Virus record (IMG/VR): IMGVR_UViG_3300037393_000027
Location: 1-53,682 of that record
DNA from: a virus
Lineage: Duplodnaviria > Caudoviricetes
Length of the DNA: 53,682 bases
Direction: 5' to 3' (one strand)
Positions 1 through 53,682 of the stretch are shown here, in pieces. Within the stretch, counting starts at the first letter, position 1. Each line of letters begins with the position of its first letter. The notes under the pieces were generated by a model. The model was not told the DNA's origin. It did not search any database and saw nothing but the letters and a program-made list of their open reading frames with translations. Made by a program: the position numbers and the translations under genes.

Positions 1-216
1 CTGATACCAGCGGCGGAAGGCCGTCTCGCGCTTCGGGTCCTTGAAGGCCGGAGAGGCTGCGTAAGGGACTCCATCAGGGTCGGTATCGGGCTGCGATGCG
101 CCTGTCGCCCACCGATCAAAGGCATCCGCTACGCCGTGACTGGTACTCGGCGTTGGTGGGGCTGGCCCCTCCCGCTGCGAAGCCCAAGCATCAAAGGCGC
201 TCGCGACATCAGCCAT
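1..216 (-). CDS. 5' part of a probable large internal virion/ejection protein (runs off the window)
   Basis: Own translation: ATG at 216 overlaps the end of the upstream ORF; open to the window edge (MADVASAFDAWASQ...ETAFRRWYQ); last in the structural operon. Confidence 0.5.
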   Translation of the reverse strand, partial: MADVASAFDAWASQREGPAPPTPSTSHGVADAFDRWATGASQPDTDPDGVPYAASPAFKDPKRETAFRRWYQ

Positions 217-1807
217 AGGTCTCCGCCATGAACTGCTTGACCTTCTCCTCGATCTGCTGCTGGTTCAGTCCGGGGAACTTCATGCGAGCCCGCTGCCTTG
301 CCGTATCGGCCGCCCCCGGAGGCGCCTTCGGCTTGGCCACGGGCTTCCCGGCCTGAACGACGGTCGGGGCAGCGGCGGGCTTGCTCGCCCGCTTGACGTC
401 CTTCTGGCTGACCTCGGCAACTCCCTTAGTCTTCGCGCCGCCAGCAAACGAAGGCACCGGCCTTCTTTTCCCAGTTCTGCGGTTGACCTGGATAATCCCC
501 CTGGTCTCCCATTCGTCGGGAGTACCAGGCTCAACGCCCTCCTTCGAGAATTGTCGGAGAACCTTCAGTGCCCCCTCTTCGGTCTGGTGACCGCGAGTCA
601 CGGCGTCGGAGAGCTGCTCTGCCATGAGGGCGGCGTCGTCCGAATCCTCCGACATGTCCACGATCTTTTTGGCGACATATCTGGTCAGAACGTGCGGCCT
701 CTCTCCGTTGTTCTTTTTGAATTCGGCCAAGACCTCCGGAAGCTCGTCCTTGCTGACGCCGAGGAGCGCCTCGCTCTTTTTTCGATCGTACTCGGAGGCC
801 GCGTCTCGCGACGCGGATACTATGTCTGTGTACTTGATCTTGGCGCCGTCATCGTTATTGCTACCGCCCTTCTTCGAGGCTCGATAATCGATCAGACTTA
901 CCTGATCCGACAAGTGGCGCATTTCGCGCGCCAAGGCAATGCGATCCGAGAGGGCCATGCGCTCGCGGATGTTTCCCTCGCGCGAGTCCATCATCTGCTC
1001 TTGGTGACCCTGCCTCCCGAGGCGCTCTCCCTGCTGAAACTGCTGTTTCTGTAGGTCGGCAGCCGACGCCTCCAACTTAGCTTCATTCTGCAAACTCTGG
1101 GCAGTCTCCGAGTCGGCCGGAATCAGCCCGGCCCGCACGGCCTCCAGGCCGGTATTGCGTGGAGAGAGCTGCTTGAAGCGATCGAACGGAGTGGCCTGGA
1201 CAATCGGAATGCCCTTCTCTTTCGCGTAGAGACGGGCCGCGTTCGCCTGGTGAACGGGCAGATCGTTGAGGGCCTCGCCAGAAAAGTAGTTAGGGTCGAC
1301 CTGTTGAAGGCGGGCTATCTCCTTCTGCTTCTCGGCGTTCGGACCGATCGCTCCGGCCAGACTGAGGGCCAAGCCGGCGGGACCAGGGATCAAGGAGTTC
1401 GGGCCAATCGGATGATCGATATAGTCCGGCATGGCGGCGGCCCTGGCCTGAGCAGCAACATGCTCGTCCTTACGCTTCTGGACGGCAGTCTCCCAGGCTG
1501 TGCCGGCCTCGGGGATCTCCTTGGCCAGCGCCTTGCGGTTCTGGATCACCGAGACCATGGCCGGCACCTCAGGGTACTGGCTGCCGTACTTCTTGACGAG
1601 CGCTGCCCCCCAGGTGTCGGCCAGCTCGGGGGCTTGCTGCATCATCTTGAACGCACGGTCAATCTCCGCCTGATCCTCAGCAGCCTTCTGTTCCTGGCGC
1701 TGACGCCATCCGCCCACGATGGACGAGATCGCACCACCAAGACGAGACGCTTGGTGCGAATAAAAGTCAGGGTCCGAGACGCCTGTACCGATGATGTTAT
1801 CGGCCAT
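209..1807 (-). CDS. putative internal virion (ejection) protein
   Basis: 532 aa, helical and Gln/Ala-rich, N-terminal LGGAISSIVGG segment; lies downstream of nozzle genes as in podoviruses. Confidence 0.55.
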   Translation of the reverse strand: MADNIIGTGVSDPDFYSHQASRLGGAISSIVGGWRQRQEQKAAEDQAEIDRAFKMMQQAPELADTWGAALVKKYGSQYPEVPAMVSVIQNRKALAKEIPEAGTAWETAVQKRKDEHVAAQARAAAMPDYIDHPIGPNSLIPGPAGLALSLAGAIGPNAEKQKEIARLQQVDPNYFSGEALNDLPVHQANAARLYAKEKGIPIVQATPFDRFKQLSPRNTGLEAVRAGLIPADSETAQSLQNEAKLEASAADLQKQQFQQGERLGRQGHQEQMMDSREGNIRERMALSDRIALAREMRHLSDQVSLIDYRASKKGGSNNDDGAKIKYTDIVSASRDAASEYDRKKSEALLGVSKDELPEVLAEFKKNNGERPHVLTRYVAKKIVDMSEDSDDAALMAEQLSDAVTRGHQTEEGALKVLRQFSKEGVEPGTPDEWETRGIIQVNRRTGKRRPVPSFAGGAKTKGVAEVSQKDVKRASKPAAAPTVVQAGKPVAKPKAPPGAADTARQRARMKFPGLNQQQIEEKVKQFMAETYG

Positions 1808-1810
1808 GAG

Positions 1811-1972
1811 CTACTTGTCCTTATTGTCGATGTCCTCAAGGAGTCTCGACAGTTCTGCGTCTTTCTTGAGCGCCTCCTCGTCTCCGAGCCGCCCATCCTT
1901 CATGGCCGGTGGTCGCCCCGTGTCCTTGTTCAGCTTCAGTGCCGCGCCGAAGGACCAGTTGTCAAAGCTCAC
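1811..1972 (-). CDS. small hypothetical protein
   Basis: GTG start with AAGGAGG upstream; fills the gap in the operon. Confidence 0.5.
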   Translation of the reverse strand: MSFDNWSFGAALKLNKDTGRPPAMKDGRLGDEEALKKDAELSRLLEDIDNKDK

Positions 1973-2138
1973 GGCCCGCCTCCTTCCCGAACATGGCATC
2001 CAGGATGGCGGGCAGGATGGCGTCGCTCACGAAGAAGTAGCGCCTGAACTCGTCGTCCTTCGCGGCGTATGAGGTCCAAAAGTCAATCTGTGCTTCTTCT
2101 TGCATGACCGCCTTGACCCACCCAATCGGTGTAGCCAT
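1962..2138 (-). CDS. small hypothetical protein, 58 aa (not in ORF track)
   Basis: GGAGGAGG RBS, ATG directly after the upstream stop; MATPIGWVKAVMQEEAQIDFW...GKEAGREL. Confidence 0.5.
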   Translation of the reverse strand: MATPIGWVKAVMQEEAQIDFWTSYAAKDDEFRRYFFVSDAILPAILDAMFGKEAGREL

Positions 2139-3095
2139 TTAGCCTCCTCCGAAGATCTCCCGAATCAGGTCCGCGTAGCCAGCCGCTCCTGGCTGCCCAG
2201 GAGTCTGCGTCGTGTAGATCTGGCCAGGAGATCCGGCACCCTGCGAGTTGGCCGCCTGAAGCAACGGACCAAGCCACCCGAGCCGGTTCTGGTTGAAGTC
2301 ATCGTACGCCATCCGGCTGAAGTTGTCCTGTCTCTGCTGCTCGTACTGGCCCATGTTGAAGGGGTCCATGATCCGATTGCGGGTCATCTGCTCCTGGAGC
2401 GCGGCGCTGTCCAGACCGAGCTTCGTGCCCTGGAGCGCTCGGTCCTCCTGGAGGTTCGCGAAGCCGGAGAGAAGCTGGCCAAGGAGCTGGTCCTGCGCGA
2501 GTGAGTTCTCCGCACCGATCTCCGCCGCCTTGCCGCCAGCCCAGGTACCGAAGCGGTTGCCGTCGAAGCCGGCCGTAGCCATGGCCGAACCGATCTGCTT
2601 GTCGCGATTCAGGTCCATGACCGGAACCGCTTGCGCGAAGAGGTTCCATGGGTCGGTCATCGGGTTGTACTGCTGCTGCGGAGCCGCACCACCGCCCATC
2701 GATGCGGGAGGACCCTGACCTGCCCATCCGGTCGTGTTCACCCCGCCCATCGGTTGCTGGCCACCTCCGGGAGTGCCGCCACCCGGCATCGGAACGAACG
2801 GACTGCCGCCACCACCAGGAGCAGGAGGCTGAGCACCCGGGGGTGCGCTAGGCCCAGGAGCACCTGGCGTAGGCGCGGTCGCCCTTCCTGCCTGCCGACG
2901 AGCGCGGTTGGCCACCTGCTGCGGCGTAAGGGCCGCTAGGGCGTCCTGGCGGGCCTGCTGACGAGGATTGAGTTGCCGACCAGGGCGAGAGGTGGGCGTA
3001 GGCACAACGTCGTTCTGGCGCGGCACTCCGGGCGGCGGAGGGGCGGCTGGCATTGGCGGCTGATTGCGAAGTCTGCTCTGTTCTGGATCGATCAT
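2139..3095 (-). CDS. putative ejection/DNA-transfer protein
   Basis: Pro/Gly-rich N-half; C-half helical with AGFDGNRFG and Gln-rich segments resembling podophage pilot proteins; GAGGAG RBS. Confidence 0.55.
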   Translation of the reverse strand: MIDPEQSRLRNQPPMPAAPPPPGVPRQNDVVPTPTSRPGRQLNPRQQARQDALAALTPQQVANRARRQAGRATAPTPGAPGPSAPPGAQPPAPGGGGSPFVPMPGGGTPGGGQQPMGGVNTTGWAGQGPPASMGGGAAPQQQYNPMTDPWNLFAQAVPVMDLNRDKQIGSAMATAGFDGNRFGTWAGGKAAEIGAENSLAQDQLLGQLLSGFANLQEDRALQGTKLGLDSAALQEQMTRNRIMDPFNMGQYEQQRQDNFSRMAYDDFNQNRLGWLGPLLQAANSQGAGSPGQIYTTQTPGQPGAAGYADLIREIFGGG

Positions 3096-3103
3096 CTCAC
3101 TCC

Positions 3104-4627
3104 TCAGTACAGGGGCCGCATCAGGGCAGACATGGTGGCGTTGGCGGATGCGACTTCAGCGGGCGTTGGGCCTCCGCCCCCTCTCCCGCCAGACATCCCG
3201 CCGCTCCTCTCACCGCCGGCATCGGCGGGAGCCCCTAAGTCGACGCGAATCCTGTGCCCGTCTCGCATCACGTAAGCGGGACCATCGGCCAGTCCGGCAG
3301 TCGGGTGGTAACCGGACCCTTCCGGCATGTCCAGACCGCTGTCGTGCGAGTTAGCCGCAAACTCGTAGCCGTACTCTCCGCGAGTCGGCGGCCCAGTCCC
3401 CCAGCCCCAACCCCAGTCGGAGCCGCCGTTCGGGTCATCTGGCTTGAAGGGGCCAGCATTTCCGCCGGTCGGGCTGAATCCGTAGCCACCGCCGAGCATC
3501 GAGAAAATGTCGTCGCTGCTGAAGCCGGAGTCATGGAGACGAGTCATGTACGAGTCGAAGTTCTCGCCATGCTGAGGAGCTGGTAGGGTTGGGCTCGGGA
3601 ATCCGGACGTATTCGTCGTCCCGGCAGTCGGGTCCCGAAGCCATCCAGGAGTCATGTAGTCCAGGTAGTTGGTGTCCACTCCGCCACGGGTGTTCTCACG
3701 AAGCTGCTGGCCAACGTGCGGGGCAACGGGGCTGTTGCCAGGCGACCATGGGTCACCAGCGCCGAAACCTGAGCCTCCGTTGGTGTTCACATTAGTAGAG
3801 CCAGGTCCGGACCCCGGATTACGCCCAGGGCCTTGACCGGCGCCGTGTCCGCTTCCGGCACCCCCGCCTCGACCACTGCCCGCACCCACTCCACCTCCGC
3901 CTCCGCCTCCGCCACCATGCGCTCTTCCACCGCCCGGAGCGATGACGGGCGGCGCTACCGCAGCCGGAGCATGAACGCCTCCGCCGCCAACGAAGCGAGT
4001 CGGAGGGTACGGCCCAGGGGTTCCCGGAGTGATGGGCTGCCAGTCCACGAAGCTTGGCTGATGCGTGATGCCTTGGTACGGGGTCCAGTTGAGAGCATGA
4101 CCGCCTCCGCCGCCGCCCTTGCCCTTACCACCCCCGGAAGGAGTTGACGTGCTCTCTCCGGGCGGCTTCGACTCCGGCCCATCCCACTCGCTTGCTACGC
4201 CACGTCCCATGTCGACCAGTCCGGTGCCGGGGCCATTCGCGGGGCCGTAGCTTGCGCCGGGACCGCTGAAGAAGTTGTACGGATAGCCGCCACTAAGCCC
4301 TTCCGGAGTCTGCCCACCGCCGGGACTGCGGACGTTGGCCTCGTGGCCCGAGACGAGTCGCCCAGCGATGTTGCGCGCCAGAGAGCCACTTGCACCGGCA
4401 TGACCAGCCAGCCAGCTCAGCCAGCTCGGAACTTGATAATCGGGGTTGCCAAGATTGGCTCCGGTCGATGCCCCGGCCAGGTAGCCGAGCAGGTTCTGCC
4501 GCGCACCGGGAAAGTCGCCGCCCGCCGCCAAGGACGACGCGTAGGACGGATCGATGCCGCCACCCGAGTTGTCGATCGGGGAGCCGGTATCCCATCCGCC
4601 GTAGGGGCTGTATCCGGTGTCAGGCAT
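3104..4627 (-). CDS. Gly/Pro-rich low-complexity protein, probably virion-associated
   Basis: 507 aa ORF tightly coupled in the structural operon; poly-Gly tracts. Confidence 0.6.
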   Translation of the reverse strand: MPDTGYSPYGGWDTGSPIDNSGGGIDPSYASSLAAGGDFPGARQNLLGYLAGASTGANLGNPDYQVPSWLSWLAGHAGASGSLARNIAGRLVSGHEANVRSPGGGQTPEGLSGGYPYNFFSGPGASYGPANGPGTGLVDMGRGVASEWDGPESKPPGESTSTPSGGGKGKGGGGGGHALNWTPYQGITHQPSFVDWQPITPGTPGPYPPTRFVGGGGVHAPAAVAPPVIAPGGGRAHGGGGGGGGGVGAGSGRGGGAGSGHGAGQGPGRNPGSGPGSTNVNTNGGSGFGAGDPWSPGNSPVAPHVGQQLRENTRGGVDTNYLDYMTPGWLRDPTAGTTNTSGFPSPTLPAPQHGENFDSYMTRLHDSGFSSDDIFSMLGGGYGFSPTGGNAGPFKPDDPNGGSDWGWGWGTGPPTRGEYGYEFAANSHDSGLDMPEGSGYHPTAGLADGPAYVMRDGHRIRVDLGAPADAGGERSGGMSGGRGGGGPTPAEVASANATMSALMRPLY

Positions 4628-4942
4628 TTACTCTCCAGCAAGACTGGCCAGGTGTTCGTTGGTCTGCTGTAGCTCTCGAAGCTGTAGTCCGCGATTTTCG
4701 AATCCGCCCTTGTAGCTGGCCAGCTCGCGCTTCATCTTGGCGAGCGCGGATTCGGCCAATCGGGCCTTGCTGGCGTACTTGGCCAGGAGGGACTCCAGGT
4801 CGCCCATCCTGCCCGGCTGAAGGCGCACAGCCACCCACAGTTTCGTCTTCTCGTCGAGAAACTGGATGAACGGACCGCCGTGATCCGTCTGCGCGACACG
4901 ATACTCGCCGCCTTCGAGGACTGCGATCGGGGTCACGCTCAT
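4628..4942 (-). CDS. hypothetical coiled-coil protein
   Basis: 104 aa, ATGA overlap with the upstream gene; C-terminal heptad-like helix. Confidence 0.55.
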   Translation of the reverse strand: MSVTPIAVLEGGEYRVAQTDHGGPFIQFLDEKTKLWVAVRLQPGRMGDLESLLAKYASKARLAESALAKMKRELASYKGGFENRGLQLRELQQTNEHLASLAGE

Positions 4943-5745
4943 CGTCCGCTCACCCCGTTGTTGTAGGCGATCCCTGGGACGTTGCGATTCACACCGTAAT
5001 AGACGTCGTTCGTCTCCTGCCAGGTGGGCTCGCGCCCAAGCTGCTCGCGGAGAACCTGAGCGATGTCGCCAGAGTGCATGGAGGTGGCGCCGGAACCGCT
5101 AGTCCAGTTGGTGCCGTAGCGGCCGAACATGTCGGCGTTTTGTTTCTGGCCCCAGTTGTTCGGATCGTAGTTCTGCCAGGAGTAGCTCTCGCCACCCTGG
5201 CCCGTGCCCATGTAGATCTCCTGCTTGCCGGTCTGCGGATTGATCCGCGTCTGGCCGCGATTCGCGCCACCGTACATCTCGTGATGCGTCTGCGCGCCGG
5301 GGACTGAACCCGCGAACACCTGACCAGCGGGAGGGGTCGGGTACGGCGTCGACGGCTGCGGCCCAGGGGCATTCGGCAGTGGGTTCGACGGCATCGGATG
5401 CTCGCCACTGCCGGGCGGAGGAGGCTGCGGCATGAACAGGTTGATGAAGCTCGGATCTCCGGGCTTCGGCGCAGCGCCGCCAGGGGCGCCCGGGGGCTTG
5501 TACGGCTCCACCATCGGCGGCGTGTAAGGAGTCGATGGCACCGGGTTTCGGAGACCGCGCACGGGCTGATTCGGCTTCGGCTTGCCCATCGGACCACCGA
5601 GTCGAGTCGGCGGAGGCGTACGGACAGGAGGCATCGGCTTCTGCATCGGAGCCGGAGCGCCAGGCGCAGGAACTCCCGGAGCAGGCTTGCCGAACACCTT
5701 CGGCGCCACGATGCTGTTGCCGTTATCCCAGTTGGTGCCGAACAC
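4939..5745 (-). CDS. Pro-rich low-complexity protein
   Basis: Likely GTG start at 5745 overlapping the upstream TAG (track start 5925 overlaps the previous gene). Confidence 0.55.
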   Translation of the reverse strand: MFGTNWDNGNSIVAPKVFGKPAPGVPAPGAPAPMQKPMPPVRTPPPTRLGGPMGKPKPNQPVRGLRNPVPSTPYTPPMVEPYKPPGAPGGAAPKPGDPSFINLFMPQPPPPGSGEHPMPSNPLPNAPGPQPSTPYPTPPAGQVFAGSVPGAQTHHEMYGGANRGQTRINPQTGKQEIYMGTGQGGESYSWQNYDPNNWGQKQNADMFGRYGTNWTSGSGATSMHSGDIAQVLREQLGREPTWQETNDVYYGVNRNVPGIAYNNGVSGR

Positions 5746-6887
5746 TAGCCACCTCCCTGGCCCAGGAAGCTGCGGAGATAGGCGGTGAAGTCGCCACCCT
5801 GCGGCGGCTGGGCCGGCTGAGCGCCCATCATCGGGTCGACCTGCGGTCCGCCCTGCCCGCCGGGGAACGAGAGCATCGGCGGCTGTCCCTGGCCATTCGG
5901 TGGCGGGTAAGGCATGGAAGGCCACGGCTGAGACGGCCTGCCCGTTGGCATCATCGGGTCGACGCCAGGACCACCCTGCGACTGCTGTCCAGGGCGCCAG
6001 GATGCTCCGCCGCCTCCGCCCGGAATCATGTAGTCAATCCCCGGCCCCCGCTGCGGAATCTGCTGCGGACGAGCATCGCTACCGTAGGGCCGACCTCCGT
6101 AGGAGATCGGAGGCATGGGGTTCTGTGGGTTGAACGTATCCCAGGAAGCCTGTACGTTCCCGCCCATACCGATCTTGTTGCCCCACGGAGAAGGAGGACC
6201 GATCGGTGGTCCGCCCTGCGACTGCGGAGCCCAGGGGGGAGTGCCACCCGGCTGACCGCCAGGGGGAGCCCAACCGCCTCCTCCGAAGTTCTGCTGACCC
6301 TGGATCGGCTGCTTCGGAGGGCCATACGAAGGGGCGCCGCCGCCCATGTTGCCACCAGGCATACCGCCGCCAGGACGGGGCTGCGGTGGCTGGCGACCGC
6401 CACCATTCCAGCGAGAGAGGTCGGGCTCGAATACGCCAGGACCGCCGCTACCTCCACCTTGCCCGCCACCCATCAGCCCCCCGCCAGTCTGGTTGCTCAT
6501 CTGCGGATCGTACCCACCGACTCGACCGCCGTTGTAGGTGGGGGCGTTTGGACGAAACTGACCTGAAAAGGGCATCTGGGAGCCTCCGCCTGGGTTCGAG
6601 TAGCTGGGGTTCATGAATCTGCCGAGTACTCCGTTGATGCCACTGAGGGCTTCGGACGGGCTGGATTCCGAGTATCCCTGGGCCATCCGCAGGGAGTTCT
6701 GGAGCATCGGGCTGAGGCCGGGATCGAGGTTGCCCTGGTACGTCGGGAACGGTGTCCCCGAGTTCATCAACTGCTCCAGGGTCCGATAGACGTCCTGGGC
6801 CATGTGGTAACCCGGAGGGCGGGTAGCCCCGGTCTGATGGACCTGGGTTTGTCCCGGAGTCCCTAGTAGCGTTTCCTGTAGACCCAT
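5745..6887 (-). CDS. putative ejection protein with long Gly/Pro/Gln-rich tail
   Basis: 380 aa, AAGGAG RBS; ordered-looking first ~100 aa then low complexity. Confidence 0.6.
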   Translation of the reverse strand: MGLQETLLGTPGQTQVHQTGATRPPGYHMAQDVYRTLEQLMNSGTPFPTYQGNLDPGLSPMLQNSLRMAQGYSESSPSEALSGINGVLGRFMNPSYSNPGGGSQMPFSGQFRPNAPTYNGGRVGGYDPQMSNQTGGGLMGGGQGGGSGGPGVFEPDLSRWNGGGRQPPQPRPGGGMPGGNMGGGAPSYGPPKQPIQGQQNFGGGGWAPPGGQPGGTPPWAPQSQGGPPIGPPSPWGNKIGMGGNVQASWDTFNPQNPMPPISYGGRPYGSDARPQQIPQRGPGIDYMIPGGGGGASWRPGQQSQGGPGVDPMMPTGRPSQPWPSMPYPPPNGQGQPPMLSFPGGQGGPQVDPMMGAQPAQPPQGGDFTAYLRSFLGQGGG

Positions 6888-6896
6888 GGCGACTCC

Positions 6897-7418
6897 TTAA
6901 GGGACGACGAACAAATTTGGGAAGCTCGCGTACGTGAACCAGGTATTGACCGACAACACGTTGAAGTTGGTTCCCGCATTAGAGGTCTTCGCCACCAACT
7001 TGACAGTATAGGCCGTTCCGGACTTGAGCTCTACGATCCAGGAACCGGACAGGGAGCGGGCGTCGTCGACCGAGCGGACGGTCGTCTCGATCCGCCCATC
7101 TTGCGCGGTCCCGTTGACCACCAAGGCTCCTGAGAAGGCGTGCGTGACCGCCCCGAAGACCGAACAGACCGGCTCGAATGTCGCCCAGACCATGATCGAC
7201 ATGTCGACGTTCGGAGTGAAGGTTGTCGTGGCCCCGGTGATGTCGACGTCCGAGGTGGTTGCGATCGAGGTGTTCGTACTGCACGCCACTCGCGCACCAG
7301 CGGTCGGTGCCGGATGCTCAACGGCCTGCTGGATGATCCCGAGATCCTGAGCAAGGACCGTGAGGCCGGCGCCCGGCCACCACTTCTGAAAGAGCTGGCG
7401 ATAGGTTGAGAGGCTCAC
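6897..7418 (-). CDS. tail-associated beta-rich protein
   Basis: 173 aa, Thr/Val-rich beta-sandwich-like sequence directly after the nozzle gene. Confidence 0.55.
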   Translation of the reverse strand: MSLSTYRQLFQKWWPGAGLTVLAQDLGIIQQAVEHPAPTAGARVACSTNTSIATTSDVDITGATTTFTPNVDMSIMVWATFEPVCSVFGAVTHAFSGALVVNGTAQDGRIETTVRSVDDARSLSGSWIVELKSGTAYTVKLVAKTSNAGTNFNVLSVNTWFTYASFPNLFVVP

Positions 7419-9340
7419 AGCTCAGTCCCCCTGATCGATCCGCCGCGAACCACCGTGATGACGAGGCGCTCCGGGCTACCAGTTACCGGGTACGGAGCCG
7501 TCAGCCCGAACGAGAAACGGAACCGCAGCGCGTGGGCGGCTCCTGGATCGCTCGGGTCGAAGCATGCCTGTACCGGGATGCTGAACGTCAGGTTGGTGTC
7601 GAAGTTCAGAAACTGACTGACGGACGGGTTGATCCACGTCGTTCCGCCGTCGCGACTGACCGAGACCAGGAACTGCTCCGGCGAAGAGTTAGTGGCGTTG
7701 GTCACTCGCGGCGTCAGCCAGATCGTTGCGGTCTGAGCTGTCTTGTAGAAGAGGGGGTCCCCGAAGTCGAGATCGTCCGTGGTCAGGTAGTAGGTCGGTT
7801 GTGCCTGGACCGGGTAGGAGATCGGATCGCTGGCGATCGAATCGTCGAGCTGGAAAAGGATGTTGCTGAAGATTCCACCCGTCACCCAATTCACCGTTGA
7901 GAACCCACAGAGGGAGCGCGCCGCGTTGTAGCCAGCCACCGGATGGTTCGCCCCGAAGGCGGCCCAGATCGGCATCGGGAAGCCCATGGGCCACCAGGTA
8001 TTGCCCTCGAACTGATACAACCATGCGACGCTGCTTGGAGTTCCGCCCTGCCAGAGCGTGTATTCCATGCGCTCCGGGTCGAAGCTGCCGAAGAAGTAGT
8101 CCTGACTGGCGTTGGCCGTCGCCATGAGGCGGTAGCGGATCTCGCCGTCGCCGAGGCTCTTGGTCTCGTTGCCATCGAAGACGCAGACGTCGTTGTCGGA
8201 CGTCATGAAGATCTCGATTCCGCCGGCCCCCTTCAGGGTGCGGTGCGCGTCGCAGCCCTTGACCGCATTGCTCTTCTGCCAGGAGAGCGGCGGATCGGAG
8301 TTGCCCGTTGGCCGCCCCTGGACGATTCCGTTCGGCCAGTGGACCGTCACGATGTTGCCGATCATTCCGAGCGTCGTGATCCGGCCATTGCCCATGCTGA
8401 TCGGAACCTGACCGCCCGGAGACGTCGTCCACACGGCTGTGTTCAGGTGCGACGAGTAGTAGACGTTGTTCGTGTTGCCACCGATGACGATCCGACCGTC
8501 CTGGAGGGCTTGCACGCCAGCGATCCGCGTCAGGCCCGGAATCGTGTCGAGGCCCGCCACGTAGGCGCTGCTGCCGGTCAGGTAGGTCGTTGGCGAGGCC
8601 GTGTTGTAGATATCGGCTACCTTGATGACGGCACACTTGGCCGTTCCGTCCGCCCCGCCGATCGTCGTCCCGGCAACGTACAGGTCGCCGTTGAAGATGG
8701 TCGCGAAGATGTCTGGCGAGTTCGGGTTGAGTTGATGGATGCCACCGCCCGAGACGTCAGTATGCAACTGCCAGTTGCGCGTGATGATGTAGCTCTTGCC
8801 GGCGCCCGTCGCCCCGGTATAGTTCGAGGCCAGAGTGATCGACAGATCCGTGTTGACCGAAGCGATCTTGTACCAGGTCGAATCGATCAGCATGTACTGA
8901 CCGGCCGTGATGAAGCGCGCCGACCAGGCTGTCCCGGTGCCAACGATCGCGGTGGACCCATTCGTCGCGGCAATCGTGCCGGTGTTGTAGCGAGGAGTGG
9001 CCGCTACCCAGCCCGTCGTCGAGTTCGGATAGACCAGGATCTGCATGCTGGTAATCAGAACGATGAAGTCTGAGCTGCCCAGCGTATCGGCCATGATGAT
9101 GAGCGGCAGCTCGCCCTTCATCAGCGCGCCACCGGTCGGCGTGGCCGCAGTCGGCTGCGAAACCAGAGCAGCGAAGCCGCCTCGTCGCTGAAGCCGATTG
9201 TTCCGGACCATGAAGTTCATCGAGTCGCGCCAGATGTAGGGGGCGTTCGACTCCGGGTCCAGGCTGCGCGGCACGGCAGACGACATCTGGCCGAGAGCCA
9301 AGGACGGGAAATACTTACTCACAGTCCCGTCGTCGCTCAT
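7415..9340 (-). CDS. tail nozzle / DNA-stabilisation protein (P22 gp10/T7 gp12-like position)
   Basis: 641 aa, beta-propeller-like pattern, N-terminal NFMVRNNRLQRRGG and C-terminal DLDFGDP..YK motifs; follows the adaptors. Confidence 0.65.
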   Translation of the reverse strand: MSDDGTVSKYFPSLALGQMSSAVPRSLDPESNAPYIWRDSMNFMVRNNRLQRRGGFAALVSQPTAATPTGGALMKGELPLIIMADTLGSSDFIVLITSMQILVYPNSTTGWVAATPRYNTGTIAATNGSTAIVGTGTAWSARFITAGQYMLIDSTWYKIASVNTDLSITLASNYTGATGAGKSYIITRNWQLHTDVSGGGIHQLNPNSPDIFATIFNGDLYVAGTTIGGADGTAKCAVIKVADIYNTASPTTYLTGSSAYVAGLDTIPGLTRIAGVQALQDGRIVIGGNTNNVYYSSHLNTAVWTTSPGGQVPISMGNGRITTLGMIGNIVTVHWPNGIVQGRPTGNSDPPLSWQKSNAVKGCDAHRTLKGAGGIEIFMTSDNDVCVFDGNETKSLGDGEIRYRLMATANASQDYFFGSFDPERMEYTLWQGGTPSSVAWLYQFEGNTWWPMGFPMPIWAAFGANHPVAGYNAARSLCGFSTVNWVTGGIFSNILFQLDDSIASDPISYPVQAQPTYYLTTDDLDFGDPLFYKTAQTATIWLTPRVTNATNSSPEQFLVSVSRDGGTTWINPSVSQFLNFDTNLTFSIPVQACFDPSDPGAAHALRFRFSFGLTAPYPVTGSPERLVITVVRGGSIRGTEL

Positions 9341-10032
9341 CGACCACCTCGACGACTACGAGCCGATAGGCGGTAGCCGGACAGCCGCATAGTCTCCCGG
9401 CGCGGGCGGTCCTCTTCAACCGTCGCAGCCTTCTGGGAAGTGATGGCCTCCAACTTGGCCGCCTTGTACTTCTCACTGCGGGAGACCGGAATCTCGCCCA
9501 CCATGTCAACCATCGGATGCACCAGGAAGTACTTCTCGGCAGCGGCATAGACCACGGCCATGTGGTACTGCGGAGGGACGATCGGCGAGTCGTTCAGGTC
9601 GCTGTCGCCGAGGTCGTCCAGGTGCTTCTGGAGACGGATCTCGACGGTCGTAGCGACGTTCGCCGTGCCCCGCAGCCAGATGCGGTTGCCGTCCCTCTGG
9701 TAGTGGGTGACCGGACCAGCGAGAGGCTTTCCAGTGGTCGTCAGGTAGCGACGACGCCCTGTCATGCCGCCCACCTCGGGATACATCGGAACCCCATCCG
9801 TGATGTTGGTCATGTCGAGCAGCGCGAACATCGGGCTGAGCGACTCCACGAAGACGAAGTCGTTACCGGACTGAACGGTTACCTGCTCTCGTGTATTCAG
9901 CTCCGGCAGGTCGATCAGGAGACCGATGTTGCGGTGAGCCTCGGAGAGGTGAACGTAGGCTTCCTGCTTGACGGAGCCCGCGTCCCCGCACGCCTGAAGG
10001 TAGAGCTGGCGAATCTGAGCCCAGGTCATCAT
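9337..10032 (-). CDS. head-tail adaptor protein (paralog 2)
   Basis: Likely start MMTWAQIR at 10032 (ATGA overlap); P.HY..DGN.IWL and SPIVPPQYHMAVVYAA motifs typical of podophage adaptors. Confidence 0.65.
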   Translation of the reverse strand: MMTWAQIRQLYLQACGDAGSVKQEAYVHLSEAHRNIGLLIDLPELNTREQVTVQSGNDFVFVESLSPMFALLDMTNITDGVPMYPEVGGMTGRRRYLTTTGKPLAGPVTHYQRDGNRIWLRGTANVATTVEIRLQKHLDDLGDSDLNDSPIVPPQYHMAVVYAAAEKYFLVHPMVDMVGEIPVSRSEKYKAAKLEAITSQKAATVEEDRPRRETMRLSGYRLSARSRRGGR

Positions 10033-10706
10033 CCCTGCGGCCCACCCATGGTCTTGCTGGTGACCGGCTTCTCGCGCGAAGAAGGAAGCGGGTCCGAGAT
10101 GTTGGACGGACGCGGGGTCTCGGCAAGCCATTCCGTGAAGAGCTGGCGATTCGGTTCGCCGAGATCCGGACGAGCGACCGCTGGCCATCCGAGGCGAAGG
10201 GCGCCCTCGATGAGGTGCTCATCGCAATCCTGTCCGGTCAACGGAACGTCAGTGCCGGTGAAGTCCGGATTGGCGGGCAGCTTGTAGTAGAACAGGTCAA
10301 CCGGATACGCCTTGTCCGGGATGTGACTGAAGTAGAGGGTGTTCTTGAAGCGAACATAGGTTTCTGGCTTACCGATCTCGTTCGTGAACTCAACCAGGCG
10401 CGAGGCAGCGTCACCGATGCCGACCCCGCCCGCAAGGAACTTGCCGGTAGCGGGGTCCTTCAGCCGAACCGCGATCAGGATGTAGCAGTCTGCCGGCAGG
10501 GCGAGAGTGTTCACGGTAGTCGACAGAGTCAGCGAGCTGTCGATGACATCCAGCTCGAAGTGGTGGTAGCACGTCGAGAGGTAGTGATAACTGGCCGTGA
10601 GCCAGTACTGGACGCGGGTCGTGAACCCGGTGTAGTTGATCCCGCCCAGACGGCGAATGATTTCAGTCTGGTTTTCGAGCCAGTTCCTGCGGGCTAGGGC
10701 GGCCAT
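10029..10706 (-). CDS. head-tail adaptor protein (paralog 1)
   Basis: 225 aa; LALPAD, GKPETY..F...LYF..IPDKAY.V...YY and EHLIEGAL motifs. Confidence 0.65.
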   Translation of the reverse strand: MAALARRNWLENQTEIIRRLGGINYTGFTTRVQYWLTASYHYLSTCYHHFELDVIDSSLTLSTTVNTLALPADCYILIAVRLKDPATGKFLAGGVGIGDAASRLVEFTNEIGKPETYVRFKNTLYFSHIPDKAYPVDLFYYKLPANPDFTGTDVPLTGQDCDEHLIEGALRLGWPAVARPDLGEPNRQLFTEWLAETPRPSNISDPLPSSREKPVTSKTMGGPQG

Positions 10707-10709
10707 AGA

Positions 10710-11138
10710 TCACAGGATGAAGCGAGCATCGACCGTGGCGTCGGCGCCGGAGGTCTGGCGGGCTAGAACTTTCTTAATGACCTGAGCCGACCCACCGAAC
10801 GAACCGCCGGCTGCGTAGGACATGATGTCGTCCGTGGTCAGGATCTGCCGGAAGCCGGCGCGAACCTTGATGTCCAGGTTGGTTGCGACAGTCGTCCCCT
10901 GGATCTCGATGAGGAGGTCGGCCGACGACTCGACGATCATGAACTCGAAGGTGGCCGCAGGAGAGGTGGTAGCGTCCCACAGAGTCACGGTCGTAGCGGT
11001 CGGAAGCACTCCGCGCCACTCGTGGACTGTCCCCACAATCGCCAGCGACAGCGGCTCCGCCTTGCGCCCGATCTGAAGGGTCGGCTGCCCAGGGAGGTCC
11101 AGCGTGGCGTAGCAGTAGACGTTCGCCCGTCCGGCCAT
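10710..11138 (-). CDS. hypothetical structural protein
   Basis: 142 aa beta-rich ORF coupled in the operon. Confidence 0.55.
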   Translation of the reverse strand: MAGRANVYCYATLDLPGQPTLQIGRKAEPLSLAIVGTVHEWRGVLPTATTVTLWDATTSPAATFEFMIVESSADLLIEIQGTTVATNLDIKVRAGFRQILTTDDIMSYAAGGSFGGSAQVIKKVLARQTSGADATVDARFIL

Positions 11139-11431
11139 CAGGGGATGTCCTCGTCAATCCAGCCAAGGTCGTTGAAGTCCGCACCGATGGGCCACAGGCG
11201 TTGACCAGCCTCGGGAGCGTCAGGAATCTGCTCCATGCGAAGGTAGTCGTTACGGCTCGGGTAGAAGATCGTGGCCGCCTCGAACGGGTGCAGATCGCAC
11301 ATCCGCACGCCCTGAAGACCCTCCACTTCCGCGACACGCAGGCGCGTATGCTCGATGACGTTGCCACAGAGCATGCACACCTCCGGCTGTTCGCCGTTCG
11401 TGTCGCGACGAGAGGGTCGTTGGTAGGCCAT
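11138..11431 (-). CDS. small Zn-ribbon-like protein
   Basis: CxxC ... CxxH; such small genes commonly precede podophage adaptors. Confidence 0.5.
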   Translation of the reverse strand: MAYQRPSRRDTNGEQPEVCMLCGNVIEHTRLRVAEVEGLQGVRMCDLHPFEAATIFYPSRNDYLRMEQIPDAPEAGQRLWPIGADFNDLGWIDEDIP

Positions 11432-11432
11432 G

Positions 11433-11702
11433 TTACGGGACGTACTCCCCGTTCACTTCGTGCTCCTGTCGCCACAGCCAGGCTTGGTAAAACTCATCCC
11501 AGAGCCCGGCCGGGGTCAGAACCCCTTCTCCAGTCTCGTCGTCGGACTCGCTGTACCCAGGCTGGTTGATCGGGGATTCCGAAGCCACCAGAAGCGCTCT
11601 CTGCCGGGCAACCTCAGCGGCCTGGTCCGGGACGTCCTCGGCGAACTGATCCGTCCACCACCGAAGGCGCCAGGGAGTTGCGCTCTCGGTCAATGCACTC
11701 AC
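11433..11702 (-). CDS. hypothetical acidic protein
   Basis: 89 aa ORF coupled in the operon. Confidence 0.45.
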   Translation of the reverse strand: MSALTESATPWRLRWWTDQFAEDVPDQAAEVARQRALLVASESPINQPGYSESDDETGEGVLTPAGLWDEFYQAWLWRQEHEVNGEYVP

Positions 11703-11953
11703 GAGTTGATCACCACGTGACCAGCCGGAAGATCAGGTGTTGCATCGGAAGTCGAACTGACATGCGACGAATCGACGTTGTTGAACGAGACGCCGGCCAG
11801 GGCGTACTCGTTGAAGGTCACGGTGAGGAACGGGCTCTCGACCCCGCCGACTCGCAGGCCGAGGCGAATCCAGCCGTCGACCGTCGTTTCGGCCAGGAAG
11901 AGCCCGTCGTCGGTGGGGCTCTCGGCGATCTTTGCAAATGCGACTACTGCCAT
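11699..11953 (-). CDS. hypothetical protein
   Basis: 84 aa, AAGGAG RBS. Confidence 0.5.
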   Translation of the reverse strand: MAVVAFAKIAESPTDDGLFLAETTVDGWIRLGLRVGGVESPFLTVTFNEYALAGVSFNNVDSSHVSSTSDATPDLPAGHVVINS

Positions 11954-11962
11954 TGTGTCTCC

Positions 11963-12964
11963 TTAAGTTATGTCATGTACTATGAGGTGTGACCCGCGAC
12001 GAACCGTTAGGGTCCCGGTCGTGTGGACAACTAGTGCCGCGCGGATTGCGAAGGTCCCTGACGATGAAGGCTCGAACGAGCCGCTGAACTCTACCCACCC
12101 AGTGTCAGCGCTGCCGTCGAAGGAGCCCAGGGTGATGTCGCTGGCTAGGGCCGATACTCCTCCCTGCAAGGACTCGGAGCCGACATCATTGATGCGAAAT
12201 ACGGACCAGAAGTTGGTAGCGGTAGCTGTACCACCATCAAAGTCCAACTTAAGACCATCTGCTGGGGTCGAGTTACTAGCCTTGATGATGGCCCTGAACA
12301 CGTACTTCCGGCCGCTCGTCACCGGGACCGATAGCCCCGTAGCAGCCATCGTGGTCGTGGCATTCGTGAAGTCAGCCGCGAGGAACGACTGTCCACCCCA
12401 CTGGATATACGCATCCGCCGCCACACCGATCGACTTGCACGCCTTCATGACACCAGCCGCGCTGCGGGACCAGTAGACGTCTCCGTCTGCGGCATCGACC
12501 GTATTCGCCGAGAAGCCGATTCCGACTCCGTCATTGACCAGGAGTTTCGTGGCCGAAACCTCAGCCGTAGCGGCCCCGCTGATCGAAGCGGTTAGCCGTC
12601 CGGCGCTGCGTGGGTAGATACCGCTGCCAGGGTCCGAGGTGAAGGAAATACCAGGCAGGGCAGCGGTGCCTGTCGGGTTCAGCGCCTGCGAGGCATCGAC
12701 AGTTGCAGCGCCCTTGGTCGCGTTGGAAGTGGATTGCAGCGTTACGGTGCCAGATGCACTGGCGCTGCCCCGAAACGTGGCGGCCTGAAGCGTTCCCGAT
12801 GCCGGGATCGTGACTCCCGGATTGTCGAGAAGCTGCTCACCGTCCGTTCCGGAGAACGTGGCTACGGCCTTGTCGGTCGAGCTGCCTGGGCCGTTGACGT
12901 CTCCGGTACCGCCGCCGCCGGAACCAGCTCCAGCGCCTTCCGTAATTCCGCCCAAGACACCCAT
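11963..12964 (-). CDS. fibre/spike-like virion protein
   Basis: GGGTGDVNGPGSSTDKAVATFSG and GTAALPGISFTSDPGSGIY motifs common in phage fibres; C-terminal beta-sandwich. Confidence 0.6.
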   Translation of the reverse strand: MGVLGGITEGAGAGSGGGGTGDVNGPGSSTDKAVATFSGTDGEQLLDNPGVTIPASGTLQAATFRGSASASGTVTLQSTSNATKGAATVDASQALNPTGTAALPGISFTSDPGSGIYPRSAGRLTASISGAATAEVSATKLLVNDGVGIGFSANTVDAADGDVYWSRSAAGVMKACKSIGVAADAYIQWGGQSFLAADFTNATTTMAATGLSVPVTSGRKYVFRAIIKASNSTPADGLKLDFDGGTATATNFWSVFRINDVGSESLQGGVSALASDITLGSFDGSADTGWVEFSGSFEPSSSGTFAIRAALVVHTTGTLTVRRGSHLIVHDIT

Positions 12965-12975
12965 GTCGTTGCCCT

Positions 12976-13830
12976 CTACCAGTAAGCCAGGAGATTCGAA
13001 GAATTCGAGACAGTAACGGTAAGGGTTCCTTCGAGGTCGCCTGTCAAAATCTTGGTGACCGTGACGAAGCTGGAGTTCATGGCCGCTGCCGTGGTCCCTG
13101 TCAGGGCCTGCGAGTCGTAGATCGTCGCGCCGGCAGCGTTGGTTCCGATCAGGCCGATTTGCTTAGTGGTGGCGCCACTGGCCGCGATGATCGGCGGAAC
13201 ACCGTAGGCGGTGGTCAGGACGACCGTCTCGATCCCCTTCGAGGTGAGCCCAGTCGTGATGGTAGAGATGGTCGCGTTACCGCTGGCCTCGCGCACCGTA
13301 ACGGTCCCGGCGCAGGAGGCGCTGAGGGTATACCCGAGGATCACTCCCCAGTCCGTCTTCACGGTCGACACGACCGTCGTGCCGTTGAGGGCTACGGTCT
13401 CGGCGACTACAGTGTCCGACCCATTGGTCGTGCCATAGAGCGTAATGCTCTGGGTGGTGTCGGCCGCCGAGGCCGATACGATTTCCACGCCGTCGCTGGC
13501 GGGTTGATTGGTGAAGGCGAGACCGACCCCGGTGGTCAGGATGGTCTCGTAGGGGGTCGTTCCGGTGATTCCGGCAGAGCCGGTAATCATGACGCGCTTC
13601 CACGAGCTGCCACTGCGCAACACGCCGGCCGAGGGAAGGAAGTGGACCCGTGGAGTGTCCGTTTCGTTCGTCGTACCAGCGTAGGCGATCGTGATGCGAA
13701 CGCCCTCTTCGGAACGGTTCTGGATGGCGACTGCCCGGCCGCCAGTACCATTCCGAAGATTGTCGACCGTGTCGGACAGAGCGACCGGGTCCGCCCTGCT
13801 GTACTCAGGTCCACTGAAGACGATCGACAT
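12976..13830 (-). CDS. head spike-base-like protein carrying an inserted Thr-rich domain
   Basis: ADPVALSDTVD...RAV...KRVMITG...NLLAYW framework recalls the RcGTA rcc01079-type spike base; ~185 aa insert shared with the next gene. Confidence 0.5.
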   Translation of the reverse strand: MSIVFSGPEYSRADPVALSDTVDNLRNGTGGRAVAIQNRSEEGVRITIAYAGTTNETDTPRVHFLPSAGVLRSGSSWKRVMITGSAGITGTTPYETILTTGVGLAFTNQPASDGVEIVSASAADTTQSITLYGTTNGSDTVVAETVALNGTTVVSTVKTDWGVILGYTLSASCAGTVTVREASGNATISTITTGLTSKGIETVVLTTAYGVPPIIAASGATTKQIGLIGTNAAGATIYDSQALTGTTAAAMNSSFVTVTKILTGDLEGTLTVTVSNSSNLLAYW

Positions 13831-13839
13831 GCCGTCCTC

Positions 13840-14820
13840 CTAGAGACCTACGCCGATCACAATGATCCGATCTCCTTGCGCCGTGGCCGAGGTCGTGGCG
13901 ATGCCGCACTTGCGGGAGGCATCCTCACTGGCACCGACCTTGACGACAGCGGTCCGGGTGGCCTCTACGTCTCCCGTGAGGACCTTCGTGACACGCTTGA
14001 AGGCGGTCGCAAAGGTGACTGCGGTCGTTCCGTTCAGCGGGAACGAGTCGTAGATGGCCGTTCCGGCCGAGTTGGTTCCGACGATCCCGATCTGCTTCGT
14101 GCTGGAGCCAGAGGACACAGCGGTAGGCGCAACGTTGAAAGCCTGCTGATCAGCGGCAGTGACGGTCTCAACGCCCTTCGACAGGACGGTCGTGGCGCAC
14201 GTCGAGATGGTGGCATCACCACTGGCTTCGCGGACGGTAACGGTACCTGCGCACGAGGCGGAAAGCTCGTAGCCCAGAAGCACGCCCCAGTCCACCTTGG
14301 TGGTTGCAACCACGGTCGTACCATTCAGGGCAACCGTCTCGACCACGACCGTGTTGGTGCCGGTAGTCGTGCCGTAGAAGGTGACCGTCTGCGTGGTGTC
14401 GGCAGCGCTCGACGAAACCACCTCGATGCCGTCATTCGCGGGCTGGTTCGTGAAGGCCAGTCCGGCCCCGGTGGTCTTGATCGTGGTTCCCGAGACCGAG
14501 GCGTCGACCATTCCGACCGCGCGGCCCGAGTCTCCGCACTTGACGAGGGCAGGGGCGGTGATGGCGTCATCGGCGATTACGATCCCCCAGAAGAGGCGCA
14601 CCTGCATCTCCTGGCCTACCGTCTTGGCGTTGTCGCCGCTGATCCCGACGATACGCGCCGAGTTAGCGGTCCCTTGAGTAGGTGCCCCAGTGGAGTCGAC
14701 GGTCACGAAGCGCTGTGCAGCGATCGTCCCGCCGGCAAACCTCTTGGAGCTGAACTCCTGGTTCGGATGGAACGTCACCTGACGCTCCAGTACGGTGGCT
14801 CCCGTGGGACTGTAGGCCAT
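13840..14820 (-). CDS. capsid cement/decoration protein (DUF2190-like) with the same inserted domain
   Basis: FAGGTIAAQRFV...IVGIS...ADDAITA..LVKC..SGRAV...GIATTSATAQGDRI framework; adjacent to the major capsid gene. Confidence 0.55.
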   Translation of the reverse strand: MAYSPTGATVLERQVTFHPNQEFSSKRFAGGTIAAQRFVTVDSTGAPTQGTANSARIVGISGDNAKTVGQEMQVRLFWGIVIADDAITAPALVKCGDSGRAVGMVDASVSGTTIKTTGAGLAFTNQPANDGIEVVSSSAADTTQTVTFYGTTTGTNTVVVETVALNGTTVVATTKVDWGVLLGYELSASCAGTVTVREASGDATISTCATTVLSKGVETVTAADQQAFNVAPTAVSSGSSTKQIGIVGTNSAGTAIYDSFPLNGTTAVTFATAFKRVTKVLTGDVEATRTAVVKVGASEDASRKCGIATTSATAQGDRIIVIGVGL

Positions 14821-14822
14821 GG

Positions 14823-15752
14823 TTACGCCCCCACGGACCCGTAGATGCCACGGCCCCGGTAGACTTCGATTCTGAAGGAGCAGTAGCTGTTGAACATCTT
14901 GTTGCGAGTGCCGGGCTCCGTGTCCGTCACGAGGTCCGGGCTATCACCGGTCGCCAGGCGAATCTCGTAAGAGTCCTTGTCGGCCAGCACGAACCAGTTG
15001 GTCTGGGTGGTGATGTAGTCACCGATGAGGAGATCGAGCCCGTAGGTCGACAGCACGTTTTTCTGGCTGTTGGCGTTCTCGGGGTTCGTCTTGCTGTTGA
15101 GCAGGGTGTCCGCAAGCCACTGGTTCTCGACGGTCGTCACGAGCTTCTGGGGCTTGAGACTGGCCAGCTTGCCGCGCTCGTTGACCATGCGCCGGATGTC
15201 GGTGGTGGCGGTCTGCATGGCGGTCATCGAGAGACCGATGTCGGTGCTCGGACGGTTCTTGAAGACGCCGCCATCCATGCGGGTGTGCGCCACCGAGCAG
15301 AGAGCCTCGCCCATGTGGTCGGTGAAGACGCTGTCGGTGGTCGAGAACGCCATGTTGAAGACCTGGTAGGCCTCGATGTCGTACCTCGTGACGGCGGTCT
15401 TCGCCAACTGGGACGCGACATCCTTGAAGATGCCGTAGAGATCCCAGCGGATGACCTCGTACTGGATGACTAGCGACATCCCGTACGTCTTCATGGTGAA
15501 GGTCTTCGGCGTTCCGAAGAAGATCTTGTCCTTGCCGGGGGCGGCGCCAATCTGCTTCTCCCCCATGGTGCCCAGGCCGCTGTAGGCCCAGTCGGTCTTG
15601 AAGAACACCTTCGCCGGCTCCTCGCGCAGCCACTCCTTATACGACTGCGGGATGACCTTCAACGTGTCTTCATATACGGTGGAAAGCCCGAGCTGGAAAG
15701 CCCGAGCATTCTGGGCGAAGGTAATGTTGTTTTGCGTGGCGGCCATGGTCAC
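14823..15752 (-). CDS. major capsid protein (HK97 fold)
   Basis: 309 aa; SGLG, GEALCSVAH, PQKLV and WFVLAD..GIYGS motifs; downstream of scaffold. Confidence 0.85.
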   Translation of the reverse strand: MTMAATQNNITFAQNARAFQLGLSTVYEDTLKVIPQSYKEWLREEPAKVFFKTDWAYSGLGTMGEKQIGAAPGKDKIFFGTPKTFTMKTYGMSLVIQYEVIRWDLYGIFKDVASQLAKTAVTRYDIEAYQVFNMAFSTTDSVFTDHMGEALCSVAHTRMDGGVFKNRPSTDIGLSMTAMQTATTDIRRMVNERGKLASLKPQKLVTTVENQWLADTLLNSKTNPENANSQKNVLSTYGLDLLIGDYITTQTNWFVLADKDSYEIRLATGDSPDLVTDTEPGTRNKMFNSYCSFRIEVYRGRGIYGSVGA

Positions 15753-15755
15753 TCC

Positions 15756-16295
15756 TTAGGTGAAGATGCCCTTGCCAGGAGTGATCCGGGCACGGACCCT
15801 GGCGTTCGTGTCGCCAGCGGCAGGGAAGGTGGGCGCAGCGGTGTTCGGAACGACGTCGTCGCTGAAGAACTCGCAGACCGTCACGGCCGGGTCCGAGGTG
15901 GTCTTCTGGATATACCAGCCGGGCAGGCCGGTACCTTCCAGGTTCGCATTGGCTGCCAGGTCGAGGGCGGTTCCCAGGTCGGTAGCCAGGAGCACGTAGT
16001 TGGCCGCAGACGAGCCAAGCAGGTTTGCCTCGATCTCGACCTCGGGAGTCGCCAGGATGTACTTCAGGCGGTTGTTGATGACCCCCGTCGCTGCCTCGGA
16101 GGCCCAGGCAGCAATCTTGGCCGTGGTCGGGTTCACGAACACCACCAAGAGGCCGCTGGAGAAGCTCAGCGGGGCGCCGGCCGGGAACGTCTGCGACGTC
16201 CCCATGAGGCCGTTGTTGCGCTCGATCAGTGAAATGTACGAGTTCGACGGTACAGTCGGGTAGCTCGCACGCTTGGGCCAAGTCCTTACCGGCAT
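15756..16295 (-). CDS. capsid decoration/minor capsid protein
   Basis: 179 aa beta-rich, directly upstream of the capsid gene; AAGGAG RBS. Confidence 0.55.
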   Translation of the reverse strand: MPVRTWPKRASYPTVPSNSYISLIERNNGLMGTSQTFPAGAPLSFSSGLLVVFVNPTTAKIAAWASEAATGVINNRLKYILATPEVEIEANLLGSSAANYVLLATDLGTALDLAANANLEGTGLPGWYIQKTTSDPAVTVCEFFSDDVVPNTAAPTFPAAGDTNARVRARITPGKGIFT

Positions 16296-16326
16296 CGTTT
16301 CTCCTTTTCCTGACCGAGCGTTCCTT

Positions 16327-16830
16327 CTACGTAGGCTGCGCGAGCTGACCCATCTGTCGGATCTCGCTGTACTTCGGGTCGACGCGCCCGGTGTTCTGGG
16401 TGCTCTTCCGGACCAGATCGTCGATGACTCCGAGATCCGTCAGGAAGCCGGCCTCGCCGTACTGCTGCTCGTTGATCTCTCTGCCCTCGTTGAGCTGGTC
16501 CTCGAATGCGGCCATGCTCTGTTGGTAGAGATAGCAATCGCCCTTGCAGAAGTTGCCGTTTCGGATGTGGAAACCGTTCTCCCCCGTGAGGAGGTCTGTG
16601 AGGTCTGCCTCGCGCTCTCCGAGATCCTTCAGGCGGATCGGAAACCGTGAGTTCTGACTGTGCTTTGCGACAGCGATGGGGTCCCAGGAGGCCAGCGACA
16701 CGCGCTTGCCCGTGGCGGCGAAGAAGCGCTGAAGCTCCTCCGGAATATGGGCCAGGTCGCGCTTGATGGGCGCCTCAGTCACGGCGATCTTCTGTTCTGC
16801 GGCTGCGCGGTTCTTCGGTGGTCGGCCCAT
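16327..16830 (-). CDS. hypothetical head-module protein
   Basis: 167 aa between scaffold and decoration genes. Confidence 0.55.
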   Translation of the reverse strand: MGRPPKNRAAAEQKIAVTEAPIKRDLAHIPEELQRFFAATGKRVSLASWDPIAVAKHSQNSRFPIRLKDLGEREADLTDLLTGENGFHIRNGNFCKGDCYLYQQSMAAFEDQLNEGREINEQQYGEAGFLTDLGVIDDLVRKSTQNTGRVDPKYSEIRQMGQLAQPT

Positions 16831-16832
16831 GG

Positions 16833-17693
16833 CTACCTCGCCTGCGCGATTTCCCGAAGCTGCTCGGGGGTGAATTTGATCCCGAATGCATCGCCGATTC
16901 CGCTGACTCCGGCCGGAACGGAAGCTGGACGGGGCGCCGATGCGGCGGTGCGAGGCGACGTTCCGATCGAGGGAGGAACCGGGGGCCGAGGCGGCGGGGC
17001 TAGTGCACCGCTACGCATGCGGACCTCCGCAACGGCGTGAGCCACGATGCTCGGGTTGGTGCGCATCTGGTTGAAGGTGGCCATGTTGCCACCAGCCGAG
17101 TTCCAGAGCATCTCGTTGGCTGCGTTGAGGTGGACTGCGTACTGATCCTGCGGGATGCCGAAGCCAGCCTCGGCCATGACGGCGCCGTGACGAGCGGCCT
17201 CGATGGCTGCGGGCTCGATGGCGGCGGGGAGCTGCGAGTCGAGAGAGTTGACTCGGCCAACCAGGCCCTGGATGACCGGCTCGTACTGCTGCCGAACAGC
17301 GTTCGTTGCCTGCTGCGCAGCGAAGGCGCTAGCCTGCCAGATGGCATTGTTGATCAGCTTCGGATCGAGAGCCCATGCCTCGGCCTGTTCATCAGAAATC
17401 TGCGGCGGACGCCACGGACCGTCGTTCTGCGGCTGCGGCTGACGCTGCTGCGAGGTGTTGACCGCTACCTGCTCCAGGGCCTGACTGAGGCGCTGGCGCT
17501 CGGCATCGTTGCGGTGACCCCACGCCTGGGTCTCCCGAAGGCGCTGCGCGTAGTTCTCGTTGGCCGCACGCGCTTCGGCCAGTTCTGCCGCAAGGGTTTC
17601 GGGATCGAGTTCAGGTGCAAACTCGGCCTCACCTCCGGCGTCGGGTGGAAGCGCCTCTTCGAGCGCTCCGTCCTGTACAAGTGGTTCCATCAT
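16833..17693 (-). CDS. capsid scaffolding protein
   Basis: Acidic N-terminus, coiled coil, Pro-rich linker, C-terminal FTPEQLREIA helix; between portal and capsid genes. Confidence 0.7.
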   Translation of the reverse strand: MMEPLVQDGALEEALPPDAGGEAEFAPELDPETLAAELAEARAANENYAQRLRETQAWGHRNDAERQRLSQALEQVAVNTSQQRQPQPQNDGPWRPPQISDEQAEAWALDPKLINNAIWQASAFAAQQATNAVRQQYEPVIQGLVGRVNSLDSQLPAAIEPAAIEAARHGAVMAEAGFGIPQDQYAVHLNAANEMLWNSAGGNMATFNQMRTNPSIVAHAVAEVRMRSGALAPPPRPPVPPSIGTSPRTAASAPRPASVPAGVSGIGDAFGIKFTPEQLREIAQAR

Positions 17694-17727
17694 CGTCTCC
17701 TTGGCCGCCCGAAATCGGGGAAGGCCC

Positions 17728-18069
17728 TCAGCTCGGCCTCACGGGAAGGAGTCCACTACGAGGCTCCGCCGCTGGTGCCGTACCTAACTCCGTCGCCTGC
17801 CGCTCGGCCAGGGTGACCAATGCGGCGCGGACGAAGTTCAAACCATGAAGCTCTGCCTTGTAGGCAATCATCTGGGCCGGATCTGTGACCGATAGGTCAC
17901 GTACCAGCCGCTCAAGGTCGTTGATGCGCGCGACCACAGGGCTCTGGTCGTCGCCGTACAGGTTGATGAAGTCGATGTTCGAGAGCAGGCGCGCTGCCTC
18001 ACAAAGGGCGCGACGAGGCTCCGCCACCTTGGCCGAGTGCCGGTCAGTCAGGTTACGAAGGAGGGACAC
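17728..18069 (-). CDS. small helical portal-adjacent protein
   Basis: 113 aa overlapping the portal end. Confidence 0.5.
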   Translation of the reverse strand: MSLLRNLTDRHSAKVAEPRRALCEAARLLSNIDFINLYGDDQSPVVARINDLERLVRDLSVTDPAQMIAYKAELHGLNFVRAALVTLAERQATELGTAPAAEPRSGLLPVRPS

Positions 18070-20266
18070 CCTGATCTCCCGTCATCTGATTCGGGTCCTG
18101 CATCATGGAGGGGTCCATCTGAGACGGGTCCATGCCCTGCGATCCGTCATCCTGACCGGGCTCGGCCTGGGTCATCTGCGTCGGGTCCTGGAACTGACAC
18201 ATGTCAGCGCCCTGCTGAGCTAGCGTGGCGAGCATCTGCTGCGCCTGGCCAAGCTGCTGCTGGAGGGTGCCGTTGGACTGCTGAAGCTGGTTGATGATCT
18301 GGTCCGGCGGCATCTCCGGCGGGATCTGCGGAACCATCTCCGCAATGCCGGGTAGATCGGCCGTGTCGGCCACCTTCTGGGCGATGGCGGTCAGGTACTG
18401 CGCGCAGGACTCCATCCAGCGTGGGATGGCGGCTGGATTCTGCTGTTGCAGGAGGCCCTGAACGATCGCGTCGACCGTCTGCACGTGCTGCTGCGCGAAG
18501 GTCCAGATCATCATGCTGGTCTTCTGCCGCGCGTCGTTGGTGTTATTGGCGCTCGGCGCCTCGACGCGGACTCGGAAGAGCTTGCTAATCTGGCCACGCG
18601 GGGGCTGGTAGAGCAGCTCCTGGAGGACGGCGGCATCCTCGGACGTCGCCCACTTGGTCAGGATTCCTTCCTGCCCGTACTGCTGGATCGTCTCCAGGAT
18701 GTGCAGGTACGCCTCGGACAGGTCCAGCCGCATGTTTGAGTCGACCATGCCCATCTTGATCCCGGCCTGGTCGATCAGGGCCTGCGTGCTGCCGGTACCG
18801 GCACCCGACTTCATGACCGGATCGCCACTGCCAGCCGCCACCGAACTGATTCCGGAGGCCGTACGGGCACGCTGGTAGTTGTCCGCGCGAGCTGACTCCA
18901 GCTCGGGGACCTCGCCGCCCAGCTTGATCGGTTTGAAGTCCTTCTCGACGTCGTCCACGGCGATCTGCATACCGGGTCGGGGGCTATCGCTCTGCGTGTT
19001 GTAGATCGATCCAGCCCTGCGCAGGATGGCGAAGTAGCCACCGGCATAAAGACTGTCCAACATCAGGTTGAACATGGCCGTATCGGCGGCCCACATCTGA
19101 AGGATCTCGTCGCCTACGCCGCTACCCCAGCCATGGTTGTCGGAAGTCTTGTACCGCAGCGGGAAGTAGGGGTGCTTGCGGCTGTGGTGAGCGTTCTTGC
19201 CGATCCAGAGGATGCTCTTCGTTTCACGGTGCAGGATGACCTGGAACTTGGTGGCCTTCGAGTCGCCCGGCAGGACCATGTCGCACCACAACTCGGTGAG
19301 GGTCTGCGGCTTGAGGAGCTTCTCGTCGTTGAGCTGGTCCGACCGGATGCCGCGACGCTCGCCCTCCTTGGCCACTTCCTTCGCCAGGGCGTCGGCGCTA
19401 CTGCCCGCCTCGATGCGCTTCGCCAACTCTTCTGGAACCTTGAGCCTGGCGATCTCCGCCTTCCACTCCGAAGGCAGCATGACCCTCTCGTGGCCGATGA
19501 AGGAGTACCCGCGCTGCCAGTTGGTGATGTAGGGTGGCCAGAGCTTGACGAGGCGGTTGTCGACGAGCTGCGCATCGACTCGTCCCCTCGATATCACGAC
19601 CTCTTGAGCCGGTCCGCCAGCTACCGGAAACTCCCAGACGGTCTCCTCTTCCTCGCACCAGGCGATGCGGAAGACCGCCGTACCGACCTTGCACGCCCGC
19701 TGGACGGCGGCAGGCAGGATGTGCCGGAAGTCCATCTCCTCGAACGTGTACGGATTGATGAAGCTCTCGGTCTTTGCGGCGAACTCCTTTGACTCCTCGG
19801 GACCGTAGTAGCTGCCGGCGATCGGGTCGACCCGGATGAGCGGTTTCGCGCCCTCGATGGCCCCGTAGATCCTGGCGAAAGTCTGATCGCACATCGTGAG
19901 GACCATCTCGCTGCACATCTGCGCCGCGCCGGGGAAGTTTCCCGATTGGGACACGTCCGGCTTCATCGCGTAGGCGTCGCGTATCTCTTCCTCAGTGGCC
20001 CACTTGTCCTTGTGGGCCATGTCGTACTCGTCGCAGGCCATGCAGAGGTCGTGCGCCAGAAGATTGCTCGCGTCCTCGTCGAGGCTGATGAGCAGTTCCG
20101 GGCTCTGACCGGCTACCAGTGCGCCGGGACGGGTACCCTCGTCGGGAAGCTGGCCGGCCTGATTCAGGTCACCAAGAAATCCGGAAACGTCACCGCCCTG
20201 ATCCTGAAAGGAATTCAGGGCGTTAAACGGGTCCGTAGGTGCCTGTTCCGGGCGGAGAGGTTCCAC
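18053..20266 (-). CDS. portal protein (P22-like)
   Basis: 737 aa; GTAVFRI.W, HPYF..RY....GWGSGVG and RTASGIS...G...TG motifs; Gln/Pro-rich C-terminal coil. Confidence 0.85.
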   Translation of the reverse strand: MEPLRPEQAPTDPFNALNSFQDQGGDVSGFLGDLNQAGQLPDEGTRPGALVAGQSPELLISLDEDASNLLAHDLCMACDEYDMAHKDKWATEEEIRDAYAMKPDVSQSGNFPGAAQMCSEMVLTMCDQTFARIYGAIEGAKPLIRVDPIAGSYYGPEESKEFAAKTESFINPYTFEEMDFRHILPAAVQRACKVGTAVFRIAWCEEEETVWEFPVAGGPAQEVVISRGRVDAQLVDNRLVKLWPPYITNWQRGYSFIGHERVMLPSEWKAEIARLKVPEELAKRIEAGSSADALAKEVAKEGERRGIRSDQLNDEKLLKPQTLTELWCDMVLPGDSKATKFQVILHRETKSILWIGKNAHHSRKHPYFPLRYKTSDNHGWGSGVGDEILQMWAADTAMFNLMLDSLYAGGYFAILRRAGSIYNTQSDSPRPGMQIAVDDVEKDFKPIKLGGEVPELESARADNYQRARTASGISSVAAGSGDPVMKSGAGTGSTQALIDQAGIKMGMVDSNMRLDLSEAYLHILETIQQYGQEGILTKWATSEDAAVLQELLYQPPRGQISKLFRVRVEAPSANNTNDARQKTSMMIWTFAQQHVQTVDAIVQGLLQQQNPAAIPRWMESCAQYLTAIAQKVADTADLPGIAEMVPQIPPEMPPDQIINQLQQSNGTLQQQLGQAQQMLATLAQQGADMCQFQDPTQMTQAEPGQDDGSQGMDPSQMDPSMMQDPNQMTGDQGVPPS

Positions 20267-20287
20267 GACCGGAGTATGGGAGGGCTA

Positions 20288-20317
20288 TTGCACCGCCTTC
20301 ATGAGAAATGGTACATT
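20288..20317 (+). promoter_or_regulatory. putative sigma70 promoter for the antisense HTH gene
   Basis: TTGCAC-18 nt-TACATT with TG just upstream of the -10. Confidence 0.35.
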
Positions 20318-20347
20318 CCCCATAACACTTCCCGGAAAGGGACTTGA

Positions 20348-20626
20348 TTGAGCGTCAGAACCCTAGGATTGACCATCAAAGCAGCCAGAATAGCCAAGAA
20401 GTCGAGGAATCCTGGTGCATGGAGCCGCAGGGGGGTTGTGGATAAGGCTTCGGCCGTCGCCGGAAAGCTCTACGGAGAGTCCGCTCCGGATATTGACGAA
20501 GACTGGTTGCGAATGAGGGAGATGGAATCGACCAGCGTTATGGACTCAGACGTGCCGAAGATCGTTGCCGTGGCGCGCGTCCTGGACTTGGACGTGAACG
20601 CCCTGTTCTTGATGATCCTCAGGTAG
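20348..20626 (+). CDS. XRE/Cro-like helix-turn-helix protein, antisense to the morphogenesis operon
   Basis: LGLTIKAARIAK...WSRRGV...WLRMRE...KIVAVARVLDLDVNALF follows the XRE pattern; fills the terminase-portal gap. Confidence 0.6.
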   Translation: MSVRTLGLTIKAARIAKKSRNPGAWSRRGVVDKASAVAGKLYGESAPDIDEDWLRMREMESTSVMDSDVPKIVAVARVLDLDVNALFLMILR

Positions 20627-22448
20627 AGGACCAGCCGGACGACTTGAACCCGGTACGACTAAGCGTCGAGCCGCCCTTCTGCTGCTTAAACGCCTCGTGG
20701 AAGGCTCTTCTCTCCGCCCACTCCCTCGCCAGGGGGTCCCCAGTCGGCGGCTTCCAGACACTAGTCCCCTGCGCCAGGGCATCCACCAAGTCGATCTCGT
20801 GCTCCTCATTGGCGGCCTCCTGGAGCTGCGAAACCAGCTCGCGCTGATCCTCTCGGATGTGAAGGCTACCCACGTTGAACCACGGGCTTAAGGACTCGCG
20901 AAAGATCGCCTCCTTCGACTCGATGCCCTTCTCCGCCTCCTGGAGCCGGGACGACAGGCGTGGCATGGCGATGGAGGGGCTCAGGAATCCAGCGCTCATT
21001 GGTCGGGACCAGTTCGGGTCGCCCATCTCCCGCGACTCGATGAACGCCTTGAACCACACCTGCGCACCGATGGCCTCGGACGTCACCACATGCGGCTGCC
21101 ACTTGCGGTACAGGCGGAAGACCTGGCTGGCCTGCTCTCCGATTTCCTCCGATCCAATCCAATAGTCGAGCACGAAAGCGTGCGAATCCGGCGCGACACC
21201 GACAACAACCGCCGCCGCCTTAGCTGGGCGCTGGTGGCGCATGGCAGACTTGCGCTGAGACTTGGACTTGTGCAGCGGGTCGAAATGCAGGAAGTATCGC
21301 AGCGCCTTCAGCTTCACGACCGCATTCGACGGCTCCGGAAGGACGTACCCCTCGTCCGTGACGCGATCCCGGTCGAACCGGAAGCCTCGGTACGAGATCG
21401 AGTCTCTGGAACCCTCGGTGAAACGGTAGAAGCCCTTGGTGATGGCCGCCATGTCGAAGATGGACAGGCCGCTGGTCGCCCGCTTCAAGAGATATTGAGT
21501 TTTCGCGATCGGCTCGGTCAGGAGCTGATCGATCTCTCGCTTCGGAAACCGCTCCGGCCAAGCGCTCTTCCCGTTCGCATCCACAATCGGGCGCCAGAAG
21601 ATCTTCAGGCTACAGTGCTCGTTGTCCTCGTCTCCGTTCCACGGGTGGCCGGTGGCGTCGAGTACCTCTTTCGAGGACTTCTCCCGTAGGCGCCAGACCA
21701 GAGAAAAGTCGTCCCCCTCGGTGGGCGTGGCCACAACCAGGATCTGGGAGTGGCCCAGGTGCCGCATGAGGGGGATTAGGGACTGATAGGCCGCGTAGGC
21801 ATCCTCGGACTGGACCCCCGACTTCGGATCGTCCGCGCCCTCAAGGTCGTCGGCCAGGACGATGTCTGGGTGCTTACCGCGCCTGCTGGTCGAGATCCCG
21901 CCGTAGGTGAAGGCAGGGTCGGCCTGGGTGTCAGTCTTGACCAGCTCCAGGCGCTCTTTGTTGGTTCCGACTAGGTTGGGCGGAATCCGATCCTTGTAGA
22001 TCCAGCGTATGTACTCCGACCTCTCGCTGTTGTCCAGGAGGTGGACGATCTTTTCGAAGTGGAGCTTCTTGGCGTTGTCGTCGCTGTTGCTGACCAAGTA
22101 GGCCGAGAGGTTGACGATCTCCAGGCACCGCCAGAGGGTGTACACGCGAGCGGAGACCGACTTCGAGCCGCCACGGAAGCAGCACATCATGGCCCTGAGC
22201 CAGGGGTGATGCGGGTCGCGCCCCTCCAGGAAGGAGCACTGATCTGCGTGGTACTTCGAGAGCTGGGATTCTCCGCGAGGGCCGGTAGGGATGAGGCCGC
22301 AGATGCCGACCTGAAAGTAGAGCAGTGACGCTCTCGCCTTGGCCCTCTCCCCTAGACGGTACTTCTCCGTCCACTCCCTGGTATCCGGAGGAAGAAGTTG
22401 CTGCGGAGGAGCCTCATCTGGAGCGCCCGGCAGAATTATGTTGCTCAT
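20619..22448 (-). CDS. terL: terminase large subunit
   Basis: Walker A-like FRGGSKS, RGKHPD-IVLADDLE Walker B, ATP coupling motif, WPERF, nuclease FDP ... DLVDALA. Confidence 0.9.
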   Translation of the reverse strand: MSNIILPGAPDEAPPQQLLPPDTREWTEKYRLGERAKARASLLYFQVGICGLIPTGPRGESQLSKYHADQCSFLEGRDPHHPWLRAMMCCFRGGSKSVSARVYTLWRCLEIVNLSAYLVSNSDDNAKKLHFEKIVHLLDNSERSEYIRWIYKDRIPPNLVGTNKERLELVKTDTQADPAFTYGGISTSRRGKHPDIVLADDLEGADDPKSGVQSEDAYAAYQSLIPLMRHLGHSQILVVATPTEGDDFSLVWRLREKSSKEVLDATGHPWNGDEDNEHCSLKIFWRPIVDANGKSAWPERFPKREIDQLLTEPIAKTQYLLKRATSGLSIFDMAAITKGFYRFTEGSRDSISYRGFRFDRDRVTDEGYVLPEPSNAVVKLKALRYFLHFDPLHKSKSQRKSAMRHQRPAKAAAVVVGVAPDSHAFVLDYWIGSEEIGEQASQVFRLYRKWQPHVVTSEAIGAQVWFKAFIESREMGDPNWSRPMSAGFLSPSIAMPRLSSRLQEAEKGIESKEAIFRESLSPWFNVGSLHIREDQRELVSQLQEAANEEHEIDLVDALAQGTSVWKPPTGDPLAREWAERRAFHEAFKQQKGGSTLSRTGFKSSGWSST

Positions 22449-23128
22449 TCCTCGTGCGTATCGCCGCTACCTATGTACCTAGGTACGTTGAGGACTGAGC
22501 CATCGATCTCGCCCCGCATGGCCGCCCTGGTGGCGACGGCAGTCACGGAGGCGGCCATCTCCATCATCTTCAGGACGTCCGCAGGGAAGTGCGGCATCCC
22601 GGAGTCGCCCTGGCCATCCTCCCGCCCTTTCTTCGCCGAGACGCGGTCCAGGAGCGAGTTCATAGCCTGAGTCCGGTCACGGGTACTGCCGTCGTACAGG
22701 GCCGTCTTAACCAGCTCCAGGGACAGGCGATCCTCGTTGTCAGCGGCCCACTCCTCCATCTTGCGCGGATTCGCCAGCCTCTCCACGACCTCAACCACCT
22801 TGCCCCGCATCATCTCGTGGTGCGGGTTCTCCCGCAGGCGGTCGATGGCGGCCTGCGTCATGGTGAGACGCCGGCAGATGTCCTCGTCCTCCAGGTGGAA
22901 CAGACACTCCAGGATGGCCAGGTTGCGCAGGCTGCGGTACACGCGCACCTCTAGGGGCGGCCGGATCAGCAGGAAGCCCTGGTACGGGACCATGTCCCTG
23001 ACCAGCCGGGCCAACTCCATCTCGGCCCGGTCGTCGCCTAGGATGGCGAGCATGTCGCCCTCGCCCTCCGGCCGGCCATTGATCCGGTCCGGGTGCTGCT
23101 TCTTCGGCGGACGGCCTCGACGAGCCAC
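22445..23128 (-). CDS. probable terminase small subunit
   Basis: 227 aa, HTH-like segment then helices with LLDR; ATGA overlap with terL. Confidence 0.5.
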   Translation of the reverse strand: MARRGRPPKKQHPDRINGRPEGEGDMLAILGDDRAEMELARLVRDMVPYQGFLLIRPPLEVRVYRSLRNLAILECLFHLEDEDICRRLTMTQAAIDRLRENPHHEMMRGKVVEVVERLANPRKMEEWAADNEDRLSLELVKTALYDGSTRDRTQAMNSLLDRVSAKKGREDGQGDSGMPHFPADVLKMMEMAASVTAVATRAAMRGEIDGSVLNVPRYIGSGDTHEE

Positions 23129-23937
23129 TAGAGAGCCCTCTCGAAGACCGTGTCGGTGTCGTGCAGGGGGACCCGCCGGAAGTCGCTAAGAACCTCGAAC
23201 TCCAGGCACTGAACGGCGGTGTGCAGGGCTCCCTTGCCGACGCCGCCGAGCTGGATGTTGTTCGCCCGGCCGCGTGCCACGACGTGCGCCCCACGCTCGA
23301 TCTTGTCGATCTTGTCCATCAACTTCTTGTCGATGGTCCAGAAGCGGCAGACCGCACTCTTCCTCCAGGTTGACTGGCCGGTGGCCGAGTCATGCCGCTG
23401 GTGGTGGCGCAGGTCGAACTCAAGCTTCGGCATGTTGTAGAGCTTCTTGTGCTTGACGCGGCACAGGGCGCCCTCGAACTGGACGCTGTTGATCGGGTCG
23501 ACCAGACGGATCGAGTAGGTGTTGCTCTCCCAGTCTCGCTCCCCGCGCAAGGGCGCCTGCTTGCCGGGGTAGTAGAACTTCGAGAAGCTCTTGTGCGTCT
23601 TCAGGCGCGCACGACGCTCCTCGCGAGTCTTGTACTCCGGCAGGAAGCGCACGGCCCGCCAGCGGTTCGGGATCTCCCACTCCTCGAAACGTTCCTCGGC
23701 CTCGACAGCGGCCTTCAGATCCTTCATGAGGCGCTCGCCGGCCAGGATGCCCGGCTTCGACAGGACGAGGGCGTAGAGCCAGCGACCGGCCTTAGTAGTG
23801 CCGTGCGGGACCACGCAGACCTGCTCGACGTCAGGGTTGCGCAGGATGATCTCTTCGAGCGCGTTGAACACCTTGCCGTAGACGTAGTGTCCGTTGACGC
23901 GCGCTCCGAGTCCGCCTTCTGGCTTAGGACTCGGCAT
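23128..23937 (-). CDS. fusion of an AMP-binding-enzyme C-terminal subdomain and an SSB/PriB-like OB fold
   Basis: N-half RVNGHYVY...LEEIILRNPDVEQVCVV...G..LYALV..KPG...EIPNRW..V..LP; C-half NSVQFEG.L...CRFW...IERGAHVVARGR...FEVL. Confidence 0.6.
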   Translation of the reverse strand: MPSPKPEGGLGARVNGHYVYGKVFNALEEIILRNPDVEQVCVVPHGTTKAGRWLYALVLSKPGILAGERLMKDLKAAVEAEERFEEWEIPNRWRAVRFLPEYKTREERRARLKTHKSFSKFYYPGKQAPLRGERDWESNTYSIRLVDPINSVQFEGALCRVKHKKLYNMPKLEFDLRHHQRHDSATGQSTWRKSAVCRFWTIDKKLMDKIDKIERGAHVVARGRANNIQLGGVGKGALHTAVQCLEFEVLSDFRRVPLHDTDTVFERAL

Positions 23938-24244
23938 CGATGGTCACTGAGGCAATGCCAGAGGCGATGCCCTTATGCCTGACGCCGGCAAGGAGCATCT
24001 CCGAGGCATGGACATCTGAGCCAGTGGCAACGTTGGCCGTGCCCCACTCCAGCTTGTGGCATTCCTTGCACCAGCGCCACTTCTTCTTGCTCCCTGCCTC
24101 CCTCGCTACCTCACTAAGCAGGTGATGGCCGTTTTGCTGGCAGTGCTGGTGCAGGCGAGCCCAGTGAATGAGACCGAACTGCGGCTTGTGGAACGGACTC
24201 TTCGGGAACATCTTGGCCATGAACCTCTTGACCGTCTTCATCAC
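23924..24244 (-). CDS. hypothetical protein
   Basis: 106 aa; C..GH and CKEC motifs. Confidence 0.45.
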   Translation of the reverse strand: MMKTVKRFMAKMFPKSPFHKPQFGLIHWARLHQHCQQNGHHLLSEVAREAGSKKKWRWCKECHKLEWGTANVATGSDVHASEMLLAGVRHKGIASGIASVTIDAES

Positions 24245-25008
24245 GCCTCCACATATTTCGGGACACCAAGCGGCCCGGCAGGGTCGCCCTCGTCGAAGCG
24301 CTCATCGATGTCGCCGTAGCCCTGAAGATCCTCGGCCACGCCAGTGTAGTCGCGGGTGATCTCGATCGGGACCTCGGTCGGGTCCCCCTTGATGTGCGCC
24401 ATGATCTGGTCCGGGTCGAGGCGGGACAGGAGGTGCTCGCCGCGCACGTCGAACTGGATCGTACGGCAGACGTCGGGAGAGAGAAGCACGTGCGAGCCGA
24501 CCGGGAAGTCCTCGGCCATCTTCTCGTCGAGAGGATCGGTGGCTACTACCTCCGCCTCCATGCAGCGGGTGGCGAGGTGTGAGGCGCTAGGCGGTAGGTG
24601 GATTCGCCCGTACAGAAGCGGCTTCTCGCTGCGGCGGACCAGCAGCTCTCCGCGAGGGGGCATGATGAACCTTTCCCAGTCCTCAGACGGCTCGCTCTCG
24701 TCATCCTTCTCGCCGACCTCGCCGATCAGGTATCCGTCCACGTCGCAGGAGTTGATGAAGATCACCGAGCTTCCGGCCGATACCTCCGTGCCGGCGTATG
24801 CCTTGAAGAGCACCCGCGTGCCAGGGTTGTAGGTTCCCTGCGGACCCTTCTTCAGGACCACGCCGCTCCGGATGCGCTGGCGATCCCCGGCGATCTCTGG
24901 ACGGATGAGCTGGTTCCCATTGCCGAGGTCCGAGATCACGTTGCCTCGCGCATCCTCCTTGACGATCAGGAGCGCCTTCGTTGGTTCTAGCTGATCTTCG
25001 AGTGCCAT
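24241..25008 (-). CDS. tandem double-domain GroES-like co-chaperonin
   Basis: Two Cpn10-like units: LEP...LIVK..LIRP..GVVL..GP..GTRVLFKAYAGTEV..DV.G and IMP..ELLVRR..GRIHLP..AEVVA..VGSHVLL..DQIMA. Confidence 0.7.
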   Translation of the reverse strand: MALEDQLEPTKALLIVKEDARGNVISDLGNGNQLIRPEIAGDRQRIRSGVVLKKGPQGTYNPGTRVLFKAYAGTEVSAGSSVIFINSCDVDGYLIGEVGEKDDESEPSEDWERFIMPPRGELLVRRSEKPLLYGRIHLPPSASHLATRCMEAEVVATDPLDEKMAEDFPVGSHVLLSPDVCRTIQFDVRGEHLLSRLDPDQIMAHIKGDPTEVPIEITRDYTGVAEDLQGYGDIDERFDEGDPAGPLGVPKYVEA

Positions 25009-25248
25009 CTACATGCCCTCCTGCCAGAGCTTGGCGCACTCCTCCGAGCAGAAGATGAAGATGTACCGAGTCGCAACCTCTGTTGTGCAATAGGCGCCAA
25101 CCTCTCCAAGCCTGCCCGCCGGAAGAACGCAGTCGTCCCCCGTCCACCTGGGGATCGCTATGGCCCTTTGGCACTTAGAGCGAGTGCATACACCATGGAG
25201 TGGGTGCACATTCTTAACGGACTCCGTATCTACTTCTTCCATACTCAC
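25009..25248 (-). CDS. small Cys-rich hypothetical protein
   Basis: C..C and FCSEEC motifs; AAGGAG RBS. Confidence 0.45.
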   Translation of the reverse strand: MSMEEVDTESVKNVHPLHGVCTRSKCQRAIAIPRWTGDDCVLPAGRLGEVGAYCTTEVATRYIFIFCSEECAKLWQEGM

Positions 25249-25252
25249 TCCT

Positions 25253-25789
25253 TCAGTGAACCTGTTCCTTTACCATCCCGGCCACCCGCATGCCCTCGTC
25301 ACGGAGCTTCGTCAGCTCCTTCTCCACGCGGCCATCGGGGTCGGCCTCCTTGGCCCAGTCCGCCAGCTTCTGCTTGTCCTCGTTCACCTTGGCCAACATG
25401 CCGTGAAGCGGGTCGAGGTTGAGTGACTTGACCTCACGCCTGGCCATGCCGATGGCCGTCCACAGAGCCAGGGCTACGTCCGGCAGGCCGCCATTCAGGA
25501 TGGCCACGTACGAGATGTTCTCCGGCTGCACGAGGCGCTCGCCGACGATACTCCCGCCGTCGCCTACCTCCATGCCGACAAAGCGGTAGTCGTGAGCCAT
25601 GGCAAGAAAACGGATCGCGCGCTTGAACAGCTCGCCGTAGTTCGTGGACTTGCCTTCGAAGCCTGGAGTGGCGTATCTCTCCAGCGGGTAGGCCCCCGCG
25701 AACTCGTCGCTAGCCTCCAAGAAGGCGATCGAGAAGCAGAGCTTCCACTCCGCCTGGGTCAGGTACTGGAAGAGGGATGGGGCGCTCAT
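25253..25789 (-). CDS. hypothetical protein
   Basis: 178 aa ORF with high-GC codon pattern. Confidence 0.55.
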   Translation of the reverse strand: MSAPSLFQYLTQAEWKLCFSIAFLEASDEFAGAYPLERYATPGFEGKSTNYGELFKRAIRFLAMAHDYRFVGMEVGDGGSIVGERLVQPENISYVAILNGGLPDVALALWTAIGMARREVKSLNLDPLHGMLAKVNEDKQKLADWAKEADPDGRVEKELTKLRDEGMRVAGMVKEQVH

Positions 25790-25859
25790 GATCGGTCATG
25801 CGGACGGTAGGTGACGCACCACGTAGCGAAAACGCCGACCGCGAAGCACAGAAAACCAC

Positions 25860-26249
25860 TCACGCCATCACCTGCCCATCCACCCGCACCCCGGTGATGT
25901 AGTACCCCTTCCAGCGGTTCCTGAAGGTCGCATCGGTCAGCATGAGCCGCACCCTCTCCTGAACCTCTTCGTAGTTCCCGCAGACCGGAAAGCGGGTCGG
26001 GCTGAGAGGAACGATCAGTCGCTGTAGCGGTTTCCAGTCGCCGGCCCTGTGGGCAATCACGCACCAGGCTTCCTTCTCGTCTCCACGAGCCTTGTAGATG
26101 AGCGGCGACTCGTCCTCTAGGTCTTCGCCCAGGGCTCCGCTGCGGATGTCGGCGGCGATCTGCATCGGACACCAGGGATGATGGGTGCCAAACGGTACGG
26201 ACAGCCCGCATCCGCAACCGCGCTGCTCGATGGCCTCGGGGAGGGTCAT
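25860..26249 (-). CDS. hypothetical protein
   Basis: Likely start MTLPEAIEQ (ATGA overlap); C.C...H...CP motif. Confidence 0.4.
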   Translation of the reverse strand: MTLPEAIEQRGCGCGLSVPFGTHHPWCPMQIAADIRSGALGEDLEDESPLIYKARGDEKEAWCVIAHRAGDWKPLQRLIVPLSPTRFPVCGNYEEVQERVRLMLTDATFRNRWKGYYITGVRVDGQVMA

Positions 26250-26603
26250 TCGGGATTTTGCCAGCCCGCCATGGGAATGCTCGCAGCTTCGAGCTTCGCA
26301 GACTTCACTCCGTCCCGATAGCCTCGATCGTACTCTGTCTCGGTCTTTCTCGTTTCGGAGAGAACCTGCATTCCGCTCAAGAAGGCGCCACCCTGCCCGG
26401 TCCCCTGCCTGCCTGCCTGTGCGTTGCCCGTTCGACTGCTCCACGGATGCGCAGGAGGCCCCATCTGGATCACGTTGCGAGGCGTAGTCGCTCCGCACTT
26501 CACGCACCGAGGCGGAGGAGGCGAAACCACCGCATGCCACGGACCATCATGCGCAACGACGTCCCCGCCACAGTTCGAGCAGCTGCCGATTACCTTGTCC
26601 ATG
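26246..26603 (-). CDS. Zn-ribbon hypothetical protein
   Basis: MDKVIGSCSNCGG...CVKCG; GGGAGG RBS. Confidence 0.5.
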
Positions 26604-27053
26604 TCAACCCTCCCTGAGGTCGGCTCCGTGAGCAAGAAAGGAGGAAGATGGCTGTTGGCCCGGCACGCCCGGACTTCTATCGTTCCCGGAGCCGACCAGT
26701 TCTGAACAGGCTTGCGGCGATGAGTCAGCACCGATGGGGGAGGCACCGGGGGAGGGTTGACTCTGCGCTTCCTGTTCAGACTGCTTGGCTTCGAATCGAT
26801 TCTCTAGGTCTACCATTCGCTGCCTGAGGCGTACTCTCGCGCTACGGCAGCCGGCTACGAACGCTTTCTTGGCCCCTTGCCCGGCGAAGGAGAGATCGCC
26901 GCCAACCTGCCAGAACGACTCGATGTCCGACTCGTCGCAGCGAGGGCACACCTTGTCGAAGGCGTCGAGCGGGTCCTGGTTGTCCAACTCCTCGTCGAAG
27001 TAGGACTCGCCGCAGAGGGTGCAGGTTCTAGCCATTCTCAGCCTCGCCCTCAC
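26604..27053 (-). CDS. Zn-ribbon hypothetical protein
   Basis: CTLCG...CPRC; true start probably MARTC near 27035. Confidence 0.4.
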   Translation of the reverse strand: MRARLRMARTCTLCGESYFDEELDNQDPLDAFDKVCPRCDESDIESFWQVGGDLSFAGQGAKKAFVAGCRSARVRLRQRMVDLENRFEAKQSEQEAQSQPSPGASPIGADSSPQACSELVGSGNDRSPGVPGQQPSSSFLAHGADLREG

Positions 27054-27303
27054 CCGACTTCCTGATGGTCAGCGGGCCAACTACGTTAAGCAAGACGCCA
27101 ATTGGGAATTCGAGACGAAAGGTGGTCGGATAGCCCCACCAAGTTCTCGTCCTGTACGGCTCTGCGTCGACTCCGCGCTGGAGCTTCTCACTCTCGGCGT
27201 CGAGCATCTCGATGACCTTGGCCCGGAATTCCGGCCAGGGGAGGGGTTCGCCCATGGAGACCGGAGCTGATGCGGCTTCTTCGTTGATCCCCATGGGCTC
27301 CAC
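27028..27303 (-). CDS. hypothetical protein
   Basis: 91 aa ORF in the operon. Confidence 0.4.
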   Translation of the reverse strand: MEPMGINEEAASAPVSMGEPLPWPEFRAKVIEMLDAESEKLQRGVDAEPYRTRTWWGYPTTFRLEFPIGVLLNVVGPLTIRKSGEGEAENG

Positions 27304-27311
27304 CTAATTCC

Positions 27312-27854
27312 TTAGTACTGACAGCCGCCGGTAGAGCTGATCGAGTCCATCAGGACGCGGCCGAGCGGGTCGAAGTGACCAGTGACCGACTTGCAGTTGC
27401 CGGTGTGGTCGTTGTTGCAGAAGTAGACCGTACCGCTCTGGGTTCCAGACTTGAGGCCCTTGGTCGGCGTCAGGAGAAAGTCGACAACCTCTTCAACGCC
27501 CCAGATGCCGCGCTCCATGAGCTTCTTCGCCAGTCCCGGCCGCGAGCTGTACGGCACGGCGGTCTTCGTGCAGTTGCCCAGCCACTGGGCTGGCCCGCAG
27601 GACGAGTTGTAGGCGTCCGTGGCGCCCTGGAAGCCTGTGCACTTGGTCTCGCGGGTGAATGTGGAGCCGTTCAGAGCCAGTTTCTGCGTCAGGAAGGCGT
27701 GGTAGTCGCAATTTCCCGGAGAAACGCACTCTTGTTCGAGGACGGTGACCGTCGCTACCCCGATGACCGGGCCTACAGACGCCTGATCGGCATGAACTGC
27801 ACTTGAGAAGGCGAGGAGGGTTGCCAGGACTGCATAAATCGATGTGTTTCGCAC
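27312..27854 (-). CDS. secreted Cys-rich protein
   Basis: GTG start after GGAG; signal peptide RNTSIYAVLATLLAFSSAVHA; 8 Cys in the mature part. Confidence 0.6.
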   Translation of the reverse strand: MRNTSIYAVLATLLAFSSAVHADQASVGPVIGVATVTVLEQECVSPGNCDYHAFLTQKLALNGSTFTRETKCTGFQGATDAYNSSCGPAQWLGNCTKTAVPYSSRPGLAKKLMERGIWGVEEVVDFLLTPTKGLKSGTQSGTVYFCNNDHTGNCKSVTGHFDPLGRVLMDSISSTGGCQY

Positions 27855-27943
27855 TGTTTTCTCCGCTACAGGGCTCGAAAATCGCCCGGAATGGGCGTTT
27901 CGAAGCTGATTTTTCCAACTTTTTGCGGAGAAGTCCATGGTTT

Positions 27944-28159
27944 TCACGATTTCACTGTGATTTTCGCGTTACGAGCCTCTTCTGATGGAATTCTCTCGAA
28001 AACAGCCGCCAAGATCATCAAACAGTCCCCGCAGAGGTCTCTTTCCACCTTCCCGGCGTCCTCTCCGAAGCCCAGAAGGTACTTCGAGATGACTAGGTGC
28101 CGCCCCGAGCCGTCCTCTGGCTCCTTCCCGCAGCGATCACAGTAGTATTTCGTGGACAT
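27944..28159 (-). CDS. Zn-ribbon protein
   Basis: YYCDRCG...DLCGDC; GAGGAGG RBS. Confidence 0.55.
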   Translation of the reverse strand: MSTKYYCDRCGKEPEDGSGRHLVISKYLLGFGEDAGKVERDLCGDCLMILAAVFERIPSEEARNAKITVKS

Positions 28160-28169
28160 GAACCCCTCC

Positions 28170-28403
28170 TCAACCCTCAGTCTGCCGGTATCCCGGCATC
28201 TTGTCAAGTAGTTCCGAGGCCGATCTTTTCTTCCGAAGGAAGTCCTGGGGCAGATCCCCGCGAGAAACGGCGTTCTTCATGATCTGCCCGACCCGCGAGT
28301 AGGTAATGCCGAGGTGTTCAGCGATCTCCCGGTAGGTGAGGGCATACCGCTTGCGCAGATTGACGGCCTCGGCGTAGTTCGGGCCTGGCGGCGGTCCGGA
28401 CAT
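28170..28403 (-). CDS. sigma70-region-4-like HTH protein
   Basis: LTYREIAEHLGITYSRVGQI. Confidence 0.7.
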   Translation of the reverse strand: MSGPPPGPNYAEAVNLRKRYALTYREIAEHLGITYSRVGQIMKNAVSRGDLPQDFLRKKRSASELLDKMPGYRQTEG

Positions 28404-28820
28404 CAGGCGAAGGCCCAGTAGATGAACTTGCCGAGGCCCCAGCCAAGGCAGCAGAGGAGAAACAGGATGACTCCGATTGCGGCTCCGCAGCCAACTGCCA
28501 CGAGCATGGCGCCAAGATGGCCCCTCATGGCGCGATCTCGGCCCGCAAATCGTCAACGTTCAGAATCATCTTGTCCTGGAACTCACGGATCATGTTCCAG
28601 GTGCGGTAGAAGGGGACCCAGGAGGATCTCCCCTTGCCCAGGTACATCAGCGACAGGCATGGCGACCCACAGTGCGAGCAGAAGGTCCCATGGTCAGTCT
28701 GCGCGAGCGGCGCCTCTTGGTGCTTCAGGATGCAAGTGCGCAGGCCATGGACATCTCGAAATGGCACCCTGCGAAAGACGGCGCTGCGCAGAACTCGACC
28801 GTTGCCCTGAAACGAAGTCA

Positions 28821-29018
28821 TCACACCAGCTCCATGTTGCAGAACCCGCAGGCCGGACAGCACCAATCGCCGCGCTCTCCAAGCTCGTCAGCGGCCTGCT
28901 CAGCCAGCTCCACCGTGGTCAGGTGCCCGCAGTCGTCGCAAAGCAGGCGGGTGTCGTCGGGGATCTCGTCGTTTCTTAGGGAGTCAATCATGGACGCCTC
29001 GTAGTGCAGTAGGTCCAA
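28821..29018 (-). CDS. small Zn-ribbon protein
   Basis: CDDCG...CPACG. Confidence 0.45.
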   Translation of the reverse strand: MDLLHYEASMIDSLRNDEIPDDTRLLCDDCGHLTTVELAEQAADELGERGDWCCPACGFCNMELV

Positions 29019-29332
29019 AGCATCTCAAGGTACCTCTTGGCCACGAAGAAGTTTCCACTCTCCAGCGCGGTCAGTGCGGTGTCGGTGAACCTGCTGACGG
29101 TCCCCATTTCCGAGCCATCAAAGTCTGGGTCCACACTTCCCCTGCTCAGAACGAAGAGAAACTTGCCACGCAGTAGGTCTTTCCTCGCTTCTCTCTCCCG
29201 AAGAATGCGAACGTACTCGCGATCCCTCGGCTCGCTACGAAGGCCAGTCAAATCAACGCAGAGCTTGCCTTCGAACTCGCGGGAGATGGTTTTCATTACC
29301 ACCATCCTCGATACAGGTGCGCCCAGAACCAT
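28988..29332 (-). CDS. hypothetical protein
   Basis: ORF in the operon; start uncertain. Confidence 0.4.
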   Translation of the reverse strand: MVLGAPVSRMVVMKTISREFEGKLCVDLTGLRSEPRDREYVRILREREARKDLLRGKFLFVLSRGSVDPDFDGSEMGTVSRFTDTALTALESGNFFVAKRYLEMLWTYCTTRRP

Positions 29333-29456
29333 TCAACCGGGATCGGGACCTTGAAGGCCACCTCGCGATCGTGCCCATCGCGGCCGAAGACGCGGATGTA
29401 GACCGGGCAGGGAGTGGTTAGCTCGATGGAGTCGGAATGAGGGACGTCGGAGAGGG

Positions 29457-29648
29457 TCACGACTTCTCCTCCGTAGCGTTGCAATCTCTCGCCGGCTCCC
29501 CACAGATCTTCCGGACCGCCGTGCTGGAGATGTTGAATGGACGCCTGCCTGGCGGGAAGCTGCGCCGCAGGATGCGCGAGATGGCGGAGTAGTTCAGCCC
29601 CCGCTGGCGGAGGGAGAGGATTTCGGACTGGAGGGCGGGGTCAGTCAT
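29457..29648 (-). CDS. small HTH protein
   Basis: ILSLRQRGLNYSAISRIL...ISSTAVRKI. Confidence 0.6.
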   Translation of the reverse strand: MTDPALQSEILSLRQRGLNYSAISRILRRSFPPGRRPFNISSTAVRKICGEPARDCNATEEKS

Positions 29649-29890
29649 GCAACCTCCTTATCCAACAGCGCCGGATTCCGCACTGACTTCGTCCATCCGA
29701 AGGCGCGGCAGGAGCCGCACCAGGTGCTCACCGTGAAGTGCCAGGGGTCTCGAACCTCTTGCCGATTCAGGCCAGCGCTACAATGCCGGCAGCGGTCCTG
29801 ATCCAGTTCGGGCAGCAGGGCCTCCATCTCGGCGATCATGTAGGTCGGGAAACCAGCCGCCTTGGCGCTCTGGATGGAGAAGAAGCTCAT
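29645..29890 (-). CDS. hypothetical Zn-binding protein
   Basis: CRHC...CGSC; starts just after a motif promoter. Confidence 0.45.
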   Translation of the reverse strand: MSFFSIQSAKAAGFPTYMIAEMEALLPELDQDRCRHCSAGLNRQEVRDPWHFTVSTWCGSCRAFGWTKSVRNPALLDKEVA

Positions 29891-29896
29891 GTCAAG

Positions 29897-29932
29897 AGGT
29901 TGAACCAGGACGAGGAGTTTGTCAAGGGGTTA
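29897..29932 (-). promoter_or_regulatory. TAACCCCTTGACA-type promoter
   Basis: TAACCCC-TTGACA-17 nt-CAACCT; the TAA is the stop of the upstream ORF. Confidence 0.6.
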
Positions 29933-30235
29933 AGCCAACTTCAGCAGGTGCGCGAAGGACTGCCGGACCTCGGCAAGCGAGGTCGTCGACCCGTCCGGCC
30001 CCATGTGGATGAGGTGGACCAGCTCATGGACGATCCCGCAGTCACCGATGGTGGCGTTCGGGCCGAGTTCCTTCAGCCACGCGATGATGCAGGCCAGGTG
30101 TGTGGCGGCGGGGAGTTGCGCCAGGAAGGCAGCGTCGTCCAGGGCGACCATGCGCTCGTGCTCTTCGCGGAGATCCTGGTAGGAGAGGGTGAAGCGGCGG
30201 TCGGGGTTCGAGGGGTCTGGGAGGTAGTCGATCAT
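29930..30235 (-). CDS. hypothetical protein
   Basis: Likely start MIDYLPDP just after tRNA-Arg (track start lies inside the tRNA). Confidence 0.55.
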   Translation of the reverse strand: MIDYLPDPSNPDRRFTLSYQDLREEHERMVALDDAAFLAQLPAATHLACIIAWLKELGPNATIGDCGIVHELVHLIHMGPDGSTTSLAEVRQSFAHLLKLA

Positions 30236-30252
30236 TGGGCCTCGGTGACCGG

Positions 30253-30326
30253 AGGGCGAGGAGAGATTCGAACTCCCATCCATGAGTTTAGGAAACTCAC
30301 GTTCTTTCCGGTTGAACTACTCGCCC
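30253..30326 (-). tRNA. tRNA-Arg(CCU)
   Basis: GGGCGAG/CTCGCCC acceptor, GTTC/GAAC D-stem, TGAGT-TTCCTAA-ACTCA anticodon arm, GGGAG-TTCGAAT-CTCTC T arm; 3' end reads CCG, so CCA is not encoded. Confidence 0.9.
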
Positions 30327-30330
30327 AGAT

Positions 30331-30408
30331 TGGCTCCCGTTGCGAGACTCGCACTCGCTTGCGCAGGGCCTTGCTTCCCTGCTGACTCGACGCTTCGTCC
30401 TTCGGGGA
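30331..30408 (-). ncRNA. atypical tRNA-like RNA or pseudo-tRNA
   Basis: GAC/GTC D-stem, GCAGGG/CCCTGC stem with 8-nt loop, GCGAG-TGCGAGT-CTCGC T-like arm, ends in GCCA; acceptor stem only partly paired. Confidence 0.55.
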
Positions 30409-30419
30409 ATTCAAAGAGT

Positions 30420-30494
30420 TGGTCGGGATTGAGTGATTCGAACACCCGTGTTCGTGCTCCCAGGGCACGCGCCTCGCCTCTCGGCCAAATCCCG
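30420..30494 (-). tRNA. tRNA-Pro(UGG)
   Basis: CGGGATT/AATCCCG acceptor, A73, encoded CCA, CGTGC-CCTGGGA-GCACG anticodon arm, GGGTG-TTCGAAT-CACTC T arm. Confidence 0.88.
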
Positions 30495-30501
30495 ACGATT
30501 C

Positions 30502-30538
30502 AGTATGCCGGCGGGGTGGATTGGTTGTCAAGGGGTTA
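30502..30538 (-). promoter_or_regulatory. TAACCCCTTGACA-type promoter of the tRNA cluster
   Basis: TAACCCC-TTGACA-18 nt-CATACT, 7 nt upstream of tRNA-Pro. Confidence 0.7.
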
Positions 30539-30773
30539 CCTGGAGTGACTCGCGAACCCCGTCAGAGTCTAGCCAGGCGATCAGGTAGCGACACAGTACG
30601 TGCGCCTGCTCGGCCGTCAGATCGATGATGACCTCGCCCTTGCCGTCTTCGTCGCCACTGTCGTCGTAGTGAGCCTTCGTGATGCAGACGACTGGTTCGG
30701 GATAACCGGCAACGCACTGGCTCTCGACAGCAATCGCCAGGCCAGTTCCGTGTTGGTCTTCAAGGAGGATCAT
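30528..30773 (-). CDS. hypothetical protein
   Basis: Likely start MILLEDQHG; stop lies within the promoter motif. Confidence 0.45.
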   Translation of the reverse strand: MILLEDQHGTGLAIAVESQCVAGYPEPVVCITKAHYDDSGDEDGKGEVIIDLTAEQAHVLCRYLIAWLDSDGVRESLQVTP

Positions 30774-30927
30774 TTGCCGCCATCCGCCCACAGGACCACG
30801 TCCAGGCCGCCAGTGAGCCGCAGATCCTCGGCGGGGTTGGGAGAGGCCAGGTACTCCGCGTACGAGACTGGACGAATCTGGACGACGCGGATCGGTTGCG
30901 TCAGGAGGTTCAGGAGGTCGGCGGTGG

Positions 30928-31143
30928 TCATCCTTCGTCCTCCATCTTGAACCAGGTTGAGAGGATCTCTTCGTCGCGGATCTCCGTATCGGGCAGGGGA
31001 GGCGCCAGCGGAACGAAGTAATGCAGGTAGCGCCAGTTCGTCCCGATCTGCTTGCAGTCAGCGGCATGGACCAAGCGAGCGAAATCGCAGGACTCTGACT
31101 TGCAGGTCGGGCAGCGAACGTAAGAATTCGTGGTGTCACTCAC
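30928..31143 (-). CDS. small Zn-binding hypothetical protein
   Basis: GTG start overlapping the upstream stop; CPTC...H..DC. Confidence 0.45.
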   Translation of the reverse strand: MSDTTNSYVRCPTCKSESCDFARLVHAADCKQIGTNWRYLHYFVPLAPPLPDTEIRDEEILSTWFKMEDEG

Positions 31144-31268
31144 AGTCCGCGCTCCTTCAGGGCCTTGGCGATCTCTTCGCGGGCGATGCGGCGAGACTCC
31201 CTGATTACGGCGCCCCGCATGAGAAGGACGAATACGACCCAGGCGATGATGACGTAGGCGGTCCACAT
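31140..31268 (-). CDS. 42 aa single-TM membrane protein (not in ORF track)
   Basis: MWTAYVIIAWVVFVLLMRGAVIRESRRIAREEIAKALKERGL; GGAGG RBS. Confidence 0.55.
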   Translation of the reverse strand: MWTAYVIIAWVVFVLLMRGAVIRESRRIAREEIAKALKERGL

Positions 31269-31270
31269 GG

Positions 31271-31525
31271 CTACCCCTCCTCCTGCCGCATGTTCTTCGT
31301 GCTCAGCGACCACTCACGCATGCACCTCGCGCCACAGAACCAGGCGGTCAGCAGGGCTTCACCGCGACCGCCGGCAGCCAGCATGAGCGGCATCGGTCGC
31401 CAGCCTCCTCGAAATCCTCCTGGTCCGACAGCCACGGGCTCCAGTTCCAGCTTGAGGCGGTAGTCCGGCTTCGAGGACAGATCTGCTCCGCACTGGTCGC
31501 AGGTGACTATGGTCTTGCTTGGCAT
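31271..31525 (-). CDS. Zn-ribbon protein
   Basis: TCDQCG...FCGARC; AAGGAGG RBS. Confidence 0.55.
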   Translation of the reverse strand: MPSKTIVTCDQCGADLSSKPDYRLKLELEPVAVGPGGFRGGWRPMPLMLAAGGRGEALLTAWFCGARCMREWSLSTKNMRQEEG

Positions 31526-31542
31526 GGTGCCTCCTTCGCTCA

Positions 31543-31578
31543 AGAGTGCGGGCTGGGAGGGGAAATGTCAAGGGGTTA
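31543..31578 (-). promoter_or_regulatory. TAACCCCTTGACA-type promoter
   Basis: TAACCCC-TTGACA-17 nt-CACTCT, then RBS and ATG. Confidence 0.65.
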
Positions 31579-31624
31579 GGAGGACGAATACAGCCCAGAT
31601 GATGATGGCGAAAGTGGTCCACAT
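31568..31624 (-). pseudogene. truncated duplicate of the 42 aa TM gene
   Basis: MWTTFAIIIWAVFVLLTP*; ~50 nt imperfect repeat of 31225-31273, ending at the promoter motif. Confidence 0.55.
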
Positions 31625-31626
31625 GG

Positions 31627-31902
31627 CTATCTGAAGTCCTCCATGCCGAGCAGGGCTCCCATCGGGTCTCGTCCCGTAACCAGCCAGAAGACGAATGCGC
31701 TGATCGCCGCACCAAGGAAGGCGATGACGCCGAGGCAGACGCCGACTGCTGAGGGAGCGGCATGTACCAAGCTAGCAGGGAGGAACCAGATGGCGACAGC
31801 CAGGAGCACCCAGCCGCCACAGGAGATGAGGGCTGCGTCGCGGAACCACTTCGCTGCGCAAAACAGGCGGGCGCGAGGGGCGGACTCGGTCTGGGTTCTC
31901 AT
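31627..31902 (-). CDS. small two-TM membrane protein
   Basis: Two hydrophobic segments; likely start MRTQTES just downstream of a promoter variant. Confidence 0.5.
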   Translation of the reverse strand: MRTQTESAPRARLFCAAKWFRDAALISCGGWVLLAVAIWFLPASLVHAAPSAVGVCLGVIAFLGAAISAFVFWLVTGRDPMGALLGMEDFR

Positions 31903-31909
31903 GCTCGAA

Positions 31910-31945
31910 AGGATGGAGGAGGGGGGCGAGAATGTCAATGGGTTG
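31910..31945 (-). promoter_or_regulatory. variant motif promoter
   Basis: CAACCCA-TTGACA-17 nt-CATCCT. Confidence 0.5.
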
Positions 31946-32458
31946 GATGGTCGTCGACTAGTCCACGAGGGCGAAGACTAGTGCGGAAGCTATCGATCCA
32001 GGCGGATTGATAGGACTCGGTGATGGAAAACGGTGGGATTTTCGGAGGGGAGGCTACGCTACCGAGTCGCCGCTTCGCTTTCAGACCGGGTGGGTGGCCG
32101 ATGCGTCACCCCTTCATCCGGTTACAGCATGGGCCGCTGGCCCTGTAGAATGAACAACTTAGGTAGTGGTAGTGCTCTCTCACTTAGACGCTTCGATGAC
32201 TGTCTAACTGTTACCAACCTACCTAGGTAGCTAGGTGGTCGGCCTCTCGGTCCATTCCGCTGGTAGGTGAGATGCCACTTTCAAATGCAACATAATGGCC
32301 GTTATCGGCGGTGAAGTCTGTAAGTCGCATGGAATCAATGAGTTGTAGTGGTGGCTTACGGAGCACGTTGCATTATCGGGGGATACGAAAGGTAACACAT
32401 GGGGTTGGGACATTGCGGAATGGGGAAGAGCGGCGAGCCTATGTTACGAATCTACCCA

Positions 32459-32497
32459 ATTTGAACGGTTGTTCAAATCTACGAGATCTCGTAAATC
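32459..32497. repeat. adjacent palindromes (operator- or origin-like)
   Basis: ATTTGAAC-GGTT-GTTCAAAT at 32459-32478 and TACGAGATCTCGTA at 32480-32493. Confidence 0.6.
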
Positions 32498-32675
32498 TGT
32501 GGGGATGGGTGGGACATTTTGTCGCAGTTGGCGGATTGTGGGGATGGCGGGCGGACAGGGCTAGCTACGCCCCAGAAAACAAGACTCGCACTTACGCCCC
32601 CATTACTCCTATTACTGTATGTTTTCCCATACAGGCTTGACCGTCAAGTAGTTCCAGCGATAGCTTTACCGCACC

Positions 32676-33191
32676 TTGGGCGGCGAAACATCTAACCTGG
32701 ACGGGGCGGACCCTTTTCTTTCTTGTTCTGATTCAATTTCGATTGATTCTTCTGATTCCGATCTCGATCCCTCCAGTGCCGCCGACAGCCCGCCCTTCGA
32801 GCTAGACCCTGAGAAAAACGTCCAGAGCTCTGCCGCGTTTCGACGCGCGATGCGGAAGACTCGCTCTTGGCGCTTCGCTGGTGACGCCAAGCCTACGGAG
32901 CCACAAGAGGGTACGGCCGCAGCTATTCTCAGAGAGCGACGCCTGGCGCTCTCTGAGGCCGTTAAGCAGGCGCCTCCGGTCAGGAGCCTTACGGAATCCA
33001 GGGAGTCAAAGCTGGCGCGCGGTGTGCCTCGACACTTGGTTGACAGACCGGCGAAGCGTCCTGCGGTCAACGGCGTAACCTTCACCCTGGCTGAGGTGAG
33101 GAAGCTTGCGGGCCGCTACTGCACTCCGAGGGAGAGGCAGGTCGTTCTGGCTGTTCTGGAGAGAATGGCGGACGACAAGCTGGACAGATAA
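32676..33191 (+). CDS. possible hypothetical protein
   Basis: 171 aa ORF, TTG start, atypical composition, plausible helical C-terminus; flanked by the repeated palindrome. Confidence 0.3.
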   Translation: MGGETSNLDGADPFLSCSDSISIDSSDSDLDPSSAADSPPFELDPEKNVQSSAAFRRAMRKTRSWRFAGDAKPTEPQEGTAAAILRERRLALSEAVKQAPPVRSLTESRESKLARGVPRHLVDRPAKRPAVNGVTFTLAEVRKLAGRYCTPRERQVVLAVLERMADDKLDR

Positions 33192-33192
33192 C

Positions 33193-33211
33193 TTACGAGA
33201 TCTCGTAAATC
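33193..33211. repeat. second copy of the TACGAGATCTCGTA palindrome
   Basis: TTACGAGATCTCGTAA perfect 16-mer; 18 nt TACGAGATCTCGTAAATC identical to 32480-32497. Confidence 0.7.
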
Positions 33212-33294
33212 CCAGCTCATGGCGTCGCAATCCAGCCTAACCCCATTCCTCCCAGCACTTACATCCGCCTCAGCTTCCCCAAACTTTCTTCGTC

Positions 33295-33329
33295 TAACCC
33301 CTTGACATCCTGGCACGCTGTGCTAATCT
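33295..33329 (+). promoter_or_regulatory. major rightward promoter
   Basis: TAACCCC-TTGACA-16 nt-TAATCT with extended -10 TG. Confidence 0.75.
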
Positions 33330-33604
33330 ACGTTCACTGAGAGGGCGGGAGAGGCGGGCGGAGTCCTTGACATAGAGAGACGGAAGGGCGGATAAGCCCA
33401 GGTCGGAGGCACCCTACGGGCCGCTACGGTTTGGACTAGTCGAGAGGCTAGCGAATTCCTACAGAGCGGCGTACGGCGAGCGCTCCCTAAGCACACAGTC
33501 ACCTGGCACCCTGCGCTGTCTCGGAGTGGTCGAATGACCGCTAAGCACTTCACCTGCCAGAGAGGGGGAGTGCCTAGACGGATGTTCAACCAAAGGAGAA
33601 CGCC

Positions 33605-33826
33605 ATGATTGACGAAGACGCACGCGGCGATGCTCTCGGAGAGTTTGCGGACCAAGGGATGCGGATGCGGCGCGAGGAACGGCCAGAGGATTACTGGCTT
33701 GAAGACGATACGCAGGCACGGTGCGCAGAATGTGGACGAAGCTTCATCGCTACGCACCGCCCTGGCTGTCGGGATTTCTGCTCCTCGGACTGTCGAAACG
33801 CCTACATCGCCAACGATCTTAGCTAG
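33605..33826 (+). CDS. Zn-binding early protein
   Basis: CAECGRSF...FCSSDCR; AAGGAG RBS. Confidence 0.6.
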   Translation: MIDEDARGDALGEFADQGMRMRREERPEDYWLEDDTQARCAECGRSFIATHRPGCRDFCSSDCRNAYIANDLS

Positions 33827-33864
33827 AGGGCGGGCGGGAAACGAAGAAAGGCAGGGAGACGGAC

Positions 33865-34065
33865 ATGCGATACACCGCAGAAGACGCAATCAGGGCCAGC
33901 GAAGACGACGACAACCCGATCATCCTTCTTCCGACCGATATCGACGCAATCCTCCTGGCTCACGGTCACGAGCTGGCGGCCTACGAAGACTACTGTGTAG
34001 ACATGGCGCGACTCGGCAAGGATCGGACGGACGCAGCGCAGTTGTTCTTCTGGCTCGGCTACTAA
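33865..34065 (+). CDS. hypothetical early protein
   Basis: 66 aa, GGGAG RBS. Confidence 0.55.
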   Translation: MRYTAEDAIRASEDDDNPIILLPTDIDAILLAHGHELAAYEDYCVDMARLGKDRTDAAQLFFWLGY

Positions 34066-34129
34066 GCAGGCGCGGGCTCGCTGAGCCCTGGGAGGGGTGG
34101 AAACGCAGGGCAGCACGAAGGAGTGCACC

Positions 34130-34342
34130 ATGTTCGGAATCGTCACCCGCAAGACCCGTCACTTTCAGCTGTACGCCGCAATCGTCGCGGCCAACCTGGC
34201 GCAAGAGAACGCGGTTCCTCCCGGCCAACCCTCGGAACTCCTCAGCGAGACGTGCGAGCGCTCCTGGCGGGAGGCATGGCAAGCCCTTCGCCGCTGGGAG
34301 ATGCTCAACGAAAAGCCTCCGTACAGCTATCCGCGCCAGTAA
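34130..34342 (+). CDS. hypothetical early protein
   Basis: Likely start MFGIVTRK with AAGGAG RBS. Confidence 0.5.
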   Translation: MFGIVTRKTRHFQLYAAIVAANLAQENAVPPGQPSELLSETCERSWREAWQALRRWEMLNEKPPYSYPRQ

Positions 34343-34633
34343 CTGAGTCCGTGAGGACGTGCGCCGGAGGCAACTGCGGCGCATCCCTGACGGCCCCAAC
34401 AACAAGAGGAGAATGAGGATGGACACCCTAACGCACTCCGAGCTGAGCCTGCTAAGGGCGCTAGTGTCGGAAGCGGCAGTAGACGGAGTGATTGACAGCG
34501 ACAACGAGACGCGCGAGCTGCTGGAAAAGCTTGGCAGGATGCAAGCCGAAACAACCGAGTAGCCTGCCTCAACCCCTGGCCATCTCTCCGGACGTGGCCA
34601 GGACTGGACGCAGGACCAACGAAGGGGAGACCA

Positions 34634-34843
34634 ATGAATCCAGAAGATGTAGAAGAGAGCCGCGAACGTATCGAAGCGCGTTCGGCAATCAAGGATCACA
34701 TAGCAGAAGCGGCCCTACTAGCGCGCCATCTGCGGGATAAACAGCCAGCCGTGAGTCGCTCGCGCGATCTCTGGCAGTCCCTCTTGCTGGCGCTGGACGA
34801 AGCGGGAGACGCCGTGCCTTCAGAAACAAGCCTCTGGAGCTAG
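34634..34843 (+). CDS. hypothetical early protein
   Basis: 69 aa helical; GGGGAG RBS. Confidence 0.5.
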   Translation: MNPEDVEESRERIEARSAIKDHIAEAALLARHLRDKQPAVSRSRDLWQSLLLALDEAGDAVPSETSLWS

Positions 34844-35082
34844 CCCCATGTCACCTAACTGCCGCGACACCCTAGATTGCGCCGTAGTCGTCGTACTCAT
34901 CGCAGTAGTGCTTTTCAGCTTCGCCCGCTTGGCGGGGCAATAGGGGGGACCATGAGCGAACCGCTAGAAGTCTCAACGCGCCGCATCTGCACGAAGGGCT
35001 ATCCGACCTACGGCTATCCGGGTTACGTCGCCTCGGTCAACCGTCCGGACGGCGCCTCCCCGACTCCTGGAAGTGGTGAGCC

Positions 35083-35274
35083 ATGAGAGGCGAACGCTCG
35101 AAGCAACTCATCTCCGAAATCTCCGCCGCGATCGGGCGGGGCTCTTTCGGTGCAGCGAAGAAGCTGCTTTCCGAGCTACAAACCCTGAATGAATGGTGGT
35201 TGGTCAAGGCGACAAGCGAAGCGGAGGGGGTTCGACTAGAAACCCTGATTGCATTTCTCGAAGGCGACGATTGA
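35083..35274 (+). CDS. hypothetical early protein
   Basis: 63 aa helical. Confidence 0.5.
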   Translation: MRGERSKQLISEISAAIGRGSFGAAKKLLSELQTLNEWWLVKATSEAEGVRLETLIAFLEGDD

Positions 35275-35364
35275 TACCGCTCGAACCTTCACCCCAAGGC
35301 ACAACGCGCCATCGTTGCGTCCTTGAGGCGAGCGCTCAAGCTCGGCAAACTAAGGAGAGACGCC

Positions 35365-35691
35365 ATGTCTAGGCAGTCCCTGAAGGAAAAAGAGAAGCAG
35401 GACGCTATCGCTCAGCTCCGTACCTGGATTCCCGAGGGCGGTACCGTCTACACGATTCTCCGCAGCGTGAGCCGCAGCGGGATGCAGCGGCTCATTACGC
35501 CCATCATCTTCTCGGACGAAGGGAACCCGTACTGGCCTACGTACGCAATCGCCACGGCCTGCGGCTATTCCATGAGCAAGAACGGCGAGGGGATCATTGC
35601 GCGCGGTTGTGGGTATGATGCCGCGAATGCAATCGTTGAGCACCTTCGGCACGAGCTTGGCTATGCGTCCTTGAAGCAGGTGCGGCTGTGA
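35365..35691 (+). CDS. conserved phage hypothetical protein
   Basis: TVYTILRSVSRSGM.R.I and GCG.D motifs; AAGGAG RBS. Confidence 0.65.
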   Translation: MSRQSLKEKEKQDAIAQLRTWIPEGGTVYTILRSVSRSGMQRLITPIIFSDEGNPYWPTYAIATACGYSMSKNGEGIIARGCGYDAANAIVEHLRHELGYASLKQVRL

Positions 35692-36005
35692 AAGACCTAG
35701 CACTCTACAACTTCCTGCACGAAAAGCTCCGCGACTACGACGTCAGCGAGTACGGAATCGACGCCTTCGGGAAGGATCTTGAGGCGTTCCTCGCCTCTCA
35801 ATGGCGGCCCGTGAGCGAACCGCCGGAGATGGAGAACAGACGGAACCTTCTAGTGGAATCCCTCGACGTCCTGGGGTGCGATACGCAGAAGCACCAATGG
35901 GTGGTGCGTGCCTGGATAGATCCCGAGGACGGGAGCGTTCGCTGGTCTGGCAGTCCGCACGCCCTCACTCACTGGCGCCCGCTTCCGGAGGGGCCGAAAC
36001 CGTAG
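35688..36005 (+). CDS. DUF551-like protein
   Basis: WRPVSEPPE ... THWRPLPEGP. Confidence 0.65.
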   Translation: MKDLALYNFLHEKLRDYDVSEYGIDAFGKDLEAFLASQWRPVSEPPEMENRRNLLVESLDVLGCDTQKHQWVVRAWIDPEDGSVRWSGSPHALTHWRPLPEGPKP

Positions 36006-36067
36006 GCACTGACAACGCTCTTCGCGTAGCCGCTGCGTCCTTGTAGTCAAACTTTAGGAGAAACTTC

Positions 36068-36463
36068 ATGTCTACCCGTTGCCAGATCGCCCTCGTAATG
36101 CCCGATGGAAGCCCTTATCCCTGCAAGATCTACCGTCATTGCGACGGTTACCCTGAGTCGGTCTTTCCGGATCTCCAGAAATTCGCCGCCGACTTCAACC
36201 GTGCGCGCGGAGTCGACCCGGAATACATGCTGGCGCAATGCCTCCTCAAGTGCGGTGTATCGGATCGAGGAAGCTACACCGGCTACGGCGTCTCGACCTG
36301 GTGGCACTATGACATCGAATGGCTCTACAAGGTCTACGTCGAGACGGGGCGCGTCGAGGTGGTCAAGGTCCGCTGGCAGGACGCAGAAGACGACTCCTGG
36401 CCTACCGGCAAGGTCTTGACGGCGGAGGAGCTGCAAGTCTATCTCGATCGTAACGAGGCGTGA
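36068..36463 (+). CDS. conserved phage protein (MxTR...YxHxDGYP family)
   Basis: MSTRCQI...IYRHCDGYPE...DIEWLY. Confidence 0.65.
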   Translation: MSTRCQIALVMPDGSPYPCKIYRHCDGYPESVFPDLQKFAADFNRARGVDPEYMLAQCLLKCGVSDRGSYTGYGVSTWWHYDIEWLYKVYVETGRVEVVKVRWQDAEDDSWPTGKVLTAEELQVYLDRNEA

Positions 36464-36512
36464 GCGTCAACCTACGTGAACGACTGACTGCGTCCCTAAA
36501 GGAGGGAGCGAA

Positions 36513-36983
36513 GTGATCTCGATACAGGAACAACAAGAAAACAGTAAGGCAGCAAAGGGATACTGGGAATTCGCAATGCAGCGCTATCGCGAGGAGATTC
36601 GCGCGATGAACTCCGACAATTGGCGATCTGCGGTCGATCGCATCGCAAATGCCAAGGAGGAAGCGCGCGCCATCATGCCGACCGAACGGAAGAACCAACC
36701 CTACGATGGGGAGTGGACGATCAAGCGCATGCCCTACGAGGCCGCAGAGCTAGCCCTCGGACAAGCAAGGCTCAGGGCGGCCCTTGTTCTCATTGAGGCC
36801 GGAGTCGTAACGGGCGAGAACCCGCAAGACGTTGCCCTGGCGAAGTGGCGCTCGGCTCGATTCACTCGCGAAGAGAGCGGGCCATTCCCGGAGACTCCCC
36901 CGAAGGGATTTCCTCGATCCATTCGGTTCAATGCCCCGTTCCTTACCCGAGAAGGGCTGGAAATCCACCATCCACCGATCTGA
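36513..36983 (+). CDS. hypothetical early protein
   Basis: 156 aa; GGAGGGAG RBS. Confidence 0.5.
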   Translation: MISIQEQQENSKAAKGYWEFAMQRYREEIRAMNSDNWRSAVDRIANAKEEARAIMPTERKNQPYDGEWTIKRMPYEAAELALGQARLRAALVLIEAGVVTGENPQDVALAKWRSARFTREESGPFPETPPKGFPRSIRFNAPFLTREGLEIHHPPI

Positions 36984-37083
36984 GCCGACTTCTCCTGTGG
37001 CGCACGGGTTACGGCCGGTGCGTCCTGGGAGCGGCCGGATGACCGGAAGCTCAACGGCGGGAAGACCCGCCAAGGAGAGACAA

Positions 37084-37629
37084 ATGAGCAAAAGAATAAG
37101 CGTCAAGGAATGGGGCATGCAGGCAATCGACTTCCTCGCGACGATTGAGGATGACATGGGTGCGGCCATCATGCATATCCAGTCGCGCGAACCGGAGAAC
37201 GTCAACGCTCTCGGCGCCGCGCGAACCGCCCATCACAATCTCGGCGTCCATGTTGCGTCCCTGGCTCGGCGCATCGGACGCTACAACGAGGAGCGCCACA
37301 TCGCAACCGGCTACACCGCCGTCTACCGATGCCCAGTCCCGTCTCCGGAAGTCAAGATCGACGATCCCGCTCTCCGCCCTATCGTAGTTTGGACGGGCCG
37401 AGACGGCGACGTAGCTGATTGCCCGGACGGAGGCGCGTTCCTAGACGTCAAGTGGGCACACTCGGAGCAAAGCTATTGCGCGTGGTACCCGACCGTCGAT
37501 GCGGCTAAGGCCGAGCTGGCGGGGCTGGCGGTCGATTTCCACGCCGCAATCGACAGCACCGGACTCAACGCCGACATGACGGCGCATGGAGCGAGCGAGA
37601 GTTCCACTATGCACGTTACGCGACGGTAG
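37084..37629 (+). CDS. hypothetical early protein
   Basis: Likely start MSKRISVK with AAGGAG RBS. Confidence 0.55.
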   Translation: MSKRISVKEWGMQAIDFLATIEDDMGAAIMHIQSREPENVNALGAARTAHHNLGVHVASLARRIGRYNEERHIATGYTAVYRCPVPSPEVKIDDPALRPIVVWTGRDGDVADCPDGGAFLDVKWAHSEQSYCAWYPTVDAAKAELAGLAVDFHAAIDSTGLNADMTAHGASESSTMHVTRR

Positions 37630-37710
37630 CCGATCCCTCTTGCGGCGCCCTGCTTCGGCCGGGTGCCTTGGGAGCGACCGGACGATCCGGGCGACAACAA
37701 GGAGACCGAC

Positions 37711-38040
37711 ATGCCAATGTACTACCCGTCTTACGTGATTCCCGACGCTTACCGCGACCGCAACTATTTCGGTAGCGAGAACGAGCACAAAATCGCAACC
37801 CTCGTTCGCGGAGGGGTAGGTTACGAGGACGCCGACCCGATCGAGCTGCTGGCTCACGGCTGCAAGGGAACGATGACTGCGGCGGCCGGCGTGCGGGCGG
37901 TGCGGAAGTCGAACGGTTCAACGCTCTGCGACGTCAACGGCCGGCCGGAATGGAAGATGGAGCCGGAAGGGAGGGAGATCGACAAGCAGCGCCTGGAAAT
38001 GTGGCTTCATGTCAACAGTTATCACGAGGAAGGGAACTAG
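37711..38040 (+). CDS. hypothetical early protein
   Basis: Likely start MPMYYPSY with AAGGAG RBS. Confidence 0.55.
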   Translation: MPMYYPSYVIPDAYRDRNYFGSENEHKIATLVRGGVGYEDADPIELLAHGCKGTMTAAAGVRAVRKSNGSTLCDVNGRPEWKMEPEGREIDKQRLEMWLHVNSYHEEGN

Positions 38041-38042
38041 AA

Positions 38043-38225
38043 ATGGAGAAGATCACCCGATTCGACGGAGAGTCGCCGTATCACGCCTTCGTCGAGCACA
38101 ATGCCCTCGACATGGTGGAAGAGGAAGCTTTTAAGGATTGGTTCGCCACGATCGAACCGGAGTATCAGTACCAGATCATCTACCAGCATTGGAAGGAAAA
38201 GGTCCCGCAACCCGCCGACCGTTAG
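38043..38225 (+). CDS. hypothetical early protein
   Basis: MEKITRFDG..., directly after the upstream stop. Confidence 0.45.
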   Translation: MEKITRFDGESPYHAFVEHNALDMVEEEAFKDWFATIEPEYQYQIIYQHWKEKVPQPADR

Positions 38226-38249
38226 GTCGATTCTCGAAAGGAAAAAGGA

Positions 38250-38402
38250 ATGGAAACAACCGTCTACGACGAAGTGCAGGCGCTGCGCGACCGGCTCTTC
38301 AACGCCAAACCCAACGACCGCACAGACAAGGATCGCGCTTACGCCGTCCTCATCACCAAACTAGAGGAGGCTGCGGCGCTCGCCGCCTACCACAAGATCT
38401 AA
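38250..38402 (+). CDS. 50 aa helical-hairpin protein, Acb2/Tad1-like motif (not in ORF track)
   Basis: METTVYDEVQALRDRLFNAKPNDRTDKDRAYAVLITKLEEAAALAAYHKI; AAAGGA upstream. Confidence 0.5.
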   Translation: METTVYDEVQALRDRLFNAKPNDRTDKDRAYAVLITKLEEAAALAAYHKI

Positions 38403-38472
38403 CCCCGGCCCTCACCCTGCGTGCGTCCCCGGAGGTACGCAGGATTGGAGGCCGGAAGGCTAAGGAGGAGAG

Positions 38473-38703
38473 ATGATCACAACCTATCGATTCGAGGAGC
38501 TGAAGCTGTCCGCAACTCGCTACTGGAAGGACGAGAACGGCAAGCGGCGCCAGGAGACGAAGCAGTTCTTCCAGACCCTCAACCCCTACAACAAGAACAG
38601 GGACGGCCTTGTCAAGACTCGCAGCGAGATCTGGGAGGAGCTGCACGCGGCCCGCGCTGCATGGCTGGAGTCCTTCAGGGCCAAGGAGGGTTCGAATGAG
38701 TGA
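38473..38703 (+). CDS. hypothetical early protein
   Basis: F.QTLNPYNKN.DG motif; AAGGAGG RBS. Confidence 0.6.
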   Translation: MITTYRFEELKLSATRYWKDENGKRRQETKQFFQTLNPYNKNRDGLVKTRSEIWEELHAARAAWLESFRAKEGSNE

Positions 38704-39013
38704 CAACGAGATGAACTTTGAAGCTGGAGGAAGGGAATTCACCGCTCGCCAAGTCCTCGCTCCAGGGAGCCAACGTGACCGCGAATGGAACATCAACGAT
38801 CGGGTCGGTGCTTGGTATGGCAGCATCAAGCACGACCCCTTCAGCGAGACTCCCTCCTGGCGCGCTTTCTGTGGCTGCGACGAAACCGAGGACGAACTTG
38901 GGACATTCAGGCCGTACACCGTCGCCGACTCGATGCTGAGTGCGGCGCAGCGGGTCGCCCTGAGTGCTCGCGAACCCGACCAACCCACTGCGTCCCTGGA
39001 GGACCCGACATGA
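38696..39013 (+). CDS. hypothetical early protein
   Basis: Likely start MSDNEMNF with AAGGAGG RBS. Confidence 0.5.
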   Translation: MSDNEMNFEAGGREFTARQVLAPGSQRDREWNINDRVGAWYGSIKHDPFSETPSWRAFCGCDETEDELGTFRPYTVADSMLSAAQRVALSAREPDQPTASLEDPT

Positions 39014-39255
39014 CCAAGAAGTACGCCGACTGGGAGCCCTGGGAGAAAATCTACGAGGAGCTGAACCAGGCCGTAAACAAAATGCAGGACTACGACGACC
39101 CACAAGAGGCACTCTCGCACGACGAGTTCGTCGCCTTCCGTCGCTCCTGGTACATCATGCTGAATCAGGTCCGCAAGTACGAAGCCTATTTCACCGAGCT
39201 GCACGAGCGCGAGGCTTATGCAGATCTCGAAGATGCAGGCACTGCGTCCCTGTGA
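39010..39255 (+). CDS. hypothetical early protein
   Basis: MTKKYADW..., ATGA overlap, GGAGG RBS. Confidence 0.55.
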   Translation: MTKKYADWEPWEKIYEELNQAVNKMQDYDDPQEALSHDEFVAFRRSWYIMLNQVRKYEAYFTELHEREAYADLEDAGTASL

Positions 39256-39348
39256 CGCGAAGGGAGCCTAGTCCATACCCAGGTATACCCCATCCCAAGA
39301 TAGTCGATCCTGGGGCGATTTAAAACGATTACATGAGGAGGAGGAGGG

Positions 39349-39726
39349 ATGAGCCTTGACGTCTACCTGTACGGAGAAGAAACCGAGAAGGAGTGCTCTT
39401 GCCCCACCTGTGGCCATGACCATACGCGGACGGTGCGAGACTCCCTTTTCAGCGCCAACATCACCCACAACCTGAACGGCATGGCCGACGAGGCGGGGAT
39501 CTACCTGTACCTCTGGCGCCCTGAGGAGGTCGGCGTTACTCACGCCAGACAGCTCATCGAGCCGCTGCGTGCCGGTCTGCGTCGCCTGGAGTCTGACGAA
39601 GAGGACTTCGCGAAGTTCAACCCCAAGAACGGATGGGGCTCTTGCGATGGACTCGTGGCATTTGTGCGGGAGTACCTCCGGGCCTGCGAAGAATATCCGG
39701 ACGCAACTGTCGAGGTGTCGCGGTGA
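39349..39726 (+). CDS. conserved phage hypothetical protein
   Basis: MSLDVYL...ANITHNL..MA..AG...LWRP...NP.NGWG. Confidence 0.7.
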   Translation: MSLDVYLYGEETEKECSCPTCGHDHTRTVRDSLFSANITHNLNGMADEAGIYLYLWRPEEVGVTHARQLIEPLRAGLRRLESDEEDFAKFNPKNGWGSCDGLVAFVREYLRACEEYPDATVEVSR

Positions 39727-39950
39727 AGATCTACGTCACCAAGTACGCGCTGACGCAAGGGATCACAACCCACGAAGTTGGAGAGGAGCCCGGCAAGGGG
39801 TGGCCCTGGTTTGTCACCCCCGGCAGGGGCGAGGGGCTCGACTGGCATCTTTCCATGGCCGACGCAATGGTCCGTGCCTACGCCATGCGTGACGCCAAGA
39901 TTGCGTCCCTGAAGCGGGCCATCGCCAAGCTTGAGGGGATGGAGTTCTGA
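39723..39950 (+). CDS. hypothetical phage protein
   Basis: GTG start, KIYVTKYALTQGI...KIASLKRAIAKLE. Confidence 0.55.
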   Translation: MKIYVTKYALTQGITTHEVGEEPGKGWPWFVTPGRGEGLDWHLSMADAMVRAYAMRDAKIASLKRAIAKLEGMEF

Positions 39951-39952
39951 CT

Positions 39953-40252
39953 ATGGCCATCAAGAAAGAGCTAACCGGATACAAGGTGGTCGTCTGGGTC
40001 GACAAGCCGTGGGTGTTGGCCGAGCGCGTTCCGGATCGCTGGCGCGAGAGCGCTCACGACCTAGCGGCAGCCGTTCGTCGCCACGTGGACGGTATCGACC
40101 ATATCGACGTCGAAGCCGATCTCGACTTGGTCTGCGAGTTCTGCGGGTCGGCCTGGGGCGAACGTGACGAGCTGTACAACGGCGGCTGCTGCGCTCGGGA
40201 TTGCGAGGAGGAGGACAAGAGGGCTGCTGAGATCGAGGCGGTGCGTCCATGA
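39953..40252 (+). CDS. hypothetical phage protein
   Basis: RRHVD...CEFCG...GGCC motifs. Confidence 0.55.
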   Translation: MAIKKELTGYKVVVWVDKPWVLAERVPDRWRESAHDLAAAVRRHVDGIDHIDVEADLDLVCEFCGSAWGERDELYNGGCCARDCEEEDKRAAEIEAVRP

Positions 40253-40524
40253 ACAACTGCCTCGACCACCTCGACTACACAGAATCCACCTGTCCGGACT
40301 GCGGGCACGCGGTCGATCGCTACGGGAACACGGAGGGCCAGTTCGACTACTGCTCGTTTCCGGACTGTGGCTGTAACGGGGCAAGGCTATGCATGGCCAA
40401 GGGTGCCGCTTCGGATCGCGCCGTCCGGCAGAACGTCGAGGACATGTGGCGCGGCAAGACAATCGAGCAGCGGCGCGCGGTGTTCGAACTCTACGGAGAT
40501 GTCCTCAAGGAGGGTAAGTCATGA
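40249..40524 (+). CDS. Cys-rich hypothetical protein
   Basis: CPDCG...YGNTE...CSFPDCGC.GARLC. Confidence 0.55.
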   Translation: MNNCLDHLDYTESTCPDCGHAVDRYGNTEGQFDYCSFPDCGCNGARLCMAKGAASDRAVRQNVEDMWRGKTIEQRRAVFELYGDVLKEGKS

Positions 40525-40763
40525 CCCACGACCGCCCCTCCCTCTCCGCCCTCTTCCGGCGCCTGCTTGGCGATCCGGAGTACCTGGACGAGTCCATCAT
40601 CTACGACGGACCCAACTCCATCGTCGAGATCGTATCGACCACGGCCTGCAAGCACGGTCGCCAGGACTGTCCGAACTGCGGGACGACCTCGCGTCGTGAC
40701 GTGACGCACAAGACCCGTGGTGGGCGCGGATCGGTTGGGAAGCTGCGGAAGAAGCCTCGCTAA
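40521..40763 (+). CDS. hypothetical protein
   Basis: CKHG..DC..CG; the stop TAA begins the promoter motif. Confidence 0.5.
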   Translation: MTHDRPSLSALFRRLLGDPEYLDESIIYDGPNSIVEIVSTTACKHGRQDCPNCGTTSRRDVTHKTRGGRGSVGKLRKKPR

Positions 40764-40796
40764 CCCCTTGACACAGACTGACCGCTGTGCTAACGT
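40761..40796 (+). promoter_or_regulatory. TAACCCCTTGACA-type promoter upstream of the peptide array
   Basis: TAACCCC-TTGACA-17 nt-TAACGT with extended -10 TG; shares CGCTGTGCTAA with the 33295 promoter. Confidence 0.75.
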
Positions 40797-40818
40797 AGTG
40801 ACATTGGAGGAGGACGAG

Positions 40819-41187
40819 ATGAGCGACAAGAGGTCAACGAGGGACGAGGCGCTGAAGGCTTACGAAGAGGCGTACGGTAGTTTTATCGGAAAAAGCCTGG
40901 ATTACGACCGCCTCCGCGCCCTCGACGCAGTCGCGGCACTCTTCGGCGGGTACGCGGAGCCGATCGTCGAGATGCCAGAAGTCGAGCCCACCCTGATTCA
41001 CGTTCGCGGCACGGACCTCACCCTTCAACAGGAGGCGGTCCTGTGCGCCCGCTCCAACGTCTGGCCGGAGATCATTGCCGCACTGGACGACACGATCGGT
41101 CGCCCGTATCCCGAGGTGCCGATCCGCGATGTACTACAGCGCATGAGATCCACCGAGTTCGGCGTAGGCCCTGACCTGAAGTCCTGA
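40819..41187 (+). CDS. hypothetical protein upstream of the peptide array
   Basis: MSDKRSTR..., GGAGGAGG RBS. Confidence 0.6.
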   Translation: MSDKRSTRDEALKAYEEAYGSFIGKSLDYDRLRALDAVAALFGGYAEPIVEMPEVEPTLIHVRGTDLTLQQEAVLCARSNVWPEIIAALDDTIGRPYPEVPIRDVLQRMRSTEFGVGPDLKS

Positions 41188-41261
41188 AGCAATCCGGGGA
41201 GCCGTCGCGGCAGGCCGGGCAATTCCCCTCGGCTTATCCGGGAAACCGGAGGAGTTACACC

Positions 41262-41423
41262 ATGGAGAAGAAGGCTAAGAAGTTGCGCCTTGGACTCGAA
41301 ACCCTGTCGCGTTTAGACGGGGTGAGCGGCGGGGAGGATCCCGTTATCAAGGCGTCGGGCTTCACCTGCGTGAGTAACTGTGACACAACCTGGTGGAGTA
41401 GCTACTGCCCGCCGAGGGCCTAA
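41262..41423 (+). CDS. RiPP (lanthipeptide-like) precursor peptide 1, 53 aa (not in ORF track)
   Basis: MEKKAKKLRLGLETLSRLDGVSGG-EDPVIKASGFTCVSNCDTTWWSSYCPPRA; GGAGGAG RBS. Confidence 0.75.
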   Translation: MEKKAKKLRLGLETLSRLDGVSGGEDPVIKASGFTCVSNCDTTWWSSYCPPRA

Positions 41424-41435
41424 GGAGGACTACCC

Positions 41436-41621
41436 ATGAGAAAGAACAAGTCACCCCGTCCCCGGCTCACCCTCAACCCCGAGACCCTGCGCCACCTGAC
41501 CGGCGGCAGAAGCACGCCGCAGGTACCGCCCCCGGACGTCACCGATAGTTGGTGGCAGTGTTATCCGACTGGCTCGGGCGGCACGTGCCCCACCGTCATC
41601 GGTACGTCCATCCCTCGCTGA
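41436..41621 (+). CDS. RiPP (lanthipeptide-like) precursor peptide 2, 61 aa
   Basis: MRKNKSPRPRLTLNPETLRHLTGG-RSTPQVPPPDVTDSWWQCYPTGSGGTCPTVIGTSIPR; TAAGGAGG RBS. Confidence 0.75.
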   Translation: MRKNKSPRPRLTLNPETLRHLTGGRSTPQVPPPDVTDSWWQCYPTGSGGTCPTVIGTSIPR

Positions 41622-41643
41622 TTCTGCGCCCGGACTGAACCGG

Positions 41644-41725
41644 AAGGAGTCGTCACGCTACGAAACGCAAGCTCAAGCCGAACCGTGAAACCCTCCGTCG
41701 CCTAGATCTCCGCTGTACGTACTAG
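41644..41725 (+). pseudogene. degenerate third precursor (leader only)
   Basis: AAGGAG RBS, no canonical start, frame TKRKLKPNRETLRRLDLRCTY*. Confidence 0.55.
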
Positions 41726-41735
41726 CTACACCCAG

Positions 41736-41763
41736 GGCGGCCGGCTGGCGACGGTCGGCCGCC
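41736..41763 (+). other. stable hairpin after the peptide array
   Basis: GGCGGCCGGCTG-GCGA-CGGTCGGCCGCC with GNRA loop; no U-tract. Confidence 0.6.
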
Positions 41764-41827
41764 TCACTATCCCAAGCCAGAGCGACCCCCGGCGCGTGTA
41801 GCGTCGGCCCGGAAGCCTGGCCGCATC

Positions 41828-41867
41828 GAGTGGCCGGAGATGTTCACGGCCGGCCACTCTCTTTTTC
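41828..41867 (+). terminator. putative intrinsic terminator
   Basis: GAGTGGCCGG/CCGGCCACTC stem followed by TCTTTTT. Confidence 0.55.
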
Positions 41868-41878
41868 AGGAGGAACGC

Positions 41879-42241
41879 ATGAGGCGATCAGTGTGGATCG
41901 CAGGACTGAAGGGCTCGTTCGTGAGCTTCCTCGGCATGTCCGAGTTCGAGGCGGAGAAGGCTGCGGTCATCGCTGCGGACCATGCGCGCGGGCCGTGGGA
42001 TGCGGAGCGGGTGTTCGTGCCGCCCGTCGCGGCTGGAGCGATCGGCAACGGAGGCTATCGAGTTTGCGGATTTGGCATCGACCTTAGCAAGCCTGAGGCC
42101 CATCGCGCGGCCGATATCCTGAACGGCTACGAGGCGGCGCGATGGGCCATGGCGGAAATCCTCGTCGATAACGGACGGCCCGGTCTCGCTCGGAAGAGGA
42201 TGAACGAACTCCGGTCATTCTTCCAGATCGAGGAGGAGTGA
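41879..42241 (+). CDS. hypothetical protein
   Basis: MRRSVWIAG..., AGGAGG RBS. Confidence 0.5.
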   Translation: MRRSVWIAGLKGSFVSFLGMSEFEAEKAAVIAADHARGPWDAERVFVPPVAAGAIGNGGYRVCGFGIDLSKPEAHRAADILNGYEAARWAMAEILVDNGRPGLARKRMNELRSFFQIEEE

Positions 42242-42648
42242 TGAGCGAGTCTATCTATGGAGACAGGGACCTCGACCGGCAAGTTGCGGAGGCGCTGGGA
42301 TGGCGTTGGGTAACCGACACGAGCCGGGCCGCGAGTGAGAGAAAGCGCTTCCTCGCACGCGATCCATCCTCCTGGAGGTACTTCGAGGAAGCATCAGCAG
42401 ATATTCCCCTCTACGCGGATTGGTATTCGGACACCCCGAGGTATTCAACCGACCCCGCCGCCTACATGGGGCTGCTGGAGGAGATGGAGCGCAGGGGCTG
42501 CAACTTCGTCATCGGCGGAGGCTCTCCGTACACTTGCTCGCTGTGGTGGAAGGGGCATCCGAGGCCCGTACACGAAGGGTGCTCCCGAACCCTTGGCGAG
42601 GCCATGTCTCTGGCCGTTCTAGTGGCGCTGAAGGCGGAGGACAAATGA
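42241..42648 (+). CDS. phage ABA-sandwich (BC1872-like) domain protein
   Basis: RDLDRQVAEALGW...PRYSTD.AA...LLE.M...EA.SLA.L.AL. Confidence 0.65.
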   Translation: MSESIYGDRDLDRQVAEALGWRWVTDTSRAASERKRFLARDPSSWRYFEEASADIPLYADWYSDTPRYSTDPAAYMGLLEEMERRGCNFVIGGGSPYTCSLWWKGHPRPVHEGCSRTLGEAMSLAVLVALKAEDK

Positions 42649-42754
42649 GCATCAGGACTCGCTCTCGTCTTCCGTGGATCGGAATCATCGTGTGGGCGAC
42701 GTTGATTTACCTGACCATCGCCGAGATCGTCGGCAACATGACTGGAGGAGTCCG

Positions 42755-43174
42755 ATGAAGGAGAGAGAGTTCTTGCACGCCCTTGGTTCCACGTCATGTG
42801 GATCGATTCCGGACAACAGCCTGCAAGCTCGATGCGTTCTCGCTCTCGCCAAGCAGGCCGGGGCGACGTTCGAGTCGGAGGGCCTCAGGCCACTGCCGCC
42901 GCTCACCACCACTTCAGCCAGGTCAACCGGAGCGATGGATCGCACCATGGTGGGCCATGCAGTGGTCGAGTCTACCGCCCTGGACAAATGTGAGTGGCTA
43001 ACGAAAGCCGACTGCCTCGAAGTCCTCCGCCGCTGCAAGGCGGTCGAGGAGGCGGTGGCCCATCTACGGGGATACGTAGAACGATCTAGAAGCATCCCGA
43101 GCAATGCACCGTATTCAGGGGACCTGATATCCGCACTGGAGAGTTCCCTCGCCATCCTGGAGGGCACGAAGTGA
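42755..43174 (+). CDS. hypothetical protein
   Basis: MKEREFLH..., GGAGGAG RBS. Confidence 0.5.
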   Translation: MKEREFLHALGSTSCGSIPDNSLQARCVLALAKQAGATFESEGLRPLPPLTTTSARSTGAMDRTMVGHAVVESTALDKCEWLTKADCLEVLRRCKAVEEAVAHLRGYVERSRSIPSNAPYSGDLISALESSLAILEGTK

Positions 43175-43368
43175 TAAACCAAGAAGTCCTACCCCTATAC
43201 AAGGCCCGCTACGTCGTATGGATCGACTACGGTTCCGAGGGATGGAAACCGATCGCTGCCGGGGACGAGGCGGAGGCGGCTGGCATTCTGACAATGGACC
43301 ATGGCGGCAGAGACAAGATGGTCACTAGGCCACTCCAGATCCGCTTTCACGAGGAGGGCACGAAGTGA
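43171..43368 (+). CDS. hypothetical protein
   Basis: DYGSEGW motif; flanked by 16 nt direct repeats. Confidence 0.55.
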   Translation: MINQEVLPLYKARYVVWIDYGSEGWKPIAAGDEAEAAGILTMDHGGRDKMVTRPLQIRFHEEGTK

Positions 43369-43586
43369 GCCCCGAGGCGGAGTGCGCACTCAGCTTCCTC
43401 TATCACTCCCCGGTCGGTGATAGCCGAGCCGTCACGACGAAAGCCCTCCGGGAGGTCATGCTCGAAACTGGGGGCGACCTGACTCACGTCTTCAACGGCT
43501 ACGTGACCCTCACCGAGATCCGAAAGAAGTCCCTGGGCGCCGGGGTGTACAAGATCTACCTGGAGAAGAAGCGAGGTGAGAAGTGA
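43365..43586 (+). CDS. hypothetical protein
   Basis: KSLGAGVYKI motif; GTGA coupling. Confidence 0.55.
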   Translation: MSPEAECALSFLYHSPVGDSRAVTTKALREVMLETGGDLTHVFNGYVTLTEIRKKSLGAGVYKIYLEKKRGEK

Positions 43587-43918
43587 GCGAGGAGACCAAG
43601 TCACTCGAAAGCTACGAGCGCGAGGCCCTGGAGACCATTCTGGCCAGGGCGGCTATCGGGAAGCTTGCGGTCGAATCCGTGCGCCGGGACAGGGAGTGGA
43701 GAAACTCTTCCTGGAATGACTGCGAGCTGTACGAAGCAGACGATCCGGAGGTCGGAGGTGGTCAGCCCGCTTGCCCGTTCTACCCGATCGAGAGAGCGAT
43801 TCCGCGCAGTGATTGGTGCCCGAGGTGCTGGGAGACGGATGAGTTGAGGTCCGCCGCCCGAAGGGCTCGGCGCCGTCTACGCGACGCGGTGGCTCGATAC
43901 GAGAGGCTGACTCAATGA
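43583..43918 (+). CDS. hypothetical protein
   Basis: 111 aa; WCPRC. Confidence 0.5.
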   Translation: MSEETKSLESYEREALETILARAAIGKLAVESVRRDREWRNSSWNDCELYEADDPEVGGGQPACPFYPIERAIPRSDWCPRCWETDELRSAARRARRRLRDAVARYERLTQ

Positions 43919-44223
43919 CCCAGCAGCAGGAAGCCGCCCTGATCGCCGGCCATAACTCCCGCCGGCACGGCGCCTACCTTCGTAGTGCCGTTTTGGCACT
44001 ACATCGTAGAGGCCCTCTAACGGCCCTAGAAATGACGATCGGGACCAAGCTAAGGGTAGGGGTTCTTCGACAGCAGTTAAGCCGCGAGAAGGGCCGGGAA
44101 GTGCCATTTCTCATGGCTTCCTGGGGCAAGGATCGGTGCGGGGTGCGTGGATATCGGTGGAAACTGACGGCGGAGGGGCGGCGGTTCGCTAAGGAAGTGC
44201 TAGGCGAGGAGGGCCGGAAGTAG
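43915..44223 (+). CDS. possible winged-helix protein
   Basis: VLALHRRGPLTALEM...WKLTAEGRRFA; last plus-strand gene before convergence. Confidence 0.45.
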   Translation: MTQQQEAALIAGHNSRRHGAYLRSAVLALHRRGPLTALEMTIGTKLRVGVLRQQLSREKGREVPFLMASWGKDRCGVRGYRWKLTAEGRRFAKEVLGEEGRK

Positions 44224-44240
44224 ATACATGTACCTACTTC

Positions 44241-44465
44241 TCAACTACCATCCCCTTCCGCCTCCCGATAAGCCAACTCATAAGCCCGCAGCTCGCTCAT
44301 CCCCTTCGCAACCAACACCGCAGCCCGCGCCGAGACTCTCCTCTGCCGGGCTGCTTCGGCGCGTCGGGCCATCTTGCCGTGGTCGGGATGGCCGTAGACG
44401 TGGACCAGGGAGTCGACCGTGTCGGGGTCAGAGAGTTTCATCGACTCCACCTTCCGAACACTCAT
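44241..44465 (-). CDS. hypothetical protein
   Basis: 74 aa at the end of the leftward operon. Confidence 0.4.
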   Translation of the reverse strand: MSVRKVESMKLSDPDTVDSLVHVYGHPDHGKMARRAEAARQRRVSARAAVLVAKGMSELRAYELAYREAEGDGS

Positions 44466-44751
44466 GGATGATGCAGTCGTTCGCGTTATCGCAGGCCGTC
44501 AACGCATCGCCCAGATTCGGCCAGAAGTCGCAGGGCAGGCCGTCTACCAACTCCGGGTCACTCGCGCAGTACCACTCGATTCGGCTGTTCGCGAGCCGCT
44601 GCTTGAGGCGCCACATGAAGGGAGCCCCATCCTCGCCGTCGAGGAACGCGCTGGGCGCCTCCCAGATGCTGTTCTCGTCATCGTCGAAGATCTCGGCCCA
44701 GGTGAGGCGACGGAACTTCTGGTTGGGCACTTCCTGTGCGTAGAAGATCAT
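44428..44751 (-). CDS. hypothetical acidic protein
   Basis: 107 aa, ATGA coupling. Confidence 0.5.
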   Translation of the reverse strand: MIFYAQEVPNQKFRRLTWAEIFDDDENSIWEAPSAFLDGEDGAPFMWRLKQRLANSRIEWYCASDPELVDGLPCDFWPNLGDALTACDNANDCIIHECSEGGVDETL

Positions 44752-44971
44752 GCCGTCTCCCTCATAACCATCCTGTCCATCAAAGACCTAATTCCGGCTA
44801 CGCTGTCGTCGGTGACGAGAATGTCCGCCTCGTCGTTCCCCGGCAGTCTGCCGATAACGGTCAAGCGGTAGTGAGGGCGACGAGATTCAGGAAGCAGAGT
44901 CCGAACTCTCTCTTCGAGAGCATCGGCGATATCCATTCGTAGACCCTCAAGCAGCTCTTCCTGCGGTCGCA

Positions 44972-45274
44972 TCACCGCCCCTCCCTCATCTGCCGCTCGA
45001 AGTCGGCGAGGCAGGCGTCGATGTCGCGCTTCACGGCGGATGCGATGTCGCCAGGGGGGAGGCCGGCGCAGTACCGGTCCATCGCATCGCTCATCACAGA
45101 TCGCCAGGCGGGATCGGCGTACGGATTCTCCTTCCAGGTGACGCGACGAGGAAGTGGTCCCTTCGAATCGCTCTCCAGGTTCTTCTTGGTCACCGTGAAG
45201 CGGTTCGTCGTACTGCCGAAGGCGACGCCAAGCGAGTTGTTGTTCCAATCCTTGTACTCGTAGTTCATCCCCAT
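44972..45274 (-). CDS. hypothetical protein
   Basis: Likely start MGMNYEYKD with AGGAGG RBS. Confidence 0.45.
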   Translation of the reverse strand: MGMNYEYKDWNNNSLGVAFGSTTNRFTVTKKNLESDSKGPLPRRVTWKENPYADPAWRSVMSDAMDRYCAGLPPGDIASAVKRDIDACLADFERQMREGR

Positions 45275-45275
45275 C

Positions 45276-45635
45276 TCACGTCCTCCTGAAAATCGGTATG
45301 CCCTTCGCCTTGGCGAAGGCGGTACAGCGCTCTGTCCCGACATTGCCCCCAAACCGCGCCAGGGCATCCGCAACATCGACCATCTGAGAACTGCGGAGGG
45401 GTCCCGCTGGCAGTCCCTTGCCCTTCCAGTCGGCATCGAACATGACAAACGGCGCGGAACGATCCCCACTCAGGAGCCTTGCTTCGAGTCGCTTGCGGAC
45501 CTCGCGATCAACCCCGGTTGGGCAGTCGCCGAGGACGAAGAGCGTTCCACCGACCGACTCGTAGACGCTCATCAGCCACGCGAAGTCCTCATCGCTCACG
45601 TGAACGTCCCGGCCTCCGGTGACGGCGAGGTTCAT
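45276..45635 (-). CDS. SLOG family (YspA/DUF2493-like) protein
   Basis: LAVTGGRD, GDCPTGVD, ADWK..G..AGPLR..QM, G..GT motifs. Confidence 0.75.
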   Translation of the reverse strand: MNLAVTGGRDVHVSDEDFAWLMSVYESVGGTLFVLGDCPTGVDREVRKRLEARLLSGDRSAPFVMFDADWKGKGLPAGPLRSSQMVDVADALARFGGNVGTERCTAFAKAKGIPIFRRT

Positions 45636-45862
45636 CGACCATCTCTCCATTGCGCCAGGGCCTTGCCGAGAGGCTCGGTTCGCTCCTCGATCGCCTTGAC
45701 CCTCCTCAGGAGCCACTGCGGGCAATCCTTGATACGGCCGAGCCGACCTAGGATGTAGCGAGCCTCCGCGTGCGCACCGTACGCCTTGGCGCAGAGCGTG
45801 TTTCTACGGTTGTACTCGTCGGCGAGGGCCTGCGCTTGGGGCTCATAGCCAAAGTCGCTCAT
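45632..45862 (-). CDS. hypothetical protein
   Basis: 76 aa, GGAGAGG RBS. Confidence 0.5.
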   Translation of the reverse strand: MSDFGYEPQAQALADEYNRRNTLCAKAYGAHAEARYILGRLGRIKDCPQWLLRRVKAIEERTEPLGKALAQWRDGR

Positions 45863-46119
45863 GGCACCTCTCCGTGAATGCGCGGCACATCAGGCAACGA
45901 GCAGGCTGGGCACGGAGGGCACTCGTGGCACTCACCTCGCGGCTCGTCGTGGCTAGCGCAGACGTCACCCTGGCGTACACCAACCCAGCAGTTGCCGCCG
46001 CGAACGTGCTTCACCTTCACGTCCTCCTCACGGCGAGGCCAGCTCCACGGGCAGGAGCAGAAGTGGTCGTTCACGGTCTCCGACATGGTGCAGTTCTCGT
46101 GATGGACGATGCGGCTCAT
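45859..46119 (-). CDS. Cys/His-rich hypothetical protein
   Basis: MSRIVHHENC...CHECPPCPAC; ATGA overlap with fic. Confidence 0.45.
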   Translation of the reverse strand: MSRIVHHENCTMSETVNDHFCSCPWSWPRREEDVKVKHVRGGNCWVGVRQGDVCASHDEPRGECHECPPCPACSLPDVPRIHGEVP

Positions 46120-46715
46120 GGGTTCCTCAGCGGGTAGCCCCAGAAATCTGCGGGCGGGAAGATTGGCGAGCCAAGTGTCCCATTGAGCCAGTTCAGGATG
46201 CACTTTCCGGTGCGGCCATTTCCATCGACGAAGGGGTGCACTCCTTCGAACTCTCGGTAGAAGTCCAGTGGCTCCATGCCCTGACGACGAAGCTTGGTCA
46301 GTAGGTCTTCGAGTCTCGGGATCACTTCTTCGTGCGGCGGGCAGGCATGATTGCCGACTCGTACGTTGACGGTACGAAACCCAAGAGCGTTCTTTTCCGG
46401 CTCGATGAGCCTCCCGAGACCGCAGATCATCTCGGAGCACATGAACTCGACAGGTCTACTGGCCGCCAGTTGCCAGGCACGACCCATGTTCACGACTCGA
46501 ATTCCACCGTCGCTCCAAACCGCCAGATCATGCCCCTGCCGCCGGACCTCCTCCATGATGTACTCCAGGACAGTCCACTTTCTTTCAGAATTCACGGGAA
46601 ACGGGATTTCGTTCCGCATTCCTTCCATCATCGCCGCGAAGCGACGAAGGCGATCAACTTCAGGTTCTTGCCTCAACCCCTCCACCGCAGCGGCCCGGAT
46701 GTCGGCACGGGTCAT
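46116..46715 (-). CDS. Fic-domain protein
   Basis: FRTVNVRVG flap and HPFVDGNGRTGK catalytic loop. Confidence 0.85.
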   Translation of the reverse strand: MTRADIRAAAVEGLRQEPEVDRLRRFAAMMEGMRNEIPFPVNSERKWTVLEYIMEEVRRQGHDLAVWSDGGIRVVNMGRAWQLAASRPVEFMCSEMICGLGRLIEPEKNALGFRTVNVRVGNHACPPHEEVIPRLEDLLTKLRRQGMEPLDFYREFEGVHPFVDGNGRTGKCILNWLNGTLGSPIFPPADFWGYPLRNP

Positions 46716-47029
46716 GGCTTGGCTCCGGCGAGGAGGGTGGCGATCGAGGTAAGCCTCCCATTATGAGGGACTACGCCAACGACGTGCTCGATGCTTGCCA
46801 GCTCCCCGATCTTCGGAATCAGGCTCAGCAGGCGGACGGCCTCGGTGGCCTCCTCGCGGGAAAGCTCTCCCCCCTTCTTGACGAGCTTGTAGCCGTACGA
46901 GCCATCCGTAACGGCGATCATTTCCGGCAGCTCCTCCACCCCCTCCGCGTCCCACTTCACGCCGGCCTGCTCGGCGATGAAGGCTAGGGCGTAGGGGATC
47001 GGGAGGGATGAGAATTCGGACTTTTTCAT
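46712..47029 (-). CDS. hypothetical protein
   Basis: 105 aa; weak resemblance to 42755-43174 (ALA..AGV..E...L..LP...EA.E..R). Confidence 0.5.
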   Translation of the reverse strand: MKKSEFSSLPIPYALAFIAEQAGVKWDAEGVEELPEMIAVTDGSYGYKLVKKGGELSREEATEAVRLLSLIPKIGELASIEHVVGVVPHNGRLTSIATLLAGAKP

Positions 47030-47436
47030 GCGACCTCCTTCGTTTTATTCCAGGGACGCATCCTATGAATCTCTCCGATGCTCGGAAAGTTAGCGCCGGT
47101 GAATCGATAGGCACGATCATCGATGTAGATGAGGGCAGGCGGCTTCTCGTAGCTGAAGGTGATGTCGCAGAGACCGAATCCCCTAGAGCCGCCGCCCCAG
47201 ACAACTTCACCGTGCTCCAAGAGCCACTCCTTGATAGCTTCGACCCCCTCGGGAGTCTTACAGCGTGTCGAAAAGATCACCACATTGAACTTCTGGATCG
47301 TATGGAAGAGCCAAGCGATCGCCCCTTCAACCGGTGGGTCCGGGATCGTGTGCGCGTTGATCCACGGCGTGGTGTAGGAGTGTAGAACTCCATCAAAATC
47401 AACGGCCACTGTGTAGCGTTCCCCTTCGGTCTTCAT
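47026..47436 (-). CDS. HAD-superfamily hydrolase (nucleotidase-like)
   Basis: VAVDFDGV, FSTR, EKP and YIDDRA motifs. Confidence 0.8.
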   Translation of the reverse strand: MKTEGERYTVAVDFDGVLHSYTTPWINAHTIPDPPVEGAIAWLFHTIQKFNVVIFSTRCKTPEGVEAIKEWLLEHGEVVWGGGSRGFGLCDITFSYEKPPALIYIDDRAYRFTGANFPSIGEIHRMRPWNKTKEVA

Positions 47437-47455
47437 CTCTCCCCTCCTTGCCCCT

Positions 47456-47490
47456 AGATTAGCAGGACGAATGCGCTTGTCAAGGGGTTA
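47456..47490 (-). promoter_or_regulatory. TAACCCCTTGACA-type promoter
   Basis: TAACCCC-TTGACA-16 nt-TAATCT with extended -10 TG, then AAGGAGG and ATG. Confidence 0.75.
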
Positions 47491-47625
47491 CGATGAGTTT
47501 GTTTCGGACAGCCACCAGGGCTAGCGGGCCGAGGTGGAACTTGAAGAACGTGGCGTGCTGCTCGCGGTCGATGGAGCAGCGGAGGTGCCAGTGGCGGGGG
47601 TGGAAGTGACAGAAGAAAGAGAACT

Positions 47626-49665
47626 TCACGGCAGGCTCCAGTACCACTCGCCGTTCGTATCGTCGCTCCGGCTCATCTCGATCCCGAGGCGCTCTTTGGC
47701 GATCAGCAGGATATCGCTGCGGATGCCGATCCCCCGACCTCCCGACAGAATCTCCTTCGCCTTCTTCCTGCGCGCCCTCAGCTCCGCCTCAAGGTACTGT
47801 TCGGCCATCCGAACCTGCTCGCGATTCATCCCGGTAGCCTGCGCCGCAATGAGGCGATCCGCTGGCCACTTGGCGTCGGGCGCCAGGAAGTGCGCCCAGA
47901 TGAGCTGGTCGTCCCCCGGCATCTGCTGGCGAATCTCGTAGTGCAGCGAGGCCCCTAGGCGCGTGTAGTTGGACTTTCGATGGGCGAAGTAGCGACGGCT
48001 TCCGGTACGATCGACAGGGTCCTCGTAACAGCTCAGGACGGACCGAGATGTGTTCCAGAACTGCTGTGATCCCATGATGTCGTCCTGCTTGTTGTGGTGG
48101 CAGACAACAATCACGGCAAGGTCTGCATCCTGCGCCAGGCCAACCAGCGGCTTGAGGATACTGGCCACCTCGTTGGAGCGGTTCATGTCGAGATGGTTCG
48201 CCATGAAGTTCACGATGGGGTCGATGATGAGCAGCTTCGGGCGGAACATCTCGACGGCCAGCTCGATTTCGGTCAGCCCGGCCTGATCCAGGATGAACTG
48301 GCTACCCAGGTTCATCTTCTTCACGACGATGTTCGAGAGGTCGGCAGCGGCGGCATGGAGGCGCGGTTGAAGGACTGAATCGGCGTCGTCCTCTGCGCTG
48401 AAGAACAGTACCGGACCCTGTTCGACGTCCATGCCACCAAGCTGCTTGCCGGTGCTCACGTGGGCCGCGATAGAGGCCACGCCAAGCGACTTTCCGCGCC
48501 CACCAGGTCCGGACACCAGGGTGATCTCTTTCTTCGGGATGTAGGGCTTCAGGAGGTGACCAATGAGACGGCGCTCGACGTTGCTCAGGAAGACGTAGCC
48601 GGTGGCCGGAGAGCTGGGGTGCGGAATGACTTCGGGAACGGGTTGGGGGCCTCCGCCAAAAAGAGCCACAACCTCATCCAGTGCGGCGCTGTTGGGCGAA
48701 GTCGCGCCCCCCGCTGTCGCTGTCGGGAAGGGTAGAATTCCACGCTCCTCCCAGCGAGTATCCTGACCGTACGTTCTGGCGTTCCGCAGCTTCTTCCAGA
48801 GATGGGGATCGCGCCACGGAGGAGAGCACCGCAGATTCCATTCGGTGAAGACATCGAAAACGGCCTGGTCTGTCAGCGGAAACTTAGCCATGATCTTGCA
48901 CATGGCCTTGTACGTTGCCGTGTCCCCTCCTTCGCCCTCTATGGCCGGATCGAACGGAGCCAAGTAGTGGCGAGCCCAATTGACAATCCTCGGGTTGTCC
49001 GTGTACCCCTGCCTGTCCGCCAAGGCGGCTCGTTTTGGAAGCTCGATCAGTCGATCGGGGAGGGGTGGCAGGCAGTCCAGCATCTCCGGCGTCCAAAGAT
49101 CCTGCTCTTCGTAGATCATCCCGGATGCATGCCGCGATCCCGGAGCCAAGACGTAGCCTCCATCGGCTCGTATGTCCATGGCCAAGTTGCCGGCATCTGT
49201 GTGAATTTTTACCTGATTCCTGACGACCCTCTCCGGCCTAGCGTAGTAATGGTGTGACTTTCGAAATCCATCCAACCCTTCGCTTGTCAGGCACACCATC
49301 GGGGTCGCCTCAAGATTGCGCGATGACCAGGCCGTGGCCCCGGATGAGTCGCAATCAACAACGACGGTGTGGCTGGAGACCCCAGTTGGGATGCCGATGT
49401 TGAAGAGGTTCCTCCCGGTGAAAAACCAATCCTTAACCTTGCCCTCCTCGGGCATTGATTCCTGGTACTCCTTCCAGCCAACCATTGCCCGCTTCCCGGT
49501 CTGGCCCCTGTCCCAGGTGTCGGCCAAGTGTGGCGGGATAGGCTCCCAGGGGTGATGAATTGGTATCACCGGGAGTCCCAGTTCGTGGTAGAGGTGGCTG
49601 GCCATTTTAGCGATCCTGTCGATTTCTTCTGCTCTTTCGTCGGCGTCCATCGAGGGCTGAGTCAC
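47626..49665 (-). CDS. bifunctional primase-polymerase fused to a RepA-like (AAA_25) helicase
   Basis: NIGIPTG, VVVDCD, HHYY and DIRADGGYVLAPGS.H motifs; PriCT-like helices; GPGGRGKS Walker A, SAED, LLIIDP, VVCHHNK. Confidence 0.88.
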   Translation of the reverse strand: MTQPSMDADERAEEIDRIAKMASHLYHELGLPVIPIHHPWEPIPPHLADTWDRGQTGKRAMVGWKEYQESMPEEGKVKDWFFTGRNLFNIGIPTGVSSHTVVVDCDSSGATAWSSRNLEATPMVCLTSEGLDGFRKSHHYYARPERVVRNQVKIHTDAGNLAMDIRADGGYVLAPGSRHASGMIYEEQDLWTPEMLDCLPPLPDRLIELPKRAALADRQGYTDNPRIVNWARHYLAPFDPAIEGEGGDTATYKAMCKIMAKFPLTDQAVFDVFTEWNLRCSPPWRDPHLWKKLRNARTYGQDTRWEERGILPFPTATAGGATSPNSAALDEVVALFGGGPQPVPEVIPHPSSPATGYVFLSNVERRLIGHLLKPYIPKKEITLVSGPGGRGKSLGVASIAAHVSTGKQLGGMDVEQGPVLFFSAEDDADSVLQPRLHAAAADLSNIVVKKMNLGSQFILDQAGLTEIELAVEMFRPKLLIIDPIVNFMANHLDMNRSNEVASILKPLVGLAQDADLAVIVVCHHNKQDDIMGSQQFWNTSRSVLSCYEDPVDRTGSRRYFAHRKSNYTRLGASLHYEIRQQMPGDDQLIWAHFLAPDAKWPADRLIAAQATGMNREQVRMAEQYLEAELRARRKKAKEILSGGRGIGIRSDILLIAKERLGIEMSRSDDTNGEWYWSLP

Positions 49666-50484
49666 CTAGTTCGAGAAGGGATCTGGTTTAGCGTCGAGGG
49701 CCATTTCGAGTTCAAGCTGGGCAATGACTCGGTCGTTCTCCTCTTCATCCTTGGCGTCCAGAAGTGAGAAGTTGTAGATATTCTTAAGGGTTCCTATAAC
49801 CACGCAGAAGGTATGGTTCTTTGCGATTTTACGGTCCGGCCAGTCATCGAACCGCCAGCCTTTGCAGGCCGCCGCCAGGAGGCGGTGCGCCTCTTCCGGG
49901 GTCTCTCCGTTTTTCTTCAGGGCGGTCCACTGGGCGTAGTAGAAGTCTTGCTCGTTCTTTTTCGGACCGTACTTTTCGGCCTCGGCCCCCATTAGGGAGG
50001 CGTGGTAGGCCCTCGATGCTTCCAAGTACTCCGGAGACGGCTTCCACTCAACGGGCTGTTTCTTCGTTCTTTTCTTTCTACTTACTTTGTCTCCGTCAGG
50101 TACTCCGCAATCGTACTCGCTACTGTCTTCGCAACCGTCCCACGGCTTCTGATAAACCTCATATTTTTCAACAAGATAAGTGGTACCGTCAACGCCGCTA
50201 CGAACCTCTCTTAGCCTGCCTTCGTTGGTGCACATGGAAAGCCACCTTGACACCCTGCCACTCGACCACTGCCAGCGAGCAGCTAGAAACCTTATGGACA
50301 GCAGCAGCTCCCCCCTGGCGAGGGGAACGGTCCTGGTTCCAACTCTCTTTTGGTGATCTGCATACGCAGCCATTTGTATGGTGTCAATCCAGGCTTCTGC
50401 TAGGGAATACTCCCTGGGCTTGTTCCAGTCTGGATCTTCTTCAAAAAACTTCCTGGATAAGGTTACCCAGCCATAGTTTTTCAT
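49666..50484 (-). CDS. phage replication initiator-like protein
   Basis: GWV.LSRK, AWID.I..A, L.RGE...S.R.LA.RW.WS...V.R.L winged-helix N-terminus. Confidence 0.7.
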   Translation of the reverse strand: MKNYGWVTLSRKFFEEDPDWNKPREYSLAEAWIDTIQMAAYADHQKRVGTRTVPLARGELLLSIRFLAARWQWSSGRVSRWLSMCTNEGRLREVRSGVDGTTYLVEKYEVYQKPWDGCEDSSEYDCGVPDGDKVSRKKRTKKQPVEWKPSPEYLEASRAYHASLMGAEAEKYGPKKNEQDFYYAQWTALKKNGETPEEAHRLLAAACKGWRFDDWPDRKIAKNHTFCVVIGTLKNIYNFSLLDAKDEEENDRVIAQLELEMALDAKPDPFSN

Positions 50485-50491
50485 TCTTGCT

Positions 50492-51712
50492 TCATTCCGT
50501 CAATCCATACGCAGCCCAAAACTCCTGCTTTCTAGTTTGTGAGCGCGTGCGCCCCCGGCCTAGTTCTCGCTTCAGCCCGGGCAGTTTCGCAGTAGACGCA
50601 ATGCCACCGCCAGCGCTTCCCGGTCCACGAGCTAAGATGACCGCCAAGCCGGCGGCCCTGAGATTTAGAGCGGCATTGTGATCGCGATCCAGCTCGATAC
50701 CGCACGCCGCGCAACGATAGACACGATCCTTCAACGAGAGATCACTCTTGGAGTTGCCGCACCCAGAGCACGTCTTGCTCGACGGGTAGAACCGATCAAC
50801 CGTCAGCAGCTCGCAACCGGCGGCGGGCGCCTTGTAGGTGACCTGTCGCCGAAACTCTGACCAGCCCGCATCGGAGATCGAGCGCGCCAGGCTCCTGTTT
50901 TTGAGCATATTTCCGACCGCAAGGTCTTCCAAGACGATCGCTTGGTTTTCGCGAACGAGCCGAGTCGAGAGCTTGTGGAGAAAATCGTTGCGTATATTCG
51001 CTACTCTGGCGTGAGTGCGGGCAACGCAAGCCTTCGCCTTAGCCTTTCGCTTCGAGCCGTCCTGGCGCCGTGCGACTCGCCTCTGCTCTCGGCGCAATTG
51101 GCCGAGAGCGGCCCTTAAAGGCTTGGGGGCGGCGATCGACTCGCCGGTCGAAAATACCGCGAAAGACGTGAGGCCTAGGTCTACTCCTACCACGCCGTCG
51201 CCTTGCGGGATCGGCCCAGCGTCCGGCATCTCGACGGAGATCGATAGGAACCACCGGCCGGCCGTTTTTGATACCGTTGCGGATAGGATCTTACCGTCTA
51301 GGCGGAGAGACTCGCGCATCCTGACCCAACCGATTTTAGGGAGTCGCGCGCGCTTGCCGTCGAGTACTAGTCGGTCGTTCGGGACATAGTATGAGTCGTG
51401 CCGGCCCTTCTTTTTGAAGCGTGGGTACCGAGCGCGTTTCTCGAAGAAGTTCTTGAACGCCACGCCGAGGTTAGCGAACGCCTGCTGATTCGCCCCCTTA
51501 GGAGAGTCATAGACCCACGGGAACTCCGCCCGTTTCAGGGCGTTGAACTGAGCCTTCAGGCCGGCGGCAGTCGGCTTCTCCCCGGCTGCGTATCGGCGCC
51601 CCCATTCCGCGAGTGCCCAATTCCAGGTGAACCGCGCTACGCCGCACGCCCGAGACAGGGAGATGCCTTGCTCCACTGTTGGGTCGAGAGCGATTTTATG
51701 CGCGCGGTTCAT
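50492..51712 (-). CDS. tnpB: RNA-guided endonuclease TnpB (IS200/IS605/IS607 family)
   Basis: N-terminal HTH, YPRFKKK, RuvC VGVDLG / IVLEDL / DRDHNAA, Zn finger CSGC..CAAC. Confidence 0.93.
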   Translation of the reverse strand: MNRAHKIALDPTVEQGISLSRACGVARFTWNWALAEWGRRYAAGEKPTAAGLKAQFNALKRAEFPWVYDSPKGANQQAFANLGVAFKNFFEKRARYPRFKKKGRHDSYYVPNDRLVLDGKRARLPKIGWVRMRESLRLDGKILSATVSKTAGRWFLSISVEMPDAGPIPQGDGVVGVDLGLTSFAVFSTGESIAAPKPLRAALGQLRREQRRVARRQDGSKRKAKAKACVARTHARVANIRNDFLHKLSTRLVRENQAIVLEDLAVGNMLKNRSLARSISDAGWSEFRRQVTYKAPAAGCELLTVDRFYPSSKTCSGCGNSKSDLSLKDRVYRCAACGIELDRDHNAALNLRAAGLAVILARGPGSAGGGIASTAKLPGLKRELGRGRTRSQTRKQEFWAAYGLTE

Positions 51713-51733
51713 CGTCTAGTCCCTCCTCCCCCA

Positions 51734-52057
51734 TCACCCCTCCTCCTCTCCATTCCACGTGAACAGATCCGTAAATCCATCCGGATTACCGGTCGACATG
51801 AAAATTCCTAGGCGTGGCGGAAGGACTACAGGAATCGAGATGCGAACGCGCGGTCCCTTCTTCTCAACGTGGCAAATCGTGCAGACCTTGGCGTTTTGGT
51901 GGATCGTCTTCCGTTCGCACTTATCACACCATCCGGCATCGGGACCAGCTTGCTCTTCCGGGGTGCAGTTCCGCTCCTTGATGAGCCGGTGGTAGCGGTC
52001 GACCTGGTCTCCAAACGGACCGAGTGAGTCGGCCCAGCATTTCTCGCAACTAGCCAT
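51734..52057 (-). CDS. Cys-rich hypothetical protein
   Basis: MASCEKCW...CTPEEQAG...C..C. Confidence 0.55.
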   Translation of the reverse strand: MASCEKCWADSLGPFGDQVDRYHRLIKERNCTPEEQAGPDAGWCDKCERKTIHQNAKVCTICHVEKKGPRVRISIPVVLPPRLGIFMSTGNPDGFTDLFTWNGEEEG

Positions 52058-52265
52058 TGCTATCCTCCCCTTCCTCAAGCATTTGCGCCCCTTCAGCCCA
52101 CATGCAGCAGGCGTAGCACTGGCAGCCGAGGCCGTCCTCTGCCTCCTCGTGCACGGCGATCTGGCGGCGCTCCTCGCGTTGCCGCTCCTCCTCCCCAAGC
52201 CAGCCTCGTTCAGCGGCTCCCCGACGTCCTTCGGTCTCCCAGACTAGCGCTTCGGTGAAGTCCAT
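52050..52265 (-). CDS. hypothetical protein
   Basis: MDFTEALVW..., TGATG overlap. Confidence 0.4.
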   Translation of the reverse strand: MDFTEALVWETEGRRGAAERGWLGEEERQREERRQIAVHEEAEDGLGCQCYACCMWAEGAQMLEEGEDSNG

Positions 52266-52447
52266 CAGCCCTCCGGGTAGCGACGGTGAATGGGACCAGA
52301 AACTTTGATTGCGATGAGGGCGGTAGAAATACCGACAAGGAAGCTGGCCGTCACGTGGAATGCGTCTGAAGGCCAGTGGCGTACGAACGGGAGAATGGCC
52401 ACGTCGATCAGCATCGTGAGGAAGACCCTCCATGACCAGAGGCTCAT
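52265..52447 (-). CDS. small two-TM membrane protein
   Basis: Two hydrophobic segments; GGGGAG RBS. Confidence 0.45.
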   Translation of the reverse strand: MSLWSWRVFLTMLIDVAILPFVRHWPSDAFHVTASFLVGISTALIAIKVSGPIHRRYPEG

Positions 52448-52459
52448 CGCTTGCTCCCC

Positions 52460-52675
52460 TCACCGCCCATCAGAAGCCTCCTCGGAGCGAGGCTCGGCAG
52501 TCCACCACCACGAGATGTGCAGGGGAACGCAGGGAAGAAAGCAAATCCACAGGTCGACGTCGTTCCCGATTCTCTTCCAGAATGCGCCAACCCAGAGGTC
52601 TTGAATCTTCCACTCAAACTCCGCATGCCACTGGAAATCTCTGAGCCCGAAGAAGGATTTTCGGCGCCCCCTCAC
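52460..52675 (-). CDS. Trp-rich hypothetical phage protein
   Basis: QDLWVGAFW...LWIC.LPCVP. Confidence 0.5.
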   Translation of the reverse strand: MRGRRKSFFGLRDFQWHAEFEWKIQDLWVGAFWKRIGNDVDLWICFLPCVPLHISWWWTAEPRSEEASDGR

Positions 52676-52846
52676 GCCCCACCGCCTTCCTGCTCCAGCA
52701 CCTGCTCCGCCCCCTTCTGAAGCAGCGCGGTCAGGCTGGTTCGCTTCTCGATGGCGAGGATGCGGAGGGCTCGATGGAGCTTGCGAGGGAGGCGCATCGA
52801 GAAAGACTGAAGGTCATGGTCGATCACTTGTTCTTCCATGCGTTGA

Positions 52847-53290
52847 TTATACCTCCGTTGGTTCGGACGTCAAGGGCTCCTCGCCCCTCACCCACTCCGC
52901 CATGCACCGAGTGCAGCCAACGCGATCGGGATCATCGACGCAGACGTAGTCCCCGTCCTCGTCGTAGAGATGCTTACCGTCAGCGCCCTTCTTGGCCACG
53001 CGGATCGGCTCAACGCCCGGATGCCCAAGCTTCCCGCACAGCCATATGGCCGCATCGTAGACCAGTCGATTGTCGCGGCCCCAGAAATAGACGCTGCTGC
53101 CCTCCTCGGAGTCCGGGCAGCCATGGCACGAGATCCAGCCCAGGAATCCGCCCCAGGGATTGAACCCCTCGTACCAGTGAACATCATGGCCCTTCGCCCA
53201 GTGGCGCAGGCCGTGGAAGCGAGCGTGGATGGCCCACCAGACGAACTGCGGGTAGGTTTTGGTCAGGTACCATGCGCGACGCCAGTTCAT
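52847..53290 (-). CDS. hypothetical protein
   Basis: MNWRRAWY..., GAGGAGG RBS, C..LGH..C.RC. Confidence 0.5.
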   Translation of the reverse strand: MNWRRAWYLTKTYPQFVWWAIHARFHGLRHWAKGHDVHWYEGFNPWGGFLGWISCHGCPDSEEGSSVYFWGRDNRLVYDAAIWLCGKLGHPGVEPIRVAKKGADGKHLYDEDGDYVCVDDPDRVGCTRCMAEWVRGEEPLTSEPTEV

Positions 53291-53682
53291 TCTCGTCCTC
53301 CTCTCTCGGCGAGAGCCTTGTCGATTGACTCCAGGTAGGACGACTCCGGAGTGCGAGCAGAACTCCATGGAGTCGAAGCGCCGGGGAATCTCTTCTCAAG
53401 CTCCTCCAAGAGACTGACGAAGCGGTGCTCAACGGTGCCGGGCTCCATGCTGTACTTGATGTTCTGATAGACGATCATCGCCAGGGTCTCATTCACTCCC
53501 CACCTCCAACCGGCCTCGGTCTCCCGAACTCCCGAATGATGTTCGAGGCGATGAGGAGCTGTCCGTTGCGCCGCCATTTGCCATAGAAGTCCTGCTCGAA
53601 CCTCGGCCGCCAAGTCTCCGGGCTAGCGGCCTCAAGGACGGCCAGAAAGACCGACTTCGCCTTGCCGACCGTGACTACAGGA

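What the first reader, a model, noticed from the sequence alone, without database searches (positions are those of the whole stretch)
41188..41867. Phage-encoded array of RiPP (lanthipeptide-like) precursor peptides with no maturation enzyme
Seen: two tandem small ORFs, each with a strong RBS, share a basic leader (KKLRLGLETLSRL / RPRLTLNPETLRHL), then a Gly-Gly site (VSGG / LTGG), then divergent Cys/Ser/Thr-rich cores that both contain WW (CVSNCDTTWWSSYCP; TDSWWQCYPTGSGGTCPT). They follow a motif promoter (40761) and one 122 aa ORF and precede a hairpin and a terminator. No LanB/C/M/KC, radical SAM enzyme or transporter is visible in the 53 kb. Established: KKLxLxxETL-type leaders mark class I-type lanthipeptide precursors, and GG sites are cut by C39 peptidase ABC exporters. 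Inference: the phage supplies cores and borrows host maturation and export machinery, making its own modified peptides (signals or toxins) or decoys that jam a host RiPP pathway. It also hints at a host rich in such leaders (e.g. Acidobacteriota or Myxococcota).
Basis: partly seen in the sequence, partly recalled or inferred. Interest (0 to 1): 0.92.

Follow-up and report, generated by a model that had tools for sequence, protein, structure and literature searches.

The report
Phage-borne lanthipeptide-type precursor genes, no enzymes
A soil phage carries two intact and one decayed gene for small leader-plus-core peptides of a family whose bacterial members sometimes sit beside lanthipeptide-making enzymes, yet the phage has no such enzyme, so it probably relies on its host to mature them.

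Summary
Two tandem ORFs (pep1 41262-41423, 53 aa; pep2 41436-41621, 61 aa) have strong RBSs, phage-like GC3, a shared L-x-L-x-x-ETL-x-x-L...GG leader and Cys/Ser/Thr/WW cores. They lie between a phage promoter and a terminator. A third, decayed leader copy (41639-41725) was missed.

Curated leader HMMs do not match the phage peptides directly. A profile built only from 22 metagenomic relatives ranks pep1 (E 5e-8), the remnant (0.005) and pep2 (0.26) as the top 3 of 1371 six-frame segments.

The family has about 60 peptides. All 4 members that carry an organism name are Acidobacteriota. 32 of 42 alignment rows hit NCBIfam NF038153 (class I lanthipeptide leader) weakly. In 2 of 80 metagenome loci the peptide gene directly abuts LanB or LanC. 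Most bacterial copies are orphans among housekeeping genes, so "no enzyme nearby" is normal for the family.

The window has no LanB, LanC, LanM, radical SAM enzyme or C39 exporter. A second, unrelated and complete phage (64.7 kb) also carries one family member plus a leader-only ORF and no Lan enzymes.

Best reading: phage-borne LanA-type precursors matured in trans by host enzymes. Their function (weapon, signal or decoy) is untested. This is a new variant of known kinds.

The parts
40761..40796 (+). Phage sigma-70-like promoter: TAACCCC-TTGACA (-35 at 40768-40773), 17-nt spacer, TGcTAACGT (-10 at 40791-40796)
   Evidence: Sequence. It is one of six TAACCCCTTGACA sites in the window, three of which share a (G)CTGCTAAnnT -10 region. 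The strict consensus scan did not list it.
40819..41187 (+). orf122, first gene of the unit, function unknown
   Evidence: SD GGAGGAGG lies upstream and GC3 is 0.77. No Pfam or NCBIfam hit over cut-off. No relative in IMG/VR. The single-sequence AF2 model was unusable, pLDDT 44.5.
41262..41423 (+). pep1, a 53-aa LanA-type precursor. The leader is residues 1-24 ending in VSGG. The core is EDPVIKASGFTCVSNCDTTWWSSYCPPRA (3 Cys, 7 Ser/Thr).
   Evidence: ORF and SD. GC3 0.76. One homologue, P0002, is 72% identical with an identical 20-aa core stretch. A profile of 22 metagenomic relatives scores it at E 5.4e-8, 29 bits, over model positions 1-52. Its core aligns to the family motif TCxTNCDxT..CP.
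41436..41621 (+). pep2, a 61-aa divergent paralogue. The leader ends in LTGG. The core has 2 Cys, 10 Ser/Thr and WW.
   Evidence: ORF and SD overlapping the pep1 stop. GC3 0.79. No relative by word search. It is the third-best of 1371 window segments against the family profile, but only at E 0.26. TIGR04149 scores E 0.2, below cut-off.
41639..41725 (+). pep3, a remnant of a third precursor. It is a leader-only frame (...KRKLKPNRETLRRLDLRCTY*) with no canonical start. There is an ACG at 41660, 10 nt after GGAAGGAG.
   Evidence: Read from the sequence. It is the second-best window segment against the family profile, E 0.0049, and the best against the leader-only profile, E 0.011.
41735..41764 (+). 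13-bp G+C-rich hairpin without a T-run
   Evidence: dG -28.2 kcal/mol, z -3.68, 0 of 200 shuffles as stable.
41828..41866 (+). Intrinsic-terminator-like element: 10-bp stem, 12-nt loop, then TCTTTTT. The next gene's SD and ATG (41879) follow directly.
   Evidence: Fold of 41795-41870; sequence. The fold z-score is only -1.44 for the 76-nt stretch, and the consensus scan did not find it.

Best explanation
The stretch 40761-41866 is a self-contained, moron-like transcription unit of a soil phage. It runs phage promoter, orf122, pep1, pep2, a decayed third copy, hairpin and terminator.

pep1 and pep2 are precursor peptides of the L-x-L-x-(K/R)-x5-L...GG leader family of class I lanthipeptide (LanA) type. 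The family is abundant in soil bacteria, probably Acidobacteriota.

The phage has no maturation genes. In the infected or lysogenised cell the peptides would be bound through their leader by the host's LanB dehydratase and LanC cyclase, which would dehydrate Ser/Thr and form thioether rings with the 3 (pep1) or 2 (pep2) Cys. They would then be cut after Gly-Gly by a host double-glycine (C39-type) peptidase or exporter. The result would be phage-specified lanthipeptides made on host machinery.

Shown: the genes, their signals, family membership of pep1, the link of the family to LanB/LanC in two loci, the absence of enzymes in this phage, and the same situation in a second, complete phage.

Inferred: expression, trans-maturation, cleavage and export, and any biological role.
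For: Coding and signals:
- Strong SDs, GC3 of 0.76 and 0.79, and a promoter of a six-member phage motif family.
- A terminator-like fold downstream.

Conservation:
- P0002 is 72% identical to pep1. 20 of 20 residues of the core stretch KASGFTCVSNCDTTWWSSYC are identical, while 9 of 24 leader residues differ.

Family:
- An exhaustive HMMER search found 3 further small peptides at E 3e-6 to 5e-4.
- A profile word search gave 67 proteins at E<=10 of 139 candidates. 26 were at E<1e-3, six of them the query rows. All are 49-86 aa, with the same leader and Cys/Ser/Thr-rich cores.
- A profile of 22 metagenomic members only ranks pep1, pep3 and pep2 as hits 1-3 of 1371 window segments.

Link to class I lanthipeptides:
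- 32 of 42 rows of alignment A4 hit NF038153 at E<=1, best 1.2e-5.
- 10 of 10 chosen members hit it at E<=1, and 2 of 10 exceed the 22-bit cut-off.
- In L129 the peptide gene is followed by Lant_dehydr_C (7e-43) and Lant_dehydr_N (4e-46). In L145 it is followed by LANC_like (1e-33).
- hhalign of the family leader against 4 Bacteroidota LanAs that sit beside LanC/LanB gave E 6.7e-5, probability 64%.
- The motif is described in print (PMC7268733).

Cores:
- Ser+Thr >= Cys in 67 of 67 peptides.
- The Cys count is odd in 40 of 65 non-window members, which fits thioethers better than disulfide pairs.

No enzymes in the phage.

Second phage:
- G397 is 64,714 bp with direct terminal repeats and CheckV 100%.
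- It carries a family member (E 3e-13) and no LANC_like, Lant_dehydr_N or local LanB/C/M/PCAT/rSAM hit.
- It shares no blastn or tblastx similarity with the window.
Against: - pep1 and pep2 match no curated leader HMM. NF038153 gives nothing at E<=10, and TIGR04149 gives 11.6 bits against a cut-off of 25.
- pep2's link to the family is weak on its own (E 0.26).
- The residue that is Arg in >=90% of the family (position 12) is Leu in pep1 and Pro in pep2. This could impair enzyme recognition.
- Only 2 of 80 relatives' loci show a Lan enzyme, and both are short contigs. 0 of 12 loci with >=3 kb on both sides do.
- 96 neighbours within 5 kb in 20 loci are housekeeping genes, and no family recurs in more than 2 of them. 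Only 25 of 107 Pfam families were displayed.
- The host is unknown, so the presence of LanB/LanC in it is untested.
- The window is only 85% complete.
- The third copy is decayed, which shows that selection on the array is not uniform.
- LANC_like and Lant_dehydr_N had no positive control among the tool's 14 control genomes. My own Bacteroidota controls were found.
Confidence: 0.45

Rival explanations
1. The peptides are export-only double-glycine-leader peptides. The leader merely addresses them to a host peptidase-containing ABC exporter. They act unmodified, disulfide-bonded or modified by non-Lan enzymes such as radical SAM enzymes, as bacteriocin-like toxins or signals.
For: - The GG site and basic/hydrophobic leader are generic for C39-exporter substrates (PMC7268733 passages).
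- Most family members are unlinked to Lan enzymes.
- One locus (L095) has the peptide beside HlyD plus a MacB/FtsX-type exporter.
- 6 of 42 alignment rows weakly hit TIGR04149, an rSAM-modified RiPP leader, and 5 hit TIGR04065, a bacteriocin precursor.
- One radical SAM gene lies 2.6 kb from a family member, in 1 of 80 loci.
Against: - The Cys count is odd in 40 of 65 members, and pep1 has 3 Cys. Ser+Thr >= Cys in 67 of 67.
- Two direct adjacencies to the otherwise rare LanB/LanC genes. LanB was found in only 8 of 151 Bacteroidota genomes.
- One rSAM hit in 442 kb is about what chance gives, since the six genomes searched have 8-13 rSAM genes each.
- NF038153 is by far the commonest HMM hit, 32 of 42 rows.
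Confidence: 0.2
2. The peptides are decoys or counter-defence factors. Together with leader-only mini-ORFs, they mimic the host's LanA substrates and occupy the leader-binding site of LanB/LanC or the exporter. This would block production of a host lanthipeptide that harms the phage.
For: - Class I lanthipeptides that act inside the cell against phage transcription exist in Actinobacteria ('lanthiphages'; bioRxiv 10.1101/2024.06.26.600839, passages read; review PMC12360287).
- The phage leaders depart from the family at the near-invariant Arg12.
- Both phages also carry a leader-only frame. In the window it is pep3, 41639-41725. In G397 it is MSRKLKLTRETIRLLAVQALD*, which has its own ATG.
- The unit sits among small early-type genes on the + strand.
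Against: - The pep1 core, not its leader, is the conserved part when compared with P0002. That argues that the product of the core matters.
- pep3 has no canonical start codon.
- The preprint describes anti-phage lanthipeptides as so far restricted to Actinobacteria.
- No defence-island signal around the bacterial relatives: only single PADLOC hits among 96 neighbours.
- Nothing tested here bears on binding.
Confidence: 0.12
3. The unit is passenger DNA. The precursor genes were picked up from a host chromosome and are decaying, with no role in the phage life cycle.
For: - The third copy is a pseudogene.
- pep2 is very divergent and has no relatives.
- Bacterial copies are scattered and sometimes lie near IS200-type transposases, 2 of 96 neighbours.
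- Carriage by phages is rare. Narrow-pattern scans of 2.9 million IMG/VR contigs confirmed 0 and then 1 locus, and GenBank phages gave none.
Against: - pep1 and pep2 are intact, with strong SDs, phage-like GC3 and a phage-type promoter.
- The pep1 core is identical over 20 residues in a homologue that has diverged by 28% overall.
- An unrelated complete phage carries an intact member too.
Confidence: 0.13
4. These are chance ORFs in a G+C-rich intergenic region and are not genes.
For: They are short. High-GC DNA has many spurious ORFs. There are no expression data: only one DNA run holds the stretch.
Against: The GC3 frame signal, the SDs at correct spacing, homologues in other samples and profile hits that pick exactly these three adjacent frames out of 1371.
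Confidence: 0.03

Closest known systems
Class I lanthipeptide precursors with the LxLxKx5L...GG leader (Bacteroidetes type; NCBIfam NF038153 lant_leader_L1a; Walker et al. 2020, PMC7268733)
   Same: - The spacing of hydrophobic leader positions is the same (L8, L10, L18 in pep1).
- The N-terminus is basic, the leader ends in Gly-Gly and the core is rich in Cys, Ser and Thr.
- The leaders are related at profile level (hhalign E 6.7e-5).
- In Bacteroidota genomes I saw peptide-LanC-LanB(-C39 ABC-HlyD) directly.
   Different: - The phage peptides do not reach the curated HMM.
- The K/R at the fifth motif position is L in pep1 and P in pep2.
- The family profile was found in at most 1 of 151 Bacteroidota genomes, as a weak non-leader hit. 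All 4 members that carry an organism name are Acidobacteriota.
- No LanB, LanC or C39 gene is in the phage.
Prochlorosins (ProcA precursors of marine cyanobacteria)
   Same: Many precursor genes with a conserved leader and hypervariable cores lie far from the single synthetase and are matured in trans (as stated in PMC7268733). Most bacterial members of the present family are likewise unlinked.
   Different: Prochlorosins have Nif11-type leaders and a class II LanM enzyme. They are chromosomal, not phage-borne. A search for 'cyanophage' plus 'prochlorosin' found no report of phage copies.
Phage- or prophage-borne bacteriocin and RiPP gene clusters (e.g. sublancin on SPbeta; Dragos et al. 2021 Curr Biol; 'lanthiphage' clusters more frequent on prophages)
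   Same: A phage carries genes for a ribosomal peptide natural product as accessory cargo.
   Different: Those cases carry the whole cluster, including maturation and export genes. Here only precursors are carried. Basis: Dragos et al. was seen only as a reference entry, and the sunT/sunI primers as SPbeta markers, in PMC12361552; its content is recalled. The prophage statement comes from the preprint passages.
Phage morons
   Same: A small accessory unit with its own promoter and terminator lies between phage genes. In G397 the peptide gene sits between tail genes.
   Different: The promoter is of the phage's own repeated type, so the unit is integrated into the phage programme rather than autonomously expressed. 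'Moron' is a recalled concept, not tested further.

Membership tests
Class I lanthipeptide precursor, LxLx(K/R)x5L-GG leader type (NF038153) | Match to the curated leader HMM NF038153 at or above 22 bits | tested here: not met
   pep1, pep2 and pep3 give no hit at E<=10. Among relatives, 32 of 42 alignment rows hit at E<=1. Of 10 chosen members, 10 hit at E<=1 and 2 exceed the cut-off.
Class I lanthipeptide precursor, LxLx(K/R)x5L-GG leader type (NF038153) | Leader motif L-x-L-x-K-x5-L followed by a Gly-Gly end (Walker et al. 2020) | tested here: inconclusive
   The spacing L-x-L-x-x-x5-L and the GG are present in pep1 and pep2. The basic residue is replaced by L in pep1 and P in pep2, is R in the remnant, and is R in >=90% of the family.
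Class I lanthipeptide precursor, LxLx(K/R)x5L-GG leader type (NF038153) | Sequence-profile membership in a family that includes precursors adjacent to LanB/LanC | tested here: met
   pep1 scores E 5.4e-8 against a profile of 22 metagenomic members. pep3 scores 0.0049 and pep2 only 0.26. The L129 and L145 members abut LanB and LanC.
Class I lanthipeptide precursor, LxLx(K/R)x5L-GG leader type (NF038153) | Core with Cys and at least as many Ser/Thr to form (methyl)lanthionines | tested here: met
   pep1 has 3 Cys and 7 Ser/Thr. pep2 has 2 Cys and 10 Ser/Thr. Ser+Thr >= Cys in 67 of 67 family cores.
Class I lanthipeptide precursor, LxLx(K/R)x5L-GG leader type (NF038153) | Genomic linkage to LanB and LanC | tested here: not met
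   None in the window or in the complete phage G397. Among relatives, 2 of 80 loci.
Class I lanthipeptide precursor, LxLx(K/R)x5L-GG leader type (NF038153) | Dehydration and thioether formation in the mature peptide | not testable with these tools
   Needs co-expression and mass spectrometry.
TIGR04149 rSAM-modified RiPP (GG_sam_targ_CFB) | HMM score at or above 25 bits, and a radical SAM/SPASM maturase nearby | tested here: not met
   pep2 scores 11.6 bits, E 0.2, and pep1 gives nothing. There is no Radical_SAM in the window. 1 of 80 relatives' loci has an rSAM gene within 3 kb.
Double-glycine-leader substrates of C39 peptidase ABC exporters | Gly-Gly (or GA/GS) at -2/-1 after a leader of about 15-30 aa, and a cognate C39 exporter | tested here: inconclusive
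   GG lies at residues 23-24 of both peptides. No Peptidase_C39 or PCAT is in the window. The host is unknown, so the exporter could not be sought.
Phage moron-like accessory unit | Own promoter and terminator flanking non-essential cargo | tested here: met
   Promoter motif at 40761-40796. Terminator-like stem plus T-run at 41828-41866. Function by consensus only, not shown.

The most novel reading that the evidence does not exclude
Soil phages repeatedly capture enzyme-less LanA genes, and keep leader-only mini-ORFs, as substrate mimics. These would commandeer or jam the host's class I lanthipeptide machinery. They would either make phage-designed lanthipeptides on host enzymes or shut down an intracellular anti-phage lanthipeptide defence. 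If so, this would be a RiPP-level counterpart of anti-defence proteins and would extend lanthipeptide-based phage defence beyond Actinobacteria.
Probability: 0.12. Interest if true: 0.9.

Novelty: new variant of a known kind. Interest (0 to 1): 0.64.

Why it matters
Phage-borne natural-product genes are known as whole clusters. Precursor genes unlinked from their enzymes are known from bacterial chromosomes. A phage that carries only the precursors combines the two.

It implies that a virus can reprogramme the product spectrum of a host's RiPP pathway, or block it, with about 160 bp of DNA per peptide. Two unrelated phages, one of them complete, show the same arrangement, so this is not a one-off assembly accident.

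The work also exposes a large, mostly unannotated family of LanA-type peptides in soil bacteria, probably Acidobacteriota. Most of these genes stand alone, and cluster-based genome mining misses them.

The claim can be tested directly by co-expression with LanB/LanC of the same family and mass spectrometry.

I found no report of phage-encoded orphan lanthipeptide precursors in six searches of the held library. That library lacks most subscription journals, and supplements were closed.

Tried and rejected
Searches for relatives and context:
- Curated HMMs on the phage peptides gave nothing over cut-off. PF28317 is not in the Pfam copy.
- ESM Atlas gave only sub-threshold leads (0.83-0.87) to 'class I lanthipeptide leader' clusters. 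I used these as leads only.
- Scans for relatives of pep1, orf122 and the downstream gene in IMG/VR found none. The first metagenome scan with pep1 found none.
Whether it is a phage, and its dN/dS, remain open.
- A near-identical phage fragment (L002, terL 99%) does not cover the locus.
- terL has no match in GenBank phages.

Host identification failed:
- The IS605-type transposase matches many phyla at about 50% identity.
- No Acidobacteriota genome handle could be obtained.
- The family profile was not found in samples of 151, 121 and 121 genomes of three other phyla. These searches had no positive-control genome.

Other attempts:
- Sequencing runs: one soil DNA run, possibly the source of the record, and no RNA holder listed.
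- The orf122 structure was unusable, pLDDT 44.5. No fold search was done.
- The PADLOC tally of neighbours showed no defence-island enrichment.
- The genes downstream of the three-peptide array in L122 are HemB, HemL and a glycine-oxidase-like protein, not maturases.

Caveat: the Pfam tally of neighbours shows only 25 of 107 families. For that reason I added my own LanB, LanC, LanM, PCAT and rSAM profiles with controls. LanKC/LanL, YcaO and other maturase types were not searched.
Full report
**What is there**

The window is an IMG/VR virus record of 53,682 bp, linear, with a CheckV completeness estimate of 85%. It has a large terminase, portal, tail fibre, primase/helicase and an IS605-type transposase. 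It also carries two tRNA genes and has about 62% G+C.

On the + strand lies a compact unit:
- a promoter-like site, TAACCCC-TTGACA-17 nt-TGcTAACGT, at 40761-40796;
- a 122-aa ORF at 40819-41187;
- pep1 at 41262-41423, 53 aa;
- pep2 at 41436-41621, 61 aa;
- a stable hairpin at 41735-41764;
- a 10-bp stem followed by TCTTTTT at 41828-41866.

Both peptide genes have strong Shine-Dalgarno sequences, and that of pep2 overlaps the stop codon of pep1. Third-position G+C is 0.76 and 0.79 in the proposed frames, as in the large phage genes (0.75-0.83). For pep1 it is 0.47-0.55 in the other two + frames.

The promoter belongs to a repeated phage motif. TAACCCCTTGACA occurs at six intergenic places, and three of them share a (G)CTGCTAAnnT -10 region.

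The frame 41639-41725 reads ...KRKLKPNRETLRRLDLRCTY*. It is preceded by GGAAGGAG but has no ATG, GTG or TTG, and it has no Gly-Gly or core. It is a decayed or leader-only copy.

**Do the peptides belong to a known kind?**

Directly, no. NCBIfam and Pfam give nothing over cut-off. The best hit is TIGR04149 for pep2 at E 0.2, 11.6 bits against a cut-off of 25. NF038153 (lant_leader_L1a, 'class I lanthipeptide') does not ring in the window. The ESM Atlas gave only sub-threshold leads to 'class I lanthipeptide leader' clusters.

Indirectly, yes.
- pep1 has one close relative, P0002, at 72% identity. The core stretch KASGFTCVSNCDTTWWSSYC is identical, while the leader has 9 changes in 24 residues.
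- An exhaustive HMMER search with pep1, P0002 and pep2 found three more small peptides with the same leader (E 3e-6 to 5e-4) and two spurious repeat proteins.
- A profile of the six then gave 67 proteins at E<=10 of 139 candidates. 26 were at E<1e-3, six of them the query rows. All are 49-86 aa. The consensus leader is MKKSLKKLxLSRETLRxLE...GG and the cores are rich in Cys, Ser and Thr. The commonest core motif is TCxTNCDCTLSCPELC, to which the pep1 core TCVSNCDTTWWSSYCP aligns.

To avoid circularity I built a profile from 22 metagenomic members only and scored all 1371 six-frame segments of the window without filters. The three best were pep1 (E 5.4e-8, 29 bits, leader and core), the remnant (0.0049) and pep2 (0.26). 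The next hit was at E 1.0. So pep1 is a clear member. pep2 is a divergent paralogue, supported mainly by its position, its shared leader spacing and the WW..Y..P core motif.

**Link of the family to lanthipeptide enzymes**

- 32 of the 42 rows of the family alignment hit NF038153 at E<=1, best 1.2e-5. Six hit TIGR04149 and five hit TIGR04065.
- Of ten members scanned one by one, all ten hit NF038153 at E<=1 and two exceed its 22-bit cut-off.
- Walker et al. 2020 state that class I LanAs of Bacteroidetes have an LxLxKx5L leader motif instead of FxLD. Many of these leaders end in Gly-Gly, and a C39 protease is often in the cluster (PMC7268733, passages read). pep1 (L8, L10, L18) and pep2 have this spacing.
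- I verified the arrangement in Bacteroidota genomes. LanB was found in 8 of 151 genomes. In L184 and L185 a small peptide with such a leader lies next to LanC and LanB, and in L184 also next to a C39 ABC exporter and HlyD.
- hhalign of the family leader against four such peptides gave E 6.7e-5 at 64% probability over 28 columns.

**Genomic context in bacteria**

A metagenome scan with the word KLxLSRETLR gave 312 stretches, of which 138 were confirmed and 80 kept. These loci total 442,077 bp, have a median G+C of 0.66, and 16 of 80 hold 2-3 peptide genes.

I built my own profiles of LanB and LanC from Bacteroidota loci, of LanM from Ktedonobacter loci, and used one PCAT sequence. All were run on six-frame translations.
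- The LanB and LanC profiles found the held-out Bacteroidota controls. The LanM profile was checked only against its own four seed loci. The LanC profile barely detects LanM C-terminal domains.
- In the 80 loci they hit only L129 and L145.
- Pfam confirmed both. In L129 the peptide is followed by Lant_dehydr_C (7e-43) and then Lant_dehydr_N (4e-46), a split LanB. In L145 the peptide is followed by LANC_like (1e-33).
- These enzymes are rare, so two direct adjacencies are unlikely to be chance.

The other loci show no maturase.
- Eight large neighbours are an SMC-like ATPase, a WD40 kinase, a CheB/CheR histidine kinase, S-layer and other surface proteins, and the like.
- Among 96 neighbours within 5 kb in 20 loci, no Pfam family occurs in more than two. 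The visible ones are housekeeping genes such as ALAD, HSP90, RNase E/G, LigA, LpxC and FtsZ. Only 25 of 107 families were displayed.
- The genes after the three-peptide array of L122 are HemB, HemL and a glycine-oxidase-like protein.
- 0 of 12 loci with at least 3 kb on both sides have a Lan gene.
- A radical SAM profile (23 training domains; 6 of 6 held-out controls found) hit one locus, L093, 2.6 kb from the peptide. That is about the chance expectation.

So the family behaves like prochlorosins. A few copies lie in a cluster and most are orphans. 'No enzyme nearby' is the family's normal state, not a peculiarity of the phage.

**Cores**

In 65 non-window members the predicted core has a median of 5 Cys and 8 Ser/Thr. 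Cys, Ser and Thr together make up 41% of the core. Ser+Thr >= Cys in 67 of 67 peptides including the window's. The Cys count is odd in 40 of 65. This fits thioether chemistry better than disulfide pairing.

**Taxonomy and host**

All four family members that carry an organism name are Acidobacteriota: three from Thermoanaerobaculia MAGs and one 'Acidobacteria bacterium'.

The family profile was not found in samples of 151 Bacteroidota genomes (one weak non-leader hit) or of 121 and 121 genomes of two other phyla. These searches had no positive-control genome.

The host of the phage itself could not be identified. The transposase is promiscuous, there are no cultured relatives, and no Acidobacteriota genome could be reached with the tools left.

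**The phage has no maturase, and a second phage repeats the pattern**

LANC_like, Lant_dehydr_N, Radical_SAM and Peptidase_C39 are absent from the window at E<=1. So are hits of my own profiles. The record is only 85% complete, however.

A scan of IMG/VR with the word [KR][KR]LxL[HS]RETL found 25 stretches, of which one was confirmed. An earlier, narrower scan confirmed none of 25. GenBank phages gave nothing.

The confirmed locus lies in G397, a 64,714-bp record with direct terminal repeats and CheckV 100%.
- Its peptide, MRRLTLSRETLRNLTESSLRRVVGG followed by a Cys-rich core, scores E 3e-13.
- The gene lies about 1.9 kb downstream of a 2010-aa tape-measure-like gene, with four small ORFs between them. 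A 943-aa Laminin_G_3 protein lies about 2.5 kb further downstream, after two ORFs of 226 and 502 aa.
- G397 has no LANC_like or Lant_dehydr_N and no hit of my profiles.
- It shares no blastn or tblastx similarity with the window.
- It also holds a leader-only ORF, MSRKLKLTRETIRLLAVQALD*, 2.4 kb from the intact gene.

Two unrelated phages therefore carry enzyme-less members of this family, and each has a leader-only frame as well.

**How it most likely works**

Shown:
- a phage transcription unit with two intact precursor-type genes;
- family membership of pep1;
- a family-level link to LanB/LanC;
- absence of enzymes in the phage.

Inferred: the unit is transcribed by host RNA polymerase from a phage promoter. 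The leaders dock to the host's LanB/LanC. Ser and Thr are dehydrated and rings close on the Cys residues. A host double-glycine peptidase or exporter removes the leader.

I rate this at 0.45. The rivals are:
- export-only or otherwise modified GG-leader peptides, 0.2;
- decoys that jam a host lanthipeptide pathway, 0.12. Anti-phage class I lanthipeptides exist in Actinobacteria (preprint 10.1101/2024.06.26.600839, passages read);
- decaying passenger DNA, 0.13;
- chance ORFs, 0.03.

Three points weigh against trans-maturation. The near-invariant Arg of the leader is Leu in pep1 and Pro in pep2. pep2 is weakly linked to the family. The host's enzyme content is unknown. Against pure decoy function, the core rather than the leader is what is conserved between pep1 and P0002.

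**Novelty**

Whole RiPP or bacteriocin clusters on phages are known. The preprint says its clusters are more frequent on prophages. Dragos et al. 2021 I saw only as a reference entry, and its content is recalled. Orphan LanA genes matured in trans are known from prochlorosins.

I found no report of a phage carrying only such precursors in six searches of the held library. That library lacks most subscription journals, and supplements were closed.

I file the finding as a new variant of known kinds. It is moderately surprising and can be tested directly.

Noticed in passing
window 29926(-), 30532(-), 31572(-), 33301(+), 40767(+), 47484(-): A repeated promoter-like motif, TAACCCCTTGACA, occurs at six intergenic sites. 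Three of them (33301, 40767, 47484) continue with (G)CTGCTAAnnT at -10 spacing. This is likely the phage's own early or middle promoter class, read by the host sigma-70 holoenzyme.
   Followed up: partly
L186 10550-10687 (= G397 10191-10328, - strand): The unrelated complete phage G397 has a leader-only ORF, MSRKLKLTRETIRLLAVQALD*. It has its own ATG, lies 2.4 kb from its intact family member and ends 10 nt before a Laminin_G_3 tail-type gene. It parallels the leader-only remnant in the window. This may be chance decay or a functional free leader.
   Followed up: partly
window 50492-51712 (-), with 49666-50484 (-): An IS200/IS605-type transposase (phrog_506, E 9e-121) lies inside the phage. 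Its relatives are about 45-56% identical in many phyla (Pseudomonadota, Chloroflexota/Ktedonobacter, Desulfobacterota, Verrucomicrobiota and others), so it gives no clue to the host.
   Followed up: partly
window 30251-30326 (-) and 30420-30494 (-): The phage carries tRNA-Arg(CCT) and tRNA-Pro(TGG). Each has a TAACCCCTTGACA-type motif close by.
   Followed up: no
L002 (IMG/VR record G001, 27,874 bp): A second record of essentially the same phage (terL 99% identical) covers only about window 9.1-37.0 kb, if collinear. It therefore neither confirms nor varies the peptide locus.
   Followed up: yes
L140 3146-3750 and 3823-7815: A tandem array of three family peptides in a metagenome contig is followed directly by a 1330-aa SMC_N/AAA_23/AAA_21 ATPase. 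This may be a defence-type or chromosome-maintenance ATPase. Overall the PADLOC tally of neighbours showed only single hits.
   Followed up: partly
L095 390-3616 (-) and 3786-3974 (+): One family peptide lies head-to-head with an HlyD-type adaptor and a MacB/FtsX-type ABC permease. MacB_PCD and FtsX also occurred in 2 of 96 neighbours. This is a possible non-C39 export route for these peptides.
   Followed up: partly
window 39953-40763 (+): Three small upstream ORFs of 99, 91 and 80 aa are rich in Cys pairs (CxxC-like), suggestive of zinc-ribbon proteins. They have no family hit. They belong to a long run of small + strand genes at about 31.6-44.7 kb.
   Followed up: no
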